DNA from: Escherichia phage I29
Sequence record: ON286975
Length of the DNA stretch: 64,000 bases
Direction: 5' to 3' (one strand)
The notes beneath the pieces were generated by a model. It did no database searches. It was not told where the DNA came from and saw only the letters and a program-made list of their open reading frames with translations. How positions within the stretch are numbered: the first letter of the stretch is position 1; the number at the start of each line of letters is the position of its first letter. Position numbers and translations under genes: made by a program. Positions 1 through 64,000 of this stretch are shown piece after piece.

Positions 1-1983
1 TTATTTGATGTTATTCTTTGTATCGATCAGTTCACGGTATTCAATCATAGCAGGAGTGTCCCAATATTTCAAGCCCACATGCTTCAAAAGTGGATATTTC
101 TTTTCCAATCTTGCAATATAGGCCTTCCCGCACTTAACCCGGTTGGCGATTAAGATTTTGGCACGATGATTTAGCTCACTGTGCTTCCACGCGGTGTTAC
201 CTTCCCACTTGTGGAAATGTGGCCGATAATTTCCAAAATCCTGCATGGGGATAATTTTCCCTAATTGTCTATACAGGCTGTCATATGAAGTTTCATTTGC
301 TGCGCGAGTCAGTAAGAATTTCCAGGCGTCCTCTTTCAACAAATGTTCCACATTTTTCTCTGTAACATACTGGCAATCAGGATCAGTCCAAAGCAGACGG
401 GATTCTGATACCAGGTACAGGTCTTCCCCTTCAGGAATCTGGAGTGCCGCACGCACACGGTCATAATTTTGCTGGTAGATGTTACTCAGCTGTCCCAGCC
501 AACAACTTCCACGTTGGATATCACCCTCATAAGGAATGCAGTGCTTAATCTTCTTGAACTCTGCCTTAGTAATACGTTCACGACGGAAGTAACCATCCTT
601 CTCAAGCTTTTTAACCCAATAACCTGGCTCGTAATGAGTTTTTGTTTCACCTTTCTTCGCAGGTCGGCGAGGGAGCTCTGATAACAATTTGACAGTATCT
701 GCAAAGAACGGATGGTGTGCCGCCTCTTTAAACTCTTTCACTAGATCCGTGTTCCGGCAATAGAAAACGTTGCGTCCGGTGATTTCGCTTAAATAGTTAC
801 ACTTATTTCGGTTATATTTGCCATCTCCGTCGTTAAATACAAGGTATACACCTCGTAAGAACTCCGACTTTCCGTAACGAGCATAGCCTATGCGGCCTTT
901 ATTTAAGCCTCCAGCGAAAATTTCACAATCGCCTAAGTCGCCAAGCCCTGTTTCTTCCCATCTGTCCCACATAAAATTCTTACCGAAGATGTGCCCGAAC
1001 ACTCCACTGTTCTTCATCATCTCACGTGCTTCTGAGGATGTTTTTGCTGTCTCCAATTCCGCAACAACTTCTGCCCCACGAAGACGGATACCCTCTTTGA
1101 CAAAAGCCTCCAGACGCTCTTGGAATCCACCATCGTCGTGCCCCTCTATGGTCCATTCGCGCCCAGGGTTAATATTGCAATCCCCGATAGGGATCTCTAC
1201 ACAGATTGCAGGGTAGTCTGTCAATGTTTCCAGAAACTTAGAGCGGTAAGGTTGGTGTCCCATCACCACACGGCTCTCATCAGAGCTGGTATAACCTTTC
1301 AGGATGGTCATTTTCCAACCATCCTTCTCGTAGTGATACTGCGCCTCAACCTTGTCACCTTCCAGCATCTTACTGGTCATAGGGTCGGTAACGGTAAACG
1401 GAAACTTTGCATAGCGTAGGCATGACGCAATAGCAGTGCGATATTTCAGGACATGCTCTTTCTTAACATGGAACTGAACTTTTACCCCGTTGTGCTCTTC
1501 AGTCTTCCGCTCGCGGATCTTGGTAACGTTTGGGATACCCTGATCCAAGAACAATAGATATGTGCTTTCAACACCATTGTGCACACTGATAACATCGAAA
1601 GTGTCCACCATGCTGAACGGAGCCTTTGAACCAACACCTTTATTACCTACCAGAGCGTTGCTGTTGCGCTTGGTTGACTCACCGAGGTTCATGAAAGTGT
1701 TGCGGACCATCTCTTCTGACATGCCCAATCCAACGTCCTGCACAAAGAAGTATGGTTCAAGGTCTGTAGGAGAGTGAATAATGATCGGCACATCACCCCG
1801 TCCAGACTCAACATGAGAGTCCACAGCATTGAAGATTGGTTCACGGCAGCTTGCCAGCACCTTATCTTCGTAAATCCCTTTAATGATTAGCCCAAAAGTC
1901 TCTTTGTTAAGAGAAATTGAGCCCCTGGTGACCTCCATATTTCCGGTTAGCACTGCTTTAGTTTCATTACTGTTTACAATCAT
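1..1983 (-). CDS. GHKL-type (HATPase_c-like) ATPase domain protein, 660 aa
   Basis: Complete ORF; AAGGAG 8 nt upstream of ATG at 1983; N-terminal motifs FFVQDVGLGMSEEMV and GNKGVGSKAPF resemble the Bergerat/GHKL ATP-binding fold; C-terminal ~400 aa unassigned. Confidence 0.55.
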   Translation of the reverse strand: MIVNSNETKAVLTGNMEVTRGSISLNKETFGLIIKGIYEDKVLASCREPIFNAVDSHVESGRGDVPIIIHSPTDLEPYFFVQDVGLGMSEEMVRNTFMNLGESTKRNSNALVGNKGVGSKAPFSMVDTFDVISVHNGVESTYLLFLDQGIPNVTKIRERKTEEHNGVKVQFHVKKEHVLKYRTAIASCLRYAKFPFTVTDPMTSKMLEGDKVEAQYHYEKDGWKMTILKGYTSSDESRVVMGHQPYRSKFLETLTDYPAICVEIPIGDCNINPGREWTIEGHDDGGFQERLEAFVKEGIRLRGAEVVAELETAKTSSEAREMMKNSGVFGHIFGKNFMWDRWEETGLGDLGDCEIFAGGLNKGRIGYARYGKSEFLRGVYLVFNDGDGKYNRNKCNYLSEITGRNVFYCRNTDLVKEFKEAAHHPFFADTVKLLSELPRRPAKKGETKTHYEPGYWVKKLEKDGYFRRERITKAEFKKIKHCIPYEGDIQRGSCWLGQLSNIYQQNYDRVRAALQIPEGEDLYLVSESRLLWTDPDCQYVTEKNVEHLLKEDAWKFLLTRAANETSYDSLYRQLGKIIPMQDFGNYRPHFHKWEGNTAWKHSELNHRAKILIANRVKCGKAYIARLEKKYPLLKHVGLKYWDTPAMIEYRELIDTKNNIK

Positions 1984-2480
1984 TTATTGCGCTCCTTGTA
2001 GTAGATATGGCTCCCGAATTGAGCTGTCCTCTGCATCTTTTTTGCCCATTTCGGTCGTACTTTGGTTGTATGGTAGTGTGTTGCTCCACCTGTTATGTCC
2101 ATAGCCATGTATGCAACATGGTTGTTATTATAGACCTTTAGAAGCATCTTTGCAAGACTTTTAGCGTGATCCCATGAATCTTTTTCTGTCACCTTAAAAG
2201 TTTTGCCGTGGTTTGTCCACGAAAACTGGTTAGGTTGGTAGACAATCTTTCTTATGGTGTCTGGGTATTTGGGGTGAGATTTCCTGTTTAGGGTGGCAAA
2301 CCCAGATGCCAGCATACCCATCGTGCCATCCCCTCTAGCTTCCCTGTAGATATTGCATGCTAGAATGTTTTCCTTAGTATCTGATGGCTTGCAAGTATGG
2401 TATACTTTTTGTTTTGGTGCTGCAACAACAGGCAGCGATAAAAATGCGCTCAAAATAATAGCAAAGATCTTAATTTTCAC
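1980..2480 (-). CDS. secreted SleB/CwlJ-like cell-wall hydrolase
   Basis: GTG start with GGAG SD; N-terminal signal peptide MKIKIFAIILSAFLSLPVVAAP; NIYREARGD...VYQPNQFSW core typical of SleB-family hydrolases; stop overlaps next start (ATGA). Confidence 0.65.
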   Translation of the reverse strand: MKIKIFAIILSAFLSLPVVAAPKQKVYHTCKPSDTKENILACNIYREARGDGTMGMLASGFATLNRKSHPKYPDTIRKIVYQPNQFSWTNHGKTFKVTEKDSWDHAKSLAKMLLKVYNNNHVAYMAMDITGGATHYHTTKVRPKWAKKMQRTAQFGSHIYYKERNK

Positions 2481-2488
2481 AATAACTC

Positions 2489-2518
2489 CAAATAGAAAAT
2501 CCCCGCCGAAGCGGGGGA
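2489..2518 (-). terminator. intrinsic terminator, UUCG-tetraloop hairpin
   Basis: Minus-strand RNA CCCCGC-UUCG-GCGGGG (2501-2516) followed by AUUUUCUAUUU; same hairpin recurs at 28749 and 34014. Confidence 0.6.
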
Positions 2519-2529
2519 GGTCTTAGAAA

Positions 2530-2910
2530 TTAATCGTAGTGTGCCAAAATCTCTCCATCGTTGCAAGTTCCCTCTACAAAGTTATGAAGATTCATGCACT
2601 CATCTTGATAGAAGAATTTACCGCTTTTCAGCCGTAAGCCAAACAACTCCGCATCTCCACGATGGCAAGCCTCTACAAGTTCATAGATTTCATACGGCAA
2701 CTCTCCGTCGTCATGGAAGAACCCAGCCTTATCGTTGACATAGATGAAGAAATAATCACTGCTGTCGCAAGCGTCCAATATTTTAAACCAGATTTCATCT
2801 ACATCTTTTTCTCGGATATCGATCACGCAAGTGGAGCTGCATTCGTACTCCTTCTCCGGCTCCTCGGTCAATACCACCAGGTAGTTTCCCCGCTTACCTA
2901 CTTTAGCCAT
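2530..2910 (-). CDS. hypothetical protein, 126 aa
   Basis: ORF in co-oriented block, ends just upstream of terminator hairpin; no motif recognised. Confidence 0.5.
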   Translation of the reverse strand: MAKVGKRGNYLVVLTEEPEKEYECSSTCVIDIREKDVDEIWFKILDACDSSDYFFIYVNDKAGFFHDDGELPYEIYELVEACHRGDAELFGLRLKSGKFFYQDECMNLHNFVEGTCNDGEILAHYD

Positions 2911-2919
2911 ACAACCCCC

Positions 2920-4104
2920 TTAAGCTTTAGCCAAAATGGCGCTAAACTCTTCACCAAACTCTTTTACAATCTTCATCAGGTTTGGGTATGCTTTGATCAG
3001 CTGAGCAACAATCTTGTCACGCCCTTTGCCGATAAGCAAGGCATTTCCTAAGGCATTAGGTTTCATCATCGCCATAAAGACTGAGAATACAAAATCTCGG
3101 TTCTCGTCCTTGAAGTTTTCCCAAAGGAAATCGAGGAAGTTTGCCACGCAGCTGACAAGATCTTCGTCTGAGATACTTGCATTTTCCATCATATTACGAA
3201 TAGCGATACAACCTTCAGATCCAAGAATCCACAAAATGTCTGGCTGCTTAGGACCTACGTATTCTTTGCAACCACCTGCCATAATCCGACCGATTTCAGG
3301 TAAATTGCGTTTCTTGGTGTGGTATGTCCAGATCTCTACCGCTGCAGTGTGACCAATAGCACCTTGCAGAAGAACACGGGCCATAGCGTCAGAAATAATA
3401 CCGCTGTCAAAATCGTGCAAGATATCAGATGCAGCAACCCAAGATCGCGGTGTGGCAAAAGATGGACAATTAATCTCAGCCATGGCCTCATAATTATCGA
3501 TAGCTGATGGAACTCTTTTCAGATATCCAATTACAGAGGAGTGCACCCCATTAAGGAATGCGTAGTCCTCAATAAACACCTCTGCATTGCTTGTAACCTC
3601 TACAATGATAAAACGGTTAGCCAGAGGGGCTTCGAGCGCCGAAAGAACCGCACCATCTGTAGAACGGTTACCAGCAGCCACAAAAACAGAACCCTTAGGG
3701 AATGCATAGGTACCGCACTTGTGGTCAAGCATAATTTGCATTGCAACCTTTTGCAGGTAGTTATCTGCATGAGTGAGCTCATCCAGAAAGATAATTCCGC
3801 CCCAGTCAGGATCCGCAGGCCAAAATTCTGGAATTGCAAACACTGTACGTGTAGTTCCATCCGCCTCTACAGGGATAGGTAGCCCAGATAAGTCGGCAGG
3901 ATCTTTATCTGACAGTCGCACGTCAACAAGGTTGTCATCTCGCTCACCGAACATATTATCAGCGATCTGCTTCATCACCTGGCTTTTACCCACACCCATT
4001 GGTCCCAAAATTAGGACAGATCGGCTATGACGTTGGGCAAACTGAATAATAGCTGGCAACTCACGGACAGTGATTTGACCACTTTCGAATACGTTTCTTG
4101 ACAT
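2920..4104 (-). CDS. MoxR-like AAA+ ATPase
   Basis: Walker A LILGPMGVGKSQ and Walker B IIFLDELTHAD in a ~390-aa single-AAA protein, typical of MoxR/CbbQ-type ATPases. Confidence 0.8.
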   Translation of the reverse strand: MSRNVFESGQITVRELPAIIQFAQRHSRSVLILGPMGVGKSQVMKQIADNMFGERDDNLVDVRLSDKDPADLSGLPIPVEADGTTRTVFAIPEFWPADPDWGGIIFLDELTHADNYLQKVAMQIMLDHKCGTYAFPKGSVFVAAGNRSTDGAVLSALEAPLANRFIIVEVTSNAEVFIEDYAFLNGVHSSVIGYLKRVPSAIDNYEAMAEINCPSFATPRSWVAASDILHDFDSGIISDAMARVLLQGAIGHTAAVEIWTYHTKKRNLPEIGRIMAGGCKEYVGPKQPDILWILGSEGCIAIRNMMENASISDEDLVSCVANFLDFLWENFKDENRDFVFSVFMAMMKPNALGNALLIGKGRDKIVAQLIKAYPNLMKIVKEFGEEFSAILAKA

Positions 4105-4373
4105 TAGTAAAAGTCCTCTACTTGTGTGTAAGTGTTTTCAAAGTTTTCCAAAACAGATATCACATCGGATCTGTCAATATCATACGTGACTCTCCAGTTG
4201 TACGCAACCCTTTCTGCTGTTGCCTCTTCTGGCGCTAGTCGTCTGCTGGCATAAAAGAGTGTTGGAGTACACTTTCTTGCTTGCCCTCTAACTTTCCCAT
4301 AATAATATCTGTGAATATCTTTGTCAAAATTTAACTCTTTTTCTGCACGAAGTTCATATTGCTGGTATAACAT
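4104..4373 (-). CDS. hypothetical protein, 89 aa
   Basis: ORF whose stop overlaps the MoxR start codon; no motif recognised. Confidence 0.45.
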   Translation of the reverse strand: MLYQQYELRAEKELNFDKDIHRYYYGKVRGQARKCTPTLFYASRRLAPEEATAERVAYNWRVTYDIDRSDVISVLENFENTYTQVEDFY

Positions 4374-4417
4374 CTCTACTACTCCTTAAGCAGCATCCTT
4401 GCCGCCATTCCTGCCCA

Positions 4418-4798
4418 CTAAAATGCAGTCCGAATCCAGACAAGGTTCTTATCTGCCCAATCATAGAGGCAAGTCATTGCACTATTGAATTGCTCACACG
4501 GAGGATAATCTTCTTCCATCTGACGCATAGCAGAGCCTTGTGGGTAAAGCTCCCGTGCTGCAAACCACGCGTCGTAGTCATCAACGGTGTCGAAGTAGTA
4601 TACAACATCCTCCAACTCAGGATCGAACTTTGAACTATCAGGATCCAGTTGTTCAGGGAACTTGGAGCGTAACTTGCCAGCCACAATACTTGCCAACTCG
4701 CTAACATGCTTATTGTCCCACTCCACTAGCTTCCCGTCTTCAGTGATGCGTCCTAACCACTGATCATGAAGGTCAACTGTTGTCTTCCACCGAGCCAT
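4418..4798 (-). CDS. hypothetical protein, 126 aa
   Basis: ORF in tightly packed minus-strand block; acidic, no motif recognised. Confidence 0.5.
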   Translation of the reverse strand: MARWKTTVDLHDQWLGRITEDGKLVEWDNKHVSELASIVAGKLRSKFPEQLDPDSSKFDPELEDVVYYFDTVDDYDAWFAARELYPQGSAMRQMEEDYPPCEQFNSAMTCLYDWADKNLVWIRTAF

Positions 4799-4800
4799 TA

Positions 4801-5058
4801 TCAGTCCACCTCTTCTTCTCGTTGTAGTTCAAGATACCCGTAGGTCTGGACATCTTCAAGGGTGTGGAACTCCCCATCTGCCGCTAATGCACGAACAACT
4901 TGGCACAAAACCTTATGAGGAACTTCATCCAGACCAAGATTCAGTGCAGGGAACACCTTATCTAAGTCAACAAAATAAATGAACTGGAGCTCACCAGCTT
5001 CAAAAGGTGTATCTTCAATAAACATCTTCTCGGCATTAGTCAAGATCTGCACTTTCAT
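4801..5058 (-). CDS. hypothetical protein, 85 aa
   Basis: ORF in tightly packed minus-strand block. Confidence 0.45.
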   Translation of the reverse strand: MKVQILTNAEKMFIEDTPFEAGELQFIYFVDLDKVFPALNLGLDEVPHKVLCQVVRALAADGEFHTLEDVQTYGYLELQREEEVD

Positions 5059-5435
5059 TATTCTACCTCCTCTTCTTTTTCTTCGGCATTAGTTTCATGG
5101 CTACCCCACTCTGGAGTTTCCACCTCGATAGTAAACTCACGCACTACACGGTAATTGCCCATGAAGCGCTCCACTTCGTCAAGGCTTATGGAGAAGCCAT
5201 TGGCAACCAGGTCTGCAGCACCCTCTTCTACCAGGTAGTCCAGATTGGCTTCCAGAGCTTCAGGTTCAAACCCTGTCAATGCAATCAGATAACCTTTCCC
5301 TTCATCAGGGAGGACAATACATCCCAACTGATTTTCTTTAAAAAGGCAGTGACCATCATTGTTGATTGGGTGTTCATTGCAGTAAATAGCTGCACGATAA
5401 GTAACTTTAGACATCGGTAAGGTCTCCTTAGGCAA
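5058..5435 (-). CDS. hypothetical protein, 125 aa
   Basis: ORF in tightly packed minus-strand block, acidic C-terminus. Confidence 0.5.
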   Translation of the reverse strand: MPKETLPMSKVTYRAAIYCNEHPINNDGHCLFKENQLGCIVLPDEGKGYLIALTGFEPEALEANLDYLVEEGAADLVANGFSISLDEVERFMGNYRVVREFTIEVETPEWGSHETNAEEKEEEVE

Positions 5436-5706
5436 TTGTCATTTTACATTCTTGAAATTTTAACACAAGACGGTGATTGTGTCTAGTGTCTAAAAAGATT
5501 TTTTCAACCATCAGGCACACGGTATAACCGTCCATCTTGTTGACAACAAAATCTCCAGGATGAGGGAGGATGTCTCCCGGATTGGGGAAACATAGTCCAC
5601 TCAGAAAGGCATCGTCAGTGGTGGACTTAATAGATTTCCACACACTGTCTGCCTGAACATGTTCACCGACGTAATATACATTACCACATGCCTTCATCAT
5701 AGTCAA
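5428..5706 (-). CDS. hypothetical protein, 92 aa
   Basis: ORF overlapping neighbours by a few nt (operon-like packing). Confidence 0.45.
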   Translation of the reverse strand: MTMMKACGNVYYVGEHVQADSVWKSIKSTTDDAFLSGLCFPNPGDILPHPGDFVVNKMDGYTVCLMVEKIFLDTRHNHRLVLKFQECKMTIA

Positions 5707-6602
5707 ACCCTCGCATAAATTAAACTTGTATCAGTATACTTCTTTAATGGGTAAATATCCTGTCCATAGATGCAATCATTAAACACCTCATCTACCCAAA
5801 GGCTACACTTATATCCCATCATTTCTAAAACACTCATCTCTTCTTCGGTAAACTTATCACCACTCTTGCAAGATGTCAATACCTCATTCTGAACTCTTGC
5901 TACCTCGAATCGGTTATTGGCAATATCGCTATTGGCGATCAAATACTCACCTAGAGGGTGTGCGGCATTAAAGATGCACAGTGGACGGCTGACGTAATAG
6001 TCTCCGGGTGTATAAAAATTGTTGAGGTCTTTCACTAGAACATTCTTATCAGTCACTTCATTTATAACATCATGCATATCGCACATCTTTATATGTTTGA
6101 GGATTCCATCTCCCATCACAAAATAAAAACTTGCTGAGACACTTTCGGCATAGATCTTACTAGATCCGTTGTAGTTGTATTTTACTCGGATGCTAACGGG
6201 GGTTTTTCCTGTCGCGTTAGCCATCATCCAAAGAAATGGCAGCTCATACTTCTCCTCTGAGGAAACAAAAGGTGAGGTAGCCAGAGATCGAAAACCTCCA
6301 GAGAAGTTGAAAGTTACAGAACCGCTCCGGCGGTATGATACCGCGTATTCTACTTTTATATCGACGTACCCATTGGAATAGGTGTGTCCTTCATTATCTA
6401 AATATGTCCACTTATCAGACCCAGATACCAATCTACGCTCAATAACCTTCATCACTACAGGAATTAGCGGGTTGGTACAAACCGCTTTTGAAGTAGCTTT
6501 ATCATCTAAAGCCTCGTAAATTGCAGAAAGGATGTCCCCAGCTGAAAGATTGGTTGTTATGTCCTGTTTCCACCGCGTACTAAAACTGTTAAGATTTGCC
6601 AT
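5703..6602 (-). CDS. hypothetical protein, 299 aa
   Basis: First gene of minus-strand block next to divergent intergenic region; no motif recognised. Confidence 0.5.
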   Translation of the reverse strand: MANLNSFSTRWKQDITTNLSAGDILSAIYEALDDKATSKAVCTNPLIPVVMKVIERRLVSGSDKWTYLDNEGHTYSNGYVDIKVEYAVSYRRSGSVTFNFSGGFRSLATSPFVSSEEKYELPFLWMMANATGKTPVSIRVKYNYNGSSKIYAESVSASFYFVMGDGILKHIKMCDMHDVINEVTDKNVLVKDLNNFYTPGDYYVSRPLCIFNAAHPLGEYLIANSDIANNRFEVARVQNEVLTSCKSGDKFTEEEMSVLEMMGYKCSLWVDEVFNDCIYGQDIYPLKKYTDTSLIYARV

Positions 6603-6684
6603 AAGTAAGTGCTCCTATGTTAGTTTTCTTTCGAATGGGTGCACTATATTGTAGAGTTAGAGTAAAGTCAACACGTTTTTGATG

Positions 6685-6713
6685 TTGACATCTGTTGAGA
6701 CAATTGATACGAT
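6685..6713 (+). promoter_or_regulatory. putative sigma70-type promoter
   Basis: TTGACA (6685-6690), 17-nt spacer, TACGAT (6708-6713) in the divergent region, upstream of ATG 6745. Confidence 0.4.
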
Positions 6714-6744
6714 TTCTTCACTTACAGAGCACGAGAGACGACTC

Positions 6745-7722
6745 ATGAATCTTGAAAAATATTATACACCAGAAGAGTTAGAGCGCTTGCTCAAAAAATA
6801 TAGACGCAAACAGAATAACGCACGGAAACGAGATATAGAGTTCGACCTGTCATGGGAAGAATACCTCCTATTTGGTAAAAAACTTTTAGGAGATGGAGTA
6901 TGCGACTATACCCTTATACCTTTTGACATGCACACAGATGAAAACGGGCTGGGGAATCCTTTCTACCCATCTTTGGAGCGTATAGATGATGAAGGCCCTT
7001 ACGCAATTGACAATTGTTGTGTGGTAGGGTTGAGGTGCAATGCTCTGAAAGACTGTCTGGTAGATAAAAAGACTGCAATCCTGATTAAAGACGAAACTGA
7101 TCGAAAAATTGTCCAGCAGATGATGCTCCACCTGAGCGAAGAGCGTATGGAGAAATTGAAAGGTGATTATACTTTTGAAGATTTCATCTTGCAATATGGA
7201 ACGGAAGAGGATAAACTAGCACTATTTGACGAAGAGGAAGAAGATATGTCACCAATGCAGGACTTTAAAAATTTCATGGCTGATCGTGCAGCCAACAAAC
7301 ACATTTCAGACATCGTGAACGAGACTGTGACAGAAGAAGTTGAAGAACAGAACTCTGAAGAGGAAAAAGAGCCTCAGGAGGTCGAAGAGGGGATTGCAGA
7401 AGAGGTTCCTGCACTGCCTGATGATGTTGAGATTGCTAAGGCTTACACTTTCTATTGTCAAACGTTCTACGATGCAGGTATGAAAGTTGATCTGTCGTTC
7501 AGCCAATTTAAGAGTTCGTATATTCGCAAATGCTGTGCTTTAACTGGTGAACGTCTCGGAGCTGGACTTAAACCACTGTTGGTGACCGACTGGAATAAAG
7601 GTTTCACTAAAGGAAACTTTATGGTAGTATCTCCAATTATGGAGAAAGCTATGACAGATCTTATGAAGACCACCCGCATGACAATGACCGAGTTGGCAGG
7701 TATTTTCAAACACGTTAAATAA
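6745..7722 (+). CDS. protein with two degenerate HNH-like segments and an acidic linker
   Basis: ORF track starts at TTG 6679; ATG 6745 lies downstream of the putative promoter; segments CDY..PSLERID..NCC..CNALK and CALTGERL..DWNKG..KGN flank an E/D-rich linker; no canonical catalytic His seen. Confidence 0.45.
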   Translation: MNLEKYYTPEELERLLKKYRRKQNNARKRDIEFDLSWEEYLLFGKKLLGDGVCDYTLIPFDMHTDENGLGNPFYPSLERIDDEGPYAIDNCCVVGLRCNALKDCLVDKKTAILIKDETDRKIVQQMMLHLSEERMEKLKGDYTFEDFILQYGTEEDKLALFDEEEEDMSPMQDFKNFMADRAANKHISDIVNETVTEEVEEQNSEEEKEPQEVEEGIAEEVPALPDDVEIAKAYTFYCQTFYDAGMKVDLSFSQFKSSYIRKCCALTGERLGAGLKPLLVTDWNKGFTKGNFMVVSPIMEKAMTDLMKTTRMTMTELAGIFKHVK

Positions 7723-7727
7723 TGACA

Positions 7728-7742
7728 GGGGCCAATGGCCCC
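7728..7742 (+). promoter_or_regulatory. GC hairpin GGGGCC-AAU-GGCCCC
   Basis: 6-bp GC stem directly after stop of upstream gene; contains the first in-frame ATG (7735) of the VWA ORF. Confidence 0.4.
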
Positions 7743-7755
7743 TTCTGGAGTTTTA

Positions 7756-9216
7756 ATGGATAGCAGAAGTTCAGAAATCATTGCCTCACAGAAAGATGAT
7801 GCCCTGAGAATGTTGCAGGCTGCACGTATGTATCTCCTTGAAAAGCTGCCGTTTTATGGCACACTACTGTCAGGGTTGCAGTTCGTAGAAAACCACACAT
7901 GGTGCTCCACCATGGCAACCGACCATAAACGCATCTATTACAGTCCTGAGTTCATTATGGGATTGGCTGATGAACGCAAGGCTATTCTTAAGGCTTCTCT
8001 AACTGACGAGCAGTTTGAGATGGCTGAAGTTTTCTATTCCCCAAAATCTGTGAAAGAGGTGGCCTTCCTTCTGTCACATGAGGTGGGGCATATTATCTGT
8101 GATCACCTGGTCCGTGGTAAAAGCTTTGAGCCGGAACTGTTCAATATTGCTTGTGATCACGTTATCAACACAGGCCTTGTGGTTGACTTTAGCAAACCTC
8201 CTTGTGTTTTCTTCCCGAAGGGGAAAAGCACTACGTTCGTGAAAGGTAAGCCTTTTGGCTTCTTAGCCAGCTGCTACTGCGACATGAAGTTTCATGGATG
8301 GATTGCTGAGAACGTTTATGCAGTTCTTGATAAGCAAAGAGATCAGAATAACGGTAAAAGTAAGAGCGGTAAAGGTGAGAACTCTCAAGGTGATAAGCGA
8401 CAAACCGATGATCACATGAGTGGGAATGGTGGCACCAGTGATAATCTTGGAAAGGCTATGGGGTATGATCAGCCACAACCTGTAATCAGCCAATCTGATA
8501 AAGATCAGGCCATGCAGGACTCTGGCGATATGCTGGAGGCAGCAATGCAAGCGTCCGGAGGCCGTTGCCCTGAGGCGGTGCGTGAGTTTGTCAAGAACAG
8601 AGGTAAGCCTGTAATCAACTATATAGACATCATTAAGCAACGCATGTTGTCTAAAAGAAAGGCCGAACTGACCTACAGAAAACCTGGTCGCCGATCTGGT
8701 TCTTTGACCAGCACAATGCGAAAAGTTGGGGCTATAAACAAGAACCAGCACGTTATTGTTCCCGGTCGTAATCCTGAAAACACTATAGATATTGTTGTAG
8801 CTTTAGACGTTTCTGGCTCGATCTCTCAAAGAACTTTAAAGAAAATGTTCAATGAAATCACCGGACTGTGCAATCTGTATAAAGAGTTTAAGGTTACGAT
8901 GTTCTGTTGGTCAACCGAGGTTGGAGAGGTCAAAGTATACACTCGCGGCAACATAGACGAGATGATCAACTATGAGGTCCACTCAACATGGGGCACAACA
9001 GCTGCTTGCGTGTTCGAGTATCTGGATGCCAATATACCGAATGCAAAAGATGTCATCGTCCTGACCGACCTATACTTTGAGCATAACTTTGAACAAAAGG
9101 CTGTTGACAACAAGTGGAAAAAGTACGATACTTTATGGGTTCTCACCGAGGGGTATAATAAAAATTATATCCCGAGCTTTGGGAAAACTGTGGAATTAAT
9201 CGAGTACGCCAAGTAA
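7756..9216 (+). CDS. VWA domain protein with N-terminal metallopeptidase-like segment
   Basis: MIDAS-type motif ALDVSGSIS in C-terminal half; N-terminal HEVGH...CDH segment; ATG 7756 preceded by GGAG, preferred over hairpin-buried ATG 7735. Confidence 0.7.
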   Translation: MDSRSSEIIASQKDDALRMLQAARMYLLEKLPFYGTLLSGLQFVENHTWCSTMATDHKRIYYSPEFIMGLADERKAILKASLTDEQFEMAEVFYSPKSVKEVAFLLSHEVGHIICDHLVRGKSFEPELFNIACDHVINTGLVVDFSKPPCVFFPKGKSTTFVKGKPFGFLASCYCDMKFHGWIAENVYAVLDKQRDQNNGKSKSGKGENSQGDKRQTDDHMSGNGGTSDNLGKAMGYDQPQPVISQSDKDQAMQDSGDMLEAAMQASGGRCPEAVREFVKNRGKPVINYIDIIKQRMLSKRKAELTYRKPGRRSGSLTSTMRKVGAINKNQHVIVPGRNPENTIDIVVALDVSGSISQRTLKKMFNEITGLCNLYKEFKVTMFCWSTEVGEVKVYTRGNIDEMINYEVHSTWGTTAACVFEYLDANIPNAKDVIVLTDLYFEHNFEQKAVDNKWKKYDTLWVLTEGYNKNYIPSFGKTVELIEYAK

Positions 9217-9231
9217 GAGAGGACGTTATTT

Positions 9232-9489
9232 ATGGCAACAGAAGTAGTAATCAAATCTGAACGCCCAGTTAAAAAAGCTATCAACACGTTCCCTGTGGGA
9301 ACCATTGTGAGCATGATCACAGAGTCAGGCCGTGTATCTACGCTGCTGATTGTGAAATCTGCATGTTCTTCTTGTGTGTGGGCTTACGATCTGGACGAGA
9401 AAGAACTAAAAGATTTTGTTGGGGAGCTGAAAGCAACCGAGCTCGATGCTCGTATCGAAGTATTTGGTGAAACTATGGAGGAAGAGTAA
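9232..9489 (+). CDS. hypothetical protein, 85 aa
   Basis: ORF in plus-strand small-gene array. Confidence 0.5.
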   Translation: MATEVVIKSERPVKKAINTFPVGTIVSMITESGRVSTLLIVKSACSSCVWAYDLDEKELKDFVGELKATELDARIEVFGETMEEE

Positions 9490-9752
9490 TGACCACGAAA
9501 ATCACTATTGCAGAACCGAAAGCTAACACTCAACCCATCGAAAAGTTTAAATGCGGTGAGGTGGTAACATTTACGCCAGATAATGAAGATGCTAAGATTT
9601 TCGCCATGGTCACAGCTGAGTGGATGTGTGACAACACCACACAGGTTCTGCGTTTTGACACCTACCTTACAGATGAAATCAGGAACGATAAGATCGTGAC
9701 TGGTGTAGATACTGAAATTATTTTCTACAAGAGCTTTTTAGAGGGTTTCTAA
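9489..9752 (+). CDS. hypothetical protein, 87 aa
   Basis: ORF with start overlapping upstream stop. Confidence 0.5.
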   Translation: MTTKITIAEPKANTQPIEKFKCGEVVTFTPDNEDAKIFAMVTAEWMCDNTTQVLRFDTYLTDEIRNDKIVTGVDTEIIFYKSFLEGF

Positions 9753-9753
9753 T

Positions 9754-9990
9754 ATGGCGAAAATTCGTAAATTATCCAACAATCAGGTTGTTAAAGATTT
9801 TGAACCCGGGGAGATTCTGTATGTTCGTGATGCAGATGACGAAGGAGAAGATCTTGTTATGCTGCTAGGACACGCTGCTGAGGACGGATGCATCCAGGCT
9901 GTTTTTCTTGAAACAGCTATGGTGCACTGGATAGAGCTGGACATGAAAGCACGAAAACCTAAAGCAGAAATCCTGATTTACGAAGATTAA
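9754..9990 (+). CDS. hypothetical protein, 78 aa
   Basis: ORF in plus-strand small-gene array. Confidence 0.5.
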   Translation: MAKIRKLSNNQVVKDFEPGEILYVRDADDEGEDLVMLLGHAAEDGCIQAVFLETAMVHWIELDMKARKPKAEILIYED

Positions 9991-10006
9991 CAAAAAGGAG
10001 AGAGCC

Positions 10007-10456
10007 GTGTTGAGCAAACGTGAATGCGACAGCATTAGCCTGAATTCTTATAAGAAACAATGGTTTGGGGTAGAAGTTTGCCGACTGCGGCTAGGCTCCT
10101 ACCTGAACTTCGTTTATTACGAGAGCGACAGTCGTATCGTTTCTTATGAAGTGTTCTACACTAAGAACACATTCGAACTGCGCCGTAAAGTAGAGGGAGG
10201 GAGAACTACCACCCAGAATAATTGGGAAACTATTCTGCCTCCAGATGTTATAGGAAGTCCCCTGAATGTATCTGAAGATGAAAATCTTATGGTTCATGCT
10301 ATGATGGGACTTGACAGCTTAGAGCTGGCGATCTATGATATGTCCATCGAAGCAGTTAAGCTGGACTACATCGAAAACACTTTAGAGGAAGGTATCAAGA
10401 AGTTTCTCAGTGAGAAATTAAAAGATCACTTTCATAAGGAGCTATACCTGTTATGA
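10007..10456 (+). CDS. hypothetical protein, 149 aa
   Basis: ORF in plus-strand small-gene array. Confidence 0.5.
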   Translation: MLSKRECDSISLNSYKKQWFGVEVCRLRLGSYLNFVYYESDSRIVSYEVFYTKNTFELRRKVEGGRTTTQNNWETILPPDVIGSPLNVSEDENLMVHAMMGLDSLELAIYDMSIEAVKLDYIENTLEEGIKKFLSEKLKDHFHKELYLL

Positions 10457-10698
10457 AGACCCGTAAAGAACGTAACAAAATTTTACCTGGGGCTCTCGAA
10501 CACCTGATGAAGTGCAGATCTATTTGGCACTCTGCCAAGGAAGGGCAGAAGGTGGTTGTGGTTAGTGACAATACCAACCCGTTTGGAGATTATACCACCA
10601 TGATGGCCCCATATGTCCGTGATGGCGTTGTGGAAGTGGTCCCTTACAACGGTCTGCATGAACGTCACTTTGAAAGCACTTTGCTAGTGGAGCTATAG
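10453..10698 (+). CDS. hypothetical protein, 81 aa
   Basis: ORF overlapping upstream stop by 4 nt. Confidence 0.5.
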   Translation: MKTRKERNKILPGALEHLMKCRSIWHSAKEGQKVVVVSDNTNPFGDYTTMMAPYVRDGVVEVVPYNGLHERHFESTLLVEL

Positions 10699-10700
10699 TC

Positions 10701-11267
10701 ATGGCGGTCAATGTGGCTTACAACACAGGAAAGCTTGACAGAGACATTGGGTGTCTTGTCCTTTCAGATACAGAAGAGTATTGGGGTCATGGGTTGCTGT
10801 CAGACCCACACCCGAGCAACCTTGTATCAACAGTGCTATACCGCTACGACCCTGTGCCAACGGTACACGACAAAGACATTCACGACCTTCGGATCAAGTG
10901 TCTGGAAGATCTGCTGAACAATGGTTGCAACGATCTGCGGGTAGCCAAAGAGAAGCTTACAAACATTCACAAAGAGGAAGTGATGAGCACCCTCAGTAAG
11001 AGATCAGTGCACAAAAAGATGATGCTGAACTTTGCAATGGGTATCTACATGGACGGGTATAAGGGAGGTGATCCGGTCCTCAAGCTTCGCTGCCCGACAC
11101 TGTGGGAAAGAGTGGTTGACAGTAAGGACGGCACTGCCCTGCTCGAACTCCACACCGCAGGTTGGATTTGGCGGTATGTAGACGGATACCCTCTGTGGGC
11201 ATGTGGGCCTGGGGAATTTGTTGACAGACCTAGCGCGGTAGTGGACTTGCTATTACAGTTTGAATAA
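10701..11267 (+). CDS. hypothetical protein, 188 aa
   Basis: ORF in plus-strand array; no motif recognised. Confidence 0.5.
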   Translation: MAVNVAYNTGKLDRDIGCLVLSDTEEYWGHGLLSDPHPSNLVSTVLYRYDPVPTVHDKDIHDLRIKCLEDLLNNGCNDLRVAKEKLTNIHKEEVMSTLSKRSVHKKMMLNFAMGIYMDGYKGGDPVLKLRCPTLWERVVDSKDGTALLELHTAGWIWRYVDGYPLWACGPGEFVDRPSAVVDLLLQFE

Positions 11268-11326
11268 AAGGTGAGTTATAAGGTATTCATGCACCTACCA
11301 ACAACAATACAACAGGAGAGACTGAG

Positions 11327-11602
11327 ATGACGAAAGAAGAGGCCGACGTATTAGATTTTGCACTAGAGGCTACGCAGGAGGCTTTGGTGTTAGCTTGGAA
11401 AATGAACCAGCGTGCTGCAGAATGCAACCGCCGCATCAATGAGATTCTGGGCATGTCTATGTATGATTTTACCATGCATGCCGGAGAGATTCCTGAATTA
11501 ACTGCAGAGATGAATGATCTTGACAATAAAATTAATATCATTCTGAAGACAGCAGAAACAACTCACCAAACCGCCCGTAAATTTATCAACGAGAAGGTGT
11601 GA
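11327..11602 (+). CDS. hypothetical protein, 91 aa
   Basis: ORF in plus-strand array. Confidence 0.5.
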   Translation: MTKEEADVLDFALEATQEALVLAWKMNQRAAECNRRINEILGMSMYDFTMHAGEIPELTAEMNDLDNKINIILKTAETTHQTARKFINEKV

Positions 11603-12069
11603 ATATGGACTACAGCTACTGCGGGGAAGAAGTTCCTTTTAACTACAGCAATCTTACCACGAGCAATCCATATGAGACTCGCCACGGCACGCACATCATC
11701 GCCATTGACTTTGATGGAACGTTTAATGCGAGCCCTTTCATCTTCTCCCGCCTGATCAGGGATCTGAAGAAAGAGGGGTGGACAGTCTACCTTGTGACTT
11801 TCCGATTCATTACTCAAGACAATGTAGACATCGAGTATTGGCGCAAGGAGCTCAATGTTGGTGTGTTTTATACTGGTGGTGTTCAGAAGGCAGCCTATCT
11901 GGCGCAGTTTGATATCTACCCAGATATCTGGATTGATGATTCTCCGGCATGTATCCCGGCTAAGAATCAGTTAGAGTTTGCAATGAAGGAGATCGAGTAT
12001 AAGTCTGAGGCTAAGCGGAACGGATGGCCCTTTATTATTGAAGATTACCCAGATCCTGAACCGGAGTAA
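11599..12069 (+). CDS. HAD-superfamily phosphatase-like protein
   Basis: DxDGT motif (IIAIDFDGTF) near N-terminus and DD motif (IWIDDSP), typical of HAD phosphatases. Confidence 0.55.
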   Translation: MNMDYSYCGEEVPFNYSNLTTSNPYETRHGTHIIAIDFDGTFNASPFIFSRLIRDLKKEGWTVYLVTFRFITQDNVDIEYWRKELNVGVFYTGGVQKAAYLAQFDIYPDIWIDDSPACIPAKNQLEFAMKEIEYKSEAKRNGWPFIIEDYPDPEPE

Positions 12070-12074
12070 GAGCC

Positions 12075-12245
12075 ATGAGGCGAAGATATCATTACCTGAT
12101 GTGGAAGTTATATCAAAATGCTGCCAAAGCCTATCATACCATGTTTGGCAATGACGATCACTACATCATGCTACATCTCACCGCTATTGAGCATCACAAT
12201 GAGTGGATTCATGCAATCGTGGCAGGTGATAAAGACTTTAAGTAA
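12075..12245 (+). CDS. possible small protein, 56 aa
   Basis: ATG 12075 with GGAG 8 nt upstream; His-rich; below the ORF-track length cut-off. Confidence 0.3.
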   Translation: MRRRYHYLMWKLYQNAAKAYHTMFGNDDHYIMLHLTAIEHHNEWIHAIVAGDKDFK

Positions 12246-12370
12246 GATATGACTTAAAACGCAACGAGCCCCTGCAGCGCACTTAACTCACCGCAGGTAT
12301 AAGATTGCATTGCTAGGTAGTTTTGTGCGTCATTTTTAGTTACATAGCTTTCTAGACAGAGACTGATTAA

Positions 12371-12751
12371 ATGTGCAAGTGTAAATCCTATAATTGGAAA
12401 GTGAAAGGTGCCAAGCATCCAAATGTTATCGTTGATGTGCCTAAAAAGCTCCGTGACGGCAAAAAACGTGTGTGCCTTGATAAGTGCATGGTTAAGCCTA
12501 TTATGAGTCTATGGGCAGCAGGATTGAAAACTCTAAACTGCTGCTGTGGTCACAACAAAGATGTTCCAAGCATCATTATCCCAGAAGATGCAGACCCTAA
12601 AGCTTATGCCAAAATACTGACCCGCTACCCAAGCACCTTTCTGATCGGAAAATGGTGTCACGATGAACTTCAATGGTGGATAGCGTACGGTAGTGTAGGT
12701 GCTGCTTTTGGCTTCCCAGCTTTGTCAGAGCGCTACGTCAAAGCGTCATAA
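12371..12751 (+). CDS. Cys-rich hypothetical protein, 126 aa
   Basis: ORF with clustered Cys (CKCK, CLDKC, CCCGHNK). Confidence 0.5.
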   Translation: MCKCKSYNWKVKGAKHPNVIVDVPKKLRDGKKRVCLDKCMVKPIMSLWAAGLKTLNCCCGHNKDVPSIIIPEDADPKAYAKILTRYPSTFLIGKWCHDELQWWIAYGSVGAAFGFPALSERYVKAS

Positions 12752-12760
12752 TCTGTTTTA

Positions 12761-12778
12761 AGGCCTCAAACGAGGCCT
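12761..12778 (+). promoter_or_regulatory. RNA hairpin AGGCCUC-AAAC-GAGGCCU
   Basis: 7-bp stem 10 nt after stop at 12751; no U-tract, so more likely a processing or stability element than an intrinsic terminator. Confidence 0.35.
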
Positions 12779-12876
12779 GTGCCTTCATAAATTGCCCTAC
12801 CTTATGTGATTACCCTCCTGAACAAAATACCTCCCCAAAATCGTTTAAAATTAAGCTTGACCCCAACATCAGATCT

Positions 12877-13323
12877 ATGTATGATTATCTCACCAACCAA
12901 ACAGGGGAGATCGTCATGGATAATCTTGCAAATGTGAACGTCGAAATTGTTAAACTAAAGTTTTTGGGATTTCGAGACCCTAATTCTTTAACAGCTATAC
13001 TAATGGATACCCACTTCACGCCAGGGAAAGAGTACACCGCCTTCCGTTATATTTGTGGAGATCACGAATCAGCTTATAGTGTGAATACAAACCTCGGCGA
13101 GGGATATTTCATCAGAGATATCACAGATCACTTATGGGGAATGTGGGAGTTGGTGGAAGAAGAGAATAAATCCCTTCCTAAAGAGATTTGGGTGCACACC
13201 TTCCACACAGGTAAGTTTGGAGGTACGGAACATAAGTCTATCCACTATGATGAAGAAAGTGCCATCAAACAACAAGCTGTGCTTGGTGGATCTGTAGAAA
13301 AATTTGTTAAATGCGAGGACTGA
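12877..13323 (+). CDS. hypothetical protein, 148 aa
   Basis: ORF in plus-strand array. Confidence 0.5.
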   Translation: MYDYLTNQTGEIVMDNLANVNVEIVKLKFLGFRDPNSLTAILMDTHFTPGKEYTAFRYICGDHESAYSVNTNLGEGYFIRDITDHLWGMWELVEEENKSLPKEIWVHTFHTGKFGGTEHKSIHYDEESAIKQQAVLGGSVEKFVKCED

Positions 13324-13326
13324 TAA

Positions 13327-13527
13327 ATGGCTGATTTTTGTAAAGATTGCTCTGAAGAGTTGTTTGGCTTTGACTGCAAAGATTTGGAAGGTCTGATCAC
13401 TGAGGATCAGTGGAAGGAAGGCTATGCAGCACCTGTTATTTGTGAAGGTTGTGGCTATACCTATGTTGACCATAAAGGTAAGCGCGTCAAGCCGTCTGAA
13501 GATGGGGCATGTTGGGAGTATTACTAA
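13327..13527 (+). CDS. small zinc-ribbon-like protein, 66 aa
   Basis: Two Cys pairs (CKDC ... CEGC) in a 66-aa ORF. Confidence 0.45.
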   Translation: MADFCKDCSEELFGFDCKDLEGLITEDQWKEGYAAPVICEGCGYTYVDHKGKRVKPSEDGACWEYY

Positions 13528-13540
13528 CTATAAAAAGAAA

Positions 13541-13565
13541 GGGGCCAAACGGCCCCTTTTTTATT
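13541..13565. terminator. bidirectional intrinsic terminator
   Basis: GGGGCC-AAAC-GGCCCC hairpin flanked by A-run upstream and T-run downstream, between convergent gene ends 13527 (+) and 13576 (-). Confidence 0.7.
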
Positions 13566-13575
13566 TACCCCCTTG

Positions 13576-16500
13576 TTAACGAGAAAAGGTTGCGTAGGCT
13601 TCTAGACGATACTGCTGGTCACCAGGGAACATAACACCTATAGAGGCTGTCCCTAGAATCCTGCCTTCCTTTCCAGACTCCATTCTGAACCCTACCCATC
13701 CTGAACTCCTTGCAGCCTCGATGTTGTCGCTATACCCGAAAGTGGCAAGATCGTCAACACCAGCCCCAAACAGCAACTGAAGCTGACTTCTAGGAAGCCC
13801 TATAATTTCAGGAATATACGCACCAAAGTACACCATCTGCCCTACCTTAGGACCGCTGCCGTACTCCATCGGTTTGCTTGTAGAGAAAGTCTTCATACCA
13901 GAAGTACCTGCCGGATTAGGGTATGCCCCGTTTGTTGCTGTACCTATCCACATTCTCCACTGTGGTGCCATCTGTTTGACAGTAAAAGATGTTGAAGACG
14001 TTTTGCGCCCTGCATCATCAGTAACTACAAACTTTATGGTGACATTCCCAGTAGCTTTAAATGTTACCAGCCCTGTGGCAGCATCCACTGTTGCAATGTT
14101 GGTATTACTACTTTCCCAAGTCTTTCTAATACCGGATACGTTGGAAGGGGTAATAGAAGGTTCCTGCATCTGCAGTTTACCACCCACAATCCCTATGCCG
14201 TTACCTGGATTATACAGCACACCAACCTCGTCTACAATGTTCCCTGCTTTGAGACTATACTTCCTTGAGAAGTTGTAGGTTCCGTTATAAGTGTGTGTCC
14301 CTGAGAAGGTGACATCTGCCTTCCCGTAAGAGATGCAAACCAAAGCATACTTCCTGTCAGGCAACGTTTCTCCAGTCTCTGGGTGAGTTTTACCCACCTG
14401 GAACACGCTCGGGTCAGTAGAGTCGTGACTATCGCTAATGGAGCTTGGACCGCCCATCAACTGTGACAAACAATTCCTTACCCATGTCCAGTTATTATCA
14501 CTGGAGAAGTCCACAGTCAAATCAAACACAACCCACTCATTCGGCTTCCACACAGGTGTTGCAATGGACTTGCCTGCACCGCCTCCTTGGAGTGTTGCCG
14601 ACTGTTCGGTGATCAGGGCCGCATAGGCCAGAGTCCCTAAACTCAGAGTCTGGCTTGCTGTCCTTACTACCTTAGAATCAGCATCTGTGAAGTTGTTGAT
14701 GATTTGGAATGTGCCATAAGTGTTTTTACAGGTAATTCTGGCGTTCAGTGTGTCAATCTTCCTCACATCTGCCATAGCAGTGTTAGACACAGAGAAGTCA
14801 GAAGCTTTAGCTGAGTTTGCCGCAACAGCAGGATCAACGTTAAGAGTTGCGTTGAACTGACAGGCAGGGGTAACCAGCAGCTTGTTATCACCTATTTGCT
14901 TCCATGAAACACTTTGAACAGGGAGATTCCATTTAATACCTGAGAAAACCTTAGCAACCCTTGGCCCCAAAGCTCCAGTCCTGTTGTCTTTACAGCACAT
15001 AGACATGGTGATCGTTGACGGAGTGGCCTGACCAAATAATTGCTGTGCTTTTGCAGAGGACATGGTGTAGAAATTGTCCTTAACAAACTCATCAGCGGCT
15101 AAAGATCCATCAGCCCTCCACCACTGGACCTGATACCCTGTTTTATCCCAGCCTCCAACCTGCTTCAAGTCCTCCCAAGAGATTTCCAGATCCCCCGTGG
15201 TAGGGTTGATTGCAGCAGTTCCTGGTGTACCGGATGACCACAATGGGATATCAAACCACGCAGGTTTAACAGATTGCACTGCATTAGGACCTATTGCAGC
15301 AGCAAGTTGTTGACCCATCAGCACGCGAGCATCTTTCACCAGGCCCCATTCTATCATAGACCCAGAGTAACCTTCTTTCTTGTAGGCAGAGGATCCGTTC
15401 AAATGGATGAGCCTGCTGCAGTCGAAGCCATACGCTCCACCACCGTTAGGATCTGCAAAGTTGGTTATGATTCTATCCCTAATATTTTTCCATGCCCTAC
15501 CTCCAATCTCGTAGTCATGGTCATAACATCTTTGCAACGTTGTCCAGCAAATGATTGCCATTCTTCTGCCGCCTGTGAACCCGAAAGCGCCGTCATTCAG
15601 CTCTTTCCACAGGTAACAGTTGGTTGTCCACATAGCCCTGTGGATATTGAACCAGTTTATAGATTTGGCTGAGTTGTTCCACTGAGTCCCAGGTAATTCA
15701 GGCCACACTGCATTGACTAGCATGTCCTCTGTACCGGCATCCATTAAGAAGCCTCTTACCTTCTTGCCCATACCTACCCTGTCTTTAGCAATCCAATTGC
15801 CAAACAGTCTCAGTTTTGGACCATAAACAACATCCTCTGGGTGCTCAAAAGAGACATACTTTAAGTAGATTGTTGGGTCACCGTAGGTGCCATCACAAAC
15901 ACTTTTGTGCATGTTTTCGCCAAGGTCTAGACGAAGCCCCGTCACTACTTTAGACGTGTCGGTGAATTTGTCTGTTAAGTCAAATTCATACCACCACCAC
16001 CCACCACCTAGCATAAATTTCTTGCATCGCACAGCGTCTGTGTCAGATATTCTCTTATCCCCTGCAAAAGGTGAATCAGCAAACTGATAGTGCAGAGCAG
16101 TCTCAAATAGGTGGGTGGAAGTTCCGTTCTCTGCAAGAACTTGCTTACCTATCAGATCGCACTTAATGATCATCACAACACGCTTGTATCCGTTTGTTAC
16201 CGGAACTTGCATAGATATGGATGTTCCATCCATGTTCGATCTTAGATCACTCATGATGATATAGGGGTCGACAGCGTTGCCTAAAGTTTCAGGCCCTGGA
16301 ATTATCTTGTATTTCTTGACCTGGCCCATAAATCTGTCACTGGCGTAAGTTGCAGCCTCAAAACAAGAGCCACCACCAGGTAATTCTCCAGGTCCCCAGA
16401 AAAATGCCCCATAGCAGTTATAGAACCACTTATTAGGGTCGTATTTGTTCTTGAAGGTCTGGACCTCGTTGGCCTGTTTTGTCAAGAAAACCTGCGTATC

Positions 16501-19212
16501 TGTAAAGATTGCAGGATTTACCCTTGCCTGACGCGGAGGGTAACCTGTAGTTTGGTTAAACCACAAATTACAAGAGTAATCCCTCATATAGTCATAATCA
16601 GAGTATTTGTTTACATCTTCGTTCCAACACATGTTTAGGTTGGTACCGCCCATGCATACAATATATTCTGCGACATACTTATCACTTCTGGTAGGAATAC
16701 CTATGAACCATCTGTTAACAGGCTCATCCCAAGCTGTGCGCTCATCTTTAACGCAGATAGCAATCCAGTCATGTGTTCCTGTTTTCTTGCACACATCTCG
16801 CTTCATACCGTAGTAGAACTCTTTAGTATTCGGCTCAGGTGCATTTATCAGATAACTCCATGCCTGATTTGCATAAGTCCCATTGGTGCGCGGATCATGA
16901 TCAAAGGCATACATGATGATCCTTTCCCCACCAAGATGTTCGCCAAGAGTAACTTTGACATTCACATCGCCGTAACCGTTGCGAACAACATCTATGTTGT
17001 CAATAGAGATGCCCCTAGGGGTGTAGGCAATTTTCAGGGAGTTATCCTCACTAGTGCCACCAAGGGTGATCCCTATGTTGTTTGTTGTCCCGTCGGCATA
17101 TCTTACTGTGGCTTCCCAGCGTATTCCGAAATATCCTGCATCATGGCTAACAATTTTCAGTGTACGAGCACCAGAGTTAGGTTTTCCAGGATCAGGCCAA
17201 GGATCTGGATGTTCATGGACAGTCAACGATGTCCCGTTTTGCTCGTTGACCTGCAACATTTTACCGCCTCTGCCGTTAGGGTTGAACTCCCACAAGGCTT
17301 GTGTTTTCACAACATTGTCATACGTGGTACGTCTCTGATCGTAGATCTCCTGAGTCACATCGTAGGTTACAGACCCGGCATCCATTCTATGGAGTCGTAC
17401 TATATACGATGTATCGCCTTCTACAGCAGGTTGAGCTGCGTTAAGCCCGAAGTATACAGTATCGTTGACATGGAACTGTTTGTTTCTACCGACAGTATGC
17501 CACTTGCCGTTGGACGGATACGCAGGAACTATGGTGTTCCAGTTCAAAGTCCTTGTCGTATGGGTTCTGCCTGTGCCATGCTTGTCATGATAGGTTATTT
17601 TTACAGAGTACAGGCCACGTCTGTTAACATTTCTGTTATACTGGGTAACAACAACTTCGTTGGCCCCGCCGTGGTTCCAGTTGGTGGAGAATTGGTAATT
17701 TGCATCTGTAACAACCGTACCTGCAGCATTTACCAGTTCAATCTTGTCAATAATGAACGTAGCCCCCTCTGGCTGAGGCTTCAACTTCATCTTGACCGTG
17801 TCACCAATGTAAATATTGCTAACGCTGCTAACACCGTTAACGTCGAAAATATCCTCAACACCCCAACTGTCTACCGGGACATTTTTATACCAATTCTCAG
17901 GAACCTCTGTGAACCCCTGGCTATTAAGTCTGCCTCCAAACAGGTTGTTAGAGCCTGCAAAACTTCCCCTTGGGATGCCTGACCACCAAAGTTTACCATT
18001 AACAACAGTAAAGGTCCCTAAGAAACCTTCTCTATGGATGCCTTGGAAATAAACACTCTCTGTCCAGCTAACTGGCAGGCGTTGCTCAACATATTTAGCT
18101 GTAGCAAGAGCTTGATAGTGGATAAAATCGGACCTAGGACTATTGTTTGCAGATTGTGCACCAATATCATTACACAAGTTGCGAGAGAATCCACGATACT
18201 GCTTGGTGCCATTATTGAAGAAAATGCCACTTGTGCCGTACCCACGAGCCATTATTACCTCATGGGTGTAGGTGATATTCAGTTCCCGCCATGTATCATC
18301 TCCCCAAATGTTTTGACCATAAAATACGTTAACAAGCTGCTGGTCATCGGGTCTATGCATCCTCTGTGTGGCAATTATTGCCCCGTTAGGACCGCACATA
18401 AACCCTTTCCACTCCTCATCTGCAGGAATGCCCCTCAAATCGTTACGAGTAATCTGCACAGGAGGCCAAACAAGGTCGTTTCTACTGTTATTTCTCAGAA
18501 AGTCGTATCCAGCAATCCAGAAACCTCTAGGACCACCGAAAATAACAGAGTTGTCATGCACCTCGCAGTTGATGCTTGGGTTTTTCCAAGGACCTGTTTC
18601 AGGATTTTCCGATGTCTCACCAATCTTTACAGGGGTTGCATGCTGATTTTTGTCAACATGAAGAGAGCCGTAAGTATTATTGCCAGAGCCGTACAGGTGA
18701 AGCATACCATCAGCCTCTGGTGCAGCAATTACCCACACTGTATTGTTTACGCCACCCATTACTTCAACAAGTCTCTCAGGATGGGTGTCCAAATGCAACC
18801 CTGTTACGATCTGTTCCGGCAAAGGTGTCCACTCTCTGACACAAACATCGTTTCCACCTGCTGCCTCCGATCCGATAAGACCAGCTGTGCAACCAATATA
18901 GAAAAATTTATTATCGAATGTGCGGATTACAAATGCACGGTCAGCTCTCCAAACATGGTCTACGTTCCAAGCTGCCTCATTAGGATAGTTTATTGTATCA
19001 AGATCTCCAGTCCGACACTCTCCGAACCTATTATAGCCAGTAATATTAAGCTGACCATCATCAAAAAGTATAGCTAAGCTATTTACATAGGATACTGTGT
19101 TGCTTGTACCATCACTGTTGTCTATTGGGTATGACAGAACAGCAAGTTCCTTAATTCCACCCCTCTTATCGAGGAAATGACGACCAAGTTTTAGCAAAGG
19201 GATTGGAAGCAT
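13576..19212 (-). CDS. giant virion-associated protein, 1878 aa (fibre/adhesin-like)
   Basis: Uninterrupted 5.6-kb ORF at distal end of the fibre block; N-terminal Gly-rich repeat segments of propeller type (LYGSGNNTYGSL); C-proximal Ig-like segment. Confidence 0.55.
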   Translation of the reverse strand: MLPIPLLKLGRHFLDKRGGIKELAVLSYPIDNSDGTSNTVSYVNSLAILFDDGQLNITGYNRFGECRTGDLDTINYPNEAAWNVDHVWRADRAFVIRTFDNKFFYIGCTAGLIGSEAAGGNDVCVREWTPLPEQIVTGLHLDTHPERLVEVMGGVNNTVWVIAAPEADGMLHLYGSGNNTYGSLHVDKNQHATPVKIGETSENPETGPWKNPSINCEVHDNSVIFGGPRGFWIAGYDFLRNNSRNDLVWPPVQITRNDLRGIPADEEWKGFMCGPNGAIIATQRMHRPDDQQLVNVFYGQNIWGDDTWRELNITYTHEVIMARGYGTSGIFFNNGTKQYRGFSRNLCNDIGAQSANNSPRSDFIHYQALATAKYVEQRLPVSWTESVYFQGIHREGFLGTFTVVNGKLWWSGIPRGSFAGSNNLFGGRLNSQGFTEVPENWYKNVPVDSWGVEDIFDVNGVSSVSNIYIGDTVKMKLKPQPEGATFIIDKIELVNAAGTVVTDANYQFSTNWNHGGANEVVVTQYNRNVNRRGLYSVKITYHDKHGTGRTHTTRTLNWNTIVPAYPSNGKWHTVGRNKQFHVNDTVYFGLNAAQPAVEGDTSYIVRLHRMDAGSVTYDVTQEIYDQRRTTYDNVVKTQALWEFNPNGRGGKMLQVNEQNGTSLTVHEHPDPWPDPGKPNSGARTLKIVSHDAGYFGIRWEATVRYADGTTNNIGITLGGTSEDNSLKIAYTPRGISIDNIDVVRNGYGDVNVKVTLGEHLGGERIIMYAFDHDPRTNGTYANQAWSYLINAPEPNTKEFYYGMKRDVCKKTGTHDWIAICVKDERTAWDEPVNRWFIGIPTRSDKYVAEYIVCMGGTNLNMCWNEDVNKYSDYDYMRDYSCNLWFNQTTGYPPRQARVNPAIFTDTQVFLTKQANEVQTFKNKYDPNKWFYNCYGAFFWGPGELPGGGSCFEAATYASDRFMGQVKKYKIIPGPETLGNAVDPYIIMSDLRSNMDGTSISMQVPVTNGYKRVVMIIKCDLIGKQVLAENGTSTHLFETALHYQFADSPFAGDKRISDTDAVRCKKFMLGGGWWWYEFDLTDKFTDTSKVVTGLRLDLGENMHKSVCDGTYGDPTIYLKYVSFEHPEDVVYGPKLRLFGNWIAKDRVGMGKKVRGFLMDAGTEDMLVNAVWPELPGTQWNNSAKSINWFNIHRAMWTTNCYLWKELNDGAFGFTGGRRMAIICWTTLQRCYDHDYEIGGRAWKNIRDRIITNFADPNGGGAYGFDCSRLIHLNGSSAYKKEGYSGSMIEWGLVKDARVLMGQQLAAAIGPNAVQSVKPAWFDIPLWSSGTPGTAAINPTTGDLEISWEDLKQVGGWDKTGYQVQWWRADGSLAADEFVKDNFYTMSSAKAQQLFGQATPSTITMSMCCKDNRTGALGPRVAKVFSGIKWNLPVQSVSWKQIGDNKLLVTPACQFNATLNVDPAVAANSAKASDFSVSNTAMADVRKIDTLNARITCKNTYGTFQIINNFTDADSKVVRTASQTLSLGTLAYAALITEQSATLQGGGAGKSIATPVWKPNEWVVFDLTVDFSSDNNWTWVRNCLSQLMGGPSSISDSHDSTDPSVFQVGKTHPETGETLPDRKYALVCISYGKADVTFSGTHTYNGTYNFSRKYSLKAGNIVDEVGVLYNPGNGIGIVGGKLQMQEPSITPSNVSGIRKTWESSNTNIATVDAATGLVTFKATGNVTIKFVVTDDAGRKTSSTSFTVKQMAPQWRMWIGTATNGAYPNPAGTSGMKTFSTSKPMEYGSGPKVGQMVYFGAYIPEIIGLPRSQLQLLFGAGVDDLATFGYSDNIEAARSSGWVGFRMESGKEGRILGTASIGVMFPGDQQYRLEAYATFSR

Positions 19213-19220
19213 TGTGTTCT

Positions 19221-19253
19221 CCAGATAAGAAAACCGCCCCGTCAGGAGCGGTT
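19221..19253 (-). terminator. intrinsic terminator-like hairpin
   Basis: Minus-strand AACCGC...GCGGUU stem followed by UUUCUUAU, between the 581-aa gene and the giant gene. Confidence 0.45.
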
Positions 19254-19262
19254 AGATATATA

Positions 19263-21008
19263 TTAACGTTGTGCAATTACTACGTCTACGATATCACCAA
19301 CACCACAATATGTTAATTGCAGCAAGGTAACACTATTAGCCTTGTTATTAATAACAGGCGTTGCCGACAGGATAGCATACTTATCGTGCAAAGTCACGTT
19401 GTGACCTACAGCATCCTGAATGACATAGATAACCGCAGTGAATGGATAAGGTTTATCTTCCGCTGATGTACCAGGCCATTGTCCTATTGTAAAATCCCCT
19501 TTCGCGTGGACAACATACATACTGGCCTGCCCGTTAGGTGTCCATGTCCCACTGGACGCGTCAACCTCCTCTAAATCAAAATCTACCTTTCCTGCGTGGA
19601 AAGTAGGGGCAGTAATGGTTTTACCCGCCTCAATTTCTTGAGAGGTGGTTATCTTGCCACTGGAGTTAATGCCATTACAAACAAAGTTGACATTAGAGAA
19701 GTCTGGCAGCCACCCAGTCACTGTGCCGGATATTTCAAGGTTGTGAAGGTAGGTGGTGCCCGTCCCTGCTGCGTTTAAACTAACATCTCCATTTACCTGC
19801 AAGTTTCTGGTAACGTTGCAGTTTTCAGAGTTTGCAGTTGTTGCAGTTAAAGTAGTGGTTGTCAGCTCGGTAATTACACCTTTGTTGGCTGTAAGCCCTT
19901 CCCCTTCAAAAGTTGCACGCTCATTGACTCTTAGGGTATTCAGAGCTATGTTTTGGATAGAGGCTGTACCTCGAATAACTACAGATCCGCCAACTTCTAA
20001 ATCACCATTTATTAATGCGTCCCCCGTGCTTTCAATATAGCTAGGGTAAATCATGGTGCCATCGACAGAGTAGGTTATCCCTGTAACAGTGCCTGTCACC
20101 TCAAGGTTCTTAACCCTGGTGGTTCCATCTACCTGCAATGTCGGTTCGGTTGCTGCCTTCATGGCATTACCACGAATGTACACGTAGTCAAAAAAGTTAT
20201 TACCTAGACCATCAAAATGCACATCGTTATTATTAGCCACTGGTTTCCCAGAAGTTATAGTGTCAGCTATAACCCTGTGGGTGGACACTTCATGAGGTTG
20301 CAGCTCTGTGCTTCTCCAGTCTGCATGCTTAGGATCACTCCACGCAAAAGTAAGTGTAGAAGTATTTGCCGTGAGGATTAGGTTCCTGAAGCGTGCAGTA
20401 GAATCTGCTCCATTAACAGACCCATGTAAGGTGAGTGTGCCACCAACTATAGTGTTAGCAAGTTCTGTAAGACCTTTTACCACCAAAGACCCTACAGTAA
20501 CTTTCATTCCCTCCATGGCTTCAAATATGCTATCCACATAGTCAACAACAAACTCTGTGTTTGCTATAGACTCGGATTTGTCGTCCATTGGAGGCGTAGG
20601 TACTCGCGGGTCACCTTCGAACCTCGGACTGTTAAGTTTTGCGTAGTATTTTGCCATTACTGCAGAATCGGTATATAATCTCCAGTTTGGAGATTGTGAA
20701 GGATCTGCTGGCATTCTAACCGGGTTAGATTTTGATGCTGCGGGAGCGTACCACCACTGAGGGCCTGTGTCCCCTTTAAACTCGTACAGCTGGTTAAAAA
20801 CTGTTGTGGATGCACCATACGCCCAAGGGATCGGTGGCGTTTTAAAATAAAGGGTGTCAAGCATGGCTTTTCGTACCGTAGGGATGGTGGTCCCATCCTC
20901 TACGACAACTTCATCCACAGCGTTACCGTTGACAATCAGGTGCAAACGCTCAGAATCAACAATTACTTGATCTACCGCCTGCTCAAAGCTTGTCATGTCT
21001 TGCGCCAT
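19263..21008 (-). CDS. tail fibre/spike-like protein, 581 aa
   Basis: Repetitive Thr/Gly/Asn-rich beta-type sequence typical of fibre shafts; located in fibre block. Confidence 0.45.
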   Translation of the reverse strand: MAQDMTSFEQAVDQVIVDSERLHLIVNGNAVDEVVVEDGTTIPTVRKAMLDTLYFKTPPIPWAYGASTTVFNQLYEFKGDTGPQWWYAPAASKSNPVRMPADPSQSPNWRLYTDSAVMAKYYAKLNSPRFEGDPRVPTPPMDDKSESIANTEFVVDYVDSIFEAMEGMKVTVGSLVVKGLTELANTIVGGTLTLHGSVNGADSTARFRNLILTANTSTLTFAWSDPKHADWRSTELQPHEVSTHRVIADTITSGKPVANNNDVHFDGLGNNFFDYVYIRGNAMKAATEPTLQVDGTTRVKNLEVTGTVTGITYSVDGTMIYPSYIESTGDALINGDLEVGGSVVIRGTASIQNIALNTLRVNERATFEGEGLTANKGVITELTTTTLTATTANSENCNVTRNLQVNGDVSLNAAGTGTTYLHNLEISGTVTGWLPDFSNVNFVCNGINSSGKITTSQEIEAGKTITAPTFHAGKVDFDLEEVDASSGTWTPNGQASMYVVHAKGDFTIGQWPGTSAEDKPYPFTAVIYVIQDAVGHNVTLHDKYAILSATPVINNKANSVTLLQLTYCGVGDIVDVVIAQR

Positions 21009-21017
21009 GATTTCTCC

Positions 21018-21284
21018 TTAAGCTTTTTGCTCTTCGTTTTTAACGTGGTCAGGGTGCTGGCAACCCCACCGGAGCGAGATGAATTTGCTAATAAGCTGGG
21101 GGCAGGCTACTGAAGGTGCATATATCCACGCATACCATTCAGGAAGCGTATCATTGTACCCCATATGAATAAACACCCCAGTCATCACCGCCATGCCTAT
21201 GTTTGACCATAGCTTAGATTGGGACACTTTCGTAGGGTCATCAGATGCCGCAACCAGTCCCCATAAAAACTGAGTTAGTTTCAT
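21018..21284 (-). CDS. small membrane protein, 88 aa
   Basis: Two to three hydrophobic helices and a charged C-terminus (HVKNEEQKA). Confidence 0.4.
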   Translation of the reverse strand: MKLTQFLWGLVAASDDPTKVSQSKLWSNIGMAVMTGVFIHMGYNDTLPEWYAWIYAPSVACPQLISKFISLRWGCQHPDHVKNEEQKA

Positions 21285-21295
21285 TTACCCTCTTT

Positions 21296-22342
21296 TTAAG
21301 CATAAGATATAGTGATCCATTGACCATTTACAAGTTTTTGGATAGCACCTGTCCAGTAATCACCTTGATAAGGGTGTTTATAAGCGTAGTTACCCGAGCA
21401 CATCACATGTCCAGGGTAGACTCTTGACTCTCTGTAGGTGGTTTTGAAACGGTTTGCTATCCTTACATCATCAACCCCTCTGCTGGGCATAGGGATAGTA
21501 AGGTTACCACTACTGTCTGCGCCGTTACCATTTACCCTGCGGACCACGTTTCTTCCACCAACTGTTGCATATTGACCCCTGACTGTTTCATCGTTACAAT
21601 CAACTCTTCCACCTATTTGAGCGCTTCCACAGGATTGTTGTCCATTAACAGTAGCTCTTGGTATCGTAACTGCATTGGCATTTGCAGAGGAACTTTTTGC
21701 ATCGTTGCATTCAAGATTTCCTTGGATAGCCAGTCTTGCACGGTTGGCAGTTATAGCATTGAGCTTCATAGCCGAAAACACAGGATGCCCGCCAGAAGGT
21801 TGAAATCTCCAACGGAACCCGTCTATTTGGTGAGAAGGATCATCAAGGTCTGTGCCGTCAGCACCACCGATGTTGTCCATAATCCAGAAGTCCATCGTCG
21901 TCTTGTCTGGAGTTATGGTGGTATATATTGCCGCATTGTCTGTTGACGCAGATGCAAACTCGATTCTTTGAAGGCCTAAAGTTTGAGTCTGAGTCATTAT
22001 GTCTCCAGACTTGTCAACATACAGATCGTCCATTTCTTCAGGCGAGTATACATTGAGAACTTGACGTGCAGCAGCTTTGTCTGGAACGTCTGCTAGATTA
22101 TTAGTGACCCTTAAGAATCTATTATCCCATCCTGGGACAACATCTTCTGTTAAATGCTTTAACCACGCAGAAAGCATGTGAAGTTCAAAGTTAACAACTT
22201 CACATGCCACTCTTTGTGTCATATCCCAACCTTTCAATCTCTCTTCTTTTTTTGGTTGAGACTTATTCAACTCTCCCGTATTTTCAAGCACAACATCCTG
22301 ATTGGCCCAAATATCAAGAGGGATAACTGGTTTAGTCATCAC
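21296..22342 (-). CDS. tail fibre protein (paralog A), 348 aa
   Basis: Paralogous to 23354..24394: shared N-terminus (PLDIWA / PLEIWA, KGWD) and C-terminus LQKLVNGQWIT. Confidence 0.6.
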   Translation of the reverse strand: MMTKPVIPLDIWANQDVVLENTGELNKSQPKKEERLKGWDMTQRVACEVVNFELHMLSAWLKHLTEDVVPGWDNRFLRVTNNLADVPDKAAARQVLNVYSPEEMDDLYVDKSGDIMTQTQTLGLQRIEFASASTDNAAIYTTITPDKTTMDFWIMDNIGGADGTDLDDPSHQIDGFRWRFQPSGGHPVFSAMKLNAITANRARLAIQGNLECNDAKSSSANANAVTIPRATVNGQQSCGSAQIGGRVDCNDETVRGQYATVGGRNVVRRVNGNGADSSGNLTIPMPSRGVDDVRIANRFKTTYRESRVYPGHVMCSGNYAYKHPYQGDYWTGAIQKLVNGQWITISYA

Positions 22343-22428
22343 GTTCTCCTGAGAAAATTCCTTAGGACTATTTTAACACTTTAGGGAACAAAATGCAAGA
22401 ACGGAGTCCTTTCCGTTCTGACCTTTGT

Positions 22429-22743
22429 TTACCTTTTACTATGCTCTACAAGCATGTGCAAAATCTTTTGTACATCGGCTCTGATGCCGGAGACATCTGT
22501 CCTGACATCCTGCTTAAGGTCGTTAATATCGGCCTCTAGCTTGCTTAACCGGGTCTCTATAACGGAATCAAGTTTATCTTTTGTAACCATACTGTTTTTC
22601 ACTAAGATGAGGTCTTTCTCCAGCTCATCCAACCTCTTGGAAATGCCTTTCCATTTGGTGTGCCACTGGTTGAAAGCCCATACACAGATCGGGACAACGG
22701 TACCCATGCAGATACCGTACAATGCCGCCAAATCCAACTCCAC
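22429..22743 (-). CDS. membrane-anchored coiled-coil protein, 104 aa
   Basis: N-terminal hydrophobic helix LAALYGICMGTVVPICVWAF followed by charged coiled-coil-like segment. Confidence 0.4.
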   Translation of the reverse strand: MELDLAALYGICMGTVVPICVWAFNQWHTKWKGISKRLDELEKDLILVKNSMVTKDKLDSVIETRLSKLEADINDLKQDVRTDVSGIRADVQKILHMLVEHSKR

Positions 22744-22754
22744 AACACCTCCTC

Positions 22755-23339
22755 TTAGAGGGTAGGTCGCTCCGGGAAGAAAATGTCAGGGGCTTTAGAT
22801 GTATCTATTTCAAGAAGTTTTACCCTGTACATTTTCAAATCTCTGATGTTACGTTTCTGGTCATCAGTAAGATCATATTCAAGGTCAATCATGTCTTGAT
22901 AGGCACCAATTCTAGCAGTAGCCCAAGCAAGTTCTGTCTCTATGACACCCTCTGCCTGTTGAACAAAGAATTCATTGTCTGTGACAAATTCATCACCAAC
23001 TAAACGCAAAGCGTCGTGGTGAAGCATAATGTTTTCTGGTACCTCTTCTTTTTTGGCGATAACCACACGAAGACCTGGAGCAGGCCATAAGGCATCAGGT
23101 TCTTCTGTAGATGTCTTAAGAATTCCCTTCTCGTCAACAAGTAGGAAGATACACCCTGGATTTTCTTGTCGTAATGTTCGTGACTGCACATACCAATCAC
23201 CATCATCATTACGTAAAAAATACCCAGTGTATGCGGTGTAATCCTCGACCTCTTGAGGGGTCAGCTCCTTGGTTTCCTTGTTGGAGTAGTATTCGCCAGA
23301 TCCCGGTTGGTAAAGTTTAAACTCTTGAAGTATTTTCAT
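22755..23339 (-). CDS. tail fibre assembly protein (Tfa-like chaperone)
   Basis: C-terminal segment YRVKLLEIDTSKAPDIFFPERP resembles the conserved C-terminus of tail fibre assembly proteins; lies immediately downstream of a fibre gene. Confidence 0.6.
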   Translation of the reverse strand: MKILQEFKLYQPGSGEYYSNKETKELTPQEVEDYTAYTGYFLRNDDGDWYVQSRTLRQENPGCIFLLVDEKGILKTSTEEPDALWPAPGLRVVIAKKEEVPENIMLHHDALRLVGDEFVTDNEFFVQQAEGVIETELAWATARIGAYQDMIDLEYDLTDDQKRNIRDLKMYRVKLLEIDTSKAPDIFFPERPTL

Positions 23340-23353
23340 GCTAGTCCTCCGAT

Positions 23354-24394
23354 CTATGCATAATTAACAGTGATCCATTGACCATTTACAAGTTTTTGTA
23401 AAGGTCCTGCCCAGTAGGTTGAACCACGCATCTCTTTTTTGTCACCGAAATGCCAGCCTGTGACAACGTAGCCGTTGCGGATTGGAGATTCAGAAACGCC
23501 GTCCACAAGTCTTGCACCGATTCTGATGTCTTGCACACCTGTCTGCGGGATAGTGATCGTTACATCACCGTTACCGTTAGCCGTCACTCCATTCACGGAG
23601 CGCACCACATTTCTGTTACCGACAACACAGTGCTGGCTTCTTACAACCATACTGTCACAACTTGCACCACCATTAACATATACTGACCCAGCCGTCAACT
23701 GACTAGCCACATTACAGTTGGTGAATGTTGCTGTATTGCTGATAGTAAGGTTATTGCACCTCATGTTATCGACAACTTCAACATTGCCTACCACTTTCAA
23801 CAGTGCACGATTAGCCGTGATCGCGTTAAGGTACATCAAAGTGAACTCTGGATTAATATCCGGCTGAGTTGGCTGGAATCTCCAACGAAACGCATCTACT
23901 GTAGATGTACCACCATCATCAAACGACCCGGTATTATCACTTAACCCAAAGTCGAGAGTTGTCTTATCTGGGCCAATAGTTGTCTCTATCCAAGCCTTAT
24001 CTGTCTCGGCAGCTTTAAAGTTGATACGTTGCAACCCCAAGGGGCCTGTCATTGTATCACCTGTAACTTTTACATACCTGGCGTCTGCCTCTTCCTTAGT
24101 GATAATCCCAAGGTTTCTACGGGCAACAGGGATGTTCAAAAGATCGCTCAAGTTATTATCACGTACCAGATAACGGCCTTCTTGAGCGGGGATCTGCTCG
24201 TCAGCAATGTATTTTGCCCAAGTTCCGAGCATATTGAAAATATAGTTAAGTTCTTCACAGGATGGCTTTTGACCAAGATCCCAACCTTTTCTCCACAAAT
24301 CATCAATCGGGCGTAGCCTGTTCTGTCTGTGGGTGTTAGGCAGAACCTGATCCTCCTCTGCCCAAATCTCTAATGGAAAACTAGGTTTTGACAT
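23354..24394 (-). CDS. tail fibre protein (paralog B), 346 aa
   Basis: Paralog of 21296..22342 (see above); followed by Tfa-like gene. Confidence 0.6.
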   Translation of the reverse strand: MSKPSFPLEIWAEEDQVLPNTHRQNRLRPIDDLWRKGWDLGQKPSCEELNYIFNMLGTWAKYIADEQIPAQEGRYLVRDNNLSDLLNIPVARRNLGIITKEEADARYVKVTGDTMTGPLGLQRINFKAAETDKAWIETTIGPDKTTLDFGLSDNTGSFDDGGTSTVDAFRWRFQPTQPDINPEFTLMYLNAITANRALLKVVGNVEVVDNMRCNNLTISNTATFTNCNVASQLTAGSVYVNGGASCDSMVVRSQHCVVGNRNVVRSVNGVTANGNGDVTITIPQTGVQDIRIGARLVDGVSESPIRNGYVVTGWHFGDKKEMRGSTYWAGPLQKLVNGQWITVNYA

Positions 24395-24406
24395 TTTATC
24401 TCCTGA

Positions 24407-26479
24407 TTATGAGAAGTCTGGAGGGACAACATCTTCTACATACCCTTTCAGAGCAACCTGCCCCATATGAAGCACGGTAGAATCTCTGGCTGTAACAGTG
24501 ATGCTGTCAGACATTACTTGCGGGTATGCCCACACATACTGTTTTACCTCAGGGTATCTATACTCTATGGTTGCCATGTTTCCGCAGATACATCTCCATA
24601 AAAATTCTTGGTAATTCCTGGTTGGGTCGTAGCCATATACCGGAGCAAGCTCTTTACTAGGAACGAACCCTGCAAGGTATTGTATTTCAGACGGTTGCCA
24701 ACCTAACTTAACGATAGGTATGTTTACAGACTCTTTTGCCTTTTCAATACCTCCCTGCATCACCCAATCGTAGCACTCGGTGCAGAAGAAATCAAGAGCA
24801 CCTGCTTCCTTTTTATATTGGTCAGCAAGGTTCAGCTTTTGCGTAAGCTCGGTTTCCATGATGGTTGGGAAAAACAGCAAAGCTGTCATCTGAGCTGATG
24901 CAGCGTGTGCCTTTATTGCCTTTGAAATAGCCGCAATACGAGCGCCAAGCTTACCACGACAAAATGCTACATACTTGTCGTAAACACCGCCAGTTTTAGG
25001 ATCGTCAATAGTCCCAATATCTAATGCATACTCACCTGTCTCATCATAAAACGCCTGCTTTGTAGGGTAATCATAAATACAAGGTCTACGAGTATCGGTA
25101 TTGTACCACCACCACGGTTCACCAACCTGCATAATCACTGGCAGGTTGTTTCTCATAGCGGCTGATGCAAAATTCTTAAATACTGCAGTAAGGAAATTCA
25201 TACCCTCTTCAATGGTTGGAGACAGGAGGTAGCTACAGGGTGTATACCCTGTTTTAGCGTAGTTATCGTTCCAGTCTCTTTGGGTCCATTCCAACGGGCA
25301 GGCATCGCTGAAAAGCTCAAAACTTACAGATTGCATAACGTCGAAGTTATGTCGTTTGGCATTGTACATAAAATCATCATGCCATTTATAAGCTGCAGCG
25401 TTTAGCGCCCCTGTTCTGTTTATAGACCATTGGGTTCCTGACCATGTGTAGTCATAATAATGACTCATACCAACATAATGGTTTATGGTTCCGGTATAGC
25501 CCAGACGCTTGATATTGTTCAACACCCTTAAAGGAGATACGTTCCACATATCGTCATATGCGGTGCAGATCCCAACGTCGTGCTCTTTAACCTGAATATT
25601 GTTAAGTTGCATCATTTTCCAGCCTGTGTCTGGCTGGAGCAGATCTAGGCGCAACTCACACTCTACATTTTCCGTTCTCGGGTCTGTGCTATTACTTACC
25701 CAGTCTTTAGGCATAAGCGGTATTAAAATCCTTCTCACCTGTCGAGGATCAACACCCATCATGTTGTTGTTCTGATCCATCCCGACGCAGTCCTCGAAAT
25801 CAATATGAATCTCTGCAACATTCTTATCCTCTGAGATGCTGACAGCATATTGAGCTAAAGGAACATAGATGATTGTGCCATCAACAAGGTCTACAGTCAT
25901 AATCATCTTTTCAGGGGTGGAGAAGTTGCTGGCATTGGTTATTGACATTCTGAACCAAAGCTTGGTGTTTCTCATCTCATAGTGATCATCAAACCCAATA
26001 CCGAAATGGTCATACTTGTCAACTGTTTCCCAAATGCACCCAGCCATACCTCCATATGTTCTTGACACTAAACGGTTAATACAACAGTTGTTATCTGCAA
26101 CAATACAGGTACTTTCAGTCTGCTGAGTAGTTGTAACCCAATACCTTGGGTGAAACATTCTCTCCTCAACAGTATCCCAAGATATCCTGTCAAGATTCTC
26201 ATCTGAAACTATTGTACATTTCGCCCTTTGTGTTCCAATCATCACCCCTTGAGATTTTGATGAAAACTCCATAAAGAAGCTTCTTGGCAACCTGTTGGGT
26301 AATTTGTCAACAATTTCCACAGGGATCTCAATACTGGTTGCCCCAATTGGGATAGTTACATCGCCCTCAACATGATTATAATCCCTACCAGGAACGGCAG
26401 TATCCTGAACTGTTCGGTAATGAAACTGTGCAGCCATTGTAGAGTAATCACGGTAAGGTTTAAAAACAGCTGTTGCCAT
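24407..26479 (-). CDS. tail-associated protein, 690 aa, with Calx-beta-like N-terminal motif
   Basis: N-terminal VPGRDYNHVEGDVTIPIGATSIEIPVEIVD resembles Calx-beta repeat; Trp-rich central region of unknown function. Confidence 0.45.
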   Translation of the reverse strand: MATAVFKPYRDYSTMAAQFHYRTVQDTAVPGRDYNHVEGDVTIPIGATSIEIPVEIVDKLPNRLPRSFFMEFSSKSQGVMIGTQRAKCTIVSDENLDRISWDTVEERMFHPRYWVTTTQQTESTCIVADNNCCINRLVSRTYGGMAGCIWETVDKYDHFGIGFDDHYEMRNTKLWFRMSITNASNFSTPEKMIMTVDLVDGTIIYVPLAQYAVSISEDKNVAEIHIDFEDCVGMDQNNNMMGVDPRQVRRILIPLMPKDWVSNSTDPRTENVECELRLDLLQPDTGWKMMQLNNIQVKEHDVGICTAYDDMWNVSPLRVLNNIKRLGYTGTINHYVGMSHYYDYTWSGTQWSINRTGALNAAAYKWHDDFMYNAKRHNFDVMQSVSFELFSDACPLEWTQRDWNDNYAKTGYTPCSYLLSPTIEEGMNFLTAVFKNFASAAMRNNLPVIMQVGEPWWWYNTDTRRPCIYDYPTKQAFYDETGEYALDIGTIDDPKTGGVYDKYVAFCRGKLGARIAAISKAIKAHAASAQMTALLFFPTIMETELTQKLNLADQYKKEAGALDFFCTECYDWVMQGGIEKAKESVNIPIVKLGWQPSEIQYLAGFVPSKELAPVYGYDPTRNYQEFLWRCICGNMATIEYRYPEVKQYVWAYPQVMSDSITVTARDSTVLHMGQVALKGYVEDVVPPDFS

Positions 26480-27165
26480 TAACCCTCCTGTCTAGTTGCG
26501 TTTACTGTAATACTTTCACAATAAATGGTTGTGGTGTCCCAATCAGGTCTTACGTCAGGAACATATAGCAAAGTAGCCAGCCCACCAACTCCGAATTGGC
26601 TTTCTTCCCACACTGATCCGAAGCCAAGAGCTGTAGAGTCCCCTTCAAAACCAAAAGCTTGCCCTTGCGATTCTGTAAGACGCAAATGACAAGGTAATGG
26701 TAGCATATCTAAGATCTGATCGATAGACTGCAATATGTCAAAGCAAGTTTTTCTAATATTTATGTCAAACCTGAAGTTGTCTCCTTTCCACGTATCGAAA
26801 TTGTCTCTTCCGAACAATTGTCGCAAGGTGGAGATGACATCTTCGCGAGTCCCGCCCCTTGATGCTGCGGCCTGCTGAATAATTAGTGTGGCACGAAAAT
26901 CAGCATCTGAAAGTCCATTCCTAAGAATACCAAGTTGATTACCAACTTCGTCAAGGTATCTTCCGCTGGCATTGTTAAGCAATCTTCCTTCAGCCAAACC
27001 TACCAGCATCTTATCAACATCCTCCAACCTTTTAAGGTATACGGTTAAGAATGTGACTAAATTAACCTTCTCAGCCAGAAAATCTCCAGGTAGGTAGTCA
27101 AGACCTCCCTGAACAAAATCTGGCAGAGCGTGGATGTGGTTAACATCCGACTTAATCTCTGCCAT
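26479..27165 (-). CDS. hypothetical tail/baseplate protein, 228 aa
   Basis: ORF in baseplate/fibre block, start overlapping upstream stop. Confidence 0.45.
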   Translation of the reverse strand: MAEIKSDVNHIHALPDFVQGGLDYLPGDFLAEKVNLVTFLTVYLKRLEDVDKMLVGLAEGRLLNNASGRYLDEVGNQLGILRNGLSDADFRATLIIQQAAASRGGTREDVISTLRQLFGRDNFDTWKGDNFRFDINIRKTCFDILQSIDQILDMLPLPCHLRLTESQGQAFGFEGDSTALGFGSVWEESQFGVGGLATLLYVPDVRPDWDTTTIYCESITVNATRQEG

Positions 27166-27176
27166 ATCTCGCCGCC

Positions 27177-27554
27177 TTAAATAGTTTGTTGGAAAGTTAT
27201 ATTACTTTCGTCGAGGTCAAACACCTCGGTCATGTTCGCAACAATATCGTTTGTAGTGTAAGCTTCATCAGAAGCTCCTACGGATTTAACTTGAATTACC
27301 AGTCTATTAAATCTGCCTATTGACACAGCAGCAGATGCAGCACCTACCAATTGGATATTATACAACGTATCTGCAACATCCAGTCCGTTAACAACCTGCA
27401 AAAGAGCCTCTATAATGGCATCTTTTTCGGTTGTTAACGGACTGGATGTTGCAGATACGTTGTATAATATCCAATTGGTAGGTGTTTGCCTTGGAGTAAT
27501 AAATTCTTTCAGTTTGACCGTCAGATGTAGTGACATCGTAGAAAATATTACCAT
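27177..27554 (-). CDS. ORF fragment, possibly C-terminal part of the split baseplate-J-like gene
   Basis: +1 frame relative to the upstream ORF, overlapping it by 167 nt; reads in frame through both arms of the 56-bp inverted repeat. Confidence 0.35.
   Translation of the reverse strand: MVIFSTMSLHLTVKLKEFITPRQTPTNWILYNVSATSSPLTTEKDAIIEALLQVVNGLDVADTLYNIQLVGAASAAVSIGRFNRLVIQVKSVGASDEAYTTNDIVANMTEVFDLDESNITFQQTI
27341..27484. repeat. perfect 56-bp inverted repeat with 32-bp spacer
   Basis: 27341-27396 is the exact reverse complement of 27429-27484; flanking bases 27340/27485 and 27397/27428 do not pair. Confidence 0.9.
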
Positions 27555-28668
27555 AAGTCCTGTTCGTACAGGCTATAGTTTGGTAAAGTGCTTGGCAAAT
27601 GTCTTCCGTTGCACCACCAAACACAACCACTTGGAACTTGTAAGGAGGTATACCTTTAGCATCAGTTTTATCGGTGTTGTTGGAGAACACTCTCACTTTC
27701 TCAACACCTTTCACCTCGCTTACAGCGCTAAGGATTGCAGGACGGGTAGCCTTAGATGTTAACTGTTTTGTGCTGGAAGCTCTTAAGCGATACTCTGAGT
27801 CTTTCTCAACATCCCTGCCCTCATTGAATCTTTCTCGGTTGGTAAGCTTGATAAATCCACTAGGAGTAGGTGACATTGTTGTCACGGTTTCTGCTTCTCT
27901 TGACAGCTCACCAGCCTCGTTAGCGATAACATCCAGTGTGATAGTTCTTTCCCCTACAATCGGGGATACTCTGAAATCTACCCTGCTGTTAAGCCCAACT
28001 TGATCAAGATTCGAATTGTACCCTATCCACAACGTTCCTGTCAACATATCGATCTGAATCAAATCGTCGTTCAACAGGGTTGTATTATCGACAATGAATT
28101 GCTTAATCTCTCCGTAAAAGCTTGGCAAATCAGAAGAGTCCAGAGACTTATCTGTTAAAACCAGGCTTTTTGTTTTGATACTTCCATCTGTCTGGTTGGT
28201 AATTTGGAAGTTGTATTTCCCAATCCTTAGGTCTGGAGCATTTATTCTGTGAGCAATAAGATTCCCTGCTACTTGCACATCGTTGCTAAGAACAAAGTTG
28301 CCACTGTCCAGCGTATAAGTTTTGGAATCATAAATCATATTGTACGGCACAGTTGTGTTGATTGTCAACTGGCAGGTACCTGATGATTTAGAACGGCCTC
28401 TTCGGTAAATACCCTGTCTTCCAAGAAGCTCATCTAGGTAAATACCTTCTGCCCCATACAGCGTCTGTGATGCGTATACAGATGCTGCCATAAGAATAAG
28501 TTGATACTCTCGCTCGTTGAAGATAGTGGTCAGCTTATCTGCAACGGAGTTACTCTGTACGTTGAAGTTTTCGCCAAAAGCACGGATCAGGCTTTGCTTA
28601 GTTTCAACGATTAGGTCATTTAGGGTTGGTATAACGAAACCAGCCTCTGTCAATCCATACTTAGCCAC
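27388..28668 (-). CDS. baseplate J-like protein (apparently truncated at the inverted repeat)
   Basis: N-terminus MAKYGLTEAGFVIPTLNDL... follows the pattern of baseplate J (gp47/gpJ)-family proteins; stop codon lies 6 nt into the second repeat arm. Confidence 0.55.
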   Translation of the reverse strand: MAKYGLTEAGFVIPTLNDLIVETKQSLIRAFGENFNVQSNSVADKLTTIFNEREYQLILMAASVYASQTLYGAEGIYLDELLGRQGIYRRGRSKSSGTCQLTINTTVPYNMIYDSKTYTLDSGNFVLSNDVQVAGNLIAHRINAPDLRIGKYNFQITNQTDGSIKTKSLVLTDKSLDSSDLPSFYGEIKQFIVDNTTLLNDDLIQIDMLTGTLWIGYNSNLDQVGLNSRVDFRVSPIVGERTITLDVIANEAGELSREAETVTTMSPTPSGFIKLTNRERFNEGRDVEKDSEYRLRASSTKQLTSKATRPAILSAVSEVKGVEKVRVFSNNTDKTDAKGIPPYKFQVVVFGGATEDICQALYQTIACTNRTYGNIFYDVTTSDGQTERIYYSKANTYQLDIIQRICNIQSVNNRKRCHYRGSFAGC

Positions 28669-28737
28669 GTCACTCCTCCGGTATGAAAATCTCTACAAGG
28701 TATTTTACCAAATTTTGTAACAATAGTCAATCTGAGC

Positions 28738-28766
28738 ATAAAAATAAACCCCGCCGAAGCGGGGCT
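28738..28766 (-). terminator. intrinsic terminator, UUCG-tetraloop hairpin
   Basis: Minus-strand CCCCGC-UUCG-GCGGGG (28749-28764) followed by UUUAUUUUUAU, directly after stop of J-like fibre gene. Confidence 0.65.
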
Positions 28767-28773
28767 TTAAAGG

Positions 28774-31700
28774 TTAGTCGTGAGACTCGTTCCAAGGTCC
28801 CTGGAAGCTTGAGTTAGAACGACTAACGATCACAGTGGGACAGGAGATTGTGACACCTGTCACGCTCGACGTTGACCACGGTGTGTAAATCTCGATAACA
28901 ATGTCTATAGTTTGTTCACCCAGACCTGTTATCCCTACCGCACACATGCCGTTGTTGTCGTTAAAATACTTCTTGCCAGCAAGGATCTGATGACCAGCTA
29001 TCCATGCATTCAGTTGGGAGCCGGCAAGAGTACCGTTCAGTTTAAAGAAGAATGTTACGTTCTTACCCTGACCTGAAACGTTATCTACGTATCTCCACCT
29101 CCAACGGCAAACCCTTTGCTGGGAGTTATATACTGGAGCACAATCTCCGTAAGTCCTGTGTGCAACAATCGCACCTTCGAACTGGTTAGCACGGATAACA
29201 GAAGCTTCTACACGACCACGGAAGGTACCTCCGGTTGCATCTATGGTGCCTCTAAAGCTACCATTATTGGCATAAACATCACCACGGAAGGTACCACTGG
29301 TGGCGTTAACTGCCCCTGTGAAGTTACCAGAACTGGCGTTGATGTTACCTTTCACCCACACATCCATAAATTGGGCGTGCCCGTTCTTGTTAATATACCA
29401 ACCGTAGTTATGGTACCCGTTGCTATCGTAGTTGTTTGACGAAATTTCTTGTGCGATCTTGGCAGAGGAGATCGTGCCATTCTCTATAAAAGCGTCTTTC
29501 AAGAACGCTTGGTTATTCTTGATTGCGAAAGCAAGGGTTGCTGTGCCGTTACCAGGGTTGTACACCGCAAAGTTGTTTGCACTAACCATAAAGTATGATT
29601 GAACTTGTCCTCCAGACCCCTCCATGCCCAGCTGGATACCTGCCACATATTTATTACCATGGCTGTCAACCTGAATCTTAGCCCCCCACTGAGCATCTAT
29701 TTTACCCTCAAGTGTTGTTACAGCTTTAGAGGTATTAGATACTGTAGCCCTAAGCTCATCAATATTACCCATTTCGTCAACAATTTCTTGTTTTGCAGAG
29801 GTAAGTTCTTGACGGATCGCTGTGGCTGTATTATTAACAAGATCAACTGTTGTACTATTAGTTTCTTGAATAGATGCTTGCAGATTGGCAACCTCTTTCT
29901 GCACATCATCTTCCAGCTTGGTGATCTTCCCTGTAGCTGCCACCAGATCCTGCTTAATAGCTTCCGTTGTCTTATTTAGCAGGTCGGTTGTTGCCTTGTT
30001 GGTTTCTTGAATAGAGGAGTTAAGTTTGCTCTCAGTGTTCTTCAACTCTTCCCGCAGAGTACCTTGAGTTGCAGTTATTTGCTCACTCAATGCTTGAGTT
30101 TTACGATTAACAAGATCAACGGTTGATCTATTTGTTGTCTCGATTAGTGACCCAAGCCTACCAGACTCTGCTGCAAGTTTATCGTCAAAGGATTGCTGAG
30201 CTGCTACCAGCTTACTGTTAAGGGCAGAAATTTCTCCATTAACCCCTGTAAATTTTTCTGTCGTCTCTCTGACAACACCCTCTATTGTATCTCCAAGCTC
30301 TTCAAAAATGCTAGTAACACGGTCATTGACTGCACCAACATTTTTATCCATTTCCTTGACTGCATTATCGAGATTGGCGGTAAGCTCTTTATAAGTCTCT
30401 GTCTTTTTGAACTCAGCATCAATCTGCGGCATAAGATCTTCTATGGATGTGTAACAGTGGGCTGCACACTCCACAAAAGCAGATGAACCAAAAGCATTTG
30501 TTGTCCTGATATACCAATAATAAATCTTATCGTTCTGCAGACCTTCAGATGTCCAAGTTGAACCAACACCCATACGAGTGGCTTTTGAAGTAACGGTTGC
30601 ATCACTGGTATCTGGCAATCTTGTCATCCCAGATGTCCAAAAGTCATATTGGGTGCTTACACTGGCCAAGGCTCTGCTATGCGGGATCAGGGTAATAGCA
30701 AAGTATCCCTGTTTAACTTCTACAGAAACCGGAGCCTCAGGTGCCTGAATGTTAAACTCACAGTATGCTTCTGGAGATACACCACCTTTATAAGATGTTG
30801 CAACAACAGTGGCTGTGTAGGAACCTTTAGTCAGACCTTCAACACGGACAAACTGCTCAACTGTCTGCGCTGTCCAGACAATCTCTCCGTTTTTCCTGAC
30901 CTGCACAATGTTTTGAGCATAAGTCCCAACGTTGTCCCAAGCCAAAACACCGTGAGTTACTTCTCCAGCTTGGAGAACGGAATATCTGAAGTTTTGCGGT
31001 TGAGCTACACCAGATGGAGATATCGGAATATCTACATCGCCAGAATCCGGAAGTTGCCCTGTGGCATCATTCCACTCTTTAGCATCTTGACGAAGTTTTA
31101 CCTTGACACCACCCTTTTTGGTAAACTCCCATTCAAGAACTCTCATTTCTTGGCCTACTATACCAATACTTGGGAGGTCCATTGTAACGTAACGACCAGG
31201 TTTAAATTTGAAACCTCGCATATTGCAGGTGACTTCAATAATCCTGCCAGCTCTGGCACGTCTTAGGAAGATTGCAGAAACACGTTGAGCTTGATAAGGA
31301 CTGGTAACAAAGCGATAGTCTATATCGATTATCTTTCTTTCTCCATCCTTCCCTATCCACTCTGGGACAAACACTGATGGAAAATCTGTTTCAGAATACC
31401 CTTTGGTCGGACTAGTGAATCTGCCAGTTATTGTGTTGGATCTTTTGTCAAATGAGGCTTCCGGATAGATCTTGACCTCACCACAGACACAATCCTCACT
31501 CAGCGTCATTGTTGCCGGGCCATAGTATGCACCAACCAGCAAACCATACTTACCAGCTACATAGCTGAGATCTGCGCCACAAGCTTTCAGCATCTCTGCC
31601 ATAATGCTTGCCGGAGCCTCGTCCATGTCAAACTCGCCATTAATGGTGTATCGGCGCTCACTGGTTCCGTCTGCGTTTTTTACCGCCTCGTCGCATATGT

Positions 31701-32373
31701 TAGCAGCCTCCTTGAAGGACTCCCAGTTGATGGTTTCGTCAGGACATTTAAGGTACGTTCTTAAATAGTCTAGAATCACCAAGGCCGCGTTATTGGTATA
31801 CACCTCTTTACTGATGCGAGGATCATAGCATTTTTTACCAACCTTAACGAGTGTAACGTTTGGCAACCCAAAAGGAAACTTGTTAGGGTCAAACCTGAAG
31901 CTGGCACGTAGCCAACTGATCCCTCTACCTATCATGTCAGGTGACCATGATGGGCAGTGTGTACCCATGAAAGGATCAGATGTTTTTCTGTCGTTATGTA
32001 GCTCCCACGATACCAGATCTCCATACGAGGAAATAGGATTACCGTCGATGAGTATGTCCTCTATACCTTCCAGAGGATGATTAGCAAGAACAATGGCACA
32101 ATGGAGGGTTCTGTCTCTGTCCTGCTCCAAAAACGCAAGCAGTCCAGACGTGCGTGTCTTCCCATACACTACAGAGCAGGGTGCAGCAGAAGATCTGAGA
32201 AGCTTTTGTCTATCTTGCTGACTTCTGTAAGATTTGTTGCCCTCAAAAATCTTATCCAGAGTTCTGGTGGTAACAGTGTTCAGGCTGTCAGCCAGAGCTG
32301 CCTTGGATGCGTTCCAGTCATAACTTGAAGATCTTGCAGAAGCAACGATGTTATCAATCATTGCAATTGGCAT
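28774..32373 (-). CDS. host-specificity J-like central tail fibre protein, 1199 aa
   Basis: Large ORF preceded by three small tail-tip assembly-type genes; N-terminal region resembles lambda J-type proteins; central coiled-coil-like segment. Confidence 0.5.
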   Translation of the reverse strand: MPIAMIDNIVASARSSSYDWNASKAALADSLNTVTTRTLDKIFEGNKSYRSQQDRQKLLRSSAAPCSVVYGKTRTSGLLAFLEQDRDRTLHCAIVLANHPLEGIEDILIDGNPISSYGDLVSWELHNDRKTSDPFMGTHCPSWSPDMIGRGISWLRASFRFDPNKFPFGLPNVTLVKVGKKCYDPRISKEVYTNNAALVILDYLRTYLKCPDETINWESFKEAANICDEAVKNADGTSERRYTINGEFDMDEAPASIMAEMLKACGADLSYVAGKYGLLVGAYYGPATMTLSEDCVCGEVKIYPEASFDKRSNTITGRFTSPTKGYSETDFPSVFVPEWIGKDGERKIIDIDYRFVTSPYQAQRVSAIFLRRARAGRIIEVTCNMRGFKFKPGRYVTMDLPSIGIVGQEMRVLEWEFTKKGGVKVKLRQDAKEWNDATGQLPDSGDVDIPISPSGVAQPQNFRYSVLQAGEVTHGVLAWDNVGTYAQNIVQVRKNGEIVWTAQTVEQFVRVEGLTKGSYTATVVATSYKGGVSPEAYCEFNIQAPEAPVSVEVKQGYFAITLIPHSRALASVSTQYDFWTSGMTRLPDTSDATVTSKATRMGVGSTWTSEGLQNDKIYYWYIRTTNAFGSSAFVECAAHCYTSIEDLMPQIDAEFKKTETYKELTANLDNAVKEMDKNVGAVNDRVTSIFEELGDTIEGVVRETTEKFTGVNGEISALNSKLVAAQQSFDDKLAAESGRLGSLIETTNRSTVDLVNRKTQALSEQITATQGTLREELKNTESKLNSSIQETNKATTDLLNKTTEAIKQDLVAATGKITKLEDDVQKEVANLQASIQETNSTTVDLVNNTATAIRQELTSAKQEIVDEMGNIDELRATVSNTSKAVTTLEGKIDAQWGAKIQVDSHGNKYVAGIQLGMEGSGGQVQSYFMVSANNFAVYNPGNGTATLAFAIKNNQAFLKDAFIENGTISSAKIAQEISSNNYDSNGYHNYGWYINKNGHAQFMDVWVKGNINASSGNFTGAVNATSGTFRGDVYANNGSFRGTIDATGGTFRGRVEASVIRANQFEGAIVAHRTYGDCAPVYNSQQRVCRWRWRYVDNVSGQGKNVTFFFKLNGTLAGSQLNAWIAGHQILAGKKYFNDNNGMCAVGITGLGEQTIDIVIEIYTPWSTSSVTGVTISCPTVIVSRSNSSFQGPWNESHD

Positions 32374-32810
32374 TAATACCTCCAGACATCAACAACGATA
32401 GAATCTTTCATGTCGAACATAAAGACCCCTTTATCACCTTTCGCCCAAATCTGGTTGTTCCAGAACACACCAGCGGTGAGCCCGTTCAGACCTTCGAAGA
32501 TAACAATATCGCCACGCTGAACCTGTTTAGGAGTATCTAGTCGAGTCATAAAGAGATCAAAAATAGTAGGCAGGTGTGTGGTTTTGAAACGGAGCATGCA
32601 CCATCTTTTGCTTTCCAACTCTGTTTTATACGTTCCTTCGAAGTTAGAAAGAAAATCTGTTCCGTATTGGGCATCAACACACTTAGCTGCAAAGGTGCAG
32701 CAATCGTGGAATCCCCATTCAAAAGGTATGGTGGCCTCTTCGTCAAACACTCTCCACAATCTTTCTTGCCAATCCACTAAACGAGGGTGTGTGCTCATTA
32801 AACCTCCCAA
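32373..32810 (-). CDS. tail-tip assembly protein, 145 aa (possible NlpC/P60-like)
   Basis: Position immediately upstream of J-like gene; FHDCC motif; assignment by synteny with lambda/GTA-type tail tip modules. Confidence 0.35.
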   Translation of the reverse strand: MGGLMSTHPRLVDWQERLWRVFDEEATIPFEWGFHDCCTFAAKCVDAQYGTDFLSNFEGTYKTELESKRWCMLRFKTTHLPTIFDLFMTRLDTPKQVQRGDIVIFEGLNGLTAGVFWNNQIWAKGDKGVFMFDMKDSIVVDVWRY

Positions 32811-33364
32811 ATGATCGGGCGGCTCGCCACCTGATCCACATATTTAAAAAATCTGTCATTATCGTTTCTTGAGCTGTGGCTTTCCTCCGTGTACCGATAA
32901 GGAAAACCTCTTAACCAGCTGTTGAAGATGGAAGAGATGGATATGGACAAAGCACTATTCTCACCTGTCTGAATAGCCATATCTGTTATAAGTCCGTCAA
33001 ACAAGCCATTAGTTGTAACAGGTAGACCATTCTCCATAGCGGTAATGTACAACGTGGCACGACAACCAGAATACTCCGTCTTCAGCAGATCACCCACATA
33101 CTTGGGATCAAACCCGTTTAATGTTGCTACCACAGATCCGAAGTTGGTGGCATCTTTCTCAGACACAGCAGTTAATGTTGCTGATCCACCTATCCCTATA
33201 AAATGTTGCCCCTCAATTACTACAACACCAGTGCCTGAGCACACTCTGACAGTTCCTGTCGGTAGCTCCAGCTTTGCAGCAATTAAGATCTCAACACCAT
33301 CAAGCTCCAGCTTTTCAAGAAATAAATTATCTAATGGCGCTCTGATCATCTTAAAAATCCTCAA
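32798..33364 (-). CDS. tail-tip assembly protein, 188 aa
   Basis: Second of three small genes upstream of the J-like gene. Confidence 0.35.
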   Translation of the reverse strand: MRIFKMIRAPLDNLFLEKLELDGVEILIAAKLELPTGTVRVCSGTGVVVIEGQHFIGIGGSATLTAVSEKDATNFGSVVATLNGFDPKYVGDLLKTEYSGCRATLYITAMENGLPVTTNGLFDGLITDMAIQTGENSALSISISSIFNSWLRGFPYRYTEESHSSRNDNDRFFKYVDQVASRPIIWEV

Positions 33365-33941
33365 AGAAGTTGATAACTATATTATCACCTTTTTGCATAG
33401 CATCGACTTTTTGCTTAATTTTATAAATATCTCTGATATGAAACCTACCCTTCGGAGATTGAGTTATTATCTTCATGGTGTCCCCTGCGGCAATAGGTTT
33501 TCTAAGTCTTGGAGATATGCCTATAACAGCAGACCCAACACCATCACTACGCACTGGAGCTGTTACCACTTTCAACTCATCGTTCACAGATATTTTATCA
33601 CCAGCTCTGGCTATGTCTCTGTTTGGCTCCCACCCGACCGTCTTCAAAAAATCGTCGTTACCAGTAGGCCCAAGGGCGATTGGCTCGTTAGCTGTTACAG
33701 AGTGACCGTAAGTTTTAATAAGAAAGATGTTCCCATCTTTATACACCTGATCAACAAAGCTCTTAAGCTCTAGCAACTGTGACTCGCTGATATTGGAGAC
33801 CGTCAAAGTGCCTTTCCAGTTAGGTGTGGCATAGGTTACTTTTTGCGTTTTACCTGTAAACGGACTTTTAAACGTAACAATATCTGCCAGCAGCTCCAAT
33901 CTAATATCTGGAAGGTATCTAGGCCTTTCCCATAAAAACAT
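33351..33941 (-). CDS. tail-tip assembly protein, 196 aa
   Basis: First of three small genes upstream of the J-like gene. Confidence 0.35.
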   Translation of the reverse strand: MFLWERPRYLPDIRLELLADIVTFKSPFTGKTQKVTYATPNWKGTLTVSNISESQLLELKSFVDQVYKDGNIFLIKTYGHSVTANEPIALGPTGNDDFLKTVGWEPNRDIARAGDKISVNDELKVVTAPVRSDGVGSAVIGISPRLRKPIAAGDTMKIITQSPKGRFHIRDIYKIKQKVDAMQKGDNIVINFFEDF

Positions 33942-34000
33942 TGTGCCTCCAGGTTAAACAATCATGATAGTTATTTTACCAGATTTTGAGTTAATACGCA

Positions 34001-34033
34001 ATACAAACAAAAAGCCCCCGCCGAAGCGAGGGC
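34001..34033 (-). terminator. intrinsic terminator, UUCG-tetraloop hairpin
   Basis: Minus-strand GCCCUCGC-UUCG-GCGGGGGC (34014-34033, one G-U pair) followed by UUUUUGUUUG, after stop of the 1266-aa fibre gene. Confidence 0.65.
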
Positions 34034-34040
34034 AAAACAG

Positions 34041-37000
34041 TTACTTCAGTTTCTCTTGCAACCCAGTAACAACCTCTGTCAATTTTTTAACCTGCTCCTC
34101 AAGGGCGGTTATTTTATCGTCCTGTTCCCTGCAAACCTGGACAAGCAAGCCTGTTACAGCTGCATAGTCAACGTTATAGAATCTTTCCTCAGTCATCAGA
34201 GGGGTGCCGTCTTGAGTAGGCCCTGGAACCTCTTTCCTTTGCACGAAAGACCCAACCGCTTCTGGTAATGCTTCCATAACTTCTTGAGCAATTACCCCTG
34301 CGTAAGGCATACCATTCTCTTTTAAAGTATAGGTATAGCCTTTCATCTTCCGGATAGCTTCTACAGCGTTAGGTATGACCTCGATATTATCCTTCAGGTC
34401 ACGGTCAGAACTTTGACTAACAGTGGTGCATTCTACTGCACCATTGACAGCAAAATATCTTGATTTGGCCTCATCTGTCTTGGCCCCGCAATGGAATACC
34501 CAGTTGGAGAGTGTTGAGTTATCACTTATCTGGAACTCAAGCACATTCTTCCGGTCTGCACCATTGCCCCAATAATATAACCTACCTGTATTAGCAGGTA
34601 TGTTGGAACTGTTGCCAACAGTAGCTCCGCCGCCAGTGTGGATTATAAACTCTGGGTCAAGATTCGAACCTTGAGTTTTCAAAGTGATCCCTTTGCCACC
34701 AAGCTGCTGCCAAGGTCCCCATGTGAAAACACTACCTATTGTTGTTCCATAACGCAGGAATTTTTCCCCAAGATATGATACATATTCCTGCACACAGCTC
34801 TCAGGCACGTTGGCGTAATTCCTGTACACAATAAGTGTACCTGCCTGAGCACAAGGGTAGTTTCTCTCCGGAGTGGCCTGAGCATTGGCCTCTTGGTGAT
34901 AAAAACCCTCTCTATCCCCTTTGTAGTCGTTAAGGTCATTAGTTCCCAACCCTTGACCACGGTGCTGAATAACTTTGTTCCACGCTCTGTGGTTTCCCTG
35001 CTCTATGGAACGAGTGTACAGCTGGTCTAAACGACCTGCCATCTGGAAAGCGTAGTTTCCAGAAAAACCAACCGACAACCCTGCTACAACCATGGAACCT
35101 TCAGGTCCGTTGACGTTACCAGCCATTATTTTAGAAGGGTTGTTATTTCCGAACTGGTTGTTCCAGTCTGCACCTGTGTGGCATACAAAACCACCAGGAG
35201 CTGAGAAAGTGCCATCTTTGTTGAAGTTGTAGAATTTGTGAGCAGAACCTACAACATCACGAACAATAACTTGACCAGCCTCTGGAGTAGATCTGAACTC
35301 TGCCTGTCCTTTGAGACCAGCACCATTACCGCATTTAGAGGTAAACGTACCGTTAGTCAGATCCTCTGTCCCATCTGATGCACACTGGAAGCCTGCATTA
35401 GAGAATAACGCCTTTCTAGGACTGCCGTAGCACAAATAGTTAAGACCGTCTGCCCATAGCTCGACTTTTGGCATATTCATTTTGCTCATCACAGCATAGC
35501 GTTCAGCAGTGCCTATATAGTGCCACTGTGTGCCGCCACCAGTGTAGAACCCTGAAGTCCCTTTGAAGTCAACAATAGGTCTGGTGTTGGTATTATTATC
35601 TCCAAGAACAGCAAGATTCAAATCTGCTGACTGGAGAGGTGCAACGAACTTAACACCGTCCTGATTGTCTGTTACAGAGCCAACCTGGTAATCTTGCTCC
35701 CTGGTAAACACCTCGACAACATTTCTACTTGCGTATATGCTGACAGGGAAAGCACGCGCCTCTGCATAGAAAGCAACATATTCTTGTTTACCCCTTGTTG
35801 GAGCAACCATCCCAAGAAGTGCTTTTTCATTCTGGTAGAAATTTACTACCCCGTAGAAAGAGTCTCCTCTGTCTGTCCAACCACCAGTTCTATAGTGACA
35901 CTGTAAGGTCGCACAGTTCATAGGGTCATTTCCAGATGAAGACCTGGTGACTATAGTAATATCTGTACCTGTCGAAGGGGCGTAATACGGATCTGTTCTA
36001 ACGATGATTGGGTAGTATTTCCCATCTTCCATCCCTGCGGTTCTTGGCAGTGTTAAGAAGTCTTTTACACCTGCTGCTATAGGAACTTTGAACAGATTCT
36101 GAGCATCTGCTAAAGTTGTAGCCCCAGTGCCACCTGCGGCTTGAGGTAGAGGTTCCCACTTGGCCTTCCGGTTGTTATAAACACCCCATTCAAGCGTTCC
36201 TTCACCTTGCTCGTCCATACCGCCATCCCAGACAACCATCTTGGCGGCTTTCTTGGACCCCCAGAAGCCTCTTTCTGCCCCTGAACTACGGATCCACTCT
36301 CCAAGTCCCCAGTTTGCCAGCTGACCGTTCAGATCACCAACCTGCATATATTTAGGACAATCTAAGACCCCATCCTCACGGAAGCCTAAATAGCTATGAG
36401 TTTCAGATCCTTTTGCGCCTTTGTGCAGGTGGATTGTCAACCAAGCCTTATTGTCGTTTCTTACCTCAGAGTAGATCCTATACCCATGCTCAAGGACACC
36501 GTCAGCGCCGTATTTATCCCCATGGAGAATACCTGATGGAGACTTAACCTCAGAAGTGCTTTGAGATAGGTAAAGGTGCCCGAAGGTAGGGGTATTTCTA
36601 GACCCGAGACCGATGTGCGATCTAAAGGTATCATCGTTACGAGGTCTGACCATCGGCTGCCATGCAGTCCACTGATTTGTGTTGGCCTGATAGGTTCTCA
36701 AATACCAAACATCTACGTTAGAGAATGGATAGTATTCCTGACGACAACCTGTACCGCCGTTAGCATTGTTCTGCCAGACAATCAAGTGACCAGCACCAGA
36801 ACCTGCAGGGTAACCATTTGCCTCAGTTGCATAAGCAGTCATCGGCTGGTAGTATACACCATCCTGATTACCAGTCAAGTTATTGATATTGAAATTTGGC
36901 TCAAGGGCTGCACGTTGCTTATAGAAAGCACCGATATTGATACGGACTCCAGCGGCATCTCTAGCCCCTGTGCCGCCTTGCTCTATAGCAAGAGGTTGCC

Positions 37001-37841
37001 ACGAAGCTGTTTGTTGGTTCCACATACCCCAACGGCCTGTTGCATCAAGCTGCAAGTACCCTGCCGTATTTAAATCATCTCCAGCACGGATAACTGTTCT
37101 TGTTGGGTTGTTTGCCTCTAGGCGTTTAAATTCATCACGAAGTGCTATTCTTTTCGTTGTTGCTACACCGTTGGTTACTGCAATGGTGTACATGGCTCCG
37201 GTGGTAGCGCCACGGAAAATACCATCAACAGTTGTAGTATCACGACGAGATACCACACCGTTCAGAAATTTTTCACCAGCTGCTACAGAAGGGTAGTTGG
37301 TAGTTCTTCCCTCTTCAATAACTGCAGGGCCAACAAAGTTATCAAGGTGAATAACATCGCCTACAGTGTGCACTGTACCAAAATCTACACGCTGTGCAAG
37401 TGCTTTGGCATCGTTAGCTGTCTGAACAGTAACATCCATTACATCCTGGACAGACTGCCCTTCGGCTGTCATGATCATAGATGCGCCAATGGTAGATTCC
37501 AGCTCCTCCCTTAAGGACGGGTCAGTATATACCATCCATGCAGCATCAGTGATCCCACCATCGGAGTACGGTGAAGACAGTGCAGGAACAGTGTGCGGAA
37601 ATTCGCCTTTCCAACGTAGGTAGAGGTCTTCCTCTTCGAAGTAGGCAAAATCCATTGGGCCGTTTAACTTACCACCTTCCTTAAAGGAGATTACATGAGA
37701 AACAGTCCCATCAACATGGACAACATCGCCAATTTTTACACGACGGGTCAGGTCTGGTTGTTGAACAACCAGGTAATCATCCTCTGTCACTGCGGTAGTG
37801 GCAGGAAGAGATTCAATTCTGACAACTTTAATATCAGCCAT
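34041..37841 (-). CDS. tail fibre protein with C-terminal intramolecular chaperone (S74-type)
   Basis: C-terminus DRDLKDNIEVIPNAVEAIRKMKGYTYTLKENGMPYAGVIAQEV matches the self-cleaving chaperone domain of tail fibres/endosialidases; Gly-rich shaft. Confidence 0.75.
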   Translation of the reverse strand: MADIKVVRIESLPATTAVTEDDYLVVQQPDLTRRVKIGDVVHVDGTVSHVISFKEGGKLNGPMDFAYFEEEDLYLRWKGEFPHTVPALSSPYSDGGITDAAWMVYTDPSLREELESTIGASMIMTAEGQSVQDVMDVTVQTANDAKALAQRVDFGTVHTVGDVIHLDNFVGPAVIEEGRTTNYPSVAAGEKFLNGVVSRRDTTTVDGIFRGATTGAMYTIAVTNGVATTKRIALRDEFKRLEANNPTRTVIRAGDDLNTAGYLQLDATGRWGMWNQQTASWQPLAIEQGGTGARDAAGVRINIGAFYKQRAALEPNFNINNLTGNQDGVYYQPMTAYATEANGYPAGSGAGHLIVWQNNANGGTGCRQEYYPFSNVDVWYLRTYQANTNQWTAWQPMVRPRNDDTFRSHIGLGSRNTPTFGHLYLSQSTSEVKSPSGILHGDKYGADGVLEHGYRIYSEVRNDNKAWLTIHLHKGAKGSETHSYLGFREDGVLDCPKYMQVGDLNGQLANWGLGEWIRSSGAERGFWGSKKAAKMVVWDGGMDEQGEGTLEWGVYNNRKAKWEPLPQAAGGTGATTLADAQNLFKVPIAAGVKDFLTLPRTAGMEDGKYYPIIVRTDPYYAPSTGTDITIVTRSSSGNDPMNCATLQCHYRTGGWTDRGDSFYGVVNFYQNEKALLGMVAPTRGKQEYVAFYAEARAFPVSIYASRNVVEVFTREQDYQVGSVTDNQDGVKFVAPLQSADLNLAVLGDNNTNTRPIVDFKGTSGFYTGGGTQWHYIGTAERYAVMSKMNMPKVELWADGLNYLCYGSPRKALFSNAGFQCASDGTEDLTNGTFTSKCGNGAGLKGQAEFRSTPEAGQVIVRDVVGSAHKFYNFNKDGTFSAPGGFVCHTGADWNNQFGNNNPSKIMAGNVNGPEGSMVVAGLSVGFSGNYAFQMAGRLDQLYTRSIEQGNHRAWNKVIQHRGQGLGTNDLNDYKGDREGFYHQEANAQATPERNYPCAQAGTLIVYRNYANVPESCVQEYVSYLGEKFLRYGTTIGSVFTWGPWQQLGGKGITLKTQGSNLDPEFIIHTGGGATVGNSSNIPANTGRLYYWGNGADRKNVLEFQISDNSTLSNWVFHCGAKTDEAKSRYFAVNGAVECTTVSQSSDRDLKDNIEVIPNAVEAIRKMKGYTYTLKENGMPYAGVIAQEVMEALPEAVGSFVQRKEVPGPTQDGTPLMTEERFYNVDYAAVTGLLVQVCREQDDKITALEEQVKKLTEVVTGLQEKLK

Positions 37842-37877
37842 TCTTTCTCCTGAAAGGGGGCAAACAGCCCCCCTATG

Positions 37878-40475
37878 TTAAAGGTACAATCCACGGTATT
37901 GAGCATAAAGGCCCAGACCGCGAAGGATTTCGCCAGAGTGATAGCCAACCGGATCAGAAACTGCCCAGCAGCCGTTTAAAATATTATCCCCATTAATGAA
38001 GTGGTGCTTTTGCAGTAGCTTCACACAGGCTTCCACAACAATATCTATTTGAGGTATTGTCTCTGAATACCCGCACAGACCTAGCCAGCAGCAACCTGCA
38101 AGCCATTCACCTACCACCCACATCCTGTCTCCTCTGTCCTGATAAGAATATCCCCCAGAGGTGTTAAAGTCTGTAGGCAGATTTCCTGAATGAGATGACT
38201 GGAATCTGTTGAGGAACCATGCCCATTTCTGGCAGAACAGGAATAGTCTTTCATCAACAGGTTCTTTATGTTTCTTGAGCTCATATATTGTGCGGCACGC
38301 AGCAACAAAAGATCTTGACTGGAGCTTAGAGTTATCTACCATCTCCCACCAACCAGTCAACCCTTCATTACCTCTTTGCCATACATAACGTGAGGCAACT
38401 GGACCCTCTGTCTTAAATGTATTATTATACCAGACTTGAGCGTCATACAGAAAGCCTATTGTATTTGACAATCTATGGCGATCTATGTTTTCTGCACCCA
38501 TGCAGTAGACTGCTGGGTATTGCATGCCAGGGTAGGGCCAATTTGGCCTTTCCTCTAAGAGATAGTTTTCCTTATCTATCACCTTTCCGGCAGGGAACAC
38601 ACCTGGTGTGTGCCTGTATGCACCTTGCTTGTAGTTTCTGACATAGCAATCACCAACCTTGGCGGTTGATTCTGTCTTGCTTGCCATCCATACGCTAAAC
38701 CAGATTAGATAAGCATCCCTATCTGCAATATAGAATTGCGGCAGTGTGTTGACGCAATATAGATCAAACAAGCCATTACCTATCTGCCTGTCGCTTAGGC
38801 TGAAATCTACAGAGGTGAGTCCCTTAGGATTAGCAAAGAAAGGTTTAATCTCTTCTTCAGTGTGATGAGGTTGTGTCGGATCTAGTTTGAAATCTCCTAG
38901 AGTAAGAGTTTCTGTTATCCATTGTCCATTAGTGGCATATAGATCAGCATACCATAACCACCTGTCTTTGTCAAGAAATTTGACCCTTACCATCTCATCA
39001 TCTGATCGATAAGTTACTGAGTTTAAAGAAATCTCTCTTCCAAAGTTGAAAGTTACTTTGCCTCTTGCTATATTACAACGGGTGAAGTTGTCAGAGTGGT
39101 TGTAAATGTCAGTATCGTACTGCATACTAACACTGGCACCACCGCTCACGGCAATGTTTTCCTCTTTAGGTAAGAGGTACGGATTACCGTCTTTACCAAC
39201 TACCTCTACGAAATCAGTAACCTTGGCAACTATTTCTGTTACCTCTGCCCCTCCAAAAGGAACCCCTATCCTGTACTGTTTTTTGTTATTGTTGCCATCA
39301 TTAAGGATGAAATGTGGCTGGAACAGAACCCCTTCTCCTCCGAAATTCATAACAATTTCAGCATCTCTGCCTATTTTGTATGTAGTCCCTTTTTGAATTA
39401 TTTCGCAAGGCTGGCGTGCGTTCATTCTAAAATTGATATACCCGTCACTGTCTCTGCTCATGACAGGAACTGTTCCTGCAACAAGACAAGTACCGTCTGT
39501 AAACGGTGCCTTAATCAACGTGGTCTTTCTAAACAACTTGTCGTAGGCGTTTATATCACTGAAATTAAGCAACTTGTTGTAAGACTGTTTAAACGCGGTG
39601 TAATACTTTTCCTCACCTGTCAAGGTGTAGAGTTGATAACAAGCGTCACACCACATTTCTTCCCCGTCCAACTCTGGGGCCTGATTATCTGCAACCACGT
39701 TTATAGGATTTACAATTACAGGGGATCCAGCAGGTATCACCGATCCACCCTGCTCTTGAGGTAATCTTACACAATAGGTCACCTTGTGGCTTCCTGTAAC
39801 ACCCTTATCTTGTAATTGGATTGTGCCGAACTCTATAGACGTATGCCCACTGTCGGCTATGCTCCCGTTAGCCCAATAGCGGTTACCATCCCATGCTATG
39901 TACCACTCAACCCACCAACTTAATCCTGATGTTGTCCAATCTGGGTTAGCATCTGTGCCACCGTAAACATCAGAGTCTACAGTGTTTCTTCCTAACACAC
40001 CGTTATACGCTTGGAATGCCTTGTCCAGGTATTCCCCCCATGTCGGAGATCCAGCTGGGATTTTTCCTCTACCGTTGGTAAAAGACACTACCACATCTTT
40101 AAACCCACCGTGTGATGGAACCCCATCTGTGGATAGAGGGTAGTGGGACAATCTTTGCATTTTACTTTCTACGGCATATGCACCCAGAAGATGACTATTG
40201 TAAGCTTCCCAAGCATCTTTTGCCCTATCCAGATAGAAATCGCTTTTCGATGCCCTGTATGCTTCAATGTATCCCAGAATCAACACAGCTTGGGACTCAT
40301 GCATTGCCCAATCGTTATTTATCTTATTACCTGCCCACCCTGCAGCTATAAGACCATCAGGGTTTACTAGCTTATTTTGTGTAGGTGTGTTGGTAATACC
40401 TGTGTTGTTATCGAGGCACTTCCTGTGCCCCTCAATCATCTGAAATACGTTATCAATGTTGTGTTGAATACGCAT
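37878..40475 (-). CDS. large tail-associated protein, 865 aa (possible glycan-active spike)
   Basis: Trp/Tyr-rich sequence with helical N-terminal segment reminiscent of alpha/alpha-barrel glycosidases; assignment tentative. Confidence 0.4.
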   Translation of the reverse strand: MRIQHNIDNVFQMIEGHRKCLDNNTGITNTPTQNKLVNPDGLIAAGWAGNKINNDWAMHESQAVLILGYIEAYRASKSDFYLDRAKDAWEAYNSHLLGAYAVESKMQRLSHYPLSTDGVPSHGGFKDVVVSFTNGRGKIPAGSPTWGEYLDKAFQAYNGVLGRNTVDSDVYGGTDANPDWTTSGLSWWVEWYIAWDGNRYWANGSIADSGHTSIEFGTIQLQDKGVTGSHKVTYCVRLPQEQGGSVIPAGSPVIVNPINVVADNQAPELDGEEMWCDACYQLYTLTGEEKYYTAFKQSYNKLLNFSDINAYDKLFRKTTLIKAPFTDGTCLVAGTVPVMSRDSDGYINFRMNARQPCEIIQKGTTYKIGRDAEIVMNFGGEGVLFQPHFILNDGNNNKKQYRIGVPFGGAEVTEIVAKVTDFVEVVGKDGNPYLLPKEENIAVSGGASVSMQYDTDIYNHSDNFTRCNIARGKVTFNFGREISLNSVTYRSDDEMVRVKFLDKDRWLWYADLYATNGQWITETLTLGDFKLDPTQPHHTEEEIKPFFANPKGLTSVDFSLSDRQIGNGLFDLYCVNTLPQFYIADRDAYLIWFSVWMASKTESTAKVGDCYVRNYKQGAYRHTPGVFPAGKVIDKENYLLEERPNWPYPGMQYPAVYCMGAENIDRHRLSNTIGFLYDAQVWYNNTFKTEGPVASRYVWQRGNEGLTGWWEMVDNSKLQSRSFVAACRTIYELKKHKEPVDERLFLFCQKWAWFLNRFQSSHSGNLPTDFNTSGGYSYQDRGDRMWVVGEWLAGCCWLGLCGYSETIPQIDIVVEACVKLLQKHHFINGDNILNGCWAVSDPVGYHSGEILRGLGLYAQYRGLYL

Positions 40476-40476
40476 C

Positions 40477-41145
40477 TTAGATAGCTCCTGCGATAATCAA
40501 TGCCCCGTACCAAGTTAACCCGTTGTCGTAGGTTTCCAACTTGAAAATGTCTGTTGCACCAGCTGTAAATGTTAGGATAGGATCTCTTCCGTAGGACCAT
40601 TTAACATTACCAGGCCAATAGACTTTGTTGCCGCCAGAGGTCTGAGTAATGCATACGGTTATAGTTCTCGCCACCCCTTCAAGACCTTCTGTTTGATTTT
40701 CAAAAGAGATTGTGGTATTTGAAGTTAGTCGAACCTTAAAGGTATCCGCAACTTCAAGATCCATATCAAGCTGACCACCGATAGATCCGTAATCAACTAT
40801 TCTGCCAGAAGAAGTTGCAGCAAGCTCACCAAAAACAGACCAGGCGTTTGCAGACACACCCCCAGCACCCTCTACAGTGGAGTCTGGGAGGATTATTTTA
40901 GGATAATCCCCGTTCCACGTGTAGTAGCGCTTAGTTTCTGGATCATAAGCAAAGTCCTTCTTGCTCTTAAGATAACCACCCTCTGTGAAATAGACTATCT
41001 TAGTAATGCTAAGATCGTTGACAACATCGTCAATCTTAGCCTTTCTTGTCCCATCAGTCTGGTTGACAACCAAGAAGTCATCACTCAGGACTGTTTCTGC
41101 ATCTTCAAGATCTGGAATTGGTATTGTAGGATAAGCTACAGCCAT
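40477..41145 (-). CDS. baseplate-attached fibre-like protein, 222 aa
   Basis: N-terminal ~100 aa homologous to the N-terminus of the 1266-aa fibre (DDFLVVNQTDGTRKAKIDDVV vs DDYLVVQQPDLTRRVKIGDVV; FTEGG..DFAY vs FKEGG..DFAY). Confidence 0.5.
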   Translation of the reverse strand: MAVAYPTIPIPDLEDAETVLSDDFLVVNQTDGTRKAKIDDVVNDLSITKIVYFTEGGYLKSKKDFAYDPETKRYYTWNGDYPKIILPDSTVEGAGGVSANAWSVFGELAATSSGRIVDYGSIGGQLDMDLEVADTFKVRLTSNTTISFENQTEGLEGVARTITVCITQTSGGNKVYWPGNVKWSYGRDPILTFTAGATDIFKLETYDNGLTWYGALIIAGAI

Positions 41146-41154
41146 GATTTCTCC

Positions 41155-41871
41155 TTAGTTAACATCAATAGCACGACCAGACTGGTTGGCAATAGCCTCA
41201 TCATTGGAGGTAGCAATAACACCAGAGTATTCGCGCTCATCTGGAGCAAGAGTCCAGGTATTGCGGTTAATGGTTTGTTCTGCCTCGGTCATCAGCAGAT
41301 CTTTATCCTGAGTCAACAGAGAGCCTACAGGGATAGGGTTTTCCATCTCAGGACCAGCATACTGGTTCCACCATGTGGCATCTCCGGTTCTAGGCAATCT
41401 GAAGTTGATCAGGTAGTACAGTTTATTGGCCCACTTAATCCAACCTTCATCATCACAGAGAGAGGTTGTCCCAGAATCAGGCTGTGGGTAGGTAAACTGA
41501 TCAAGACCTACGAAAGCCAGCCTTACAATCTCGTTCTCTTTGGTAACAACCTCAAAGAACGCTTGGTATGTTCTCGATCTTCGATCCATGGTAGACTGGA
41601 AGTTTACGATGTTTAGCACATCCGGCTCTTGTCTTGCCACTTCCATAATCTTGTTATCAAGAACAGTCTTCATGACCTTCTTACTGAGAAAGTCCATATA
41701 AGGGAAGCCAAACAACTCGTCAAAGTACCAGCTCCCCTTCCACGTATTAAACCTCATCCACAAGCGCTGGCGCAGACTTACCTGGTTTGAATCTATCAAC
41801 TCAAGACCTTTGTCTATCGCCAAATCGCCTGTCTGTGGGTCCATCAATATATCACTATAAAGCGTAGCCAT
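41155..41871 (-). CDS. baseplate-associated hypothetical protein, 238 aa
   Basis: Located between spike-like gene and fibre genes. Confidence 0.4.
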   Translation of the reverse strand: MATLYSDILMDPQTGDLAIDKGLELIDSNQVSLRQRLWMRFNTWKGSWYFDELFGFPYMDFLSKKVMKTVLDNKIMEVARQEPDVLNIVNFQSTMDRRSRTYQAFFEVVTKENEIVRLAFVGLDQFTYPQPDSGTTSLCDDEGWIKWANKLYYLINFRLPRTGDATWWNQYAGPEMENPIPVGSLLTQDKDLLMTEAEQTINRNTWTLAPDEREYSGVIATSNDEAIANQSGRAIDVN

Positions 41872-41883
41872 GAAAGCCCTCTA

Positions 41884-42561
41884 TTAGTGCGGTCCACTTG
41901 TCTCGCCATCAGGGCAAGAGTGGGTATGACCTTTATATTCTGCATAGAATGAATCCAAATCCACACCAGCAGCAGTTATAATTCTACCAGATGGGTCTAT
42001 TGTGGCACCATTCATTCTGATATTTCCATCCACAGCAGCTCGCAAATTGGCAGCACCGTTAGTGAAAGAAAACTCCCCGCTGCTGTCGCACCGTAATGTC
42101 CCACCCGGTGTTTGAAGCTCAAAATCTCCAGAAGGTGTCAGTTTAAAATAGACCTTATCATTCCATAACTCTACGTTATCAGGATCGATCTGTAAAGCGT
42201 TTGAGTCTGAATGAACAGAGGTTATTGCCCACCCAGGAAACAGGCCGTGAGTTTGTTGATCGTCGTTATTGTTTTCATTTCTCTCTGAAAACTGCAATCC
42301 TACAACATCACCAGCTTTAATAGGAAGTGTTAACCTTGCCTTTCCACTGTTTGCAGACATCACTTGAATTGGAACGTCATAGATAAGAGGGTATCTCTCC
42401 ACATCTCCATCATCAAACGTGGTTTCAGCTATTGGCTGCACGGCTGCAGAAGGGATACTGTAGTCTACACTGACAACTCTGGCCCTGATACTGGTGTGGT
42501 AGTCCCTCATTATTTTTTCTATAAAGGATCTTACAGCAGCATCTTTCCTATTTATTGCCAT
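41884..42561 (-). CDS. baseplate central spike protein (gpV/gp45-like)
   Basis: 225 aa; beta-rich with C-terminal apex motif KGHTHSCPDGETSGPH resembling metal-binding tips of P2 gpV / Mu gp45-type spikes. Confidence 0.55.
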   Translation of the reverse strand: MAINRKDAAVRSFIEKIMRDYHTSIRARVVSVDYSIPSAAVQPIAETTFDDGDVERYPLIYDVPIQVMSANSGKARLTLPIKAGDVVGLQFSERNENNNDDQQTHGLFPGWAITSVHSDSNALQIDPDNVELWNDKVYFKLTPSGDFELQTPGGTLRCDSSGEFSFTNGAANLRAAVDGNIRMNGATIDPSGRIITAAGVDLDSFYAEYKGHTHSCPDGETSGPH

Positions 42562-43565
42562 TATACCTCCTCAGTTTTGTCAACAACCCCACCGACTGTT
42601 TCCCCAAGGCCAAGCTCTGTGATGTAATCACCTCCTTCTATGGTTCCTTTATGATGCACCGTGATCACCTTATAGAAGCCTGTATATTGCTTGCTTTTAA
42701 GATAAATAGTGGACTCTGGGAGGATAGCTCCGTTAAGGCATGTGGTTACAGTAAGGCCAACATCCTCTCTCGGGTTTTTCTTTTTCTTTTTAGATGTCGA
42801 ACCACCTTTGGCAGCAGCTTTAGCTTTTCGTTTTTTAGCAGGTTCTGGATTTTTAGGGGTAGGAGATCCGTGCATCCCAGACTCTGCACTTATTTCAAAC
42901 ACAGAGTCTTTGAACCTTTTTCCAACCTTGGTCCAATACAAAGCCCCATCCTGAACGCTAAATGTGGAGTTGGTCAGCCTTGCAAACCTGCGGAGGTTCT
43001 CTGCAGTGTTTCCAGAGAAAGCCATAGAGTATTGTAAAGTCTGGTTTCCAAAACCAACAACCCTACCTTTTGGCAAGTTCATATCCTTCAGTAGGTCATT
43101 AAGCACAGAGTTCAGAGGCGTGCCTTTCTGATAAGATCTTGTGCTTTGGCACTTAATGATGTTCTCAGTGCCATCCCCAAAGATGAACTTAGTTTTTCTG
43201 GTAGGGCCTTCCCATCTGTCTTCAACAAACTCCACAGTTCCGGAGAATATCAACTGGTTCTCATTATCATAGCCAGCTTCAAACATAACTGCAAGGGCAT
43301 CAGCCTGATGCATATCCAAGTAGTTAACTGTATCGTCAGACAGGTTGTAAACTGTCACATAACCTTTGTTTGGCTCTTTGGTATTGTCCTTTTGTATGTC
43401 AAACTCTATATTGGCAGCACCAGTGTCCGAGCTAACTTCATAAACTCCGGAATCACTCTCCCCTTTCTTTTCAACAGATTTTGGGATATTGGTTTTTGAT
43501 TTGCCGCCATGTTCTACAGGACGACCAAACAATAATCGCCATGTTCTACGTCTGTACTCTGCCAT
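42561..43565 (-). CDS. baseplate/tail protein, 334 aa
   Basis: Lys-rich linker KKRKAKAAAKGGSTSKKKKK between two domains; between tape measure region and spike. Confidence 0.4.
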   Translation of the reverse strand: MAEYRRRTWRLLFGRPVEHGGKSKTNIPKSVEKKGESDSGVYEVSSDTGAANIEFDIQKDNTKEPNKGYVTVYNLSDDTVNYLDMHQADALAVMFEAGYDNENQLIFSGTVEFVEDRWEGPTRKTKFIFGDGTENIIKCQSTRSYQKGTPLNSVLNDLLKDMNLPKGRVVGFGNQTLQYSMAFSGNTAENLRRFARLTNSTFSVQDGALYWTKVGKRFKDSVFEISAESGMHGSPTPKNPEPAKKRKAKAAAKGGSTSKKKKKNPREDVGLTVTTCLNGAILPESTIYLKSKQYTGFYKVITVHHKGTIEGGDYITELGLGETVGGVVDKTEEV

Positions 43566-43945
43566 TATTCTAACCCTTGCTGTTCCTTGTAAAGATCAAC
43601 CGGGGTGCCGTATACAAGTTGTAGCTCAGATCTCGCCCCAAGGTTATATCTTCCAACCCTGCCCCAATATTGATCGTCTTTAAACGACAGCGCCATCAGT
43701 CTACCTTTCGGTAAATCATCTCTGTAATGCAGTCCGTCTAAAATATCTTGACAAGCTGTTACTTTTCTGGTTACTAAAGGACTGTCACCTACTGGACCAA
43801 GAGATAACCACCAGGACTCATCCCTCTCATTCCATTGCATACGCATTTCATACGTTTCATTGTCTAAAACAACACGCATGGTTTGATCAGGAAAGCCGTC
43901 AATGTCCCACACAAAGGTGATTATGCACCAATCTTTAAGCTCCAT
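43565..43945 (-). CDS. hypothetical tail protein, 126 aa
   Basis: ORF with start overlapping upstream stop in tail block. Confidence 0.4.
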   Translation of the reverse strand: MELKDWCIITFVWDIDGFPDQTMRVVLDNETYEMRMQWNERDESWWLSLGPVGDSPLVTRKVTACQDILDGLHYRDDLPKGRLMALSFKDDQYWGRVGRYNLGARSELQLVYGTPVDLYKEQQGLE

Positions 43946-43957
43946 TATACGCTCCCC

Positions 43958-44842
43958 TTATTTCCCGTTAACTTTGTTGTAGTTTCCCTGCTCAGATGGG
44001 ACTATGGTAGAAGGTCTTCCATATTCCTGATAATACCAATCCGCAGCCGATTGGGTAACACCGTTTTCATCTGTCCACATCATAGATTTGTATGGCTGCC
44101 ACTCCTCTGCAGCGTTTGTGGATGCAGTGTCTGCGAATGCTCCTGTGTCCCTCTTGTTACCTACGTTACTACCATTCTTACAGTCGTTGACAGCGCCTTT
44201 TTGTTGGGTCTTGCCTACTTTCTTAGGATTGCTGTATACAGTTGCATTAACAACCTTATTCAAGTAGAATGTGCGGAACTCTGTAAGTTCTACATCAAAC
44301 ACCATTGCAGCGCCTTCACCAACAGACTTGTTGGCAGAAAGACTGGTTATGATGTAGTTCTCAAGAAGTCTCTCCTCGGTAACCAAAGAAACCAACTGGC
44401 GCTTATTAATGATCTCAGTCAAAGCCTCCAGTGCAGCGCCCGGTCGCATAGATGCTGCAGGGTTTTTAGAGTCAGTATTCCTGTCAATGTAGTTTTGCTC
44501 ATAGATTATATGTGGAGATGTATTTACCCTGCCAGTAAAAGAAAATACACCATCTTTAATTACAGCGTGGTCTGACAGGGTAGATTTATCTTCCACCGCA
44601 AACCCAGTCTTATCAACAGAATGTTTGAAAGAGTAATTCTCAACCTGATCGAAGATAATGGCAAGATCGTTAGTAAAGTTTTTACCCTTCATCTCCGTAT
44701 TGCGACCACCATAGTTAAGACCGCTGACAAACATAGTATACTTTACATCGCTTTCAGTTTGCTGCTCTGCCTTTTCAGCCTTTGGAGATTTAACCTCTTG
44801 AGGCTTGTACAGGTCTTTTTCATCAACTATATTGCTTGGCAT
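43958..44842 (-). CDS. tail/baseplate protein, 294 aa
   Basis: First gene downstream of tape measure gene. Confidence 0.4.
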   Translation of the reverse strand: MPSNIVDEKDLYKPQEVKSPKAEKAEQQTESDVKYTMFVSGLNYGGRNTEMKGKNFTNDLAIIFDQVENYSFKHSVDKTGFAVEDKSTLSDHAVIKDGVFSFTGRVNTSPHIIYEQNYIDRNTDSKNPAASMRPGAALEALTEIINKRQLVSLVTEERLLENYIITSLSANKSVGEGAAMVFDVELTEFRTFYLNKVVNATVYSNPKKVGKTQQKGAVNDCKNGSNVGNKRDTGAFADTASTNAAEEWQPYKSMMWTDENGVTQSAADWYYQEYGRPSTIVPSEQGNYNKVNGK

Positions 44843-44907
44843 AACCTCTCCAGGACACTCCTATACCATCTAGATATTGTATCATAAAATAGCCGTTTTT
44901 ACAACAC

Positions 44908-44935
44908 CGATAAAATAAAGGGGGCCGGAGCCCCC
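44908..44935 (-). terminator. intrinsic terminator-like hairpin
   Basis: Minus-strand GGGGGC-UCCG-GCCCCC followed by UUUAUUUUAUCG, after tape measure stop. Confidence 0.5.
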
Positions 44936-44946
44936 TGCACAGTTTA

Positions 44947-47283
44947 TTACCAAAGGTCGGTAGACATGAAGTTGATATCTTTATTGTTCTCCCACTCAAG
45001 TTTTGCATCAAATATTTTGTTAAACTCACCCTCATCTATTGAAATCGTGATTTTCCCATCACTGATCTCTAAAGGTAGCATTTCCATAGTTCTTAATTGA
45101 GAAGCAAAACCAGGGCCACCCGGCAACGGAAGAGTCCCGCCCGGTAAGGTGTCCAAAGGATTAACAAACCCGTTACCTCCCGATATGATATCTTTGCGAA
45201 TCATATCGCTGATAGTGTCCAGCTGCTGATTTCTTTCACTTAGTGGGTTGTAACGGTCATTAAATAATTCCCCGGCGCTTAGTATTGTACCGATAATGCC
45301 CAGCTTACCGAGCAGACCAACTTTGCCACCAGGTGTCTTGAGGCCACCCCCACCTTTTCCTGCCGGAGCTCCACCACCAGATCCTTCTGTAGTAGCGGCA
45401 CCCGCTGCTCCGGCTGCACCCCTTAGAGAGTTAAGGAATTTAAAGGTTTTTACAAGCATGGATGCCATGACAAAACCTTTTGTTAGGGCATTGACTACCA
45501 GCATGATGGCAGCAGCAAACCCTGCCCATTTAGCATAGCTAAAGGTGTCATGAAGCTCTTCAGAATATTCCTTCGTCTTAGCTGTTATGAATCCCCATTT
45601 AATCCCCCATTCAAGGAAAAACATGCGGATCTTGACTATGGTGTTGTTTAGTTCACCAACTACCCAGTTAAGGCCTCTCACAAACCCGCTAACAAAATCA
45701 CCAGAGGCATCCCACACAAATTGCAGAGTCTCACCAGTGCGGATTAGTGTATAATAGAACTCTGTTAGTTCGTCGGACCAACGGGTGAACAGTTTCTGAC
45801 GAGTCAGTTCGATGAAGGTTTTCAGTCTGTTTTCTGCCAGCACGTTAGACTTCTGCATTCTTTCATAACCAGCTGCAGATGCCTCGTTCATGTACTTAGC
45901 CACATACTTCATGATCTTGGCTGTTTTAACCTCACCTTTCTTCATCATGTCCATGAACTGATCCATGGAGAGTTCAGAAAGACCAAAAGCCTCTTTGGTG
46001 GCCTTGATAAAAGGTTCGTATGCACCGGGCAATGCTTCAGCAAGTTGTTGCTTCAGTTCTTCGGACATTACTTGTCCCTTGCCAAGCATCTGTTGGATAG
46101 CCATAATACCGCGCTGGTATTTTACCTCATCGGCACCATAAGCAGCAGCATACTGTGAGTATGCAGAAAACAGCTCATGCACTTCCTGATTTGTCATCTG
46201 GTTTTTGGCGTTTACCGACATCTGGGCGTAACCTTGAAGACCAGATTTGAGATCAAAACCAAGACGCATAGCCTCTTGCTGGACAAACGCAACCTCACTG
46301 TTGGCTTTGTTTGGATCTCCAGTAACAGCAGTAAGAGCAGCACTTGCCCCCTCCATCATGTGACCGGATCTGTTAACCGCAGCAAATCCAGAAAAAGCCG
46401 TATACGCAGCTGTTGCATTAATAACAGATCTACGTAAGTCTCTCATGGCATCGCCTAGTGTAAGCGTTTGGCTGGTGGCGCTTTTAAACCCAGACTGCAG
46501 CGCTGACAGGTGGGCGTTAAAGGTTGACTTCTTCATCTCCCCGCGAGCAAACCTGGACTCTAACTCTGAGTATCCTGGTAAGCTTCCACGGAATCCGGCC
46601 CCATACTTGGCAGAAAGTCTTATCGCGGAGTTGTAGAGGTGGGTTCTCCTTGCCTCACGATCCGACATAAGCTTATTATCCATACCAGCTTTACTGTCTC
46701 TTCTTAGCTGTCTATGATAACGATTCATAGCGGCTGTCTGAGCTTTCACAAGGTTAGGGTCGGAAGCCACACCACCCATATTAGGGTTACCGGGGATATA
46801 TTTGAAAGATTTGGCATTAGCCAAAACTCTTGCCTTAGGTGCCTTATAACCACCGTAAGACACTGGTGCAGATTTGGCAGCCTTTTTGGCCTCTTTAGCT
46901 TGCTGCTGGTAGAACTTACGCATCCTAGCCATTTCTGGATTTTTAGCGGTAAGATTACCTACAGCTTGTTTACGTCTCGCATTCTCCCTACGTTCTATTG
47001 CAGCCCTTACTGCAGCCTCTTTCTTGGCCTGTGCTACGCTCTCTCTGTGCAGTTTAGCATTTGCCTGAGATTGCTGTCTGGCAACCCGCTGCATTGTCTG
47101 CTGGGTTTTAACAGCTACCGCCTGCCATCTGCTCATGGGGTTGGCTGAGTTAAAATCTTCGCCCAGTTTCCTGAACTCCCTCCCAATACTGCGAATTTTC
47201 TCTACAGCTTTTTTGTAGGAGGAGTTCTCTATCTCAAAGCCAATCTTGTTGACTGTTGTGGCAACTATTTTGTTTGTAGCCAT
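44947..47283 (-). CDS. tail tape measure protein, 778 aa
   Basis: Long helical Ala/Gln/Lys-rich protein with hydrophobic segment and Gly-rich stretch; follows sheath, tube and chaperone genes. Confidence 0.8.
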   Translation of the reverse strand: MATNKIVATTVNKIGFEIENSSYKKAVEKIRSIGREFRKLGEDFNSANPMSRWQAVAVKTQQTMQRVARQQSQANAKLHRESVAQAKKEAAVRAAIERRENARRKQAVGNLTAKNPEMARMRKFYQQQAKEAKKAAKSAPVSYGGYKAPKARVLANAKSFKYIPGNPNMGGVASDPNLVKAQTAAMNRYHRQLRRDSKAGMDNKLMSDREARRTHLYNSAIRLSAKYGAGFRGSLPGYSELESRFARGEMKKSTFNAHLSALQSGFKSATSQTLTLGDAMRDLRRSVINATAAYTAFSGFAAVNRSGHMMEGASAALTAVTGDPNKANSEVAFVQQEAMRLGFDLKSGLQGYAQMSVNAKNQMTNQEVHELFSAYSQYAAAYGADEVKYQRGIMAIQQMLGKGQVMSEELKQQLAEALPGAYEPFIKATKEAFGLSELSMDQFMDMMKKGEVKTAKIMKYVAKYMNEASAAGYERMQKSNVLAENRLKTFIELTRQKLFTRWSDELTEFYYTLIRTGETLQFVWDASGDFVSGFVRGLNWVVGELNNTIVKIRMFFLEWGIKWGFITAKTKEYSEELHDTFSYAKWAGFAAAIMLVVNALTKGFVMASMLVKTFKFLNSLRGAAGAAGAATTEGSGGGAPAGKGGGGLKTPGGKVGLLGKLGIIGTILSAGELFNDRYNPLSERNQQLDTISDMIRKDIISGGNGFVNPLDTLPGGTLPLPGGPGFASQLRTMEMLPLEISDGKITISIDEGEFNKIFDAKLEWENNKDINFMSTDLW

Positions 47284-47337
47284 GGTTTCCTCATAATAAA
47301 AAGGGCCAGATCCCAGAAAAGGAATCCGGCCCTTAGA

Positions 47338-47586
47338 TTATCCTCTCCTGCGCTTAGCTTTCGCAGCAGCTGCGGCAGCCTTCTGCTCCCGCTCCATTTC
47401 CCTGTTTTGGACGGTATCTAGGAATTCTTCGATATCAAGATACTCACAGAGCTTCAGGAAATACGCCATATCTGCAAGATTTAGCGATTCAAAATTTTCC
47501 CCTTTGAAATTCTTGAGCACCCTGCACCAAAGAAAGTCGAACCAGTTGAGTGAACTGTTCTTGGCTGCCCACTCACTGGCCCTCAC
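47338..47586 (-). CDS. tail assembly chaperone, -1 frameshift extension (GT-like)
   Basis: ORF in the -1 frame relative to 47598..48071; this frame is open from 47712 and joined via slippery site. Confidence 0.6.
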   Translation of the reverse strand: MRASEWAAKNSSLNWFDFLWCRVLKNFKGENFESLNLADMAYFLKLCEYLDIEEFLDTVQNREMEREQKAAAAAAKAKRRRG

Positions 47587-47597
47587 AACAACCTTAC

Positions 47598-48071
47598 TTA
47601 TTCCTGCTCTTCCGGAGTCTGATCCAGGTTGTTCACCTGCTGAATCATACCCATCTGCTGTAACATCTCCAGAAGGCTTCCTAAACCGTCTTGTGTGAAA
47701 AAACAGCCGTAGTTAACCTCCAGAACCTTACCTGCCAGCTTAATCATCTCCAGCAGATGCCCTGCAAACACAACATCCGGGTTAAGCTTATCCACACCAT
47801 CTACGGTAATATCTTCGAACAAGATTTTAAATAACTCTTCAATAGAATTATCATCAAGTTCTTGGAACAGGTAAGCCAGAGCAGTAGGAAGGACCTCTGC
47901 CATATTCTGACCACCAGAGATAATAGATCCACCGATAGCACCTAGCGGGACAGCCACAATCTTACCGATTTTAGGCATGTTTTTCATTGCTTTCATCGGT
48001 CCCCAGTGGGTGATCACAAAGTTGTGCCCTGCTAAATCAATCTCTGTTGTAGGTCTAAAGTTTATAGCCAT
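47598..48071 (-). CDS. tail assembly chaperone (G-like)
   Basis: 157-aa acidic protein between tube and tape measure genes; contains slippery heptamer near its 3' end. Confidence 0.65.
   Translation of the reverse strand: MAINFRPTTEIDLAGHNFVITHWGPMKAMKNMPKIGKIVAVPLGAIGGSIISGGQNMAEVLPTALAYLFQELDDNSIEELFKILFEDITVDGVDKLNPDVVFAGHLLEMIKLAGKVLEVNYGCFFTQDGLGSLLEMLQQMGMIQQVNNLDQTPEEQE
47697..47703 (-). promoter_or_regulatory. -1 programmed frameshift slippery site U_UUU_UUC
   Basis: Minus-strand T TTT TTC in zero frame (codons Cys-Phe-Phe); -1 frame continues into 47338..47586. Confidence 0.6.
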
Positions 48072-48180
48072 TTTATAGCATCCTTATTAGTCATGTTGTG
48101 CACCATATTTGTGTATTTTACCATGATTATGGTGCATTGTCAATTTAACCTTTCAAGCAATTCAAGAACGTGTGTCAAAA

Positions 48181-48217
48181 CCATAAAAGCAAAAAGCCCC
48201 ACCCTAAGGTGAGGCTT
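48181..48217 (-). terminator. intrinsic terminator-like hairpin
   Basis: Imperfect GC stem followed by UUUUUGCUUUUAUGG on minus strand, after tail tube stop. Confidence 0.45.
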
Positions 48218-48233
48218 ATGCTAAAATGTGCCC

Positions 48234-48707
48234 TTAGATAATACCTGCAAGACCTGCGAGGCCAGTGAGAGCACCAGTAATGTTATCACGGTTGAGCCAT
48301 GCATCCAGAATACCGATATCCCAGTCCAGTTGACCTACTTCGGTTCCGTAAGTCAGGTCAGGCTGTTTCTGGATCCAACCGATTGTGGAAATACCAGGGC
48401 CCTGGCTACCTTCCAGCAGAACCGGGAAGAATACCAGGCCAGTAATAGATGCCTGTTTCTGCCAGTCAGAAAGGTAAGCGTTCCATACAGAAGTGTTCTG
48501 CAAAGACACAGTCATAACACCAGATTGGTTACGGGACAGAGCTGCAGACATTTCACCATCCACACCAACGTGAGGATAAATGTTGTCTTCGTTTCTTGAA
48601 ACAACAATCTTGGTGTCAGCAGCGAAGCCAGTGACACGCTGCTGCATCAGATACAGTTTGACCTTTTTAGGGTCATACGCATAAGGAGTTAAAATTTGAG
48701 TTTCCAT
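48234..48707 (-). CDS. tail tube protein
   Basis: 157-aa ORF immediately downstream of sheath gene. Confidence 0.6.
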   Translation of the reverse strand: METQILTPYAYDPKKVKLYLMQQRVTGFAADTKIVVSRNEDNIYPHVGVDGEMSAALSRNQSGVMTVSLQNTSVWNAYLSDWQKQASITGLVFFPVLLEGSQGPGISTIGWIQKQPDLTYGTEVGQLDWDIGILDAWLNRDNITGALTGLAGLAGII

Positions 48708-48717
48708 CTAGGCTTCC

Positions 48718-50094
48718 TTATTCAGTCATTGCAACAGCATTGGTGGATTTAGAACCAACTTTGTCCAGAAGGACGTTGATCCGGATACGAACGAAGTGCA
48801 GGGCGTTGTTATACACCAGTTCTACTTTCACACCTTCCAGAACACGAGCAGCCAACTGATTGGTTGGGATTTCTGCACGTTTAGGAACTGTGATGATCGG
48901 GTCGTAGAACACATTGTTGTCTTCGTCAAAACCTGTCAGGATCGCGCCATTCTTAATGCCAGTATTGATCGGGTTGTTCATCAGAACAGACTTGATAACC
49001 GGAAGATCATCATCAGACATCTTCATGCTTAAACCCATGTTGGAGCGACGATGCATGTACCCAAACATAGATTCTTCAGATCTGAACTTGATCCAGTGTG
49101 CAAAACGAATAGCGTCTGCATACTGACCTGAAGCACACTTACCTTCCCAGAAAGCGCCAACACCGTTAATCATTCTGTAGAAGTTAACGTGGTTTTCCCA
49201 AATAGCCATACGCTGAGTTAAAGTCAGAGACGGTGCAATCACACCTGGCATCTGTTTTAAGTGCAAGCTGTCGCCGTAAGACGGATCGTTGGATGCCATA
49301 GCACCTATGATACCACCCTCCGGGAAGTCCTTATCTGCACGAGGATCGTACATGCCGACACTGTCATATTGTGCAGATTTCAGTTTGGTGGCGATGTTAT
49401 TATCTTTACCAGTCACATCTTCTGCAGTAGAGTAGACATGCAGCTTGTAGTTAGCCTGAGCCCACTTAGCACATGCTTCAATGTCGGTGTGGTCTTCATG
49501 GCACAGGAAGTACCAATTGTCACGCTCAGCATTGATCTTATCAACTACTGTAGAAGGTTTTTCAGCATTGGCGATATTTTTGATTGTATAGTTACCAGTA
49601 TGGTAACCAACAGTACAGTCACCAGTGATGGTGATAACACCATCAGCAGCCTCTACAGTGATATCGTCCAAGTTATCATCTGCTTCGATTTTAGTCTTCA
49701 TTGACTCTGCAATCTGAGTTGCAGCTGTTCCACCAGAGATAGGGACTATCAAAGAGGTATTGTAGCTACCTTTTGCAATAGTCATTACGACATCGGTATC
49801 AGCTGCGGCAGCAATACCTTTAAAATCTACAGTGGTCTTTTCTTTGGCCTGTCTGCCGATCATAACGTATTGTGGAGGGAATACACCACCAAAAGCTTTT
49901 GCTGCAAACTCATACGCTGCAGAGCCTTGTGCGAAACCATCTTCCACCATCTGATCCAGCTCTGCATATACGCGAGCTCGCTCAGTAAAGTTGTTGTGGA
50001 TAGCGATGAACAGGGGAGTTTCGAAACCTACAGTGTCAATAGGCTGGGTTCCGAGGTTAACTGTAACATCTACCACTTTATCTAAATATGGCAT
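48718..50094 (-). CDS. tail sheath protein
   Basis: 458-aa ORF upstream of tube, chaperone and tape measure genes; position and size typical of contractile-tail sheath. Confidence 0.65.
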   Translation of the reverse strand: MPYLDKVVDVTVNLGTQPIDTVGFETPLFIAIHNNFTERARVYAELDQMVEDGFAQGSAAYEFAAKAFGGVFPPQYVMIGRQAKEKTTVDFKGIAAAADTDVVMTIAKGSYNTSLIVPISGGTAATQIAESMKTKIEADDNLDDITVEAADGVITITGDCTVGYHTGNYTIKNIANAEKPSTVVDKINAERDNWYFLCHEDHTDIEACAKWAQANYKLHVYSTAEDVTGKDNNIATKLKSAQYDSVGMYDPRADKDFPEGGIIGAMASNDPSYGDSLHLKQMPGVIAPSLTLTQRMAIWENHVNFYRMINGVGAFWEGKCASGQYADAIRFAHWIKFRSEESMFGYMHRRSNMGLSMKMSDDDLPVIKSVLMNNPINTGIKNGAILTGFDEDNNVFYDPIITVPKRAEIPTNQLAARVLEGVKVELVYNNALHFVRIRINVLLDKVGSKSTNAVAMTE

Positions 50095-50166
50095 TTGTTT
50101 CCTCTTAATATCTGTGCACGGATATCAAACACGCAGTGTAATCATTACACTACACAATTATAACGA

Positions 50167-50718
50167 TTACTGACCACTGTCTGTAACCGCTTTACCAGAA
50201 TTGGGTGAAGGGAAGTGTGTGGTTATTTCAGCCTTAATTCCCTGAAGATCCTCAAAAGCCCCAATGTCTGTTTCAACAAACCTTACGTTAAATGTCAGCA
50301 TCACAGTGGCTCTATTTTCATACGTCTGCTTATTCAACGGCACTCTTTGAGGTGAGATTGTTGAATTGTTAGAGTAGGCAAAGCACGATCCCAGAGGGAA
50401 ATACTTGTCATAAAACATTGGAAGGTTTATTGCTTGCAATACTCTGCTAAGTGCAGCATATGCCCTGCCACGATAAGCTGTTAACAGATAAGTAACAGTG
50501 TAGCTGTGGGTGACGTAAGCATTACCCTCCGCATCTTGAAACTCATTATCTTCCCAAGTGGTGGGATTGATCGCCAAGGTTTGTAAGAGTACAAACTCAC
50601 CTTCCGGCTTCGGTATGGTAGAGCTTTCTGCCAGAACTACAGTTCTTCCTGTGGCAACCTTGACAAGCTTAGCAATGGTTGTTTCAAGATCAGAAAAAAC
50701 TTTTTCGAAAGCTTCCAT
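50167..50718 (-). CDS. neck/tail completion protein, 183 aa
   Basis: Between head genes and sheath gene. Confidence 0.4.
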   Translation of the reverse strand: MEAFEKVFSDLETTIAKLVKVATGRTVVLAESSTIPKPEGEFVLLQTLAINPTTWEDNEFQDAEGNAYVTHSYTVTYLLTAYRGRAYAALSRVLQAINLPMFYDKYFPLGSCFAYSNNSTISPQRVPLNKQTYENRATVMLTFNVRFVETDIGAFEDLQGIKAEITTHFPSPNSGKAVTDSGQ

Positions 50719-51143
50719 CAGTTTTCTCCTTCAGGCTCTTCTACCACAAAAAATCTATATCTCCCACCACCAGAGGTAACATATGCATCGCATTTTAAAA
50801 CAGTAAACCATTTCAAGTCACCACGGATGTCAGGCAGCTGAATTTGGTCAGCCATTGCATATGTTCCTTCGTCCGGACTATACAACTTGGTTGAGGAGTA
50901 AACTGTAAAAGCCTCGTACTGTCTGTCACCTTCAGGGTTTATTTGAGAGGAGTAATCTTTAGCTGCCCTTCCTGTCAACGGCTGCACAACACACTCTAAG
51001 ACATCAAACTCTTCATACTCAAGTTCTAACCCCTCGTTGGCAAAAGGGCCACCAACTGTTTTGTTATACACTCTGTGGCGACCTTTGAATGTTTTACGAG
51101 GTATTAGTCTGTTCTTTCCTATCAGCTTATAACCTGCTGCCAC
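50718..51143 (-). CDS. head-tail joining protein, 141 aa
   Basis: Start overlaps upstream stop; neck region. Confidence 0.4.
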   Translation of the reverse strand: MAAGYKLIGKNRLIPRKTFKGRHRVYNKTVGGPFANEGLELEYEEFDVLECVVQPLTGRAAKDYSSQINPEGDRQYEAFTVYSSTKLYSPDEGTYAMADQIQLPDIRGDLKWFTVLKCDAYVTSGGGRYRFFVVEEPEGEN

Positions 51144-51159
51144 TCAACCCCCTTATTTT

Positions 51160-51630
51160 TTACTGTCCGATTTTAAAGGTTGCAGATTCAAGCAGCACAT
51201 CGTAATGCCGCATAGCCTCGTTGAAGCCTTTCTCTTGTGCCCACTGCTCGCTAACAGTAGGATTACTAAACTGCCCAGCCTCAATAACAAACTGGATAGC
51301 TTTGGCCCCTGTGTCCCCCATCTGCTTAAGAATAGCCTCTGCACTTGATCCTCTAGCCATAGCTCTCAACAATTTTTCTGTCAAGGTCTGTAGTTGAGTG
51401 CTGTGAAATGCAAAGGCTGTCTCCATGAAATTGCGAACAGGCAGCCCGTTCCAACCGAAGTTGTGAATGGCTGCCAATGTTGCCATATTTAAGCCTGACG
51501 GGTGAGGTTCATCATAAAAGCCGTAGGTTATTGTTTTACTTTCAAGTCTCACAAGTTCTTTGTAGAAGCTATCTAAACGCTTTAGGTTGAACCTTGTTTG
51601 ACATTTAACCTTTAGCATTATATCCCTCAC
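51160..51630 (-). CDS. head-tail connector-type protein, 156 aa
   Basis: Neck region ORF. Confidence 0.4.
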   Translation of the reverse strand: MRDIMLKVKCQTRFNLKRLDSFYKELVRLESKTITYGFYDEPHPSGLNMATLAAIHNFGWNGLPVRNFMETAFAFHSTQLQTLTEKLLRAMARGSSAEAILKQMGDTGAKAIQFVIEAGQFSNPTVSEQWAQEKGFNEAMRHYDVLLESATFKIGQ

Positions 51631-51671
51631 TAATGTATTTTACCACAAAGATACATCAAAAGCAACAATTT

Positions 51672-52292
51672 TTAAAAACTGCGTTTGCGTCTTGGGTGGC
51701 GGGGAGGTTGGTTATTTAGACCACTGATAGGTGTAATACCCTGGACATCGAACGGCCCGTTGCTGTTTTCATTAAATTTAACCCGAATTCCTTCATCTAC
51801 ACGAACACCACCAATGATAATCATTCTGCTGTAAGCATCTAGCTCAGAATCTACATAGTCTGGGTGTGCCAGCAGCCAATCAAGGAAATCTTTCCATTGG
51901 GCGTAGGAAGATCCACCACGAATCTCTATGGTCTCATCACCTATTTTTTCCAGACGGGAAGTTATACTTGCATTACCGCTGGACACTTCCTGCATCATCA
52001 GCCACCGCACAAGCTGCACAAGCACATTGTACTTAAGCAGGGGCAGCTTATCAGGATCTGCCGGATAATTTAGTTTCAACTTCTCCATGTCAAGGAATGT
52101 TTTAATTACCTCATCAGGGAGGGTTTCCTCATCAACATTGCCAAGCAACAACCTCATAATATTAATAAGAGGTTGGTCTGGATCAGGTTCCGGAGGTACA
52201 GGATCTTCTTTTGGTGGTTCTTCTGGGGTATCGACTACACCATCATGGTTAGGCGGGGACGGGATAATCTCTTCATCTTCATACCATGCCAT
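51672..52292 (-). CDS. neck/head completion protein
   Basis: ORF track starts at TTG 52349; ATG 52292 (MAWYEDEE...) lies after a hairpin and U-tract and is preferred; Pro/Glu-rich N-terminus. Confidence 0.4.
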   Translation of the reverse strand: MAWYEDEEIIPSPPNHDGVVDTPEEPPKEDPVPPEPDPDQPLINIMRLLLGNVDEETLPDEVIKTFLDMEKLKLNYPADPDKLPLLKYNVLVQLVRWLMMQEVSSGNASITSRLEKIGDETIEIRGGSSYAQWKDFLDWLLAHPDYVDSELDAYSRMIIIGGVRVDEGIRVKFNENSNGPFDVQGITPISGLNNQPPRHPRRKRSF

Positions 52293-52351
52293 TTGAAAAT
52301 ACCTCGTAAAAATAAAGCCCCATTCCTGATTTGGAAGGGGCCTTAACAAAA

Positions 52352-53197
52352 TTATGCCAGTGCAGCCTCAAAATCTTTCATCATATTTTGGAAAGTTTTT
52401 GCCTTACTTAAGGTAACACCGTGCTCTTTGGCGAAGGTTTGGAGTGCATCTTTTGAACCACTTTTGTCATCTTCGTTGTTAAGAGCTGCGGCCTGCTGCA
52501 GTATGGCATCAATATCACTGCGAGAAGATCTTGATTCTTGTGCCTGTTCAGGATCCTGCTCAGTACCTCCCGGTGCAGCCGGATCTGGGGATTCTTCACC
52601 GTCACCACCAGGTTCAGTAGGACCTACAGGCAGCTCCGGTTCTGGTTCAGGCGGTGGAGCTATCGTAGAAACCAGTCCAAGATTTACAACCTGAGAACGT
52701 TTCTTAGGCCACTCAATGGTGAAAGTTTGGGTATCTTCTTCATAAACAATGTTGCATTGCTCATCGTTTATGGTCACTTTTTTAGGCATCCCTACAGGGT
52801 CCCATAGATGGCCCTCTGCCACGGAAACTTGGAAAGCAGCATCTACCTCTTTAAACACTGACGGGGTGAGGGTGATATTGACATCCCCGCTTTGCAGTGT
52901 TAAAGTGCTTTCATCAAGGTTCTCTGTGAAGAACAGAAGAATAACACCCATACGGATAGTTGAAATACCAGTATCAATTGGCAGGCCTGTATGTTTTGCA
53001 ATCTTCTCGAAGAAGTCTACAATCGTTCTACATGGATAGTGAACACTGCCAATAACGAATTCTGTTGGTGGCAGCAGAGCTGATAAACCAACATTGATTT
53101 CTTGATTGTATTGTGCTAAAAATTGATAAAAACTTAATTGATTGTTGAAAACTCTTAATAGAGGATCATACTCAACTGGATATACAGCTCTCTTCAC
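52352..53197 (-). CDS. structural protein, 281 aa
   Basis: First gene downstream of major capsid terminator; Pro/Glu-rich segment PPPEPEPELPVGPTEPGGDGEESPDP. Confidence 0.4.
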   Translation of the reverse strand: MKRAVYPVEYDPLLRVFNNQLSFYQFLAQYNQEINVGLSALLPPTEFVIGSVHYPCRTIVDFFEKIAKHTGLPIDTGISTIRMGVILLFFTENLDESTLTLQSGDVNITLTPSVFKEVDAAFQVSVAEGHLWDPVGMPKKVTINDEQCNIVYEEDTQTFTIEWPKKRSQVVNLGLVSTIAPPPEPEPELPVGPTEPGGDGEESPDPAAPGGTEQDPEQAQESRSSRSDIDAILQQAAALNNEDDKSGSKDALQTFAKEHGVTLSKAKTFQNMMKDFEAALA

Positions 53198-53220
53198 GGG
53201 ACACTCCTGTTAAACCCTAA

Positions 53221-53253
53221 TAAATAAAAAGGGGAGGGGAGAACCCCCTCCCC
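53221..53253 (-). terminator. strong intrinsic terminator
   Basis: 9-bp stem GGGGAGGGG / CCCCUCCCC followed by UUUUUAUUUA on minus strand, directly after capsid gene stop. Confidence 0.7.
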
Positions 53254-53277
53254 ATATGGGATGAATCACCTTAGTGA

Positions 53278-54288
53278 TTAGCCACCGTTTTTCAGAGTTA
53301 CTTTAACAACCAGCTCTGGGCGGGTGTTAACTGCCAGCATAGAAGTTTCAGATTCAATCTTCTCTTCACGCAGGTATGCAGAGTGTTTATACCACATATA
53401 CAGTTCCTGTGCTGGGGTATTTGCTTCGTTAACATCGTCTGCCGGAGCAAAGTGCAGCTGGAACATCTGATCAATACCCATCGGCAGAATGCGAGCTTCT
53501 TTCTTAGGAATATTGCCAGAGATATCTTCGATAAAGGTGATACCTTTATGCTCAAACACACGGTATACGCTGTCTTGACCGCCAGCACCCAGACGGCGAC
53601 GCAGAGGTTCCTGAGCAGAGCCGTAATAGGTGTATGCCAGTTCTACCAGCGGGTGATGGGTAATAGCACTGAAGAACTCTGGTGAGCACAGGGCTACAAT
53701 ACGATAGCCAGCTGCATTATCACCAGCTTGCAGTGCGATGTGCAGACGAGCTTCTTCCAGAACCTCCATAGGATCCTGATCTGCTTTTGCAGGGTCAATT
53801 TCAACAGATTTCTGAGACACACCCCACAGAGTGTAGTAATCATACTGACAGGTGGTGTCACCAGGTGCATAGGATTTACCCAGAATAGCCTGGAACAGCG
53901 CTTTCTCACGCAGTGCTTCATGAGAAACACGGATACGGCGAACAACGCGGGTTACTACGTCCTGAACAGTTTTCGGAGCATCAGGAGTGAAGTAACGACG
54001 GAAGTTCTGAACATCTGCGGCAGTGATGCCTTTGTCCAGAGGGAAGAACGGGATGTTCAGGTTTTTAACCTGAGCACGTTCACTACCAACGTAGTTACGC
54101 TCACCACCACGACGGCGTGCCGGAATGTCGGTTACAACTTCATCAACACGTTCGATCTGAGCAATTGTTGAGGTGCCGAGACGAGTTTCGAACAGATCCA
54201 TACCAGTAATCAGGCGGAATTGACGCGGAACAAGGTCCAGAGTAGCACCTAAATCAACAATGCCAAATTCATCTTTACGAGTAATCAT
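53278..54288 (-). CDS. major capsid protein
   Basis: 336-aa ORF downstream of scaffold and small head protein, followed by strong terminator; assignment by position and size. Confidence 0.55.
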   Translation of the reverse strand: MITRKDEFGIVDLGATLDLVPRQFRLITGMDLFETRLGTSTIAQIERVDEVVTDIPARRRGGERNYVGSERAQVKNLNIPFFPLDKGITAADVQNFRRYFTPDAPKTVQDVVTRVVRRIRVSHEALREKALFQAILGKSYAPGDTTCQYDYYTLWGVSQKSVEIDPAKADQDPMEVLEEARLHIALQAGDNAAGYRIVALCSPEFFSAITHHPLVELAYTYYGSAQEPLRRRLGAGGQDSVYRVFEHKGITFIEDISGNIPKKEARILPMGIDQMFQLHFAPADDVNEANTPAQELYMWYKHSAYLREEKIESETSMLAVNTRPELVVKVTLKNGG

Positions 54289-54336
54289 TTATTTCTCCAA
54301 AATAAAACTTAAATATTTTCCCGAACAATTTAGGGC

Positions 54337-54726
54337 TTACTCTTCACCAAGAGTCTGGACCTGAACCTTGTTGCCCAGAGCCTCAAGCTTGTCTAACACA
54401 GCCTGTTCTGCTTTAGCGCCACCAGTTGCCAGCAATTTATCCTTGGCAAAAGTAACACCACGCACAGCAACAACCAGTTTATATTTCTTTGTGCCAAGAG
54501 GTTCAGCGATATGTACTTTACCAGCAGAGTCTGGAATTAAAGCACGATCCACCAGAACGCCGTAGGCGTCTGAACCGTCCTGATTAGCAATGCTGCCATC
54601 TTTGGTCACAACCGTGCCAGCATGATGGTGCTCTGTCAGTGTAATTTCCATCTCTTTAAAATTGTAGCCAGCATCGCTAGAATCAACTTTGCCGAGCACG
54701 ATATCAGAATATTGAGCGGTAATCAT
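54337..54726 (-). CDS. small head protein (decoration-type), 129 aa
   Basis: Between scaffold and capsid genes. Confidence 0.35.
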   Translation of the reverse strand: MITAQYSDIVLGKVDSSDAGYNFKEMEITLTEHHHAGTVVTKDGSIANQDGSDAYGVLVDRALIPDSAGKVHIAEPLGTKKYKLVVAVRGVTFAKDKLLATGGAKAEQAVLDKLEALGNKVQVQTLGEE

Positions 54727-54746
54727 TTATTTCCCCCGTTAATGTC

Positions 54747-55724
54747 TTATTTGTTAGATTCTGCACGTGCACGAGCAAGTGCTTTTGCAACGTTTTCAGC
54801 AAGAATTTCTTCTGCGGATTTTGCAATATCATCCACAACAGGTTCGCCATCATTACCATGTTCAGTGGTGGCAAACTCTTCTTTGGTTTTATGAACCTCT
54901 GCTTCCAGCTCTTCAATTTTTGCTTGAGCTTTCTCCAGCATAGCTACGATAGGTTCGTTAGCTTTTTCCAGCATGAAGTCAACCAGGGTTGCGTGATCTT
55001 CTTCACCAACAAAGCTTAAAGCTTGAGCCTTAGTCAGCATTTTAGCTTTTTCAACTTCAACCTGGGCCTTGATAATTTCTTCAGCTTTACTCTGGGTTGC
55101 TTTCAGCTCTTCTACTTGCTTCAGCAGATCCAGATACTCTTTAGTTTTGGTTACGTCCACCGGATTCTCCTCGGTATTTGCGGATTTTGCAACATCATCC
55201 ACCTCGGTAGTTTTATCCACCTCAGCAGGTTCCTGTACCGCCTTGATCAGGTTCCCTTCTTTATCGAAGAGATCAGCGGTTACTTGTTCAAAAATCTGTT
55301 GTGTTTTTAACAGACTGTACTGATCTACCACACTAAGCTGCTTGCCTTCTTTTGCAGCTTTATGAATGGTCACGTTATCACAACGCTCTTCCAGCCATGC
55401 AATACAAGACTCTGCGTCAGCTTGCGCCCATTCCCAATCGGGGTGCTCTTTAGCCCAAGCCTCTTCTTCAATCTCAAAACCAAGCATGTGTGCAAGTGCT
55501 TTAGCATCATCATACCACATATCGAAGAAACGACGCAGGTATTCTTCAAAACTAAGCTCCACAGTAACTTGGCGAAGTGCCTTAACAATATCGTCTGTTA
55601 ACTGCTCCGGCTTAAGATCACTCTTCATCAAAAGAGATACAGGTCTGTTGTTAGCGCTATAGCCTTGCGCCTTATGGCACAGGGCGATCCCCTTCTCTTT
55701 AATAGTAATCGTTTTTTCAGACAT
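54747..55724 (-). CDS. scaffolding protein
   Basis: 325 aa, long acidic E/K/A-rich helical C-terminal half; between portal region and capsid. Confidence 0.5.
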   Translation of the reverse strand: MSEKTITIKEKGIALCHKAQGYSANNRPVSLLMKSDLKPEQLTDDIVKALRQVTVELSFEEYLRRFFDMWYDDAKALAHMLGFEIEEEAWAKEHPDWEWAQADAESCIAWLEERCDNVTIHKAAKEGKQLSVVDQYSLLKTQQIFEQVTADLFDKEGNLIKAVQEPAEVDKTTEVDDVAKSANTEENPVDVTKTKEYLDLLKQVEELKATQSKAEEIIKAQVEVEKAKMLTKAQALSFVGEEDHATLVDFMLEKANEPIVAMLEKAQAKIEELEAEVHKTKEEFATTEHGNDGEPVVDDIAKSAEEILAENVAKALARARAESNK

Positions 55725-56155
55725 TATTCATTGCCCTCTTCTACAACACTGATCCCGAAGTTTACGTTGGTAATTTCACCAGTTTCTTCATCAACATTAC
55801 CTGTTGCCTGAATGCTTAGGCCACCGACAATGCCAGCCTTCTTAGCTTCCCATAGTTCAGGATTATTGTATTTAACTTTAGCAACCCAAGAGCCAGCCTT
55901 GATGACCTGCTCAGTGCCAATTACTACAACATCAAACTCTTCTTGAATCCACGTCTTTTCAATAGTGAAAGCATCTGTAGAGGTCAAGTGGAAAAGGTTT
56001 TCAGAAACTAGGCCTGCAGCGTATGCTGCGTCCCAGTTATCTTTAGCCTTTTTGATGGTGTCTTTACTCATCCACTCACCGTGAGCATCTTTAGTGTCAG
56101 GCTCGTAGATGATTTCGTAGGAAATCATTTCTTCCTGTGGCATCTTATTCCCCAT
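55724..56155 (-). CDS. putative prohead protease / head maturation protein
   Basis: ORF track start 56299 overlaps portal gene; internal ATG 56155 or 56143 more likely; position between portal and scaffold. Confidence 0.35.
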   Translation of the reverse strand: MGNKMPQEEMISYEIIYEPDTKDAHGEWMSKDTIKKAKDNWDAAYAAGLVSENLFHLTSTDAFTIEKTWIQEEFDVVVIGTEQVIKAGSWVAKVKYNNPELWEAKKAGIVGGLSIQATGNVDEETGEITNVNFGISVVEEGNE

Positions 56156-56210
56156 GTGGATTATTTTATCACGCCAAAGGAGGTTTTGCAACCCCCTGTG
56201 TTGATAATTT

Positions 56211-57767
56211 TTAATTTTCCATGTTGGATATGGAATTATCTCTGGTTGATGATATCTTAGAAGTGCCGTTGCCAGTGGATCCTGCAGCCATTCCATCACC
56301 AGCTCTACTGATGTCCTGGCCCAAGAGCTTCATCAGCTCTTCCTGATCCATGTCCTCGTCAAATCTTTCATCAAACCCGCCTACTTCAAGAATCTTATTA
56401 ATTACTGCAGGAGTTTTTGGCAAGTAACCTACAGCACCGATCCTCTGGACAAACTTGGAGAAGCTCTCCATATCCACTTCTTCAATCAGACCAGGTTTCA
56501 GTTTAGGCATATCATCATCTTCAAGGATGATACCATTCAATGCCAGAAGCTGTGGAATAAGATCCTTATTGAAGGCTTCAGTGATAATATCTATATCACG
56601 CTGAACAAAATGACCATGGATAGACTGTTTTGACTCAGACAGAGAGAAGGATCCAACGTTATCGTTACCGAGGTTAATAAAGCCAGCACCGAAACGGTCA
56701 AGAATCGCCTTCTTACGGGCATCAATCAAATCTTTAGTGGAATACTGCTTACCCATACCGTCAACCCCCTTCAGGGTCATGGAGTAAAGCTCTTTACCAG
56801 ACTTATCTCTATCAGACGGAAGTATAAAGAAACTTTGCTCACCACTATGGGCGTTTGCTGCGTCAAGCATAAGGTCTGCAACCATTCTCCCTTCCATTGA
56901 ATTCGGGTCAATGCTGGCCTTGTTCAAAATATTGGAAGGAATTTTCAGCTCAAGCACACCACCAAGGTCTTTGGAACAGCCAACAACCTCAAGGTTTTCA
57001 ATCAGAACTTTCTCACGGAAAGATCTGTAGCAACCTATCATAGGTGACACACCTGCAGGGTTAGATTCTGTTCCTGACAGGGTCATGAGCATAAGCTTTT
57101 TAGCAGGGATGAAAATTTCAGGCTCATTAAAGCCTTTTGAAGGCATTGCAGCAAGAGGTCCAGCCCAGCGTGCATTCTGAGTGTTTAGAAATGCATTAGG
57201 TGACTGATAAATACCTGTCAGTGTTCTGCTATTCTTATCAAAAACAAACGGCTCTGATCTGGACAGGCTGGCCTGAGGCCGGAATGCAATTTTATCGATA
57301 AGAAGCATCCCGGCATATTTACCTTCTTTCTCTCTGCGGTATACTTTCTCAAACAGTGAAAAACCATACTCGTTAAAGGTAGCTGCGCTTCTTGCAATAT
57401 CTCGAAGAGTTTGTTGGTTTGCCAAATTACGCAAAGAATACTCTATAAGCTCGGCAGCTTTCTTAGAGTCTTCACTTTTAACATTATAAAGGATCTTAAA
57501 ATCATTGAATGCTTTCGTGATGAAAACATATTTTGTATCTAAGGCAGTAGCAACTGTGGAATCACATTTCATAGTCTCCACTGTGGCAATCAGCTGAGGC
57601 CAACGCAATTCCTCAACCATCATAGATTGCGATTCTGCCATAATTTGGGAAAGTGCGCCAGAACCGATCTCACTCATACGAACATTATGAGTTGGTGCGC
57701 CTGCGTTCCCAGATTTATTCACAGTTTTGGCTGTGGCGTTGTGTTTCCTGCGGTTCTTTTTGGACAC
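56211..57767 (-). CDS. portal protein
   Basis: 518-aa ORF (GTG start) immediately downstream of large terminase gene. Confidence 0.6.
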   Translation of the reverse strand: MSKKNRRKHNATAKTVNKSGNAGAPTHNVRMSEIGSGALSQIMAESQSMMVEELRWPQLIATVETMKCDSTVATALDTKYVFITKAFNDFKILYNVKSEDSKKAAELIEYSLRNLANQQTLRDIARSAATFNEYGFSLFEKVYRREKEGKYAGMLLIDKIAFRPQASLSRSEPFVFDKNSRTLTGIYQSPNAFLNTQNARWAGPLAAMPSKGFNEPEIFIPAKKLMLMTLSGTESNPAGVSPMIGCYRSFREKVLIENLEVVGCSKDLGGVLELKIPSNILNKASIDPNSMEGRMVADLMLDAANAHSGEQSFFILPSDRDKSGKELYSMTLKGVDGMGKQYSTKDLIDARKKAILDRFGAGFINLGNDNVGSFSLSESKQSIHGHFVQRDIDIITEAFNKDLIPQLLALNGIILEDDDMPKLKPGLIEEVDMESFSKFVQRIGAVGYLPKTPAVINKILEVGGFDERFDEDMDQEELMKLLGQDISRAGDGMAAGSTGNGTSKISSTRDNSISNMEN

Positions 57768-57780
57768 AAGCTTTACCCCT

Positions 57781-57818
57781 CAAAACAGTATAACAAAATA
57801 GCCCTCGTCAGAGGGCTA
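57781..57818 (-). terminator. intrinsic terminator-like hairpin
   Basis: Minus-strand UAGCCCUC-UGAC-GAGGGCUA followed by UUUUGUUAUACUGUUUUG, between terminase and portal genes. Confidence 0.45.
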
Positions 57819-57867
57819 GTATCTCCAATTACTTTATTGTACCACATCTAATTAAGATTGGCAACAC

Positions 57868-59415
57868 TTAGATAAAACGCTTGAACATAGAAGGTGATGA
57901 GATTGATGGAATCACACAAGGAAGTGCTACCTCCTCTTTCTCTAGGAAATTAATCGCAGAAGCTACACAGTCGGCCCAGTCGTCTTTTCTGTTAAATGTT
58001 GATCTTTCCCCGTTGAATTTTTCAAGTTCAGTCAGAAATGCTTCCAGAGTATCAGGATGGAAACTGGATTTTACAATCCTCACCATTCCTTGTTGGGCAA
58101 GATTGGCAAAAGGTGAGAACCTTGTCAGTTTAGACTTGTTGGAAGGCATTGGGTCTTCTTCAACCCTGAACCCTTCGGCAAGCAAGGATCTGGAGGAGGT
58201 TAAGAACTCACTCTTACCTGCCTGCCCTGGGTCCACAGAGAAGACGATTATGCAATCATCACCATCGAACTGCGCCTGTTTCCTGATGATCACATCTCGT
58301 TCACCAGCCTTTTTACAGAACTTGCCTTCCAGACCTGTGGAATACCTCCCGTCATCCACGTTCTCAGGACAATAATCACCGGACAGGTAATAAAAGCCGT
58401 CGCTATCTTTACTTACCTTAATACTGGCAGTAAAGTCAGGAAATTTATTACCGGAAGTTCTCTCGGTTCCTGCCTTATCCCATGCCCTGCAAGATACTGA
58501 CCCAAGAGGTACTCTATCGGCATCACGAAGGAAAGATCTTTGAAAATAGTTTGCACCCTCAGGCTTTGCAAACCAGTTACCATGGAGAAGCTGAGCTTTT
58601 TCCAGCTCTGGTAGACCTTCGAGGAAAGCAAGGTATTCTGGGTTGTCTCTCAAACAGACAGGATTATCGAATATTGTTGCGCCTATGAACGAGAATGACA
58701 ACGGTCTTGGCTTGATCTCTACGCCAAGTCCGTTAACCGTGGTGTATTTCTCTATCAACTCTTCTTTAGAGTCTCCCCAGATAAATTCACCGTCGCGTCG
58801 GATAAAATATCTTTTCTTACCGCATTTCTCCGGATCTGGATACCCTTCATCGTCCAACCACCATCTAACCAGTTTGGCAAGCATGTGTTCTGAATCGGGG
58901 TTACAGCTGATAACCATTCTTGATGGATACTTTGACTGAGATCGCAGACGAGACATCAGATAGTCTATCTGCTCCCATTCGAACTGCGTGCCCTCATCGA
59001 AGCAAACCATGGTGTACTCAAGCCCCTGATGGTTAAGCTTATCTTGTACATACTCCATATGGCAGTATTTTACAACAGCTCCCTTTTTGCTTCTATCCCA
59101 CTTACCAGTGTTCGGATCAAACCGTGGAAAAATGAACTTATGATCCTTCTCTCTGAACTTTGGCTTAATGTTTTCAGGCAGATCACTGTAAATAGCTACT
59201 GCTTTAGGCCATAGTCCACCCTCACCTTCCAACTGTGGGGTTGTTCTTCGGAACATAACCACAGAGCTGTGGGGGTCATCAATAATTTTAAGTGGCATCA
59301 ACTGCAAGAGGAACGACTTGCCAGACCCTGCGGCACCGCCGATTACCAAAATATCTGCATCGTTTTCTAGGATCATCTTCTGCTTTTCAGAACACGGTCC
59401 GTAAATCTTAGACAT
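57868..59415 (-). CDS. terminase large subunit
   Basis: Walker A ILVIGGAAGSGKS near N-terminus; 515 aa; upstream of portal. Confidence 0.8.
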   Translation of the reverse strand: MSKIYGPCSEKQKMILENDADILVIGGAAGSGKSFLLQLMPLKIIDDPHSSVVMFRRTTPQLEGEGGLWPKAVAIYSDLPENIKPKFREKDHKFIFPRFDPNTGKWDRSKKGAVVKYCHMEYVQDKLNHQGLEYTMVCFDEGTQFEWEQIDYLMSRLRSQSKYPSRMVISCNPDSEHMLAKLVRWWLDDEGYPDPEKCGKKRYFIRRDGEFIWGDSKEELIEKYTTVNGLGVEIKPRPLSFSFIGATIFDNPVCLRDNPEYLAFLEGLPELEKAQLLHGNWFAKPEGANYFQRSFLRDADRVPLGSVSCRAWDKAGTERTSGNKFPDFTASIKVSKDSDGFYYLSGDYCPENVDDGRYSTGLEGKFCKKAGERDVIIRKQAQFDGDDCIIVFSVDPGQAGKSEFLTSSRSLLAEGFRVEEDPMPSNKSKLTRFSPFANLAQQGMVRIVKSSFHPDTLEAFLTELEKFNGERSTFNRKDDWADCVASAINFLEKEEVALPCVIPSISSPSMFKRFI

Positions 59416-59702
59416 TAACCTCTCTCCTTTGGAAACAGTGTTCTAATATAGTCTTGCAAAATGATCAATTTAGCTCTATCATTGCTACAAGACAGATTAT
59501 TATCCCTCATAATGCCAGAATTCACTGCATCTGGCGCACCTTTCTTCAAAGGCATAGCTTTAGCAGGTGGTTTCATGGCACCTTCCGGGGGTTTAACAAT
59601 CAACCTTCCTACATCCGGAGGGTCAATCTTGTATTCTCTCTCAACGCTGGTTGCACACCCACATAATAACAAGCACACAATAAACAGTGTAGCAACTCTC
59701 AT
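59415..59702 (-). CDS. o-spanin (outer-membrane lipoprotein, Rz1-like)
   Basis: Signal peptide ending in lipobox-like LLCGC; Pro-rich mature part; C-terminal ...ERG; start overlaps i-spanin stop. Confidence 0.6.
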   Translation of the reverse strand: MRVATLFIVCLLLCGCATSVEREYKIDPPDVGRLIVKPPEGAMKPPAKAMPLKKGAPDAVNSGIMRDNNLSCSNDRAKLIILQDYIRTLFPKERG

Positions 59703-60097
59703 CTACCCTCCTGATTAATACTCTCATTATAAATATCTATAAGCTGATCAGGGAGTGTTGACTTCTTACCCTCAGGTGACTGGAGGTAAATAATCTGCTT
59801 TTCTTTACCTGCCTTCTCAGCCATATTTAATTTATCCTGTAGATCAGAAAGGGATTTTTCAAGGTTTTTAACCTCCTCTGCGTGGCCCATTTTAATTTTG
59901 TCGGCCTGCTTTTGTTGCTGATCAAGGATCCGTTCCCACTTTAACTCTGTTGCTGACACACCTTCTTGGTAGGCATCATTAAGCTTAGAGTTAAACCAAT
60001 ACACGGCCCCAAGATAAGCTGTACCTATCGCAGCTGCAAAAACTAAACCTTTTATGATCCATCTATACCTGCTCAGCCATGTTAAAACTGAAATCAT
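59699..60097 (-). CDS. i-spanin (Rz-like)
   Basis: N-terminal transmembrane helix IIKGLVFAAAIGTAYLGAVYWF followed by coiled-coil-rich periplasmic domain. Confidence 0.6.
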   Translation of the reverse strand: MISVLTWLSRYRWIIKGLVFAAAIGTAYLGAVYWFNSKLNDAYQEGVSATELKWERILDQQQKQADKIKMGHAEEVKNLEKSLSDLQDKLNMAEKAGKEKQIIYLQSPEGKKSTLPDQLIDIYNESINQEGR

Positions 60098-60202
60098 TTT
60101 AAGGCTCCAGAAACGAAAAAACCCCGCAGCTATACAGCTAACGGGGCGGGTTAAAATTGAGTAACCTAAATAGATCGAAACTAACTAAAAGGAGACTAAT
60201 AC

Positions 60203-60472
60203 TTATCGAGGCACTCGGTGGATGATTCTAACAGTAACTGCATTTTCATTCATCAAGTATGCATCTACATCTCTGTAAATATAAAACTTCTGCTCACTAT
60301 CAACAACACAAGCTACCGCCCCTTCAGAGTTGTCTTCAAAAAAGACCACCACTGCATCGCAGCTGAGTTCATGATATGACTCTCGAAGATTTACAGCCAG
60401 AGGATTGAAATCGTCACGAAAATCTACGGTATGGGTTGGATTTACACGCTCTACAATTTTAAGTGTATACAT
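60203..60472 (-). CDS. hypothetical protein, 89 aa
   Basis: ORF-track start 60562 (TTG) overlaps tRNA-Pro; ATG 60472 with AGGAA SD taken instead. Confidence 0.45.
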   Translation of the reverse strand: MYTLKIVERVNPTHTVDFRDDFNPLAVNLRESYHELSCDAVVVFFEDNSEGAVACVVDSEQKFYIYRDVDAYLMNENAVTVRIIHRVPR

Positions 60473-60518
60473 TTTAAAGGTTCCTTTTGTTTGTATATGT
60501 TTAAAGTATAACTGAAAG

Positions 60519-60595
60519 TGGTCTCCACGGAGTGATTCGAACACTCGACCTCCTGATCCCAAATCAGGCGCTCTACCAAGCTGAGCTACGCGGAG
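60519..60595 (-). tRNA. tRNA-Pro (anticodon UGG)
   Basis: Cloverleaf read by eye on minus strand: 7-bp acceptor, T-loop TTCGAAT, anticodon loop UUUGGGA, CCA encoded. Confidence 0.8.
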
Positions 60596-60606
60596 TATTT
60601 ATTATT

Positions 60607-60681
60607 TGGTGGCCCTGGGTGGAATTGAACCACCGTCTGGCGATTATGAGTCGCTTGCTTGAACCTTCCAGCTACAGGGCC
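60607..60681 (-). tRNA. tRNA-Met (anticodon CAU; elongator or Ile2 not resolved)
   Basis: Cloverleaf on minus strand; anticodon loop CUCAUAA; CCA encoded. Confidence 0.75.
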
Positions 60682-60682
60682 A

Positions 60683-60758
60683 TGGTGCTGATGGCAGGAC
60701 TTGAACCTGCAACCTATTGATTACAAATCAATTGCACTACCAATTGTGCTACATCAGC
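60683..60758 (-). tRNA. tRNA-Thr (anticodon UGU)
   Basis: Cloverleaf on minus strand; D-stem GCAC/GTGC, anticodon loop UUUGUAA; CCA encoded. Confidence 0.8.
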
Positions 60759-60763
60759 AAAAA

Positions 60764-60862
60764 GGTGCTAGGTGATGGAATCGAACCACCTATGTATTCA
60801 ACGACTACCTCGTCTATTTTCAGGATTAAAAATCCTCGCCCTTGCCAAAGGGCTTACCTAGC
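60764..60862 (-). tRNA. atypical tRNA-like gene (possible anticodon UUU, not resolved)
   Basis: Good acceptor stem, D arm and T arm, but 30-nt insert between anticodon arm and T arm; CCA not encoded. Confidence 0.4.
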
Positions 60863-60960
60863 TCAGTATGTTGACCATGTTGCTAGTCGGCGATGACGAC
60901 TGTAACATTTGATAATCCGGTTCTGCTTCCGGCTTTCGCTTAATTACAAGGTCAACAATA

Positions 60961-61051
60961 TGGCTGAGGGTAATGGAATCGAACCATCATCAAGTCATCC
61001 TCAACGGGACGGTTTTCAAGACCGCTTGAGCACCATTGCTCCCTACCCTCA
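60961..61051 (-). tRNA. tRNA-Ser (anticodon UGA)
   Basis: Class II cloverleaf with long variable arm; anticodon loop CUUGAAA; G73 and CCA encoded. Confidence 0.75.
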
Positions 61052-61165
61052 TTTATAAACAATACTGATAATGACACTGATTTTCGAGCAGTTAGTGACT
61101 AGTATAAACGACGATAAATATCAATGCCATTATCTGTATGATTTATGCATTTAAAACTATAAATT

Positions 61166-61252
61166 TGGTGGGGAGTGGTGGAGTCGAACCACCCGAGTCG
61201 CAATGACAATAGATTTACAGTCTACACCGCTACCCCTACGGGATAACTCCCC
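61166..61252 (-). tRNA. tRNA-Tyr (anticodon GUA)
   Basis: Class II cloverleaf; anticodon loop CUGUAAA; 15-nt variable arm; CCA encoded. Confidence 0.8.
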
Positions 61253-61256
61253 AATT

Positions 61257-61331
61257 TGGCACCCCGTACTGGACTCGAACCAGTGTCAACGGCTTAGAAG
61301 GCCGCTGCTTTATCCACTAAGCTAACAGGGC
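61257..61331 (-). tRNA. tRNA-Arg (anticodon UCU)
   Basis: Cloverleaf on minus strand; anticodon loop CUUCUAA; acceptor stem with two G-U pairs; CCA encoded. Confidence 0.75.
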
Positions 61332-61427
61332 ACTGGGTGGCTTTCTTTTACACCTTAGCCGCCAGAAAAGGTGGGAGACCATGTTTACAATATTACACTG
61401 TTAAGCAAAGTTTGTCAAGAAAATATT

Positions 61428-61766
61428 TTAGCTATTGCTAACAGGTTGTATTTCTGTGGTAAATGGCATAAAAGGTGCTGGTTTTTCAGCCTCTTCTACT
61501 ACCACCTCTTCCTCTTCACCAAACATCTCATCATATTCTTCCTGCATTCGGTCTGCCTTATCAAGAACATACTCTGCAATGCTTTGACGAATATTTTGTT
61601 TGGTTTTCGGGTCCAACATCAGCTCTCTTAAAACTTTGTGAGCTTCTGGAACCATCGCTATAAAAGATTCCTTCATATCAAGGATGTTCTTCTCTAGCTG
61701 AATGGCGTTGGACTCCTCTTTCAGAGGTCTGCCTCTACGGCGACGCTTTTTAGTTGTATCCGCCAT
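61428..61766 (-). CDS. small basic protein with AT-hook-like motif
   Basis: ATG 61766 with GGAGG SD (ORF-track start 61886 lies in non-coding DNA); N-terminal KKRRRRGRPLK; acidic C-terminus. Confidence 0.5.
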   Translation of the reverse strand: MADTTKKRRRRGRPLKEESNAIQLEKNILDMKESFIAMVPEAHKVLRELMLDPKTKQNIRQSIAEYVLDKADRMQEEYDEMFGEEEEVVVEEAEKPAPFMPFTTEIQPVSNS

Positions 61767-61777
61767 GTTTCCTCCAT

Positions 61778-61789
61778 TATCACGTGATA
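61778..61789 (-). promoter_or_regulatory. perfect 12-bp palindrome TATCACGTGATA (operator-like)
   Basis: Between the -10 element and the SD of the 61766 gene, around the predicted transcription start. Confidence 0.4.
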
Positions 61790-61794
61790 GGTGG

Positions 61795-61823
61795 ATTTTA
61801 TCATAGCAAATACTGATTGTCAA
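61795..61823 (-). promoter_or_regulatory. near-consensus sigma70 promoter
   Basis: Minus strand TTGACA (61818-61823), 17-nt spacer ending in TGA, TAAAAT (61795-61800); upstream of AT-hook gene and the tRNA cluster. Confidence 0.6.
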
Positions 61824-62110
61824 GTTCGCCGCAGGGTGGTATTCCCTGCGACTTGTCCAGCGTCCTGGACCAGAAAGACCCAACAAGTGGGTTACCAGAG
61901 CCCATTACCGCACTTTGGCTCGACCTTATTACAGGTTGGCTGGGGTCACATCGTCATGTGCTGGCTGCCCCTACCATTTTAAGTGTGGTGCACTATCAAG
62001 CCCTCTAAGGGGAACTCAGCCTTCTCCGAACCCTGTTTCAAAGCATCCGGAGATAAAGCCATCAAATTCATCTTTAAATTGGATATTCATCATGATACAC
62101 GAAAACAACC

Positions 62111-62353
62111 TCATTGTAAAGCACAAATAAATAAAACATACTTAATTTGTTTGTTATCAGGCTCAGGGTAGAAGTAGAAGATCTTGCTATCACCGATCTG
62201 AACACCACCATCCCAACAGCATAGCCCATAACCCGTATTCATACAAGCTAAGTCGTTGGCAAAATCTATTGCATCATCCAGTGCACGAAATTCACCTTCA
62301 TCTTCTAAATAATCCTCATTCATGGAACGAAAAACGAGCTTAACCTTAAACAT
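62111..62353 (-). CDS. hypothetical protein, 80 aa
   Basis: ORF, acidic, several Cys. Confidence 0.45.
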   Translation of the reverse strand: MFKVKLVFRSMNEDYLEDEGEFRALDDAIDFANDLACMNTGYGLCCWDGGVQIGDSKIFYFYPEPDNKQIKYVLFICALQ

Positions 62354-62429
62354 AGCATTACCTGTAGACCTCGTAAGTTAAAATTGCATCACATCATATT
62401 GCAGATCTTATCAGGTAACACTATTTTTG

Positions 62430-62639
62430 TCAACAGATTCCGGCCTTATCCTTCCTGTCTGCGTATTCTTTAATCGCAACCTCATCTGCATTAGTGACCA
62501 GGTCTTCAAAGTAACTCTCAAGCTCCTCGTCAATGTCAGGAGACCAGCTCTTTTTCCTGTCAGTGTGAATTGCAGACTTGTTGAACTTATTACAGTTCTT
62601 TGCTACCGGGTTGTTCATTAAGCGCTCCTCAGCGTTCAT
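62430..62639 (-). CDS. hypothetical protein, 69 aa
   Basis: ORF overlapping upstream stop. Confidence 0.4.
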   Translation of the reverse strand: MNAEERLMNNPVAKNCNKFNKSAIHTDRKKSWSPDIDEELESYFEDLVTNADEVAIKEYADRKDKAGIC

Positions 62640-63207
62640 AGTAAATCTTATTTAACATTACCTCATCCTTTGCAGAAAGGATATCAAGATATGCATCACC
62701 AAATCTTCCTGCAACAACCTCTGCATGATACATCACTTCGTTAACATCGTCAAGAGTGATAACCGGATGACCATATCTTTCTGAATATTGTCTCAGGGTG
62801 CGATGTAACGAGTCGTCATCATATGCAGACTTTTTAATATCACAAACACGACGAATAGCCTTGATGTCGAAAAAACCTGTGCGATACCACCCAAGAAAAA
62901 GGTTTCGTGCAGTGTCAACATCTACATTGATACCATCAAGAACCTTATCTACAAGATAGCTGTCATCCTTTGGACCAGCGTCCTTAGTGCGAATGTAGTT
63001 GCCATCTTTTCCAGGCGACATCTCCTTCTCATCCCCAACCTGCATGCCATCATTTGGCGGTGTTAGCCACTTATCCGGATGCTTACGATCACGAGCGTTA
63101 GAATGATTACGCTGGAAACCGGGCTTCCACTTGAAAGTTTTCTCCATCTGTTCTTCATTCTGATAACGTTTTGCAATCTTTTCACGGTCATCTTTGCGTG
63201 AACCCAT
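62629..63207 (-). CDS. hypothetical protein, 192 aa
   Basis: ATG 63207 preceded by GAGGAGG; preceded by ~350-nt GC-rich leader. Confidence 0.5.
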   Translation of the reverse strand: MGSRKDDREKIAKRYQNEEQMEKTFKWKPGFQRNHSNARDRKHPDKWLTPPNDGMQVGDEKEMSPGKDGNYIRTKDAGPKDDSYLVDKVLDGINVDVDTARNLFLGWYRTGFFDIKAIRRVCDIKKSAYDDDSLHRTLRQYSERYGHPVITLDDVNEVMYHAEVVAGRFGDAYLDILSAKDEVMLNKIYYER

Positions 63208-63711
63208 AGCTGCCTCCTCTTCAAGTTATAGAAAAACTAACTGTATCGCTTTGTAACGAGCTTTTCTATCAAACTGGTGCGATTGCATTACCTGGTATAG
63301 TTTATATAGCTGTGGAGCGATTTAGGGGCCTTCTTGTCAGTTTCCACACATAAACTTCATCCAAGCTCGCGCGGGAGACTCTCAACCGACTCCTTACGGC
63401 GCTGGCAAGCTTTCGTCGGTGGTCCACATCAGTGCTCGGCCTTTGGCCTGCGCTATCGCTTCGCTCCCACACATGTTAACAGACCTGTATGTATGAACTT
63501 CTGTTATTGTGTGCACCAAAGAGGCCCGGCATCTCGCCCCTCGTAGGCGAGTGCCAATGAAGGGCCGACACTGCCCATAGTAAGTAATAAATTTAAAACA
63601 TGGTACTTAGGATCTAGTATATTCTACATAAGTTAAGTATATGTACTTAGTACCATAAGTACTAGATCTTTTATTTTTTTATTATTTAGTTATTTTAGTT
63701 ATATTCTTTAT

Positions 63712-63794
63712 GTGTCCGTATCACGGACAGCTAGTGTCCGTATTACGGGCAGATGTGTCCGCGTGACGGACAGTAGTGTCCGTATCACGGACAG
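63712..63794. repeat. four tandem 19-bp palindromic sites GTGTCCGTATCACGGACAG
   Basis: Units at 63712, 63734, 63755, 63776, spaced 21-22 bp; each a 7-3-7 dyad TGTCCGT-N3-ACGGACA; units 1 and 4 identical; degenerate fifth copy near 63801. Confidence 0.85.
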
Positions 63795-64000
63795 TTAATA
63801 GTATCCGTTCCATGGCGAACATAAAACATACGAATCCTTATAGTACAGATATTTAAGTTTTTACTGGTCTAACCAGTTGTTGACATCCGAATAACTTCTT
63901 CTGGTGGCAAAACTTTGGAAAATGTGCATCTTTTACCTCTCCCTTGTGTGGATGTTTCAACCACTCCTGCACATTCTAAAGTTTTAACGCACGCTGCTGC

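Follow-up and report, generated by a model that had tools for sequence, protein, structure and literature searches.

Recent work presents phage tRNAs as a means of countering tRNA-cleaving immunity, and the known examples are canonical molecules that replace the cleaved host species. The tRNA-Lys(UUU) variant of phage T5 neutralises the PARIS system, and it escapes the PARIS nuclease AriB via the changes U39A, A41C and U16C (PMC11464382, PMC12409363). The AriB site is U36AAUC|A41, and tRNA-Thr(UGU) is the other main target of this nuclease. In YrlA and Y RNA-like molecules, in mascRNA and in the tRNA-like domain of tmRNA, a mimic of the tRNA elbow and acceptor recruits tRNA-processing enzymes or other proteins. 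The stable RNAs C and D of phage T4 (species 1 and 2), encoded in its tRNA cluster, are small, partly tRNA-like and dispensable.

The gene analysed here specifies a 99-nt RNA and lies within the tRNA operon of an rV5-like phage (Vequintavirus), in a 64-kb stretch of DNA referred to as the window. This five-armed tRNA-like RNA is an undescribed RNA family common to enterobacterial phages. More than 200 sequenced enterobacterial phage records contain it, many from phages put forward for use in phage therapy or biocontrol, and a search of the literature for this RNA found no description. The founding paper on rV5 reported six tRNAs in the whole genome, none of them Lys, and the 99-nt RNA is not among them.

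With a canonical tRNA (RF00005) the RNA shares a 7-bp acceptor stem, a 4-bp D stem and a 5-bp T stem with the loop UUCGAUU, all as well formed as an earlier reading of the DNA (the original prediction) had claimed, together with the G19:C56 pair and the location in a tRNA operon. The rV5 version also has the UUUUAAUC motif (33-40) and the discriminator A73 of tRNA-Lys(UUU). It differs from a canonical tRNA in that the anticodon arm with a 5-bp stem and a 7-nt loop (U33, purine 37) is absent, the arm measuring 15 nt instead of 17; in that the variable region comprises 31 nt, as against 4-5 nt in class I or an arm of ~10-24 nt in class II; and in the swap of U8/A14 to A8/U14, the incomplete CCA and the varying 'anticodons' of the orthologues. 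An extra hairpin between the anticodon and T arms is shared with the class II tRNAs (Ser, Leu, Tyr). However, the class II arm begins 1-2 nt past the anticodon stem, whereas that of the 99-nt RNA is set off by conserved linkers of 7 nt and 9 nt; the 'anticodons' are not those of Ser, Leu or Tyr, and the RNA has neither G73 nor A14, which are class II identity elements.

With tRNA-Sec and the allo-tRNAs the RNA shares a long extra arm and, possibly, a D stem of 6 bp closing a 4-nt loop; Hena1-type members also have the UCA of tRNA-Sec and are annotated as suppressor or SeC. The acceptor/T geometry of those molecules is 8/5, 9/4, 8/4 or 9/3 (Mukai et al. 2017, PMC5389517), whereas that of the 99-nt RNA is 7/5. 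Identity with tRNA-Sec (RF01852) or an allo-tRNA was rejected on this geometry, on the lack of G73, on UUU and A73 in the window copy and on the score of the best member (22.8 bits, with a gathering threshold of 47). The locus resembles that of T5 tRNA-Lys in placing a phage-encoded Lys-type molecule beside tRNA-Thr(UGU) in a phage that faces tRNA-cleaving immunity. The T5 molecule is canonical and altered at 39, 41 and 16, whereas the 99-nt RNA is non-canonical in its body, keeps U39 and C40, and has C41 and the D loop UUUGGCAA.

RNAs C and D of T4 are likewise small RNAs of a phage tRNA operon, with a different size and architecture. A blastn search with the 99-nt query gave no match labelled T4-like, although the collection includes T4-like records; every match was to a record named for an Enterobacterales or a Campylobacter host, and those with a Campylobacter name were identical to rV5-like phages. 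Unlike YrlA, mascRNA and the tmRNA domain, which are parts of larger RNAs, the 99-nt RNA is a complete cloverleaf with one more arm, and no Rfam match to the YrlA/Y RNA-like, mascRNA or tmRNA families was found at the locus. A tmRNA was rejected, since ARAGORN found none and the sole Rfam tmRNA match was at chance level and elsewhere.

Gene and anatomy of the RNA

ARAGORN called a gene at exactly the boundaries of the 99-nt RNA, on the minus strand, and printed it as 'tRNA-??? (atcc)'. The Rfam tRNA model matched 60766-60862(-) with 35.5 bits (gathering 29) and a 26-nt insertion in the variable region, about half the 60-80 bits of the neighbouring tRNAs. An ordinary tRNA with another boundary was thus not what these programs found. 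At the gathering threshold of this model the homologues in Av-05, Seuna- and Mydovirus go unreported, and a close variant scores 29.4 bits. An Rfam scan of the locus at E <= 5 yielded no family besides tRNA. Annotation pipelines disagree on the gene, which is labelled OTHER, ???, Pseudo, Lys or TERM, or is missed altogether.

With RNA position 1 at 60862, the 5' half of the RNA reads GCUAGGU AA GCCC UUUGGCAA GGGC G AGGAU UUUUA AUCCU GAAAAUA and the 3' half GACGA GGUAG UCGUU GAAUACAUA GGUGG UUCGAUU CCAUC ACCUAGC A CC (Table 1). Its minimum free energy (MFE) is -34.2 kcal/mol (z = -3.66), a value equalled by none of 200 shuffles. The operon has the order Arg-Tyr-Ser-(99-nt RNA)-Thr-Met-Pro, with the tRNA-Thr(UGU) gene adjoining that of the 99-nt RNA, and it is probably driven by the candidate promoter listed in Table 1. 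A terminator-like prediction spanning the T arm and UUUUU is confined to the rV5 lineage. Protein coding was rejected: the ORF on the plus strand (60717-60896, 59 aa) merely crosses tRNA genes, and the CDSs annotated over the homologues in KE22, NINP13076 and FENT2 are of the same kind.

Table 1. Features of the 99-nt RNA gene and its operon (positions in the window)
Feature	Position	Strand	Evidence or remark
Putative sigma-70-like promoter, TTGACA-17 nt-TAATAT	61390..61418	-	Consensus scan, 10/12 matches; upstream of tRNA-Arg
Whole five-armed tRNA-like RNA gene	60764..60862	-	ARAGORN; Rfam tRNA 35.5 bits; model R1 109 bits
Acceptor stem, 5' strand GCUAGGU (RNA 1-7)	60856..60862	-	Pairs with 60767-60773; 7/7 Watson-Crick
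D arm GCCC-UUUGGCAA-GGGC (RNA 10-25)	60838..60853	-	3/4 stem pairs covary; 100% of cells paired
Anticodon-position hairpin AGGAU-UUUUA-AUCCU (RNA 27-41)	60822..60836	-	3/5 pairs covary
5' linker GAAAAUA, A-rich (RNA 42-48)	60815..60821	-	Predicted unpaired in all MFE folds
Extra (fifth) hairpin GACGA-GGUAG-UCGUU (RNA 49-63)	60800..60814	-	Hairpin here in every member
3' linker GAAUACAUA (RNA 64-72)	60791..60799	-	Conserved across family
T arm GGUGG-UUCGAUU-CCAUC (RNA 73-89)	60774..60790	-	100% of cells paired
Acceptor stem, 3' strand ACCUAGC	60767-60773	-	Discriminator A 60766; CC 60764-60765

The D arm is preceded by A8 and A9 (60854-60855), and UU/AA pairing could lengthen its stem to 6 bp, leaving the 4-nt loop. 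The anticodon-position hairpin follows G26 (60837) and, with 15 nt against the canonical 17, can be drawn with 5 bp and the loop UUUUA or with 4 bp (AGGA/UCCU) and the 7-nt loop UUUUUAA, whereas in the MFE fold 6 bp form and 3 nt are left for the loop. The loop UUUUUAA named in the original prediction is therefore obtained with the 4-bp stem and lost with the longer ones. The predicted insert with a further hairpin was found, although the region between the anticodon-position hairpin and the T stem measures 31 nt and not 30, made up of a 15-nt hairpin and its flanking linkers of 7 nt (5') and 9 nt (3'). As for the claim that CCA is not encoded, CC is present after discriminator A and just the terminal A is absent, because the next base is U (ACC-UUUUU). 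The six normal tRNAs of the cluster all encode the full CCA, and other lineages of the RNA encode U-CCA; in the rV5/Av-05 clade the 3' tail is degenerate (ACC, ACA, UAC, CAC). The RNA carries A8/U14 where a tRNA has U8/A14.

Covariation, distribution and mobility

A family-specific covariance model, R1, gave the window copy 109 bits and the members 81-127, with ordinary tRNAs at or below 24.8. It yielded 23 distinct homologues from Vequinta-, Avuna-, Seuna-, Mydo- and Henunavirus (the Henunavirus records L031 and L034 carry the gene), Klebsiella myoviruses and one N4-like podovirus. Covariation was assessed in these 23 sequences over 22 pairs (506 cells). Paired bases occupied 99.4% of the cells, double changes were seen in 13 of the 22 pairs, and every stem covaried; the score was 0.508, against 0.186 in shuffles (none of 500 reached 0.508) and at most 0.100 when the partners were slid. 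In the acceptor stem, paired in 100% of cells, five of the seven pairs showed double compensatory changes. The tertiary elbow pair G19:C56, a GC pair in 16 sequences, is replaced by U19:A56 in the other 7 of the 23 and is never mismatched: T-loop C56 gives way to A in just those sequences in which U replaces D-loop G19. The fifth hairpin differs in sequence and length among members and shows compensatory change, e.g. GACGA/UCGUU in rV5 and GACGG/CCGUU in Av-05. In the 5' linker GAAAA is kept in 22 of the 23 distinct members, the exception being GUAAAA in the N4-like phage UTK0002, and AAUACAUA in the 3' linker is invariant in all 23, including BLAST-found members that were not selected by a pattern containing AAUACAUA. 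A K-turn or loop-E motif in the linkers and a hammerhead core suggested by eye ('CUGA...hairpin...GAA') are both doubtful: tandem G.A pairs, G8 and a three-way junction are all lacking, and the positions concerned are invariant and thus beyond the reach of covariation.

Identity between the window and Av-05 was 90.9% for the 99-nt RNA, compared with 71.1% for the Thr and 76.7% for the Tyr tRNA; between the window and PVP-SE1 it was 70.3%, against 62.8% and 62.5%. As judged by these comparisons of sequence, the 99-nt RNA gene is real, under selective maintenance and conserved at or above the level of the neighbouring true tRNAs.

The pattern formed by the 3' linker and the T arm had no exact match in 185,579 bacterial and archaeal genomes, and a host origin was rejected on this ground. 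Nor was the gene found in Certrevirus CR9, PcCB7V and the phi92-like phage VivaForever, in stretches of 16-31 kb that include tRNA clusters. A clean 113-nt segment holding this single gene is present in the N4-like phage UTK0002 and absent from its relative, FSL SP-058, and the UTK0002 copy is 85% identical to that of a Klebsiella-myovirus-like metagenome contig (L051). These genome comparisons show an RNA restricted to phages that spreads horizontally as a single gene. The stand-alone 113-nt module and its likeness to the L051 copy imply that the partner is host-encoded, and such jumps between unrelated phage families suggest a benefit conferred by the RNA alone, via host factors. Two independent natural deletions of the gene, in V18 and JES2013, show that it is accessory and dispensable in the laboratory. 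When a parent tRNA was sought by comparing the insert-free core with 203 phage tRNAs, scores did not exceed 19 of about 75 and none was outstanding, the nominally nearest being Thr, Lys and Cys.

The 'anticodon' and the competing explanations

After removal of the insert, ARAGORN called Lys(ttt) in Vequintavirus, Ile(tat) in Avunavirus and (tca) in the Hena1, Klebsiella and UTK0002 types, whereas Seuna- and Mydovirus gave 6-nt loops with 2-base 'anticodons'. The anticodon-position hairpin has 15-16 nt throughout the family and never 5 bp plus 7 nt, the Seuna- and Mydovirus form being 5 bp plus 6 nt (16 nt). The alignment thus shows that the 'anticodon' is not conserved among orthologues, being UUU, UAU, UCA or part of a 6-nt loop according to lineage. 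The Av-05 copy, a 91% identical sister with a UAU 'anticodon' and U or C as discriminator, differs from rV5 by U35A and in the discriminator, and compensatory changes are kept elsewhere. The Hena1 type has A33, and in its clade the closing position varies between U-A and C.A, resembling positions 32/38 of a real 7-nt anticodon loop. Phages with canonical Lys(UUU) and Gly(UCC) genes also carry the RNA.

The main alternative is a functional, aminoacylated tRNA-Lys(UUU) that tolerates the variable-region insertion and a 4-bp anticodon stem and decodes AAA after cleavage by PrrC or PARIS, like T5 tRNA-Lys. We regard it as unlikely, although several observations speak for it. With the insert deleted in silico, ARAGORN called 15 of 16 variants tRNA-Lys(ttt) with the loop UUUUUAA (U33, A37), so that 'tRNA with an insertion', as first proposed, is correct as anatomy. 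The rV5 version has UUU, U33, A37 and discriminator A73, which we take to be the LysRS identity set; discriminator A is derived in the rV5 lineage, because other lineages have U. The phage is without a canonical tRNA-Lys, none being found in the 64-kb window or among the six tRNAs of the rV5 paper, the gene adjoins that of tRNA-Thr(UGU), a co-target of PARIS, several annotators label it tRNA-Lys, and T5 tRNA-Lys is known to neutralise PARIS. The LysRS set in rV5, the missing canonical tRNA-Lys and the 32/38-like variation of Hena1 therefore make decoding possible in some lineages. Against this reading, the anticodon arm is 2 nt short, residue 26 is absent or a G.G stands at 27:43, and U32-A38 and U33-A37 can shut the loop to 3 nt. 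To this are added the A8/U14 swap, a CCA that is incomplete unlike that of every neighbour and the halved Rfam score. The Av-05 copy is clearly under structural selection despite its UAU and its discriminator, and other clades have 6-nt loops or A33. The RNA keeps the U39/C40 element, whereas T5 alters it to escape AriB. Class II LysRS meets its tRNA on the face that bears the variable loop, and a 31-nt insert there would clash with it.

Less probable again is some other non-decoding role, as an aminoacyl carrier in a non-ribosomal reaction, as an element for processing or stability of the polycistronic tRNA precursor, or as a small RNA whose conserved linkers serve protein binding or regulation. 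The invariance of the linkers and the constraint on the hairpin indicate a sequence-specific partner, and most lineages encode U-CCA. Two upstream spacers of the operon fold more stably than most shuffles (z = -4.22 and -2.62), which would fit further stable RNAs in the cluster and recalls RNAs C and D of T4. Several observations speak against such roles. Antisense sites for either linker in the 64-kb window were absent beyond the gene itself, fewer than expected by chance. An anticodon-independent acceptor identity is missing, since G3:U70, G73 and A14 are identity elements for synthetases that do not read the anticodon, and the RNA lacks G3:U70 and G73 and has U for A14. Transfer as a single gene to an unrelated phage, at another position of the cluster, argues against purely cis-acting processing.

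A decaying, functionless pseudo-tRNA disrupted by an insertion, the second option of the original prediction, would agree with the tRNA-Pseudo or tRNA-OTHER printed by some pipelines and with the viability of phages that lost the gene. It is highly improbable and is refuted as a decaying gene by the compensatory changes in all stems and in the tertiary pair, by conservation equal to or above that of true tRNAs, by linkers invariant across at least five genera and by horizontal acquisition as a single gene. A quadruplet-decoding frameshift suppressor with the 4-base anticodon AUCC, taken from the ARAGORN output 'anticodon (atcc)', can be practically discarded, as it requires an all-A/U stem (AUUUU/AAAAU) that consumes the conserved 5' linker, distorts the D arm, is mismatched in Av-05 and is impossible in the Seuna and Hena types, while the G/C-containing AGGAU/AUCCU hairpin covaries instead.

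Proposed mode of action and implications

Among the three options of the original prediction, a tRNA-derived non-decoding RNA is favoured here. Our main reading, to which we give a probability of roughly 45%, is a tRNA-processed, non-decoding tRNA mimic that would act on host tRNA-binding factors, plausibly anticodon nucleases. The gene would give rise to a stand-alone, structured RNA of tRNA origin, co-transcribed with the six tRNAs. RNase P would cut its 5' end, and the 3' end would be trimmed to ...ACC and then finished by the host CCA-adding enzyme. Of the parts recognised by processing and tRNA-binding proteins, it retains the T arm, the acceptor stem of 7 bp and the elbow formed by the D and T loops, whereas the canonical anticodon arm has been lost and a fifth arm gained between two conserved A-rich linkers. 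Such an RNA would not decode, but would occupy or divert a host tRNA-binding factor. The conserved linkers and the extra arm may form a family-specific surface or a bar to use by synthetases and the ribosome.

The most plausible targets would be tRNA-targeting immune nucleases, which are evidently in conflict with these phages. In a relative whose tRNA-cluster region is 99.9% identical, the genes for RNA ligase 1 and two phosphoesterases lie 3-4 kb away from that cluster. In the rV5 lineage the hairpin may imitate host tRNA-Lys(UUU), with the UAAUC element that AriB recognises among the parts copied: the UUUUAAUC motif (tRNA positions 33-40) matches E. coli tRNA-Lys(UUU) at 8 of 8 positions, and positions 30-41 at 10 of 12, a likeness that lies in a U/A-rich loop and was noticed after the fact. 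In other clades the loops CAUCCA and AUCAA are without a demonstrated host-tRNA counterpart. The RNA is no general shield, because Vequintavirus phages remain sensitive to the tRNA-cleaving defences Ec2ApeA and retron Eco2.

A more specific version of the mimic reading, which we hold as doubtful, is that of a horizontally mobile, phage-borne tRNA decoy, whose conserved five-armed scaffold would carry a lineage-specific imitation of a host anticodon arm, resembling that of tRNA-Lys(UUU) in E. coli rV5 phages, and soak up or jam tRNA-targeting immune nucleases such as AriB, PrrC or RloC. Maturation of the scaffold would fall to the tRNA machinery of the host, while its shortened hairpin and extra arm would exclude the RNA from translation. 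A decoy would require high abundance or tight binding.

In contrast to the known phage tRNAs that counter tRNA-cleaving immunity, the 99-nt RNA is a conserved, structurally non-canonical tRNA derivative, and under either reading, decoding or not, it merits its own Rfam family and consistent annotation. If it decodes, the structural tolerance known for synthetases and the ribosome would have to extend to an anticodon stem of 4 bp and a variable region of 31 nt. Should it instead prove a decoy or inhibitor, RNA anti-defence elements would gain a new class and the tRNA fold a new use, and phages would have their first described tRNA mimic that is RNA-only, non-decoding and directed against defence.

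An atypical member of the tRNA cluster

The DNA belongs to an rV5-like coliphage (Vequintavirus), and positions 60400-61500 match Escherichia phage A51.2 at 100% identity and many other phages at about 99%. Seven genes were listed with ARAGORN on the minus strand, in the order Arg(UCU), Tyr(GUA), Ser(UGA), the atypical gene, Thr(UGU), Met/Ile(CAU) and Pro(UGG). Since a consensus-like sigma-70 promoter (TTGACA, 17 nt, TAATAT) is found upstream of tRNA-Arg, the simplest reading is that the cluster from Arg to Pro would form one operon.

An atypical tRNA-like gene had been predicted at this site and was confirmed, its original description being accurate except for small points. The RNA, numbered from 60862, reads GCUAGGU AA GCCC UUUGGCAA GGGC G AGGAU UUUUA AUCCU GAAAAUA GACGA GGUAG UCGUU GAAUACAUA GGUGG UUCGAUU CCAUC ACCUAGC A CC, and its minimum free energy fold is a five-arm cloverleaf (-34.2 kcal/mol, z = -3.66). 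The Rfam tRNA model gave it 35.5 bits, versus 60-79.5 bits for four neighbours, and the alignment requires a 26-nt insertion and one deleted anticodon-stem nucleotide. The 7-nt loop UUUUUAA holds for a 4-bp stem but for no other stem reading, the spacer reported as 30 nt counts 31, and of the CCA said not to be encoded only the terminal A is missing, CC being present after the discriminator A.

Identical sequences are labelled in GenBank as tRNA-OTHER, tRNA-???(atcc), tRNA-Pseudo, tRNA-Lys or tRNA-TERM, or are left unannotated, and the rV5 genome paper gives six tRNAs, omitting this gene (PMC3606486). No description of the RNA was found in the literature searched. About 18 records named 'Campylobacter phage' (MG065635, MG065653, MG065654, MG065661, MG065672 and others) match rV5-like phages of E. 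coli at 99-100% identity in this region; these names probably reflect mislabelling or contamination.

Other features of the locus were also recorded. The CAU tRNA is 'Met' according to ARAGORN and most records, and tRNA-Ile reading ATA in the BASEL annotation of a phage 99.9% identical over the region; the candidates are an elongator Met or an Ile2 with lysidine. The 114-nt Tyr-Ser spacer forms a single long hairpin (-26.4 kcal/mol, z = -4.22, equalled by 0 of 200 shuffles) and includes a weak promoter-like site; it may be another stable RNA or an operon processing element. A long inverted repeat, UUGUUGACC...GGUCAACA, closes the 98-nt spacer directly upstream of the five-armed RNA, and the fold of this spacer has z = -2.62. 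The large terminase gene is intact; its match in rV5 (DQ832317) and some relatives is in 2-3 pieces, interrupted by an HNH homing endonuclease or endonuclease VII gene.

Coordinates of the features in the window and in fetched phage or metagenome stretches (L handles)
Feature	Stretch	Coordinates	Strand
Sigma-70 promoter	window	61418-61390	
Tyr-Ser spacer	window	61052-61165	minus
Weak promoter-like site	window	61130-61101	
98-nt spacer	window	60863-60960	minus
Five-armed RNA	window	60764-60862	minus
CAU tRNA	window	60607-60681	minus
Large terminase gene	window	57868-59415	minus
Second aberrant tRNA	L002; L003; L004; L005; L006	1419-1494; 1418-1494; 1351-1426; 1353-1426; 1351-1425	
Non-coding stretch of about 190 nt	L002 (also L003, L005, L007)	1605-1796 (L002)	
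86-nt tRNA-Sec-shaped gene	L068 (UTK0002), same in L074 (FSL SP-058)	510-595 (L068)	
CUA-anticodon tRNA	L051	7862-7934	
CUA-anticodon tRNA	L060	2791-2865	
90-nt tRNA-like match	L043 (PcCB7V)	13924-14013	
79-nt 'tRNA-OTHER'	L044 (VivaForever)	10214-10292	

Family membership and structural selection

Diverged copies were detected by BLAST at the equivalent place, right after tRNA-Thr, in Av-05 (Avunavirus), PVP-SE1, 4MG, KE22 and EspYZU15 (Seunavirus) and BIS47 (Mydovirus). Pattern scans and BLAST added metagenomic contigs, Erwinia Henunavirus (the Hena1 copy is annotated 'tRNA-sup(tca)'), Klebsiella phi1_175008-like myoviruses, GAP31, Mydo, NINP13076 and the N4-like Schitoviridae Salmonella phage UTK0002. 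R1, a covariance model derived from nine sequences, gave members 81-127 bits and ordinary tRNAs at most 24.8 bits. Stretches of 16-31 kb covering the tRNA clusters of Certrevirus (CR9, PcCB7V) and the phi92-like VivaForever yielded no copy, and an exact pattern of 3' linker plus T arm gave zero matches in 185,579 bacterial and archaeal genomes. This is a real, undescribed and phage-restricted family of five-armed tRNA-like RNAs.

Among 23 distinct sequences, standard pairs occupied 99.4% of 506 cells, with double compensatory changes in 13 of the 22 pairs; the covariation score was 0.508, versus 0.186 +/- 0.015 for shuffles (0 of 500 reached it) and at most 0.100 for slid controls. The elbow changes from D-loop UUUGGCAA with T-loop UUCGAUU to UUUGUCAA with UUAGAUU, that is, from G19:C56 to U19:A56 (16 GC, 7 UA, no mismatches). 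Since this pair covaries, the RNA adopts the tRNA L-shape. The fifth hairpin is present in all members with unrelated sequences and different lengths, and shows compensation between rV5 (GACGA/UCGUU) and Av-05 (GACGG/CCGUU). Conservation is highest in the linkers: GAAAA is missing from just one of the 23 members, and AAUACAUA is invariant; the 3' linker and T arm are conserved by construction in the metagenome members, fetched by a pattern including those bases, and are equally invariant in the BLAST-derived members. The RNA is 90.9% identical between the window and Av-05, where the orthologous tRNA-Thr and tRNA-Tyr reach 71.1% and 76.7%; its overall identity is at least as high as theirs. The compensatory pairs and this identity exclude a decaying pseudogene. 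The interpretation offered with the original prediction, which listed a pseudo-tRNA among its options, is supported in part.

Decoding or mimicry

The RNA shares stems and elbow with tRNA, but departs from it in anticodon-arm geometry, variable region and lack of a conserved anticodon; the Rfam threshold is reached by the window copy only. The anticodon-position arm has 15-16 nt in all members versus the canonical 17. When the insert was removed in silico, ARAGORN called Lys(ttt) in Vequintavirus, Ile(tat) in Avunavirus and (tca) in the Hena1, Klebsiella and UTK0002 type; Seuna- and Mydovirus gave 6-nt loops with two-base 'anticodons'. A33 is present in the Hena1 type. Relative to rV5, Av-05 carries U35A and another discriminator, yet has compensatory changes elsewhere. 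The hairpin is identical in PVP-SE1 and BIS47 despite diverged D, T and acceptor stems, and is therefore constrained, though not as an anticodon. The RNA is also present in phages that have canonical tRNA genes for Lys(UUU) and Gly(UCC). Members of the rV5/Av-05 clade have a degenerate 3' tail, whereas CCA is encoded by each of the window's six true tRNAs. Taken together, these features favour a non-decoding role for the family.

We consider a tRNA mimic or decoy the leading reading, with a probability of about 0.45. The acceptor/T minihelix and elbow are intact, the extra arm stands on conserved A-rich linkers, and a short clade-constrained hairpin replaces the anticodon arm. After RNase P cleavage, 3' trimming and CCA completion, the mature RNA would target a host tRNA-binding factor by mimicking tRNA. 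At a distance of 3-4 kb from the cluster, a relative with 99.9% identity over the tRNA-cluster region encodes, by annotation and outside the window, two phosphoesterases and RNA ligase 1, a setting that suggests conflict over tRNAs.

Compared with E. coli tRNA-Lys(UUU), whose sequence was verified in 5,426 of 5,426 E. coli genomes, the rV5 hairpin agrees at 8/8 of positions 33-40 and 10/12 of positions 30-41; this similarity lies in a U/A-rich loop and was noticed post hoc. AriB, the PARIS nuclease, recognises U36AAUC|A41, and a C41 version is present in its weaker substrate tRNA-Asn; the other main target of AriB is tRNA-Thr(UGU) (PMC12409363). The phage tRNA-Thr(UGU) gene adjoins the five-armed gene. 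Unlike the T5 escape tRNA-Lys, which carries U39A (PMC12409363), the RNA keeps the AriB recognition element, which would suit a bait better than a replacement. All this is suggestive only. No host counterpart was identified for the loops of other clades, and Vequintaviruses stay sensitive to some tRNases.

A functional tRNA-Lys is a less likely reading. Decoding in some lineages is nevertheless conceivable: the rV5 copy combines UUU with U33, A37 and a derived A73 in a phage without canonical tRNA-Lys, and the closing position of the Hena1 clade is U-A or C.A, like positions 32/38 in a real loop. A tRNA-Sec or allo-tRNA (geometry 7/5; 22.8 bits versus 47) and a tmRNA (none called by ARAGORN) were rejected.

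Functionally, the RNA is nearest to tRNA-like mimics. In position and dispensability it is nearest to the stable RNAs C and D of T4, themselves enigmatic; BLAST found no sequence kinship with records labelled T4-like.

Mobility and other tRNA-like genes

In Seuna- and Mydovirus, a second aberrant tRNA lies between tRNA-Thr and the five-armed RNA, with a good cloverleaf, anticodon loops of 6-8 nt, C or A at 33 and a pyrimidine at 37; ARAGORN called Ile(gat), ???(agat), ???(ga) or Arg(gcg), and one of five met the Rfam tRNA threshold. Downstream of the five-armed RNA, the non-coding stretch conserved among Seunavirus and partly in Av-05 includes TTTTAAAGTGCATTAGCTCAGATTATTTGA, similar to the start of the Tyr-Ser spacer; it folds no more stably than shuffled sequence (z = 0.49), and hence it may be a promoter region. 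Klebsiella-myovirus-like contigs with the five-armed RNA carry a CUA-anticodon tRNA of amber-suppressor type (ARAGORN 'Pyl'), and the related phage KP13-26 has an annotated tRNA-Pyl. The PcCB7V match (24 bits on R1), which starts 15 nt upstream of the CDS 'HNH restriction endonuclease PacI' and mostly overlaps it, and the VivaForever gene fall outside the family, but add to the odd tRNA-like genes of related clusters.

The unannotated 86-nt gene of UTK0002 has an 8-bp acceptor stem (GGAAGAUU/AAUCUUCC), G73, CCA, a long extra arm and the anticodon loop UUUGAAC with a Ser-type anticodon, UGA. The insertion site of the five-armed gene comes directly downstream of this gene, which could be an allo-tRNA-like gene of N4-like phages.

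Compared with its close relative FSL SP-058, UTK0002 contains a clean 113-nt segment with the five-armed gene alone, between two tRNAs, and this copy is 85% identical to that in the Klebsiella-myovirus-like contig L051. This indicates that the gene moves alone between unrelated phage families, which implies that the RNA works with host factors or very general ones. In the Vequintavirus isolates V18 and JES2013, Tyr, Ser and the five-armed gene were lost independently by recombination between similar tRNA segments, together with the 98-nt spacer; it is therefore an accessory gene. The function is deduced entirely by inference. This mobile family occurs widely among isolates presented as candidates for phage therapy or biocontrol, and its proposed link to tRNA-targeting immunity can be tested directly.

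Follow-up and report, generated by a model that had tools for sequence, protein, structure and literature searches.

A conserved three-way-junction RNA between ORF75 and ORF74 of an rV5-like phage probably belongs to an uncatalogued RNA family found in virulent phages of Enterobacterales

The gap between ORF75 (62111-62353) and ORF74 (61428-61766) of Escherichia phage I29 (record ON286975), an rV5-like Vequintavirus, carries a conserved structured RNA that, judged from its sequence, is probably a functional phage RNA so far overlooked, belonging to a family that has not been catalogued. This assessment follows from a core that unrelated virulent phages carry with hardly a letter changed and that matches nothing in Rfam. 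Coordinates refer to the window, i.e., the whole 64,000-nucleotide stretch of DNA that was analysed, in which the local genes, including ORF75 and ORF74, lie on the minus strand. Read in that direction, the interval 61767-62110 is a composite of a micro-ORF, the conserved structured RNA, two GC hairpins, and, finally, a sigma-70 promoter with the 5′ untranslated region (5′UTR) of ORF74.

RESULTS

Composition and layout of the interval

The interval had been singled out from its sequence as a GC-rich, structured, noncoding stretch, and most of this description stands. The 344-bp gap is present between the two genes, GC content amounts to 0.57 at 61825-61974 and 0.53 at 61900-62049 compared with 0.32-0.45 in the flanks, and two strong hairpins occupy exactly the predicted positions (CGCAGGG/CCCTGCG, 61830-61850; GTCCAG/CTGGAC, 61855-61870). 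Folding of the minus-strand RNA yielded a z-score of -2.59, with none of 100 shuffled sequences being equally stable, whereas the plus-strand fold was weaker (z = -1.77). The surroundings were, however, misread: the tRNA-operon promoter thought to follow the interval maps to 61390-61418, ~400 nt beyond it, and the interval directly precedes promoter P74 and ORF74 instead. ARAGORN located seven tRNAs at 60519-61331 and none inside the interval, where neither it nor Rfam identified a cloverleaf or tRNA-like domain. An operator-like repeat array was noted at 63712-63797, away from the interval. The two hairpins that prompted the original prediction are the least informative part of the region; comparative support sits at 61872-62015, where the minus strand specifies an RNA conserved in sequence and structure, in line with the small RNA or long 3′UTR that had been offered as possible identities.

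A ~145-nt RNA body built around a three-way junction

The conserved RNA body (~145 nt; 61872..62015, minus strand) spans the 3′ two-thirds of the interval (~62015-61872 in transcript order). Its 5′ end was set by alignment to the distant relative L017, in which a consensus sigma-70 promoter (TTGACA-17-TATACT) lies directly upstream of the RNA. From 5′ to 3′, the body comprises a hairpin (CCCC/GGG), an invariant single-stranded stretch, hairpin Pa, the three-way-junction core, and a tail, and it is near-invariant in seven rV5-like sequences, with changes confined to the Pd loop or bulge and to the bulge 3′ of Pb (3-6 nt). Pa (GGGG-[CAGCCAG]-CACAU-GACG-AUGUG-A-CCCC; 61942..61971, minus strand) is placed directly 5′ of the core and combines an outer stem with an inner hairpin. 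Reading by eye, we recognized the same two-tier design with other sequences in L017 (GGAAC/GUUCC), T4-likes (GGGAA/UUCCC), L180 (AGCGC/GCGCU), and L136 (CCAACAA/UUGUUGG), and a single stem with a long loop in N4-likes (GAGUG/CACUC or GAAUG/CAUUC) and 44-kb phages (GAGGG/CCCUC, GUAG/CUAC).

The 38-nt core (ACCUGUAAUAAGGUCGAGCCAAAGUGCGGUAA; 61902..61939, minus strand) is closed by stem Pb (CCA 61939-61937/UGG 61904-61902), within which Pc (ACCU 61936-61933/AGGU 61926-61923; loop GUAAUA) is joined by Jcd (CGA 61922-61920; family form C-N-R) to Pd (GCC 61919-61917/G(U)GC 61913-61910; triloop AAA and bulged U), and Jdb (GGUAA 61909-61905) links Pd to Pb. Covariance model R1 scored 64.4 bits at 61896-61943; its second match (18 bits, 58568-58614) falls within a terminase exon and was discarded as chance.

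Comparison with related phages, suggested earlier as a check, revealed that the closing stem covaries. The first Pb pair is formed in all 46 distinct sequences and occurs in five types (AU, UA, GC, CG, and UG). The covariation score of Pb was 0.175, as opposed to 0.060 ± 0.010 in shuffles, none of which reached the observed value in 500 trials, and its mean length of 4.06 compares with 2.48 ± 0.30 when the flanks were permuted (maximum, 3.39 in 2,000 permutations). The Pb helix is thus backed by covariation beyond relatedness, the hallmark of structured noncoding RNAs in general. Pc and Pd are invariant and hence uninformative for covariation, so that support for them comes from just two sources, variant copies (a perfect Pd hairpin, GCC-N3/4-GGC, in L139, L180, L184, and L024b) and a circularly permuted form of the core, found in L090, L091, and L056. 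This invariance is partly ascertainment, because Pc and Pd were fixed in the search patterns; a scan leaving free the 5′ strand of Pc and part of its 3′ strand uncovered no real variant, and attempts to find Pc-variant lineages or additional lineages with a perfect Pd yielded nothing beyond chance matches. Some T4-likes carry two diverged core copies ~110 nt apart.

Single-sequence minimum-free-energy folds reproduce this model in part only. For the rV5 lineage, RNAalifold retained Pa and proposed a competing pairing of GGGCUUG with CGAGCC, which clashes with Pd, shows no covariation, and was rejected. In T4-likes the Pc loop might form a pseudoknot with the 3′ tail (UGUAA/UUACA, UGUGA/UCACA, and CUGUA/UACAG); this pairing was omitted from the model because rV5, L136, and L180 lack it. 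The helices tolerate G-U pairs, which are C-A mismatches on the opposite strand.

The core is shared by unrelated phages and absent from bacterial genomes

Searches matched 987 phage records, 118 of which are full-length Vequintavirus copies. The remaining ~870 share the core only (~32-43 nt, 84-97% identity) and include T4-likes, T4 itself among them, N4-like Schitoviridae/Pylas, and 44-kb phages. Further core-bearing lineages came from IMG/VR and metagenomes. Among 185,579 GTDB representative genomes only chance matches within coding sequence were found, none of 5,426 E. coli genomes matched the core, and the sole match in PLSDB was an rV5-like record of 137.6 kb. A host origin was rejected on the grounds of the E. 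coli and plasmid results.

The Rfam scan recommended in the original prediction did not assign the interval to any family. Rfam 15 (4,227 models, covering tRNA, tmRNA, RNase P, 6S, Y RNA, ToxI, riboswitches, ribozymes, GOLLD, and ROOL) yielded nothing in 61767-62110 at gathering thresholds, nothing over 2.7 kb at E<=5, and, over 321 nt at E<=10, two noise matches only (9-15 bits; thresholds of 50). Nothing was matched over the motif in the homologous loci of other phages either.

Likenesses to host RNAs proved equally unproductive. Apparent rRNA mimicry by GCGGUAAU (16S 530 loop), GUAACAAGGU (16S 1497-1506), and the GUAAUA loop (23S H44) was rejected as chance, since 83 to 287 of 300 shuffles reached the observed score when five motif variants were locally aligned with a full rrn operon. 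Resemblances of GUGCGGUAAG to what we take to be P12 of RNase P RNA, and of GAGUUCCCC, at the 5′ end of the rV5 RNA, to what is presumably the E. coli type I-E CRISPR repeat, amount to 9-10-nt identity only; the CRISPR-like 9-mer is missing from L017. A tmRNA was discarded too: weak permuted-tmRNA matches occurred elsewhere in the Pylas noncoding region and none over the motif, and ARAGORN reported none. Our literature search retrieved no paper with the motif sequence and none on a small RNA upstream of vs.8 or in rV5. The motif may be among the ~10,000 candidate viral structured RNAs catalogued in 2023 (PMC10690425).

The motif lies on the transcribed strand and is linked to tRNA genes

In all lineages the motif is on the transcribed strand, in the same direction as the neighbouring genes, and the nearest tRNA shares its strand at 28 of 28 loci. 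A tRNA is found 45-1,183 nt from the motif in 8 of ~14 lineages, as opposed to none of 135 control loci within 1,200 nt. In all T4-likes the element occupies the vs.8 5′UTR, 60-80 nt before the start codon (in T4, the denV-vs.8 spacer), a position not close to tRNAs that would fit a cis-acting role as well. Intrinsic terminators follow the element by 30-110 nt in L180, L028, and L006, and in L180 and the 44-kb phages it is the last feature of the operon. The downstream feature varies with the lineage (vs.8, ORF74 with its own promoter, tRNAs, or nothing), and no flanking protein was shared when lineages were compared; the cross-lineage neighbour matches that did appear were spurious antisense ORFs over the motif itself. 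In rV5, the RNA could equally be the 3′UTR of the ORF75/micro-ORF transcript.

DISCUSSION

A candidate trans-acting RNA

The reading that we favour, albeit tentatively, is that the ~145-nt RNA represents a family of virulent Enterobacterales phages that is released as a stable small RNA and acts in trans as a decoy or antidote, much as pseudo-ToxI does. The family would be defined by the 38-nt junction, with Pb variable and covarying and Pc (ACCU/AGGU) and Pd (GCC/GGC) invariant. Release might proceed from an own promoter in L017, as a 3′UTR in rV5 and the 44-kb phages, and by tRNA-type processing from tRNA operons in N4-likes, L180, and others; the RNA would accumulate separately. The invariant junction would then offer a high-affinity site to a conserved host or defence factor. 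The stems of Pc and Pd show no covariation at all, in contrast to the free divergence of Pa and Pb, a pattern that fits a partner recognizing specific bases. Neither such a partner nor a host RNA that the motif might mimic was identified; resemblance to E. coli rRNA did not exceed that of shuffled controls.

Pseudo-ToxI RNAs, phage mimics of the ToxI type III antitoxin RNA, were reportedly described in Pectobacterium phage phiTE by Blower and colleagues in ~2012. We found ToxI-like monomers in ~200 phage records of many families. One in Erwinia phage IT22 occupies precisely the space that separates tRNA-Ser from tRNA-Glu, and another, in the Vequintavirinae phage CB7, follows tRNA-Tyr at a distance of 200 nt. 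Like the motif, pseudo-ToxI is a near-invariant module of ~36-40 nt in unannotated intergenic DNA of unrelated virulent Enterobacterales phages, often within tRNA arrays, and it presumably is excised by processing and exerts its effect in trans through a bound protein, as proposed here. Unlike the motif, which is single-copy and has no counterpart in E. coli, PLSDB, or GTDB, ToxI has a near-identical bacterial or plasmid counterpart in the form of tandem repeats by toxN. The motif thus shares with type III antitoxin mimics the short RNA module in intergenic or tRNA regions of unrelated phages, whereas E. coli genomes, plasmids, and GTDB representatives contained no near-identical antitoxin repeat, and no similarity to ToxI was detected in the window or in the phage loci compared. 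Divergent counterparts may nonetheless exist in other genera.

Two further groups of phage RNAs invite comparison. T4 rnaC and rnaD (species 1 and 2) are likewise small RNAs that lie beside tRNA genes in the same orientation, and their maturation presumably relies on tRNA-processing enzymes; they nevertheless share no sequence or motif similarity with the present RNA, which lacks the tRNA-like T-arm of rnaC, and the T4 motif lies 6 kb away from them, upstream of vs.8. GOLLD and ROOL, known from the studies of Weinberg and Breaker, are structured RNAs of phages and prophages frequently located beside tRNA genes; they are 500-800 nt long and mostly from Gram-positive and other hosts, whereas the RNA reported here has ~120-150 nt and a 38-nt core and does not match their Rfam models.

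Cleavage, cis regulation, and tRNA mimicry as alternatives

On sequence grounds, the element could instead be a self-cleaving ribozyme or an RNA-processing signal that cuts polycistronic transcripts (tRNA operons, the ipIII/denV-vs.8 message), although we regard this as unlikely. HDV-like theta ribozymes adjoin phage tRNAs (PMC10879173), and small ribozymes (hammerhead, twister, and theta) resemble the motif in their compact conserved core, variable peripheral helices, natural circular permutation (as in hammerhead and twister), and phage intergenic sites. The intergenic location inside operons and next to tRNA genes, the paired diverged copies of some T4-likes, and junction lengths of 0-1, 3, and 5 nt, which fall in the hammerhead topology class, point the same way. 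However, no Rfam ribozyme model matched over 321 nt even at E<=10, no cleavage-site signature was recognized, and the Pc and Pd stems are conserved in sequence, whereas ribozyme stems normally covary.

Just as unlikely, in our estimation, is cis regulation by a riboswitch-like aptamer or attenuator, in which folding of the junction would set termination versus read-through or downstream translation. It would account for the constant spacing from the vs.8 start codon in T4-likes and for the terminators after the element in L180, L028, and L006, and in rV5 the 3′ strand of Pb (UGGG) could alternatively pair with the ACCCA arm of a terminator-like hairpin. Yet that candidate platform hairpin is deleted in phiWec189, where the core is intact, the element ends the operon in L180 and the 44-kb phages, and riboswitches are rarely circularly permuted. 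Instead of an aptamer preceding functionally related genes together with an expression platform, we found downstream features that differ between lineages.

Mimicry of tRNA is doubtful as well. The junction might be a minimal mimic of the class II tRNA core (anticodon stem, D-stem, and long variable arm; e.g., tRNA-Tyr) that serves as a decoy for a tRNA-directed defence nuclease. Pc with its CUGUAA loop and Pd, a 3-bp arm with a 3-nt loop off a coaxial Pb-Pc stack, would provide the resemblance, and phages would keep the decoy in or near tRNA arrays against systems of the Septu/PtuAB, retron, or anticodon-nuclease type. If this reading is true, even T4 would carry a representative of a new class of anti-defence elements that consist of RNA only.

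The 3′ hairpins and the ORF74 leader

The sole hairpin of the interval that qualifies, weakly, as an intrinsic-terminator candidate is ACCCA-CUUGU-UGGGU (61892-61878), small, marked as terminator-like by the scan, and followed by CUUUCU (61872..61892 altogether, minus strand); the RNA might end here as at a weak terminator. Its precise deletion in phiWec189 marks it as dispensable, and L017 has a different hairpin in its place. The two GC hairpins downstream, also read from the minus strand, lack a U-tract. In GUCCAG-GACG-CUGGAC (61855..61870), an A>G change in S127, L052, and L158 converts U-A into U-G, which is tolerable on the minus-strand RNA only, and the L017 counterpart reads GCUGG...CCAGC. 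CGCAGGG-AAUACCA-CCCUGCG (61830..61850), whose sole variation is a U>C change in the loop and which is missing from L017, may be a transcript 3′-end or insulator structure.

These hairpins raise the alternative that the whole element consists of generic 3′UTR, terminator, or mRNA-stabilizing structures and that its similarity across phages reflects a recently exchanged neutral fragment. They do resemble, together with ACCCA/UGGGU, the GC stems that ordinarily end a transcription unit, and the interval as a whole folds with a z-score of only -2.6. We nonetheless consider this improbable. The weak U-rich run follows only one of the three hairpins, and the conserved junction is left unexplained; ~32 nt have stayed near-invariant while the flanking stems were fully replaced and yet still pair, which is not expected of a neutral fragment; the motif survives in at least 14 lineages and in permuted form; and, among Vequintavirus sequences, the neighbouring codons are less well conserved than the RNA.

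Promoter P74 (TTGACA-17-TAAAAT with a TG extension; 61795..61823, minus strand) matches the sigma-70 consensus at 11 of 12 positions and drives ORF74; it is annotated in rV5, and its L017 version is TTGACA...TAAACT. The 5′UTR of ORF74 contains a hairpin (CCACCUAUCAC/GUGAUAAUGGAGG; 61771..61794, minus strand; CUCCA...UGGAG at this site in L017) that, as read from the sequence, could occlude the Shine-Dalgarno sequence.

A micro-ORF precedes the structured RNA

At the 5′ side of the interval, 62114-62016 probably represents, with moderate support, a 32-aa micro-ORF (MRLFSCIMMNIQFKDEFDGFISGCFETGFGEG; 62016..62114, minus strand) coupled to ORF75, whose stop codon overlaps its ATG (ATGA). A 99-nt coding sequence is annotated at this site in slur16 and S127, and a longer, 111-nt version with a TTG start in EmilHeitz. 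Over codons 1-31 of the seven aligned rV5-like sequences, four changes are synonymous (TCG>TCA, GAA>GAG, GGG>GGA, and TTC>TTT) and one is nonsynonymous (ATC>ATG), these counts being small; the last codon alone varies freely. By tblastn, the micro-ORF occurs in 118 Vequintavirus records and in none outside. In L017 it is reduced to MKDEFDGF*, preceded by a good Shine-Dalgarno sequence. A promoter-like site (TTTACA-17-TATCAT; 62092..62120, minus strand; 10 of 12 consensus matches in the scan), situated within the last part of ORF75 and within the micro-ORF, has TATGAT as its -10 element in L084 and does not appear in the rV5 authors' annotation; it is a possible additional RNA start point.

The claim that the interval harbours no convincing ORF therefore fails for the first 99 nt and holds for the structured part, where 1-nt indels within the conserved block in L180 and L156 rule out a reading frame. 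The same division applies to a conserved short frame in related phages, named earlier as the observation that would speak against a noncoding element: it is found in the 5′ 99 nt only. That the entire gap is protein-coding, through small ORFs or an N-terminal extension of ORF74, is highly improbable, even though some records extend ORF74 to a TTG farther upstream (152 aa) or annotate small coding sequences in the gap and the T4 vs.8 annotation runs through the T4 motif copy: conservation ends at stem boundaries, stop codons close the sense frame that bears UAAUAA and GGUAA, and the T4 vs.8 extension is lineage-specific, T4 also having the RB3-type start codon with a Shine-Dalgarno sequence. 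A DNA-level element (replication origin, packaging site, or protein operator), partly anticipated in the original prediction and suggested by a GC- and palindrome-rich stretch in an AT-rich genome, is scarcely credible either, given a single-copy core without iterons that is common to phages with unrelated replication and packaging machineries, always on the transcribed strand, and with G-U pairs and wobble substitutions that are strand-specific.

Implications

At a minimum, these findings correct annotation, with regard to the starts of ORF74 and vs.8, dubious small ORFs, and the probable 32-aa micro-ORF, and a covariance model is now provided for annotating phage genomes. If real, the RNA family would be present in ~2% of deposited phage genomes, including those of T4, rV5-like therapeutic candidates, and N4-like Klebsiella phages, and would have gone unannotated so far; the T4 copy lies under a mis-set vs.8 start codon, and rV5-like copies sometimes lie under spurious small coding sequences. 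T4 genetics puts the question within direct experimental reach. Phage tRNA arrays are now regarded as anti-defence islands. The constancy of the sequence in unrelated phages, its absence from bacteria, and its location in tRNA arrays collectively point to a transplantable function directed at a common Enterobacterales target.

A composite interval between ORF75 and ORF74

All genes in this part of the phage I29 window (window + 1457 = rV5 record) lie on the minus strand, transcribed in the order P75 promoter, ORF75 (62353-62111), the 344-bp gap under study (61767-62110), the P74 promoter (61823-61795) at the 3′ side of the gap and before ORF74 (61766-61428), the tRNA promoter (61418-61390), and seven tRNA genes (61331-60519). 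When 1 kb of sequence surrounding the gap was searched, 120 phage records matched at 95-100% identity; every one is an rV5-like Vequintavirus, some of them wrongly labelled Campylobacter phage. The original prediction of a GC-rich, structured, noncoding stretch stands, but the interval is a composite. GC content reaches 0.57 and 0.53 in 150-nt windows, versus 0.32-0.45 around the gap, and both predicted hairpins were located exactly (CGCAGGG-N7-CCCTGCG, 61830-61850; GTCCAG-N4-CTGGAC, 61855-61870). Structure was borne out for the minus-strand RNA, which none of 100 shuffles matched (z = -2.59), and more weakly for the plus strand (z = -1.77). The claimed lack of a convincing ORF holds for the conserved block, which is not a reading frame because 1-nt indels occur inside it (loci L180 and L156), but not for the 5′ 99 nt, which probably encode a 32-aa peptide; only there do homologues probably keep a short coding frame.

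This 32-codon frame, MRLFSCIMMNIQFKDEFDGFISGCFETGFGEG (62114-62016, minus strand), has an ATG overlapping the ORF75 stop codon (ATGA) and is annotated in the records of several relatives, one of which carries a longer TTG-start version. Codons 1-31 show four synonymous changes versus one nonsynonymous change among seven rV5-like sequences, evidence that is moderate because two of the four silent changes also keep a hairpin intact; the last codon varies (GGC, GAC, AGC, or GTC). tblastn with the peptide matched 118 Vequintavirus records and nowhere else, and L017, a distantly related 118-kb metagenomic contig, retains only MKDEFDGF* after a good Shine-Dalgarno.

The adjoining 145 nt (~62015-61872) are almost invariant in seven rV5-like sequences, with changes limited to a 3-nt loop, a 1-nt bulge, and a 3- to 6-nt bulge further 3′, in agreement with the proposed small RNA or structured 3′ UTR. 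A perfect TTGACA-17-TATACT promoter immediately precedes the homologous RNA start in L017, where the RNA is therefore an independent transcription unit; in rV5 it would be either the 3′ UTR of ORF75 plus the micro-ORF or a transcript starting at a weaker TTTACA-17-TATCAT site (62120-62092). Three hairpins 3′ of this RNA and just upstream of P74 are best seen as 3′-end or insulator structures of the upstream transcript; a proper U-tract follows none of them. The first (61892-61878) is deleted in phiWec189, the second (61870-61855) has a U-A pair replaced by U-G in three genomes, and the third (61850-61830), which L017 lacks, shows variation in the loop alone. Within the ORF74 5′ UTR (61771-61794, minus strand), a possible CCACCUAUCAC/GUGAUAAUGGAGG fold burying the Shine-Dalgarno, at a position where L017 has CUCCA...UGGAG, suggests translational control of ORF74.

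Several neighboring features were also noted. A second GC-rich (0.57-0.58), apparently noncoding island (63300-63585, minus strand) lies between ORF77 and a GntR-like regulator gene, and is overlain in the rV5 annotation by a 56-aa 'ORF78' starting at GTG. Its conservation does not extend beyond Vequintavirus (88-100% identity), its variability exceeds that of the first element, its fold z-score is only -1.3, and Rfam offered nothing credible for it (a single rli43 hit below threshold, 22 bits versus 100). Four copies of the palindrome TGTCCGTATCACGGACA (63712-63797; 21- to 22-bp spacing), beside an AT-rich stretch (63590-63700), look like operators for the adjacent putative transcriptional regulator. 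Within the tRNA cluster, a 99-nt tRNA-like gene (60764-60862, minus strand; anticodon unassigned by ARAGORN, 'atcc'; Rfam tRNA, 35.5 bits), labelled tRNA-Lys or tRNA-Stop(tta) in other records, may be a tRNA of the suppressor type or one with an intron or a long arm. The rV5 record joins three segments to make the terminase large-subunit gene (56570-59415, minus strand), which encloses an HNH homing-endonuclease ORF.

A three-way junction shared by unrelated phages

Sensitive BLAST of the 344 nt matched 987 phage records, 118 as full-length Vequintavirus copies and the other ~870 over ~32-43 nt only (query ~168-210; 84-97% identity). These core-only matches came from T4-like Straboviridae of Escherichia, Shigella, Yersinia, Salmonella, Klebsiella, Citrobacter, and Proteus, the N4-like Klebsiella phage Pylas, and the 44-kb coliphage EcoPhCCP1; further lineages (L017, L028, L136, L139, L156, L166, L180, L184, and L090/L091/L056) emerged from pattern scans of IMG/VR and metagenomes. 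The consensus, ACCUGU-NNN-AAGGUC-N-R-GCC-(loop)-G(N)GC-GGUAA (61936-61905), lies within a 38-nt three-way junction (61939-61902), and the covariance model R1 scored 64 bits at 61896-61943; a second, weak R1 match within a terminase exon (58568-58614) was set aside as chance. Across 185,579 reference genomes of bacteria and archaea, the same pattern gave only 15 chance matches, all within coding sequence and none with the hairpin; it was not found in E. coli complete genomes, and had as its sole 'plasmid' match a 137.6-kb rV5-like genome; the element is therefore phage specific.

The closing stem, Pb, flanks the conserved block and varies in sequence by lineage while keeping its pairing (CCA/UGG, CCCU/AGGG, UCCC/GGGG, CUGG-U/A-(G)-CCAG, CGCG/CGCG, CACU/AGUG, and others). 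Covariation, one of the checks originally proposed, was found in Pb across 46 distinct sequences (MAFFT alignment): the first pair forms in all of them (AU 22, UA 11, GC 5, UG 5, CG 3), and the score of 0.175 was reached by none of 500 shuffles (0.060 +/- 0.010). Mean Pb length (one bulge allowed) was 4.06 bp versus 2.48 +/- 0.30 with 3′ flanks permuted among lineages (maximum of 3.39 in 2,000). Covariation is lacking in the hairpins Pc (ACCU/AGGU around a GURRNA loop) and Pd (GCC/G-N-GC, triloop plus bulged nucleotide) because both are sequence invariant, which is partly ascertainment, since the search patterns fixed much of both; no variants emerged from a scan in which the 5′ strand of Pc and some of its 3′ strand were left free. 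Pd is supported by variable positions that coincide with its loop and bulge, by a perfect GCC-N3/4-GGC hairpin in L139, L180, L184, and the second L024 copy, and by GAGAC-CGC-GUCUC in its place in one copy (L023). L090, L091, and L056 carry a circularly permuted motif, 5′-AGGUC-core-GGUAA-GGGG-[80-100-nt insert]-CCC-ACCUA-3′, an arrangement that is intelligible only if a single folded junction contains both Pb and Pc as helices. Read by eye, a hairpin of unrelated sequence, Pa, lies 5′ of Pb in every lineage, two-tiered in most. Single-sequence minimum-free-energy folds recovered the model only in part, and RNAalifold on the rV5 lineage returned a competing, non-covarying fold.

The element had no match in Rfam 15 at any sensitivity tried, and the motif sequence was not found in the literature searched. 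ARAGORN ruled out a tRNA or tmRNA, no sequence similarity to ToxI was found in the window or the other loci compared, and resemblances to 16S/23S rRNA were no better than chance. The element is thus very probably a functional structured RNA and appears to represent an uncatalogued family, which is absent from Rfam and may or may not be among the 10,006 unnamed candidates of PMC10690425.

Genomic context of the motif

In the loci examined, the motif is always on the transcribed strand. The nearest tRNA identified by ARAGORN is co-oriented with it in 28 of 28 cases; its distance is 45-1,183 nt in rV5-likes (574 nt), L017, N4-likes, L180, L136, L184, L166, and L090/L091; in L180, the motif follows the last of 10 tRNAs by 45 nt and precedes a terminator. 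None of 135 control loci (chance pattern matches in the same collections) had a tRNA within 1,200 nt. No tRNA was present in the sequence examined for L056, L139, and L156. Exceptions are the T4-likes, in which the motif lies always just upstream of vs.8, with the tRNA cluster 6-8 kb away, and the 44-kb phages and L028, in which it follows the endolysin gene and precedes a strong terminator.

In T4 (NC_000866), annotation extends the vs.8 N terminus by 39 codons (locus 4790-4913, minus strand; record ~64790-64912). The motif lies hidden within this extension, which is in frame solely through a duplication specific to T4, cttatagag-cttatagag. The RB3-type start (ATGAGAACATTT, preceded by AGAGAAGAA, with a Shine-Dalgarno) is present in T4 too; judged from these sequences, the annotated start is 39 codons too early and runs through the motif. 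Between motif and vs.8 start, a hairpin, GCC-A(N)GGAA(N)-GGC (e.g., L004 1560-1590), is retained by every T4-like subclass; with GGA in its loop and the Shine-Dalgarno immediately downstream, it resembles a CsrA-type binding site. EcoPhCCP1 (1550-1655) has a TTGACA-17-TACTTA promoter-like site ~20 nt after the motif, then ~70 nt with AAAUCACCUCCUGUU (resembling the anti-Shine-Dalgarno 3′ end of 16S rRNA) and a strong intrinsic terminator, and this may be a separate small-RNA gene. Pylas carries the motif in a 1-kb noncoding stretch after its tRNA cluster (1273-2290), together with an unannotated tRNA-like module (~1560-1660; T-arm GCGGUUCGAUUCCGC), repeated flanking stems (CGUUGUG...CACAAC), and weak matches to permuted tmRNA or beta-tmRNA (1917-2052).

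Candidate function

Circular permutation and the tandem copies in some T4-likes speak for a self-cleaving or processing element, an unlikely explanation overall. The fixed position before vs.8 and the downstream terminators favor a cis-regulator or riboswitch, which we consider just as doubtful; no homologous protein gene was found travelling with the motif across lineages. Generic 3′-end hairpins are improbable for a junction with a covarying closing stem, and a DNA element or, given the indels, a coding sequence is scarcely credible.

A pseudo-ToxI RNA enables phage phiTE to escape ToxIN. We found unannotated ToxI-like 36- to 39-nt monomers across many phage families (~200 records). In the T4-like Erwinia phage IT22 (L215 1501-1539), one sits exactly between tRNA-Ser and tRNA-Glu; in the Vequintavirinae Pectobacterium phage CB7 (L214 3001-3064), another follows tRNA-Tyr by 200 nt. 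Pseudo-ToxI seems far more widespread than the phiTE case. Such antitoxin mimics are defined by a bacterial counterpart, which the genomes searched did not yield for the present motif, and our claim is therefore that it works like them, not that it is a member. The junction, helices included, stays constant while its surroundings are replaced, which would reflect base-specific recognition by a partner rather than mere folding. The element travels by itself between unrelated phages of one host order, is absent from the bacterial genomes searched, and favors tRNA operons, where tRNA-processing enzymes liberate flanking RNAs. Together with the ToxI-like precedent, these features lead us to favor, tentatively and at less than even confidence, a stable trans-acting small RNA, whose expression, ends, partner, and phenotype we infer and which would serve these phages as a decoy or antidote.

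Follow-up and report, generated by a model that had tools for sequence, protein, structure and literature searches.

In the rV5-like coliphages (genus Vequintavirus), a phased array of four dyad sites, an adjoining AT-rich tract and the gene for a small winged-helix protein, ORF79, together form the best candidate yet for the replication origin. We estimate the probability that this locus is an iteron-type origin, used by a RepA_N-like protein that consists of an N-terminal domain only, at a little over one half (roughly 55%). The sequence analyzed here is a 64,000-nucleotide stretch of Escherichia phage I29 (ON286975), referred to as the window. The region is 97-99.7% identical to 118 rV5-like coliphage records of the genus Vequintavirus, and the rV5 genome (DQ832317, 137,947 bp) is used as the reference. 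A first-pass annotation of the window had proposed that the array is either an operator or a set of origin iterons for a dimeric protein. The idea of phased sites is strongly supported by the present analysis; the iteron/origin proposal is a better fit than the operator, because ORF79 is initiator-like, the sites are unique, no promoter is found and the AT-rich tract directly abuts the array.

The dyad array and the adjoining AT-rich tract

The array extends over positions 63712..63794, has no strand assignment and consists of four 19-bp sites arranged head-to-tail, which we propose as iterons and as predicted binding sites of ORF79 dimers. The sites share the core TGTCCGT-N3-ACGGACA and start at positions 63712, 63734, 63755 and 63776, that is, with spacings of 22, 21 and 21 bp; the phased array noticed in the first-pass annotation is thus real. 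The four copies had been described as identical 7-3-7 dyads, which holds for two of the four: copies 1 (63712-63730) and 4 (63776-63794) are perfect dyads with the exact sequence GTGTCCGTATCACGGACAG, but copy 2 (63734-63752, GTGTCCGTATTACGGGCAG) and copy 3 (63755-63773, GTGTCCGCGTGACGGACAG) each contain one arm mismatch (…ACGGGCA and TGTCCGC GTG…, respectively). The units are semi-palindromic direct repeats whose centers are ATC, ATT or GTG, and poly-A is not present at the center. TRF reports a period of 21, 4.0 copies and a score of 110. The centers of the half-sites are 10 bp apart and those of the sites are two helical turns apart. The array therefore has the form of an iteron series, i.e., several phased direct repeats of ~17-22 bp.

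From the base composition, ~0.008 sites with at most one mismatch are expected by chance per 64 kb, whereas four are observed within 82 bp. No further site with at most one mismatch is present elsewhere in the 64-kb window or elsewhere in the complete rV5 genome, in which the dyad is located at 65152-65232 only and the next-best match has two mismatches and is chance-like. The first-pass annotation had suggested looking for additional copies across the genome and before early genes; at this threshold rV5 contains none, and the uniqueness of the sites excludes a dispersed regulon. Dyad scans of genome and viral contigs yield almost exclusively single chance palindromes. One real array is found in a Rubrivivax MAG (L119), within the 3' end of a gene that bears a weak resemblance to initiators. 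Homology of this gene to ORF79 is not demonstrable (hhalign probability 6%), and we regard the case as an analogy only. In GenBank, the phage repeat is already marked as 'repeat_region' in some records. We found no literature on the dyad sequence or on Vequintavirus iterons, and no record or paper that links the repeat_region with ORF79.

Conservation across the locus is expressed as the fraction of variable columns in an alignment of eight Vequintavirus genomes. The array is the most conserved segment (7%), followed by the AT-rich tract (11.5%), the coding DNA of ORF79 (15%), a GC-rich element described below (21%) and the spacer beside the array, which is the least conserved (31%). The copy-specific arm mismatches of the array are themselves conserved among the phages, and in phage Aya a symmetric double change in copy 3 produces a perfect dyad. 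The spacer (63795..63868, no strand) separates the array from the stop codon of ORF79; its first ~25 bp are hypervariable across the phages and, in the window, resemble a degenerate fifth copy of the site (~63799-63819).

The AT-rich tract, which we propose as a DNA-unwinding element, occupies positions 63576..63711 (no strand) and directly abuts the left side of the array. Its A+T content is 80.1%, compared with 55.6% for the window, and it tops all 136-bp stretches of the window. The first-pass annotation had described a stretch of ~150 bp with ~80% A+T; the composition is confirmed, but the length is ~136 bp, since the longer interval of 63560-63711 has an A+T content of 75%. In rV5, the tract is the most AT-rich 150-bp interval of the genome (77%, against a mean of 56%). 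The short dyads reported within the tract are also recovered, in the form of two interleaved pairs of inverted repeats: ATGGTACTTAG/CTTAGTACCAT at 63600-63610/63646-63656, and GATCTAGTA/TACTAGATC at 63611-63619/63660-63668. The tract contains two GATC sites (63611 and 63665) and shows no special single-strand fold (z = -0.85). In its composition, it corresponds to the AT-rich element adjacent to the repeats of iteron origins. No match to a DnaA box (TTWTNCACA) or to an IHF site (WATCAANNNNTTR) is found within or near the locus; such host factor sites are common but not universal at iteron origins.

Palindromes can also act as RNA or single-stranded DNA hairpins, so that the array might be a transcript-stabilizing or processing signal, or a terminator, rather than a series of duplex sites for a protein. 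The array lies within the 3' UTR of ORF79, each unit can form a 7-bp stem, and on both strands the array folds far better than shuffled sequences (z ~ -7). However, good folding is an automatic outcome of palindromes and is not independent evidence. In addition, copy 2 has a wobble on the plus strand only and copy 3 on the minus strand only, so that neither strand offers all four stems; a U-tract is absent behind the array on both strands, and terminator scans are negative. The strict phasing of 21-22 bp and the co-replacement of the repeats with a DNA-binding protein (see below) both indicate duplex recognition, and we regard the hairpin explanation as extremely improbable. Neither a gathering-threshold scan nor an E-value scan of Rfam assigns a family to the array.

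The global cumulative GC-skew minimum of rV5 is located at ~66 kb, ~1 kb from the array. We rejected it as independent evidence for an origin because it coincides with the switch in transcription direction between ORF81 and ORF82. In the skew analysis by Kropinski et al., only transcription-linked changes were seen and the origin of rV5 was not defined (PMC3606486). The first-pass annotation had also considered that the region may be just a terminal-repeat boundary, which does not apply here: Vequintavirus genomes are reported to be circularly permuted and headful-packaged, with no pac position mapped (PMC8407724, PMC13211470), so this locus is no fixed boundary of a terminal repeat.

ORF79 and its joint replacement with the repeats

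According to the first-pass annotation, no cognate repressor or initiator is evident in the window. In fact, a candidate is present but is cut by the window edge: the last 43 codons and the stop codon of an ORF79 homologue are found at 63869..64000 on the minus strand, and the remainder of the gene lies past the edge. In rV5, the ORF79 gene is 351 nt long, is encoded on the minus strand, specifies a protein of 116 aa and terminates 75 bp from the right-hand end of the array. The array thus belongs to the 3' flank of ORF79, and the minus-strand gene that follows, ORF77 (62629-63207), starts ~500 bp downstream of it. ORF79 is probably made early, because the rV5 annotation assigns to it a sigma-70-type promoter of its own; a promoter scan gives a TTGACA-18-TATTTT match.

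In most records, ORF79 is labeled as a 'putative transcriptional regulator', although the pipeline label in some of them is 'replication initiation protein'. In the PHROG search, the protein hits PHROG 12838 ('replication initiation protein') at 5e-80; three further initiator families of this collection score weakly. Its scores against Pfam HTH_36 (24.5 bits, cut-off 25) and DUF6945 (27.4, cut-off 28) are both just below the cut-offs; RepA_N (PF06970) is not among its Pfam matches at E-values up to 1, and Phage_rep_O does not match. The AlphaFold2 model (pLDDT 79) consists of a single winged-helix domain, with no second, C-terminal domain. Both by sequence (phmmer, 3e-6) and by fold (Foldseek, 2e-5, TM 0.67), the top match in the PDB is 4ro3, the N-terminal domain of RepA from the PLE satellite of Vibrio cholerae (PMC7145576). 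In the Foldseek list, 4ro3 is followed by staphylococcal RepA_N initiators, represented by their N-terminal domains (4pql, 4pt7 and 5kbj, the last being a Rep-DNA complex), and generic winged-helix regulators of the MarR, CodY and LexA type come after these structures.

Judging from the model and the profile matches, ORF79 is predicted to be an initiator-like winged-helix protein with the N-terminal fold of RepA_N, and the best explanation of these matches would be that it corresponds to the DNA-binding N-terminal domain of RepA_N-type initiators, existing as a separate protein. Two points here count against an origin: ORF79 remains below the cut-offs of HTH_36 and DUF6945 and has no RepA_N or Phage_rep_O match, and the appearance of MarR, CodY and LexA next in the list of fold matches may also weaken the assignment. 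A word-indexed search for homologues returns near-identical Vequintavirus proteins only, and a degenerate-pattern scan of IMG/VR yields zero matches. A full HMMER scan of 1.84 billion representatives returns eight matches, three of which are plausible HTH_36/DUF6945 relatives; informative repeats are absent beside these three, which are located on short contigs.

By scanning with a conserved 19-mer from the GC-rich element, we recovered a divergent 137-kb Vequintavirus-like relative, L245. The gene order of the locus is kept in this genome: phosphoesterase, winged-helix gene, repeats, T-rich tract, GC element and ORF77. Its winged-helix protein consists of 143 aa, is 28% identical to ORF79 (BLASTP, 6e-7) and matches the same initiator-like families, and its repeats are different dyads, TCTGATRCA-AATA-TGYATCAGA, which are present in four to five copies with a spacing of 21-33 bp. 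Of all the evidence, this joint exchange of protein and repeats at an unchanged position speaks most strongly for the repeats being cognate to the adjacent protein, and also for the whole arrangement being one functional unit. An initiator-like gene that lies 75 bp from the repeats and is replaced together with them is what is expected of a cognate initiator. We consider it highly probable that the array is the binding site of ORF79, whatever purpose this binding serves.

A weakness of the origin reading is that ORF79 and the array occur in one genus only. In the sister genera Mydovirus, Seunavirus and Justusliebigvirus, both are absent and the phosphoesterase is found in a different gene order; therefore, the locus cannot be the ancestral origin of the whole subfamily.

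Joint replacement of a protein and its sites suits any cognate pair, and the array may be a transcriptional operator or roadblock instead. ORF79 would then be a repressor, with a role either in autoregulation or in insulating the early ORF81-79 operon from the tRNA, lysis, terminase and structural genes, which lie downstream in the same orientation. In favor of this, ORF79 carries the regulator label in most records, winged-helix repressors occur among its fold matches, and the array is located where a small promoter-proximal operon gives way to a long run of late genes; moreover, ORF79 has no intrinsic terminator behind it, so that some other insulation could be needed. However, the sites are 3' of ORF79 and away from its own promoter, which does not contain a half-site, and no further copy lies upstream of other rV5 genes. 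A scan of 63150-64000 with the sigma-70 consensus only finds no sigma-70-like promoter near the sites, where 1.9 are expected by chance. More generally, neither promoter-like nor terminator-like signals are found over the array, the AT-rich tract or the GC-rich element, in the window or in the equivalent region of phage isim, and an intrinsic terminator (GC-rich stem plus U-tract) is detected at the locus in neither of the two. This lack of signals argues against an operator. Furthermore, the closest characterized relatives of ORF79 are initiators rather than repressors, and an operator leaves the adjoining tract of 80% A+T without a role. For these reasons we consider the operator explanation unlikely, and an iteron-type origin remains the preferred reading of the array.

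The GC-rich element and the 13-kb plasmids

On the side opposite to the array, the AT-rich tract is flanked by a conserved non-coding element with a G+C content of 56% (63330..63575), which is built of hairpin modules: several hairpins are followed by a (C)CCACACA motif. Its strand is undecided, one wobble being in favor of each strand. Coding ORFs in this element, including 'ORF 78' of rV5, were rejected because they show no codon-position bias (10/10/9, compared with 2/4/13 for ORF79), and a plus-strand ORF was rejected as a gene because it contains stop codons in several genomes. No Rfam family is assigned to the element by gathering-threshold or E-value scan; a hit to rli43 in the element or the array (22 bits, against a gathering score of 100) was dismissed as hairpin noise. 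A priming signal and a packaging signal are the candidates for its function.

Parts of the element are ~85% identical to an unannotated region in circular E. coli plasmids of ~13 kb. In one helix of 6 bp, three base pairs have changed in a compensatory manner between phage and plasmid, and the enclosed loop of 24 nt is invariant. Among the products of these plasmids are a major capsid protein, a tape-measure protein and homologues of rV5 ORF48, ORF56 and ORF49; neither a terminase nor a portal gene is present. Going by their gene content, they look like satellites of rV5-type phages; we found no literature on rV5 satellites or on the 13-kb plasmids.

Beyond the shared GC element, the plasmids have an AT-rich segment of the GATCTATT type and then four to six phased iterons, whose sequence is specific to each plasmid; a Rep-like gene is located close by. 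The order of the elements (structured element, AT-rich tract, phased iterons) is thus identical in the phage and the plasmids, and this common order supports an origin-type module. The phage dyads and ORF79 are not present in the plasmids, the GC element alone being common to both, and the Rep-like protein of the plasmids has no significant homology to ORF79.

Alternatively, the shared element could be the packaging signal of the helper. In its extended form, this explanation takes the array, the AT-rich tract and the GC element together as the pac region for headful packaging, and ORF79 as a small-terminase-like or accessory recognition protein. A pac site must be present somewhere in these genomes, given the headful packaging and circular permutation reported for Vequintavirus; the large terminase gene is located ~4.5 kb off on the same strand; and the GC element is the main non-coding DNA that the phage has in common with terminase-less plasmids carrying capsid and tail genes, as expected of such a signal. 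However, the plasmids carry their own plasmid-specific iterons at the equivalent place, so that the array itself is not the shared signal, and ORF79 resembles initiators and not small terminases. The pac reading of the locus is therefore quite improbable in our view.

The proposed mechanism and comparison with known systems

The ORF79 binding, dimer stoichiometry, unwinding and origin activity that we infer for the locus would be connected as follows. ORF79 dimers would fill the four sites as neighbors on the same helical face and thereby deform the DNA; the resulting complex would destabilize or open the adjacent 136-bp tract of 80% A+T; and the T7-type primase-helicase and the polymerase of the phage (ORF230 and ORF228 in rV5) could start replication at the opened tract.

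The PLE RepA protein, whose N-terminal DNA-binding domain is the top PDB match of ORF79 by both sequence and fold, is a proven initiator. It binds semi-palindromic repeats (iterons) in a non-coding region, and PLE replication depends on these repeats (Barth et al. 2020, PMC7145576). Both the PLE and the rV5-like phages are virus-related elements of Gammaproteobacteria. The two systems differ in that RepA has a C-terminal domain, which ORF79 lacks, and in that the PLE is a helper-dependent satellite, whereas the rV5-like phages are large and virulent and have their own replisome. In addition, the sequence and central spacer of the PLE repeats are unlike those of the phage array, and the identity between the proteins is only ~28%.

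The RepA proteins of the staphylococcal plasmids pSK41 and pTZ2162 (4pql, 4pt7 and 5kbj) provide a further comparison. In these RepA_N initiators, an N-terminal winged-helix dimer sits on dyad-containing iterons, which are, as in the phage, direct repeats with internal inverted repeats. Unlike the phage locus, the plasmid origin is located within the rep gene and its iterons converge on a poly-A tract; the proteins have a host-specific C-terminal domain and function in Gram-positive hosts, and their similarity to ORF79 is marginal (E ~0.8). The centers of the phage sites (ATC/ATT/GTG), compared with the poly-A typical for RepA_N iterons, count against the origin reading. The same is true of the missing C-terminal domain, which in RepA_N initiators is thought to recruit the replication machinery.

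The origin of phage lambda contains four ~19-bp dyad iterons beside an AT-rich region, inside gene O. Dimers of the N-terminal domain of the O protein bind these iterons in a wrapped complex, and the C-terminal domain recruits P-DnaB. The phage array resembles this origin in the number, length and dyad structure of its sites and in its AT-rich neighbor, but lies 75 bp downstream of ORF79 and not inside the gene, and ORF79 has no match to Phage_rep_O. In the oriV of IncQ plasmids (RSF1010), the iterons are followed by an AT-rich segment and then by the hairpin priming elements ssiA and ssiB. This tripartite order corresponds to that of the array, the AT-rich tract and the GC-rich hairpin element, in both the phage and the 13-kb plasmids. 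There is, however, no sequence or protein homology between IncQ oriV and the phage locus, and the GC element of the phage may be a packaging signal instead.

A broader interpretation, which we put forward only tentatively and hold to be doubtful as a whole, is that the locus is a modular cis-acting cassette, composed of the GC element, the unwinding tract and an exchangeable pair of iterons and winged-helix protein, which links Vequintavirus to an undescribed family of satellites borne on ~13-kb plasmids, with capsid, tape-measure and rV5-like neck and baseplate proteins of their own and no terminase. Through the shared element, the satellites might exploit the helper, either in packaging or by having the phage replisome prime there, and ORF79 might be an N-terminal-domain-only initiator that, lacking a recruitment domain, opens the origin for a T7-type primase-helicase that loads itself. 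Should both the satellite link and the minimal-initiator mechanism prove correct, the locus would gain in interest.

The rV5-like phages are among the most commonly isolated coliphages and are widely proposed for biocontrol and therapy. A candidate origin consisting of ORF79, four iterons and an unwinding tract would aid phage engineering and the construction of origin-based vectors, and would inform how replication starts in a large virulent phage with a T7-type replisome. If true, it would extend the RepA_N-like initiators to a virulent coliphage, the only Gram-negative case characterized so far being the cholera PLE satellite. If confirmed, the plasmids that combine phage structural genes with the shared element may represent a new helper-satellite system of E. 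coli, which would perhaps outweigh the array itself in importance.

Variation at the array locus and similar dyads elsewhere

The array of four phased 19-bp dyad sites (63712-63794) is followed by a spacer (63795-63868) in which the approximately 25 bp nearest the array are hypervariable, even among phages that are otherwise 95-99% identical. In the I29 window, this stretch resembles a degenerate fifth repeat; in the reference phage rV5 and in ECP26, it forms a different 5-3-5 dyad, CTCTG-TTC-CAGAG.

A divergent Vequintavirus-like contig (L245; IMGVR_UViG_3300010279_000001, 137,418 bp) retains unchanged synteny at the corresponding locus (1650-2800). However, its version of the winged-helix protein, 143 aa long, is 28% identical to ORF79, and its dyad repeats (TCTGATRCA-AATA-TGYATCAGA) differ from those of the phage array. 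In addition, the T-rich tract is separated from these repeats by an extra insert of about 150 bp, which carries its own inverted repeats. At the I29 array locus, 18 GenBank records named "Campylobacter phage" (e.g. MG065635.1 and MG065653.1), with Campylobacter jejuni as the stated host, share 97-99% identity with rV5-like coliphages; these are probably mislabelled or contaminant assemblies.

Four copies of a dyad nearly identical to that of the phage array, GTCCGT-N3-ACGGAC, were also found in a metagenome-assembled genome of Rubrivivax sp. (L119; JAUXVE010000140.1, 7162-7289). They fall within the 3' end of an ORF of 214 aa for which PHROG 270, "replication initiation protein", is a weak match; this ORF neighbours AlpA-like and Toprim-like genes that belong to an integrative element. 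Because homology of this ORF to ORF79 was not demonstrable, the likeness to the phage array may be a matter of convergence or coincidence.

The tRNA cluster and a small basic-acidic ORF

The window also contains a tRNA cluster on the minus strand (60522-61331). One member (60766-60862) is 97 nt long and scores only 35.5 bits; it is labelled tRNA-Lys in some records and "tRNA-OTHER" in one, and is unannotated in rV5. It is a tRNA-like gene that is unusually long or interrupted.

The DNA between the array locus and the genes for tRNAs, lysis and terminase includes a 113-aa ORF (61431-61769, minus strand) that belongs to PHROG 3330, a family of unknown function. Its N-terminus is strongly basic (KKRRRRGRP), its C-terminus acidic. 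Because rV5-like phages have no annotated small terminase, this ORF may be a candidate for that role.

The GC-rich element and capsid-encoding plasmids

The conserved GC-rich element (63330-63575) is non-coding and built from hairpin modules, several of which are followed by a (C)CCACACA motif. No Rfam family was found for it, and rV5 "ORF 78", annotated within it, was rejected as a gene since the coding signature is absent. Parts of the element recur at about 85% identity in 13-kb E. coli plasmids, in a region that carries no annotation; between phage and plasmid, one helix shows three compensatory pairs around a 24-nt loop that is invariant.

These small circular plasmids (L009, NZ_CP020521.1, 13,689 bp; further sequences L008, L015, L016, L017, L252 and L257) carry genes for a major capsid protein, a tape-measure protein and a Rep-like winged-helix protein, as well as homologues of rV5 ORF48 (50% identity), ORF56 (45%) and ORF49, with no terminase or portal genes found on them. 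Their origin-like region contains 13-mer-like GATCTATT repeats and 4-6 phased iterons, the sequence of which varies from plasmid to plasmid. They appear to be plasmid-borne satellites of rV5-type phages that have yet to be described. Beyond the window, rV5 has an ORF-free "non-coding" region of 2.6 kb (rV5 104.0-106.6 kb), in which a 49-bp stretch (rV5 105688-105736; 5688-5736 of the rV5 segment L012) matches part of the plasmids' Rep-like gene at 88% identity; this match suggests phage-satellite recombination in the past.
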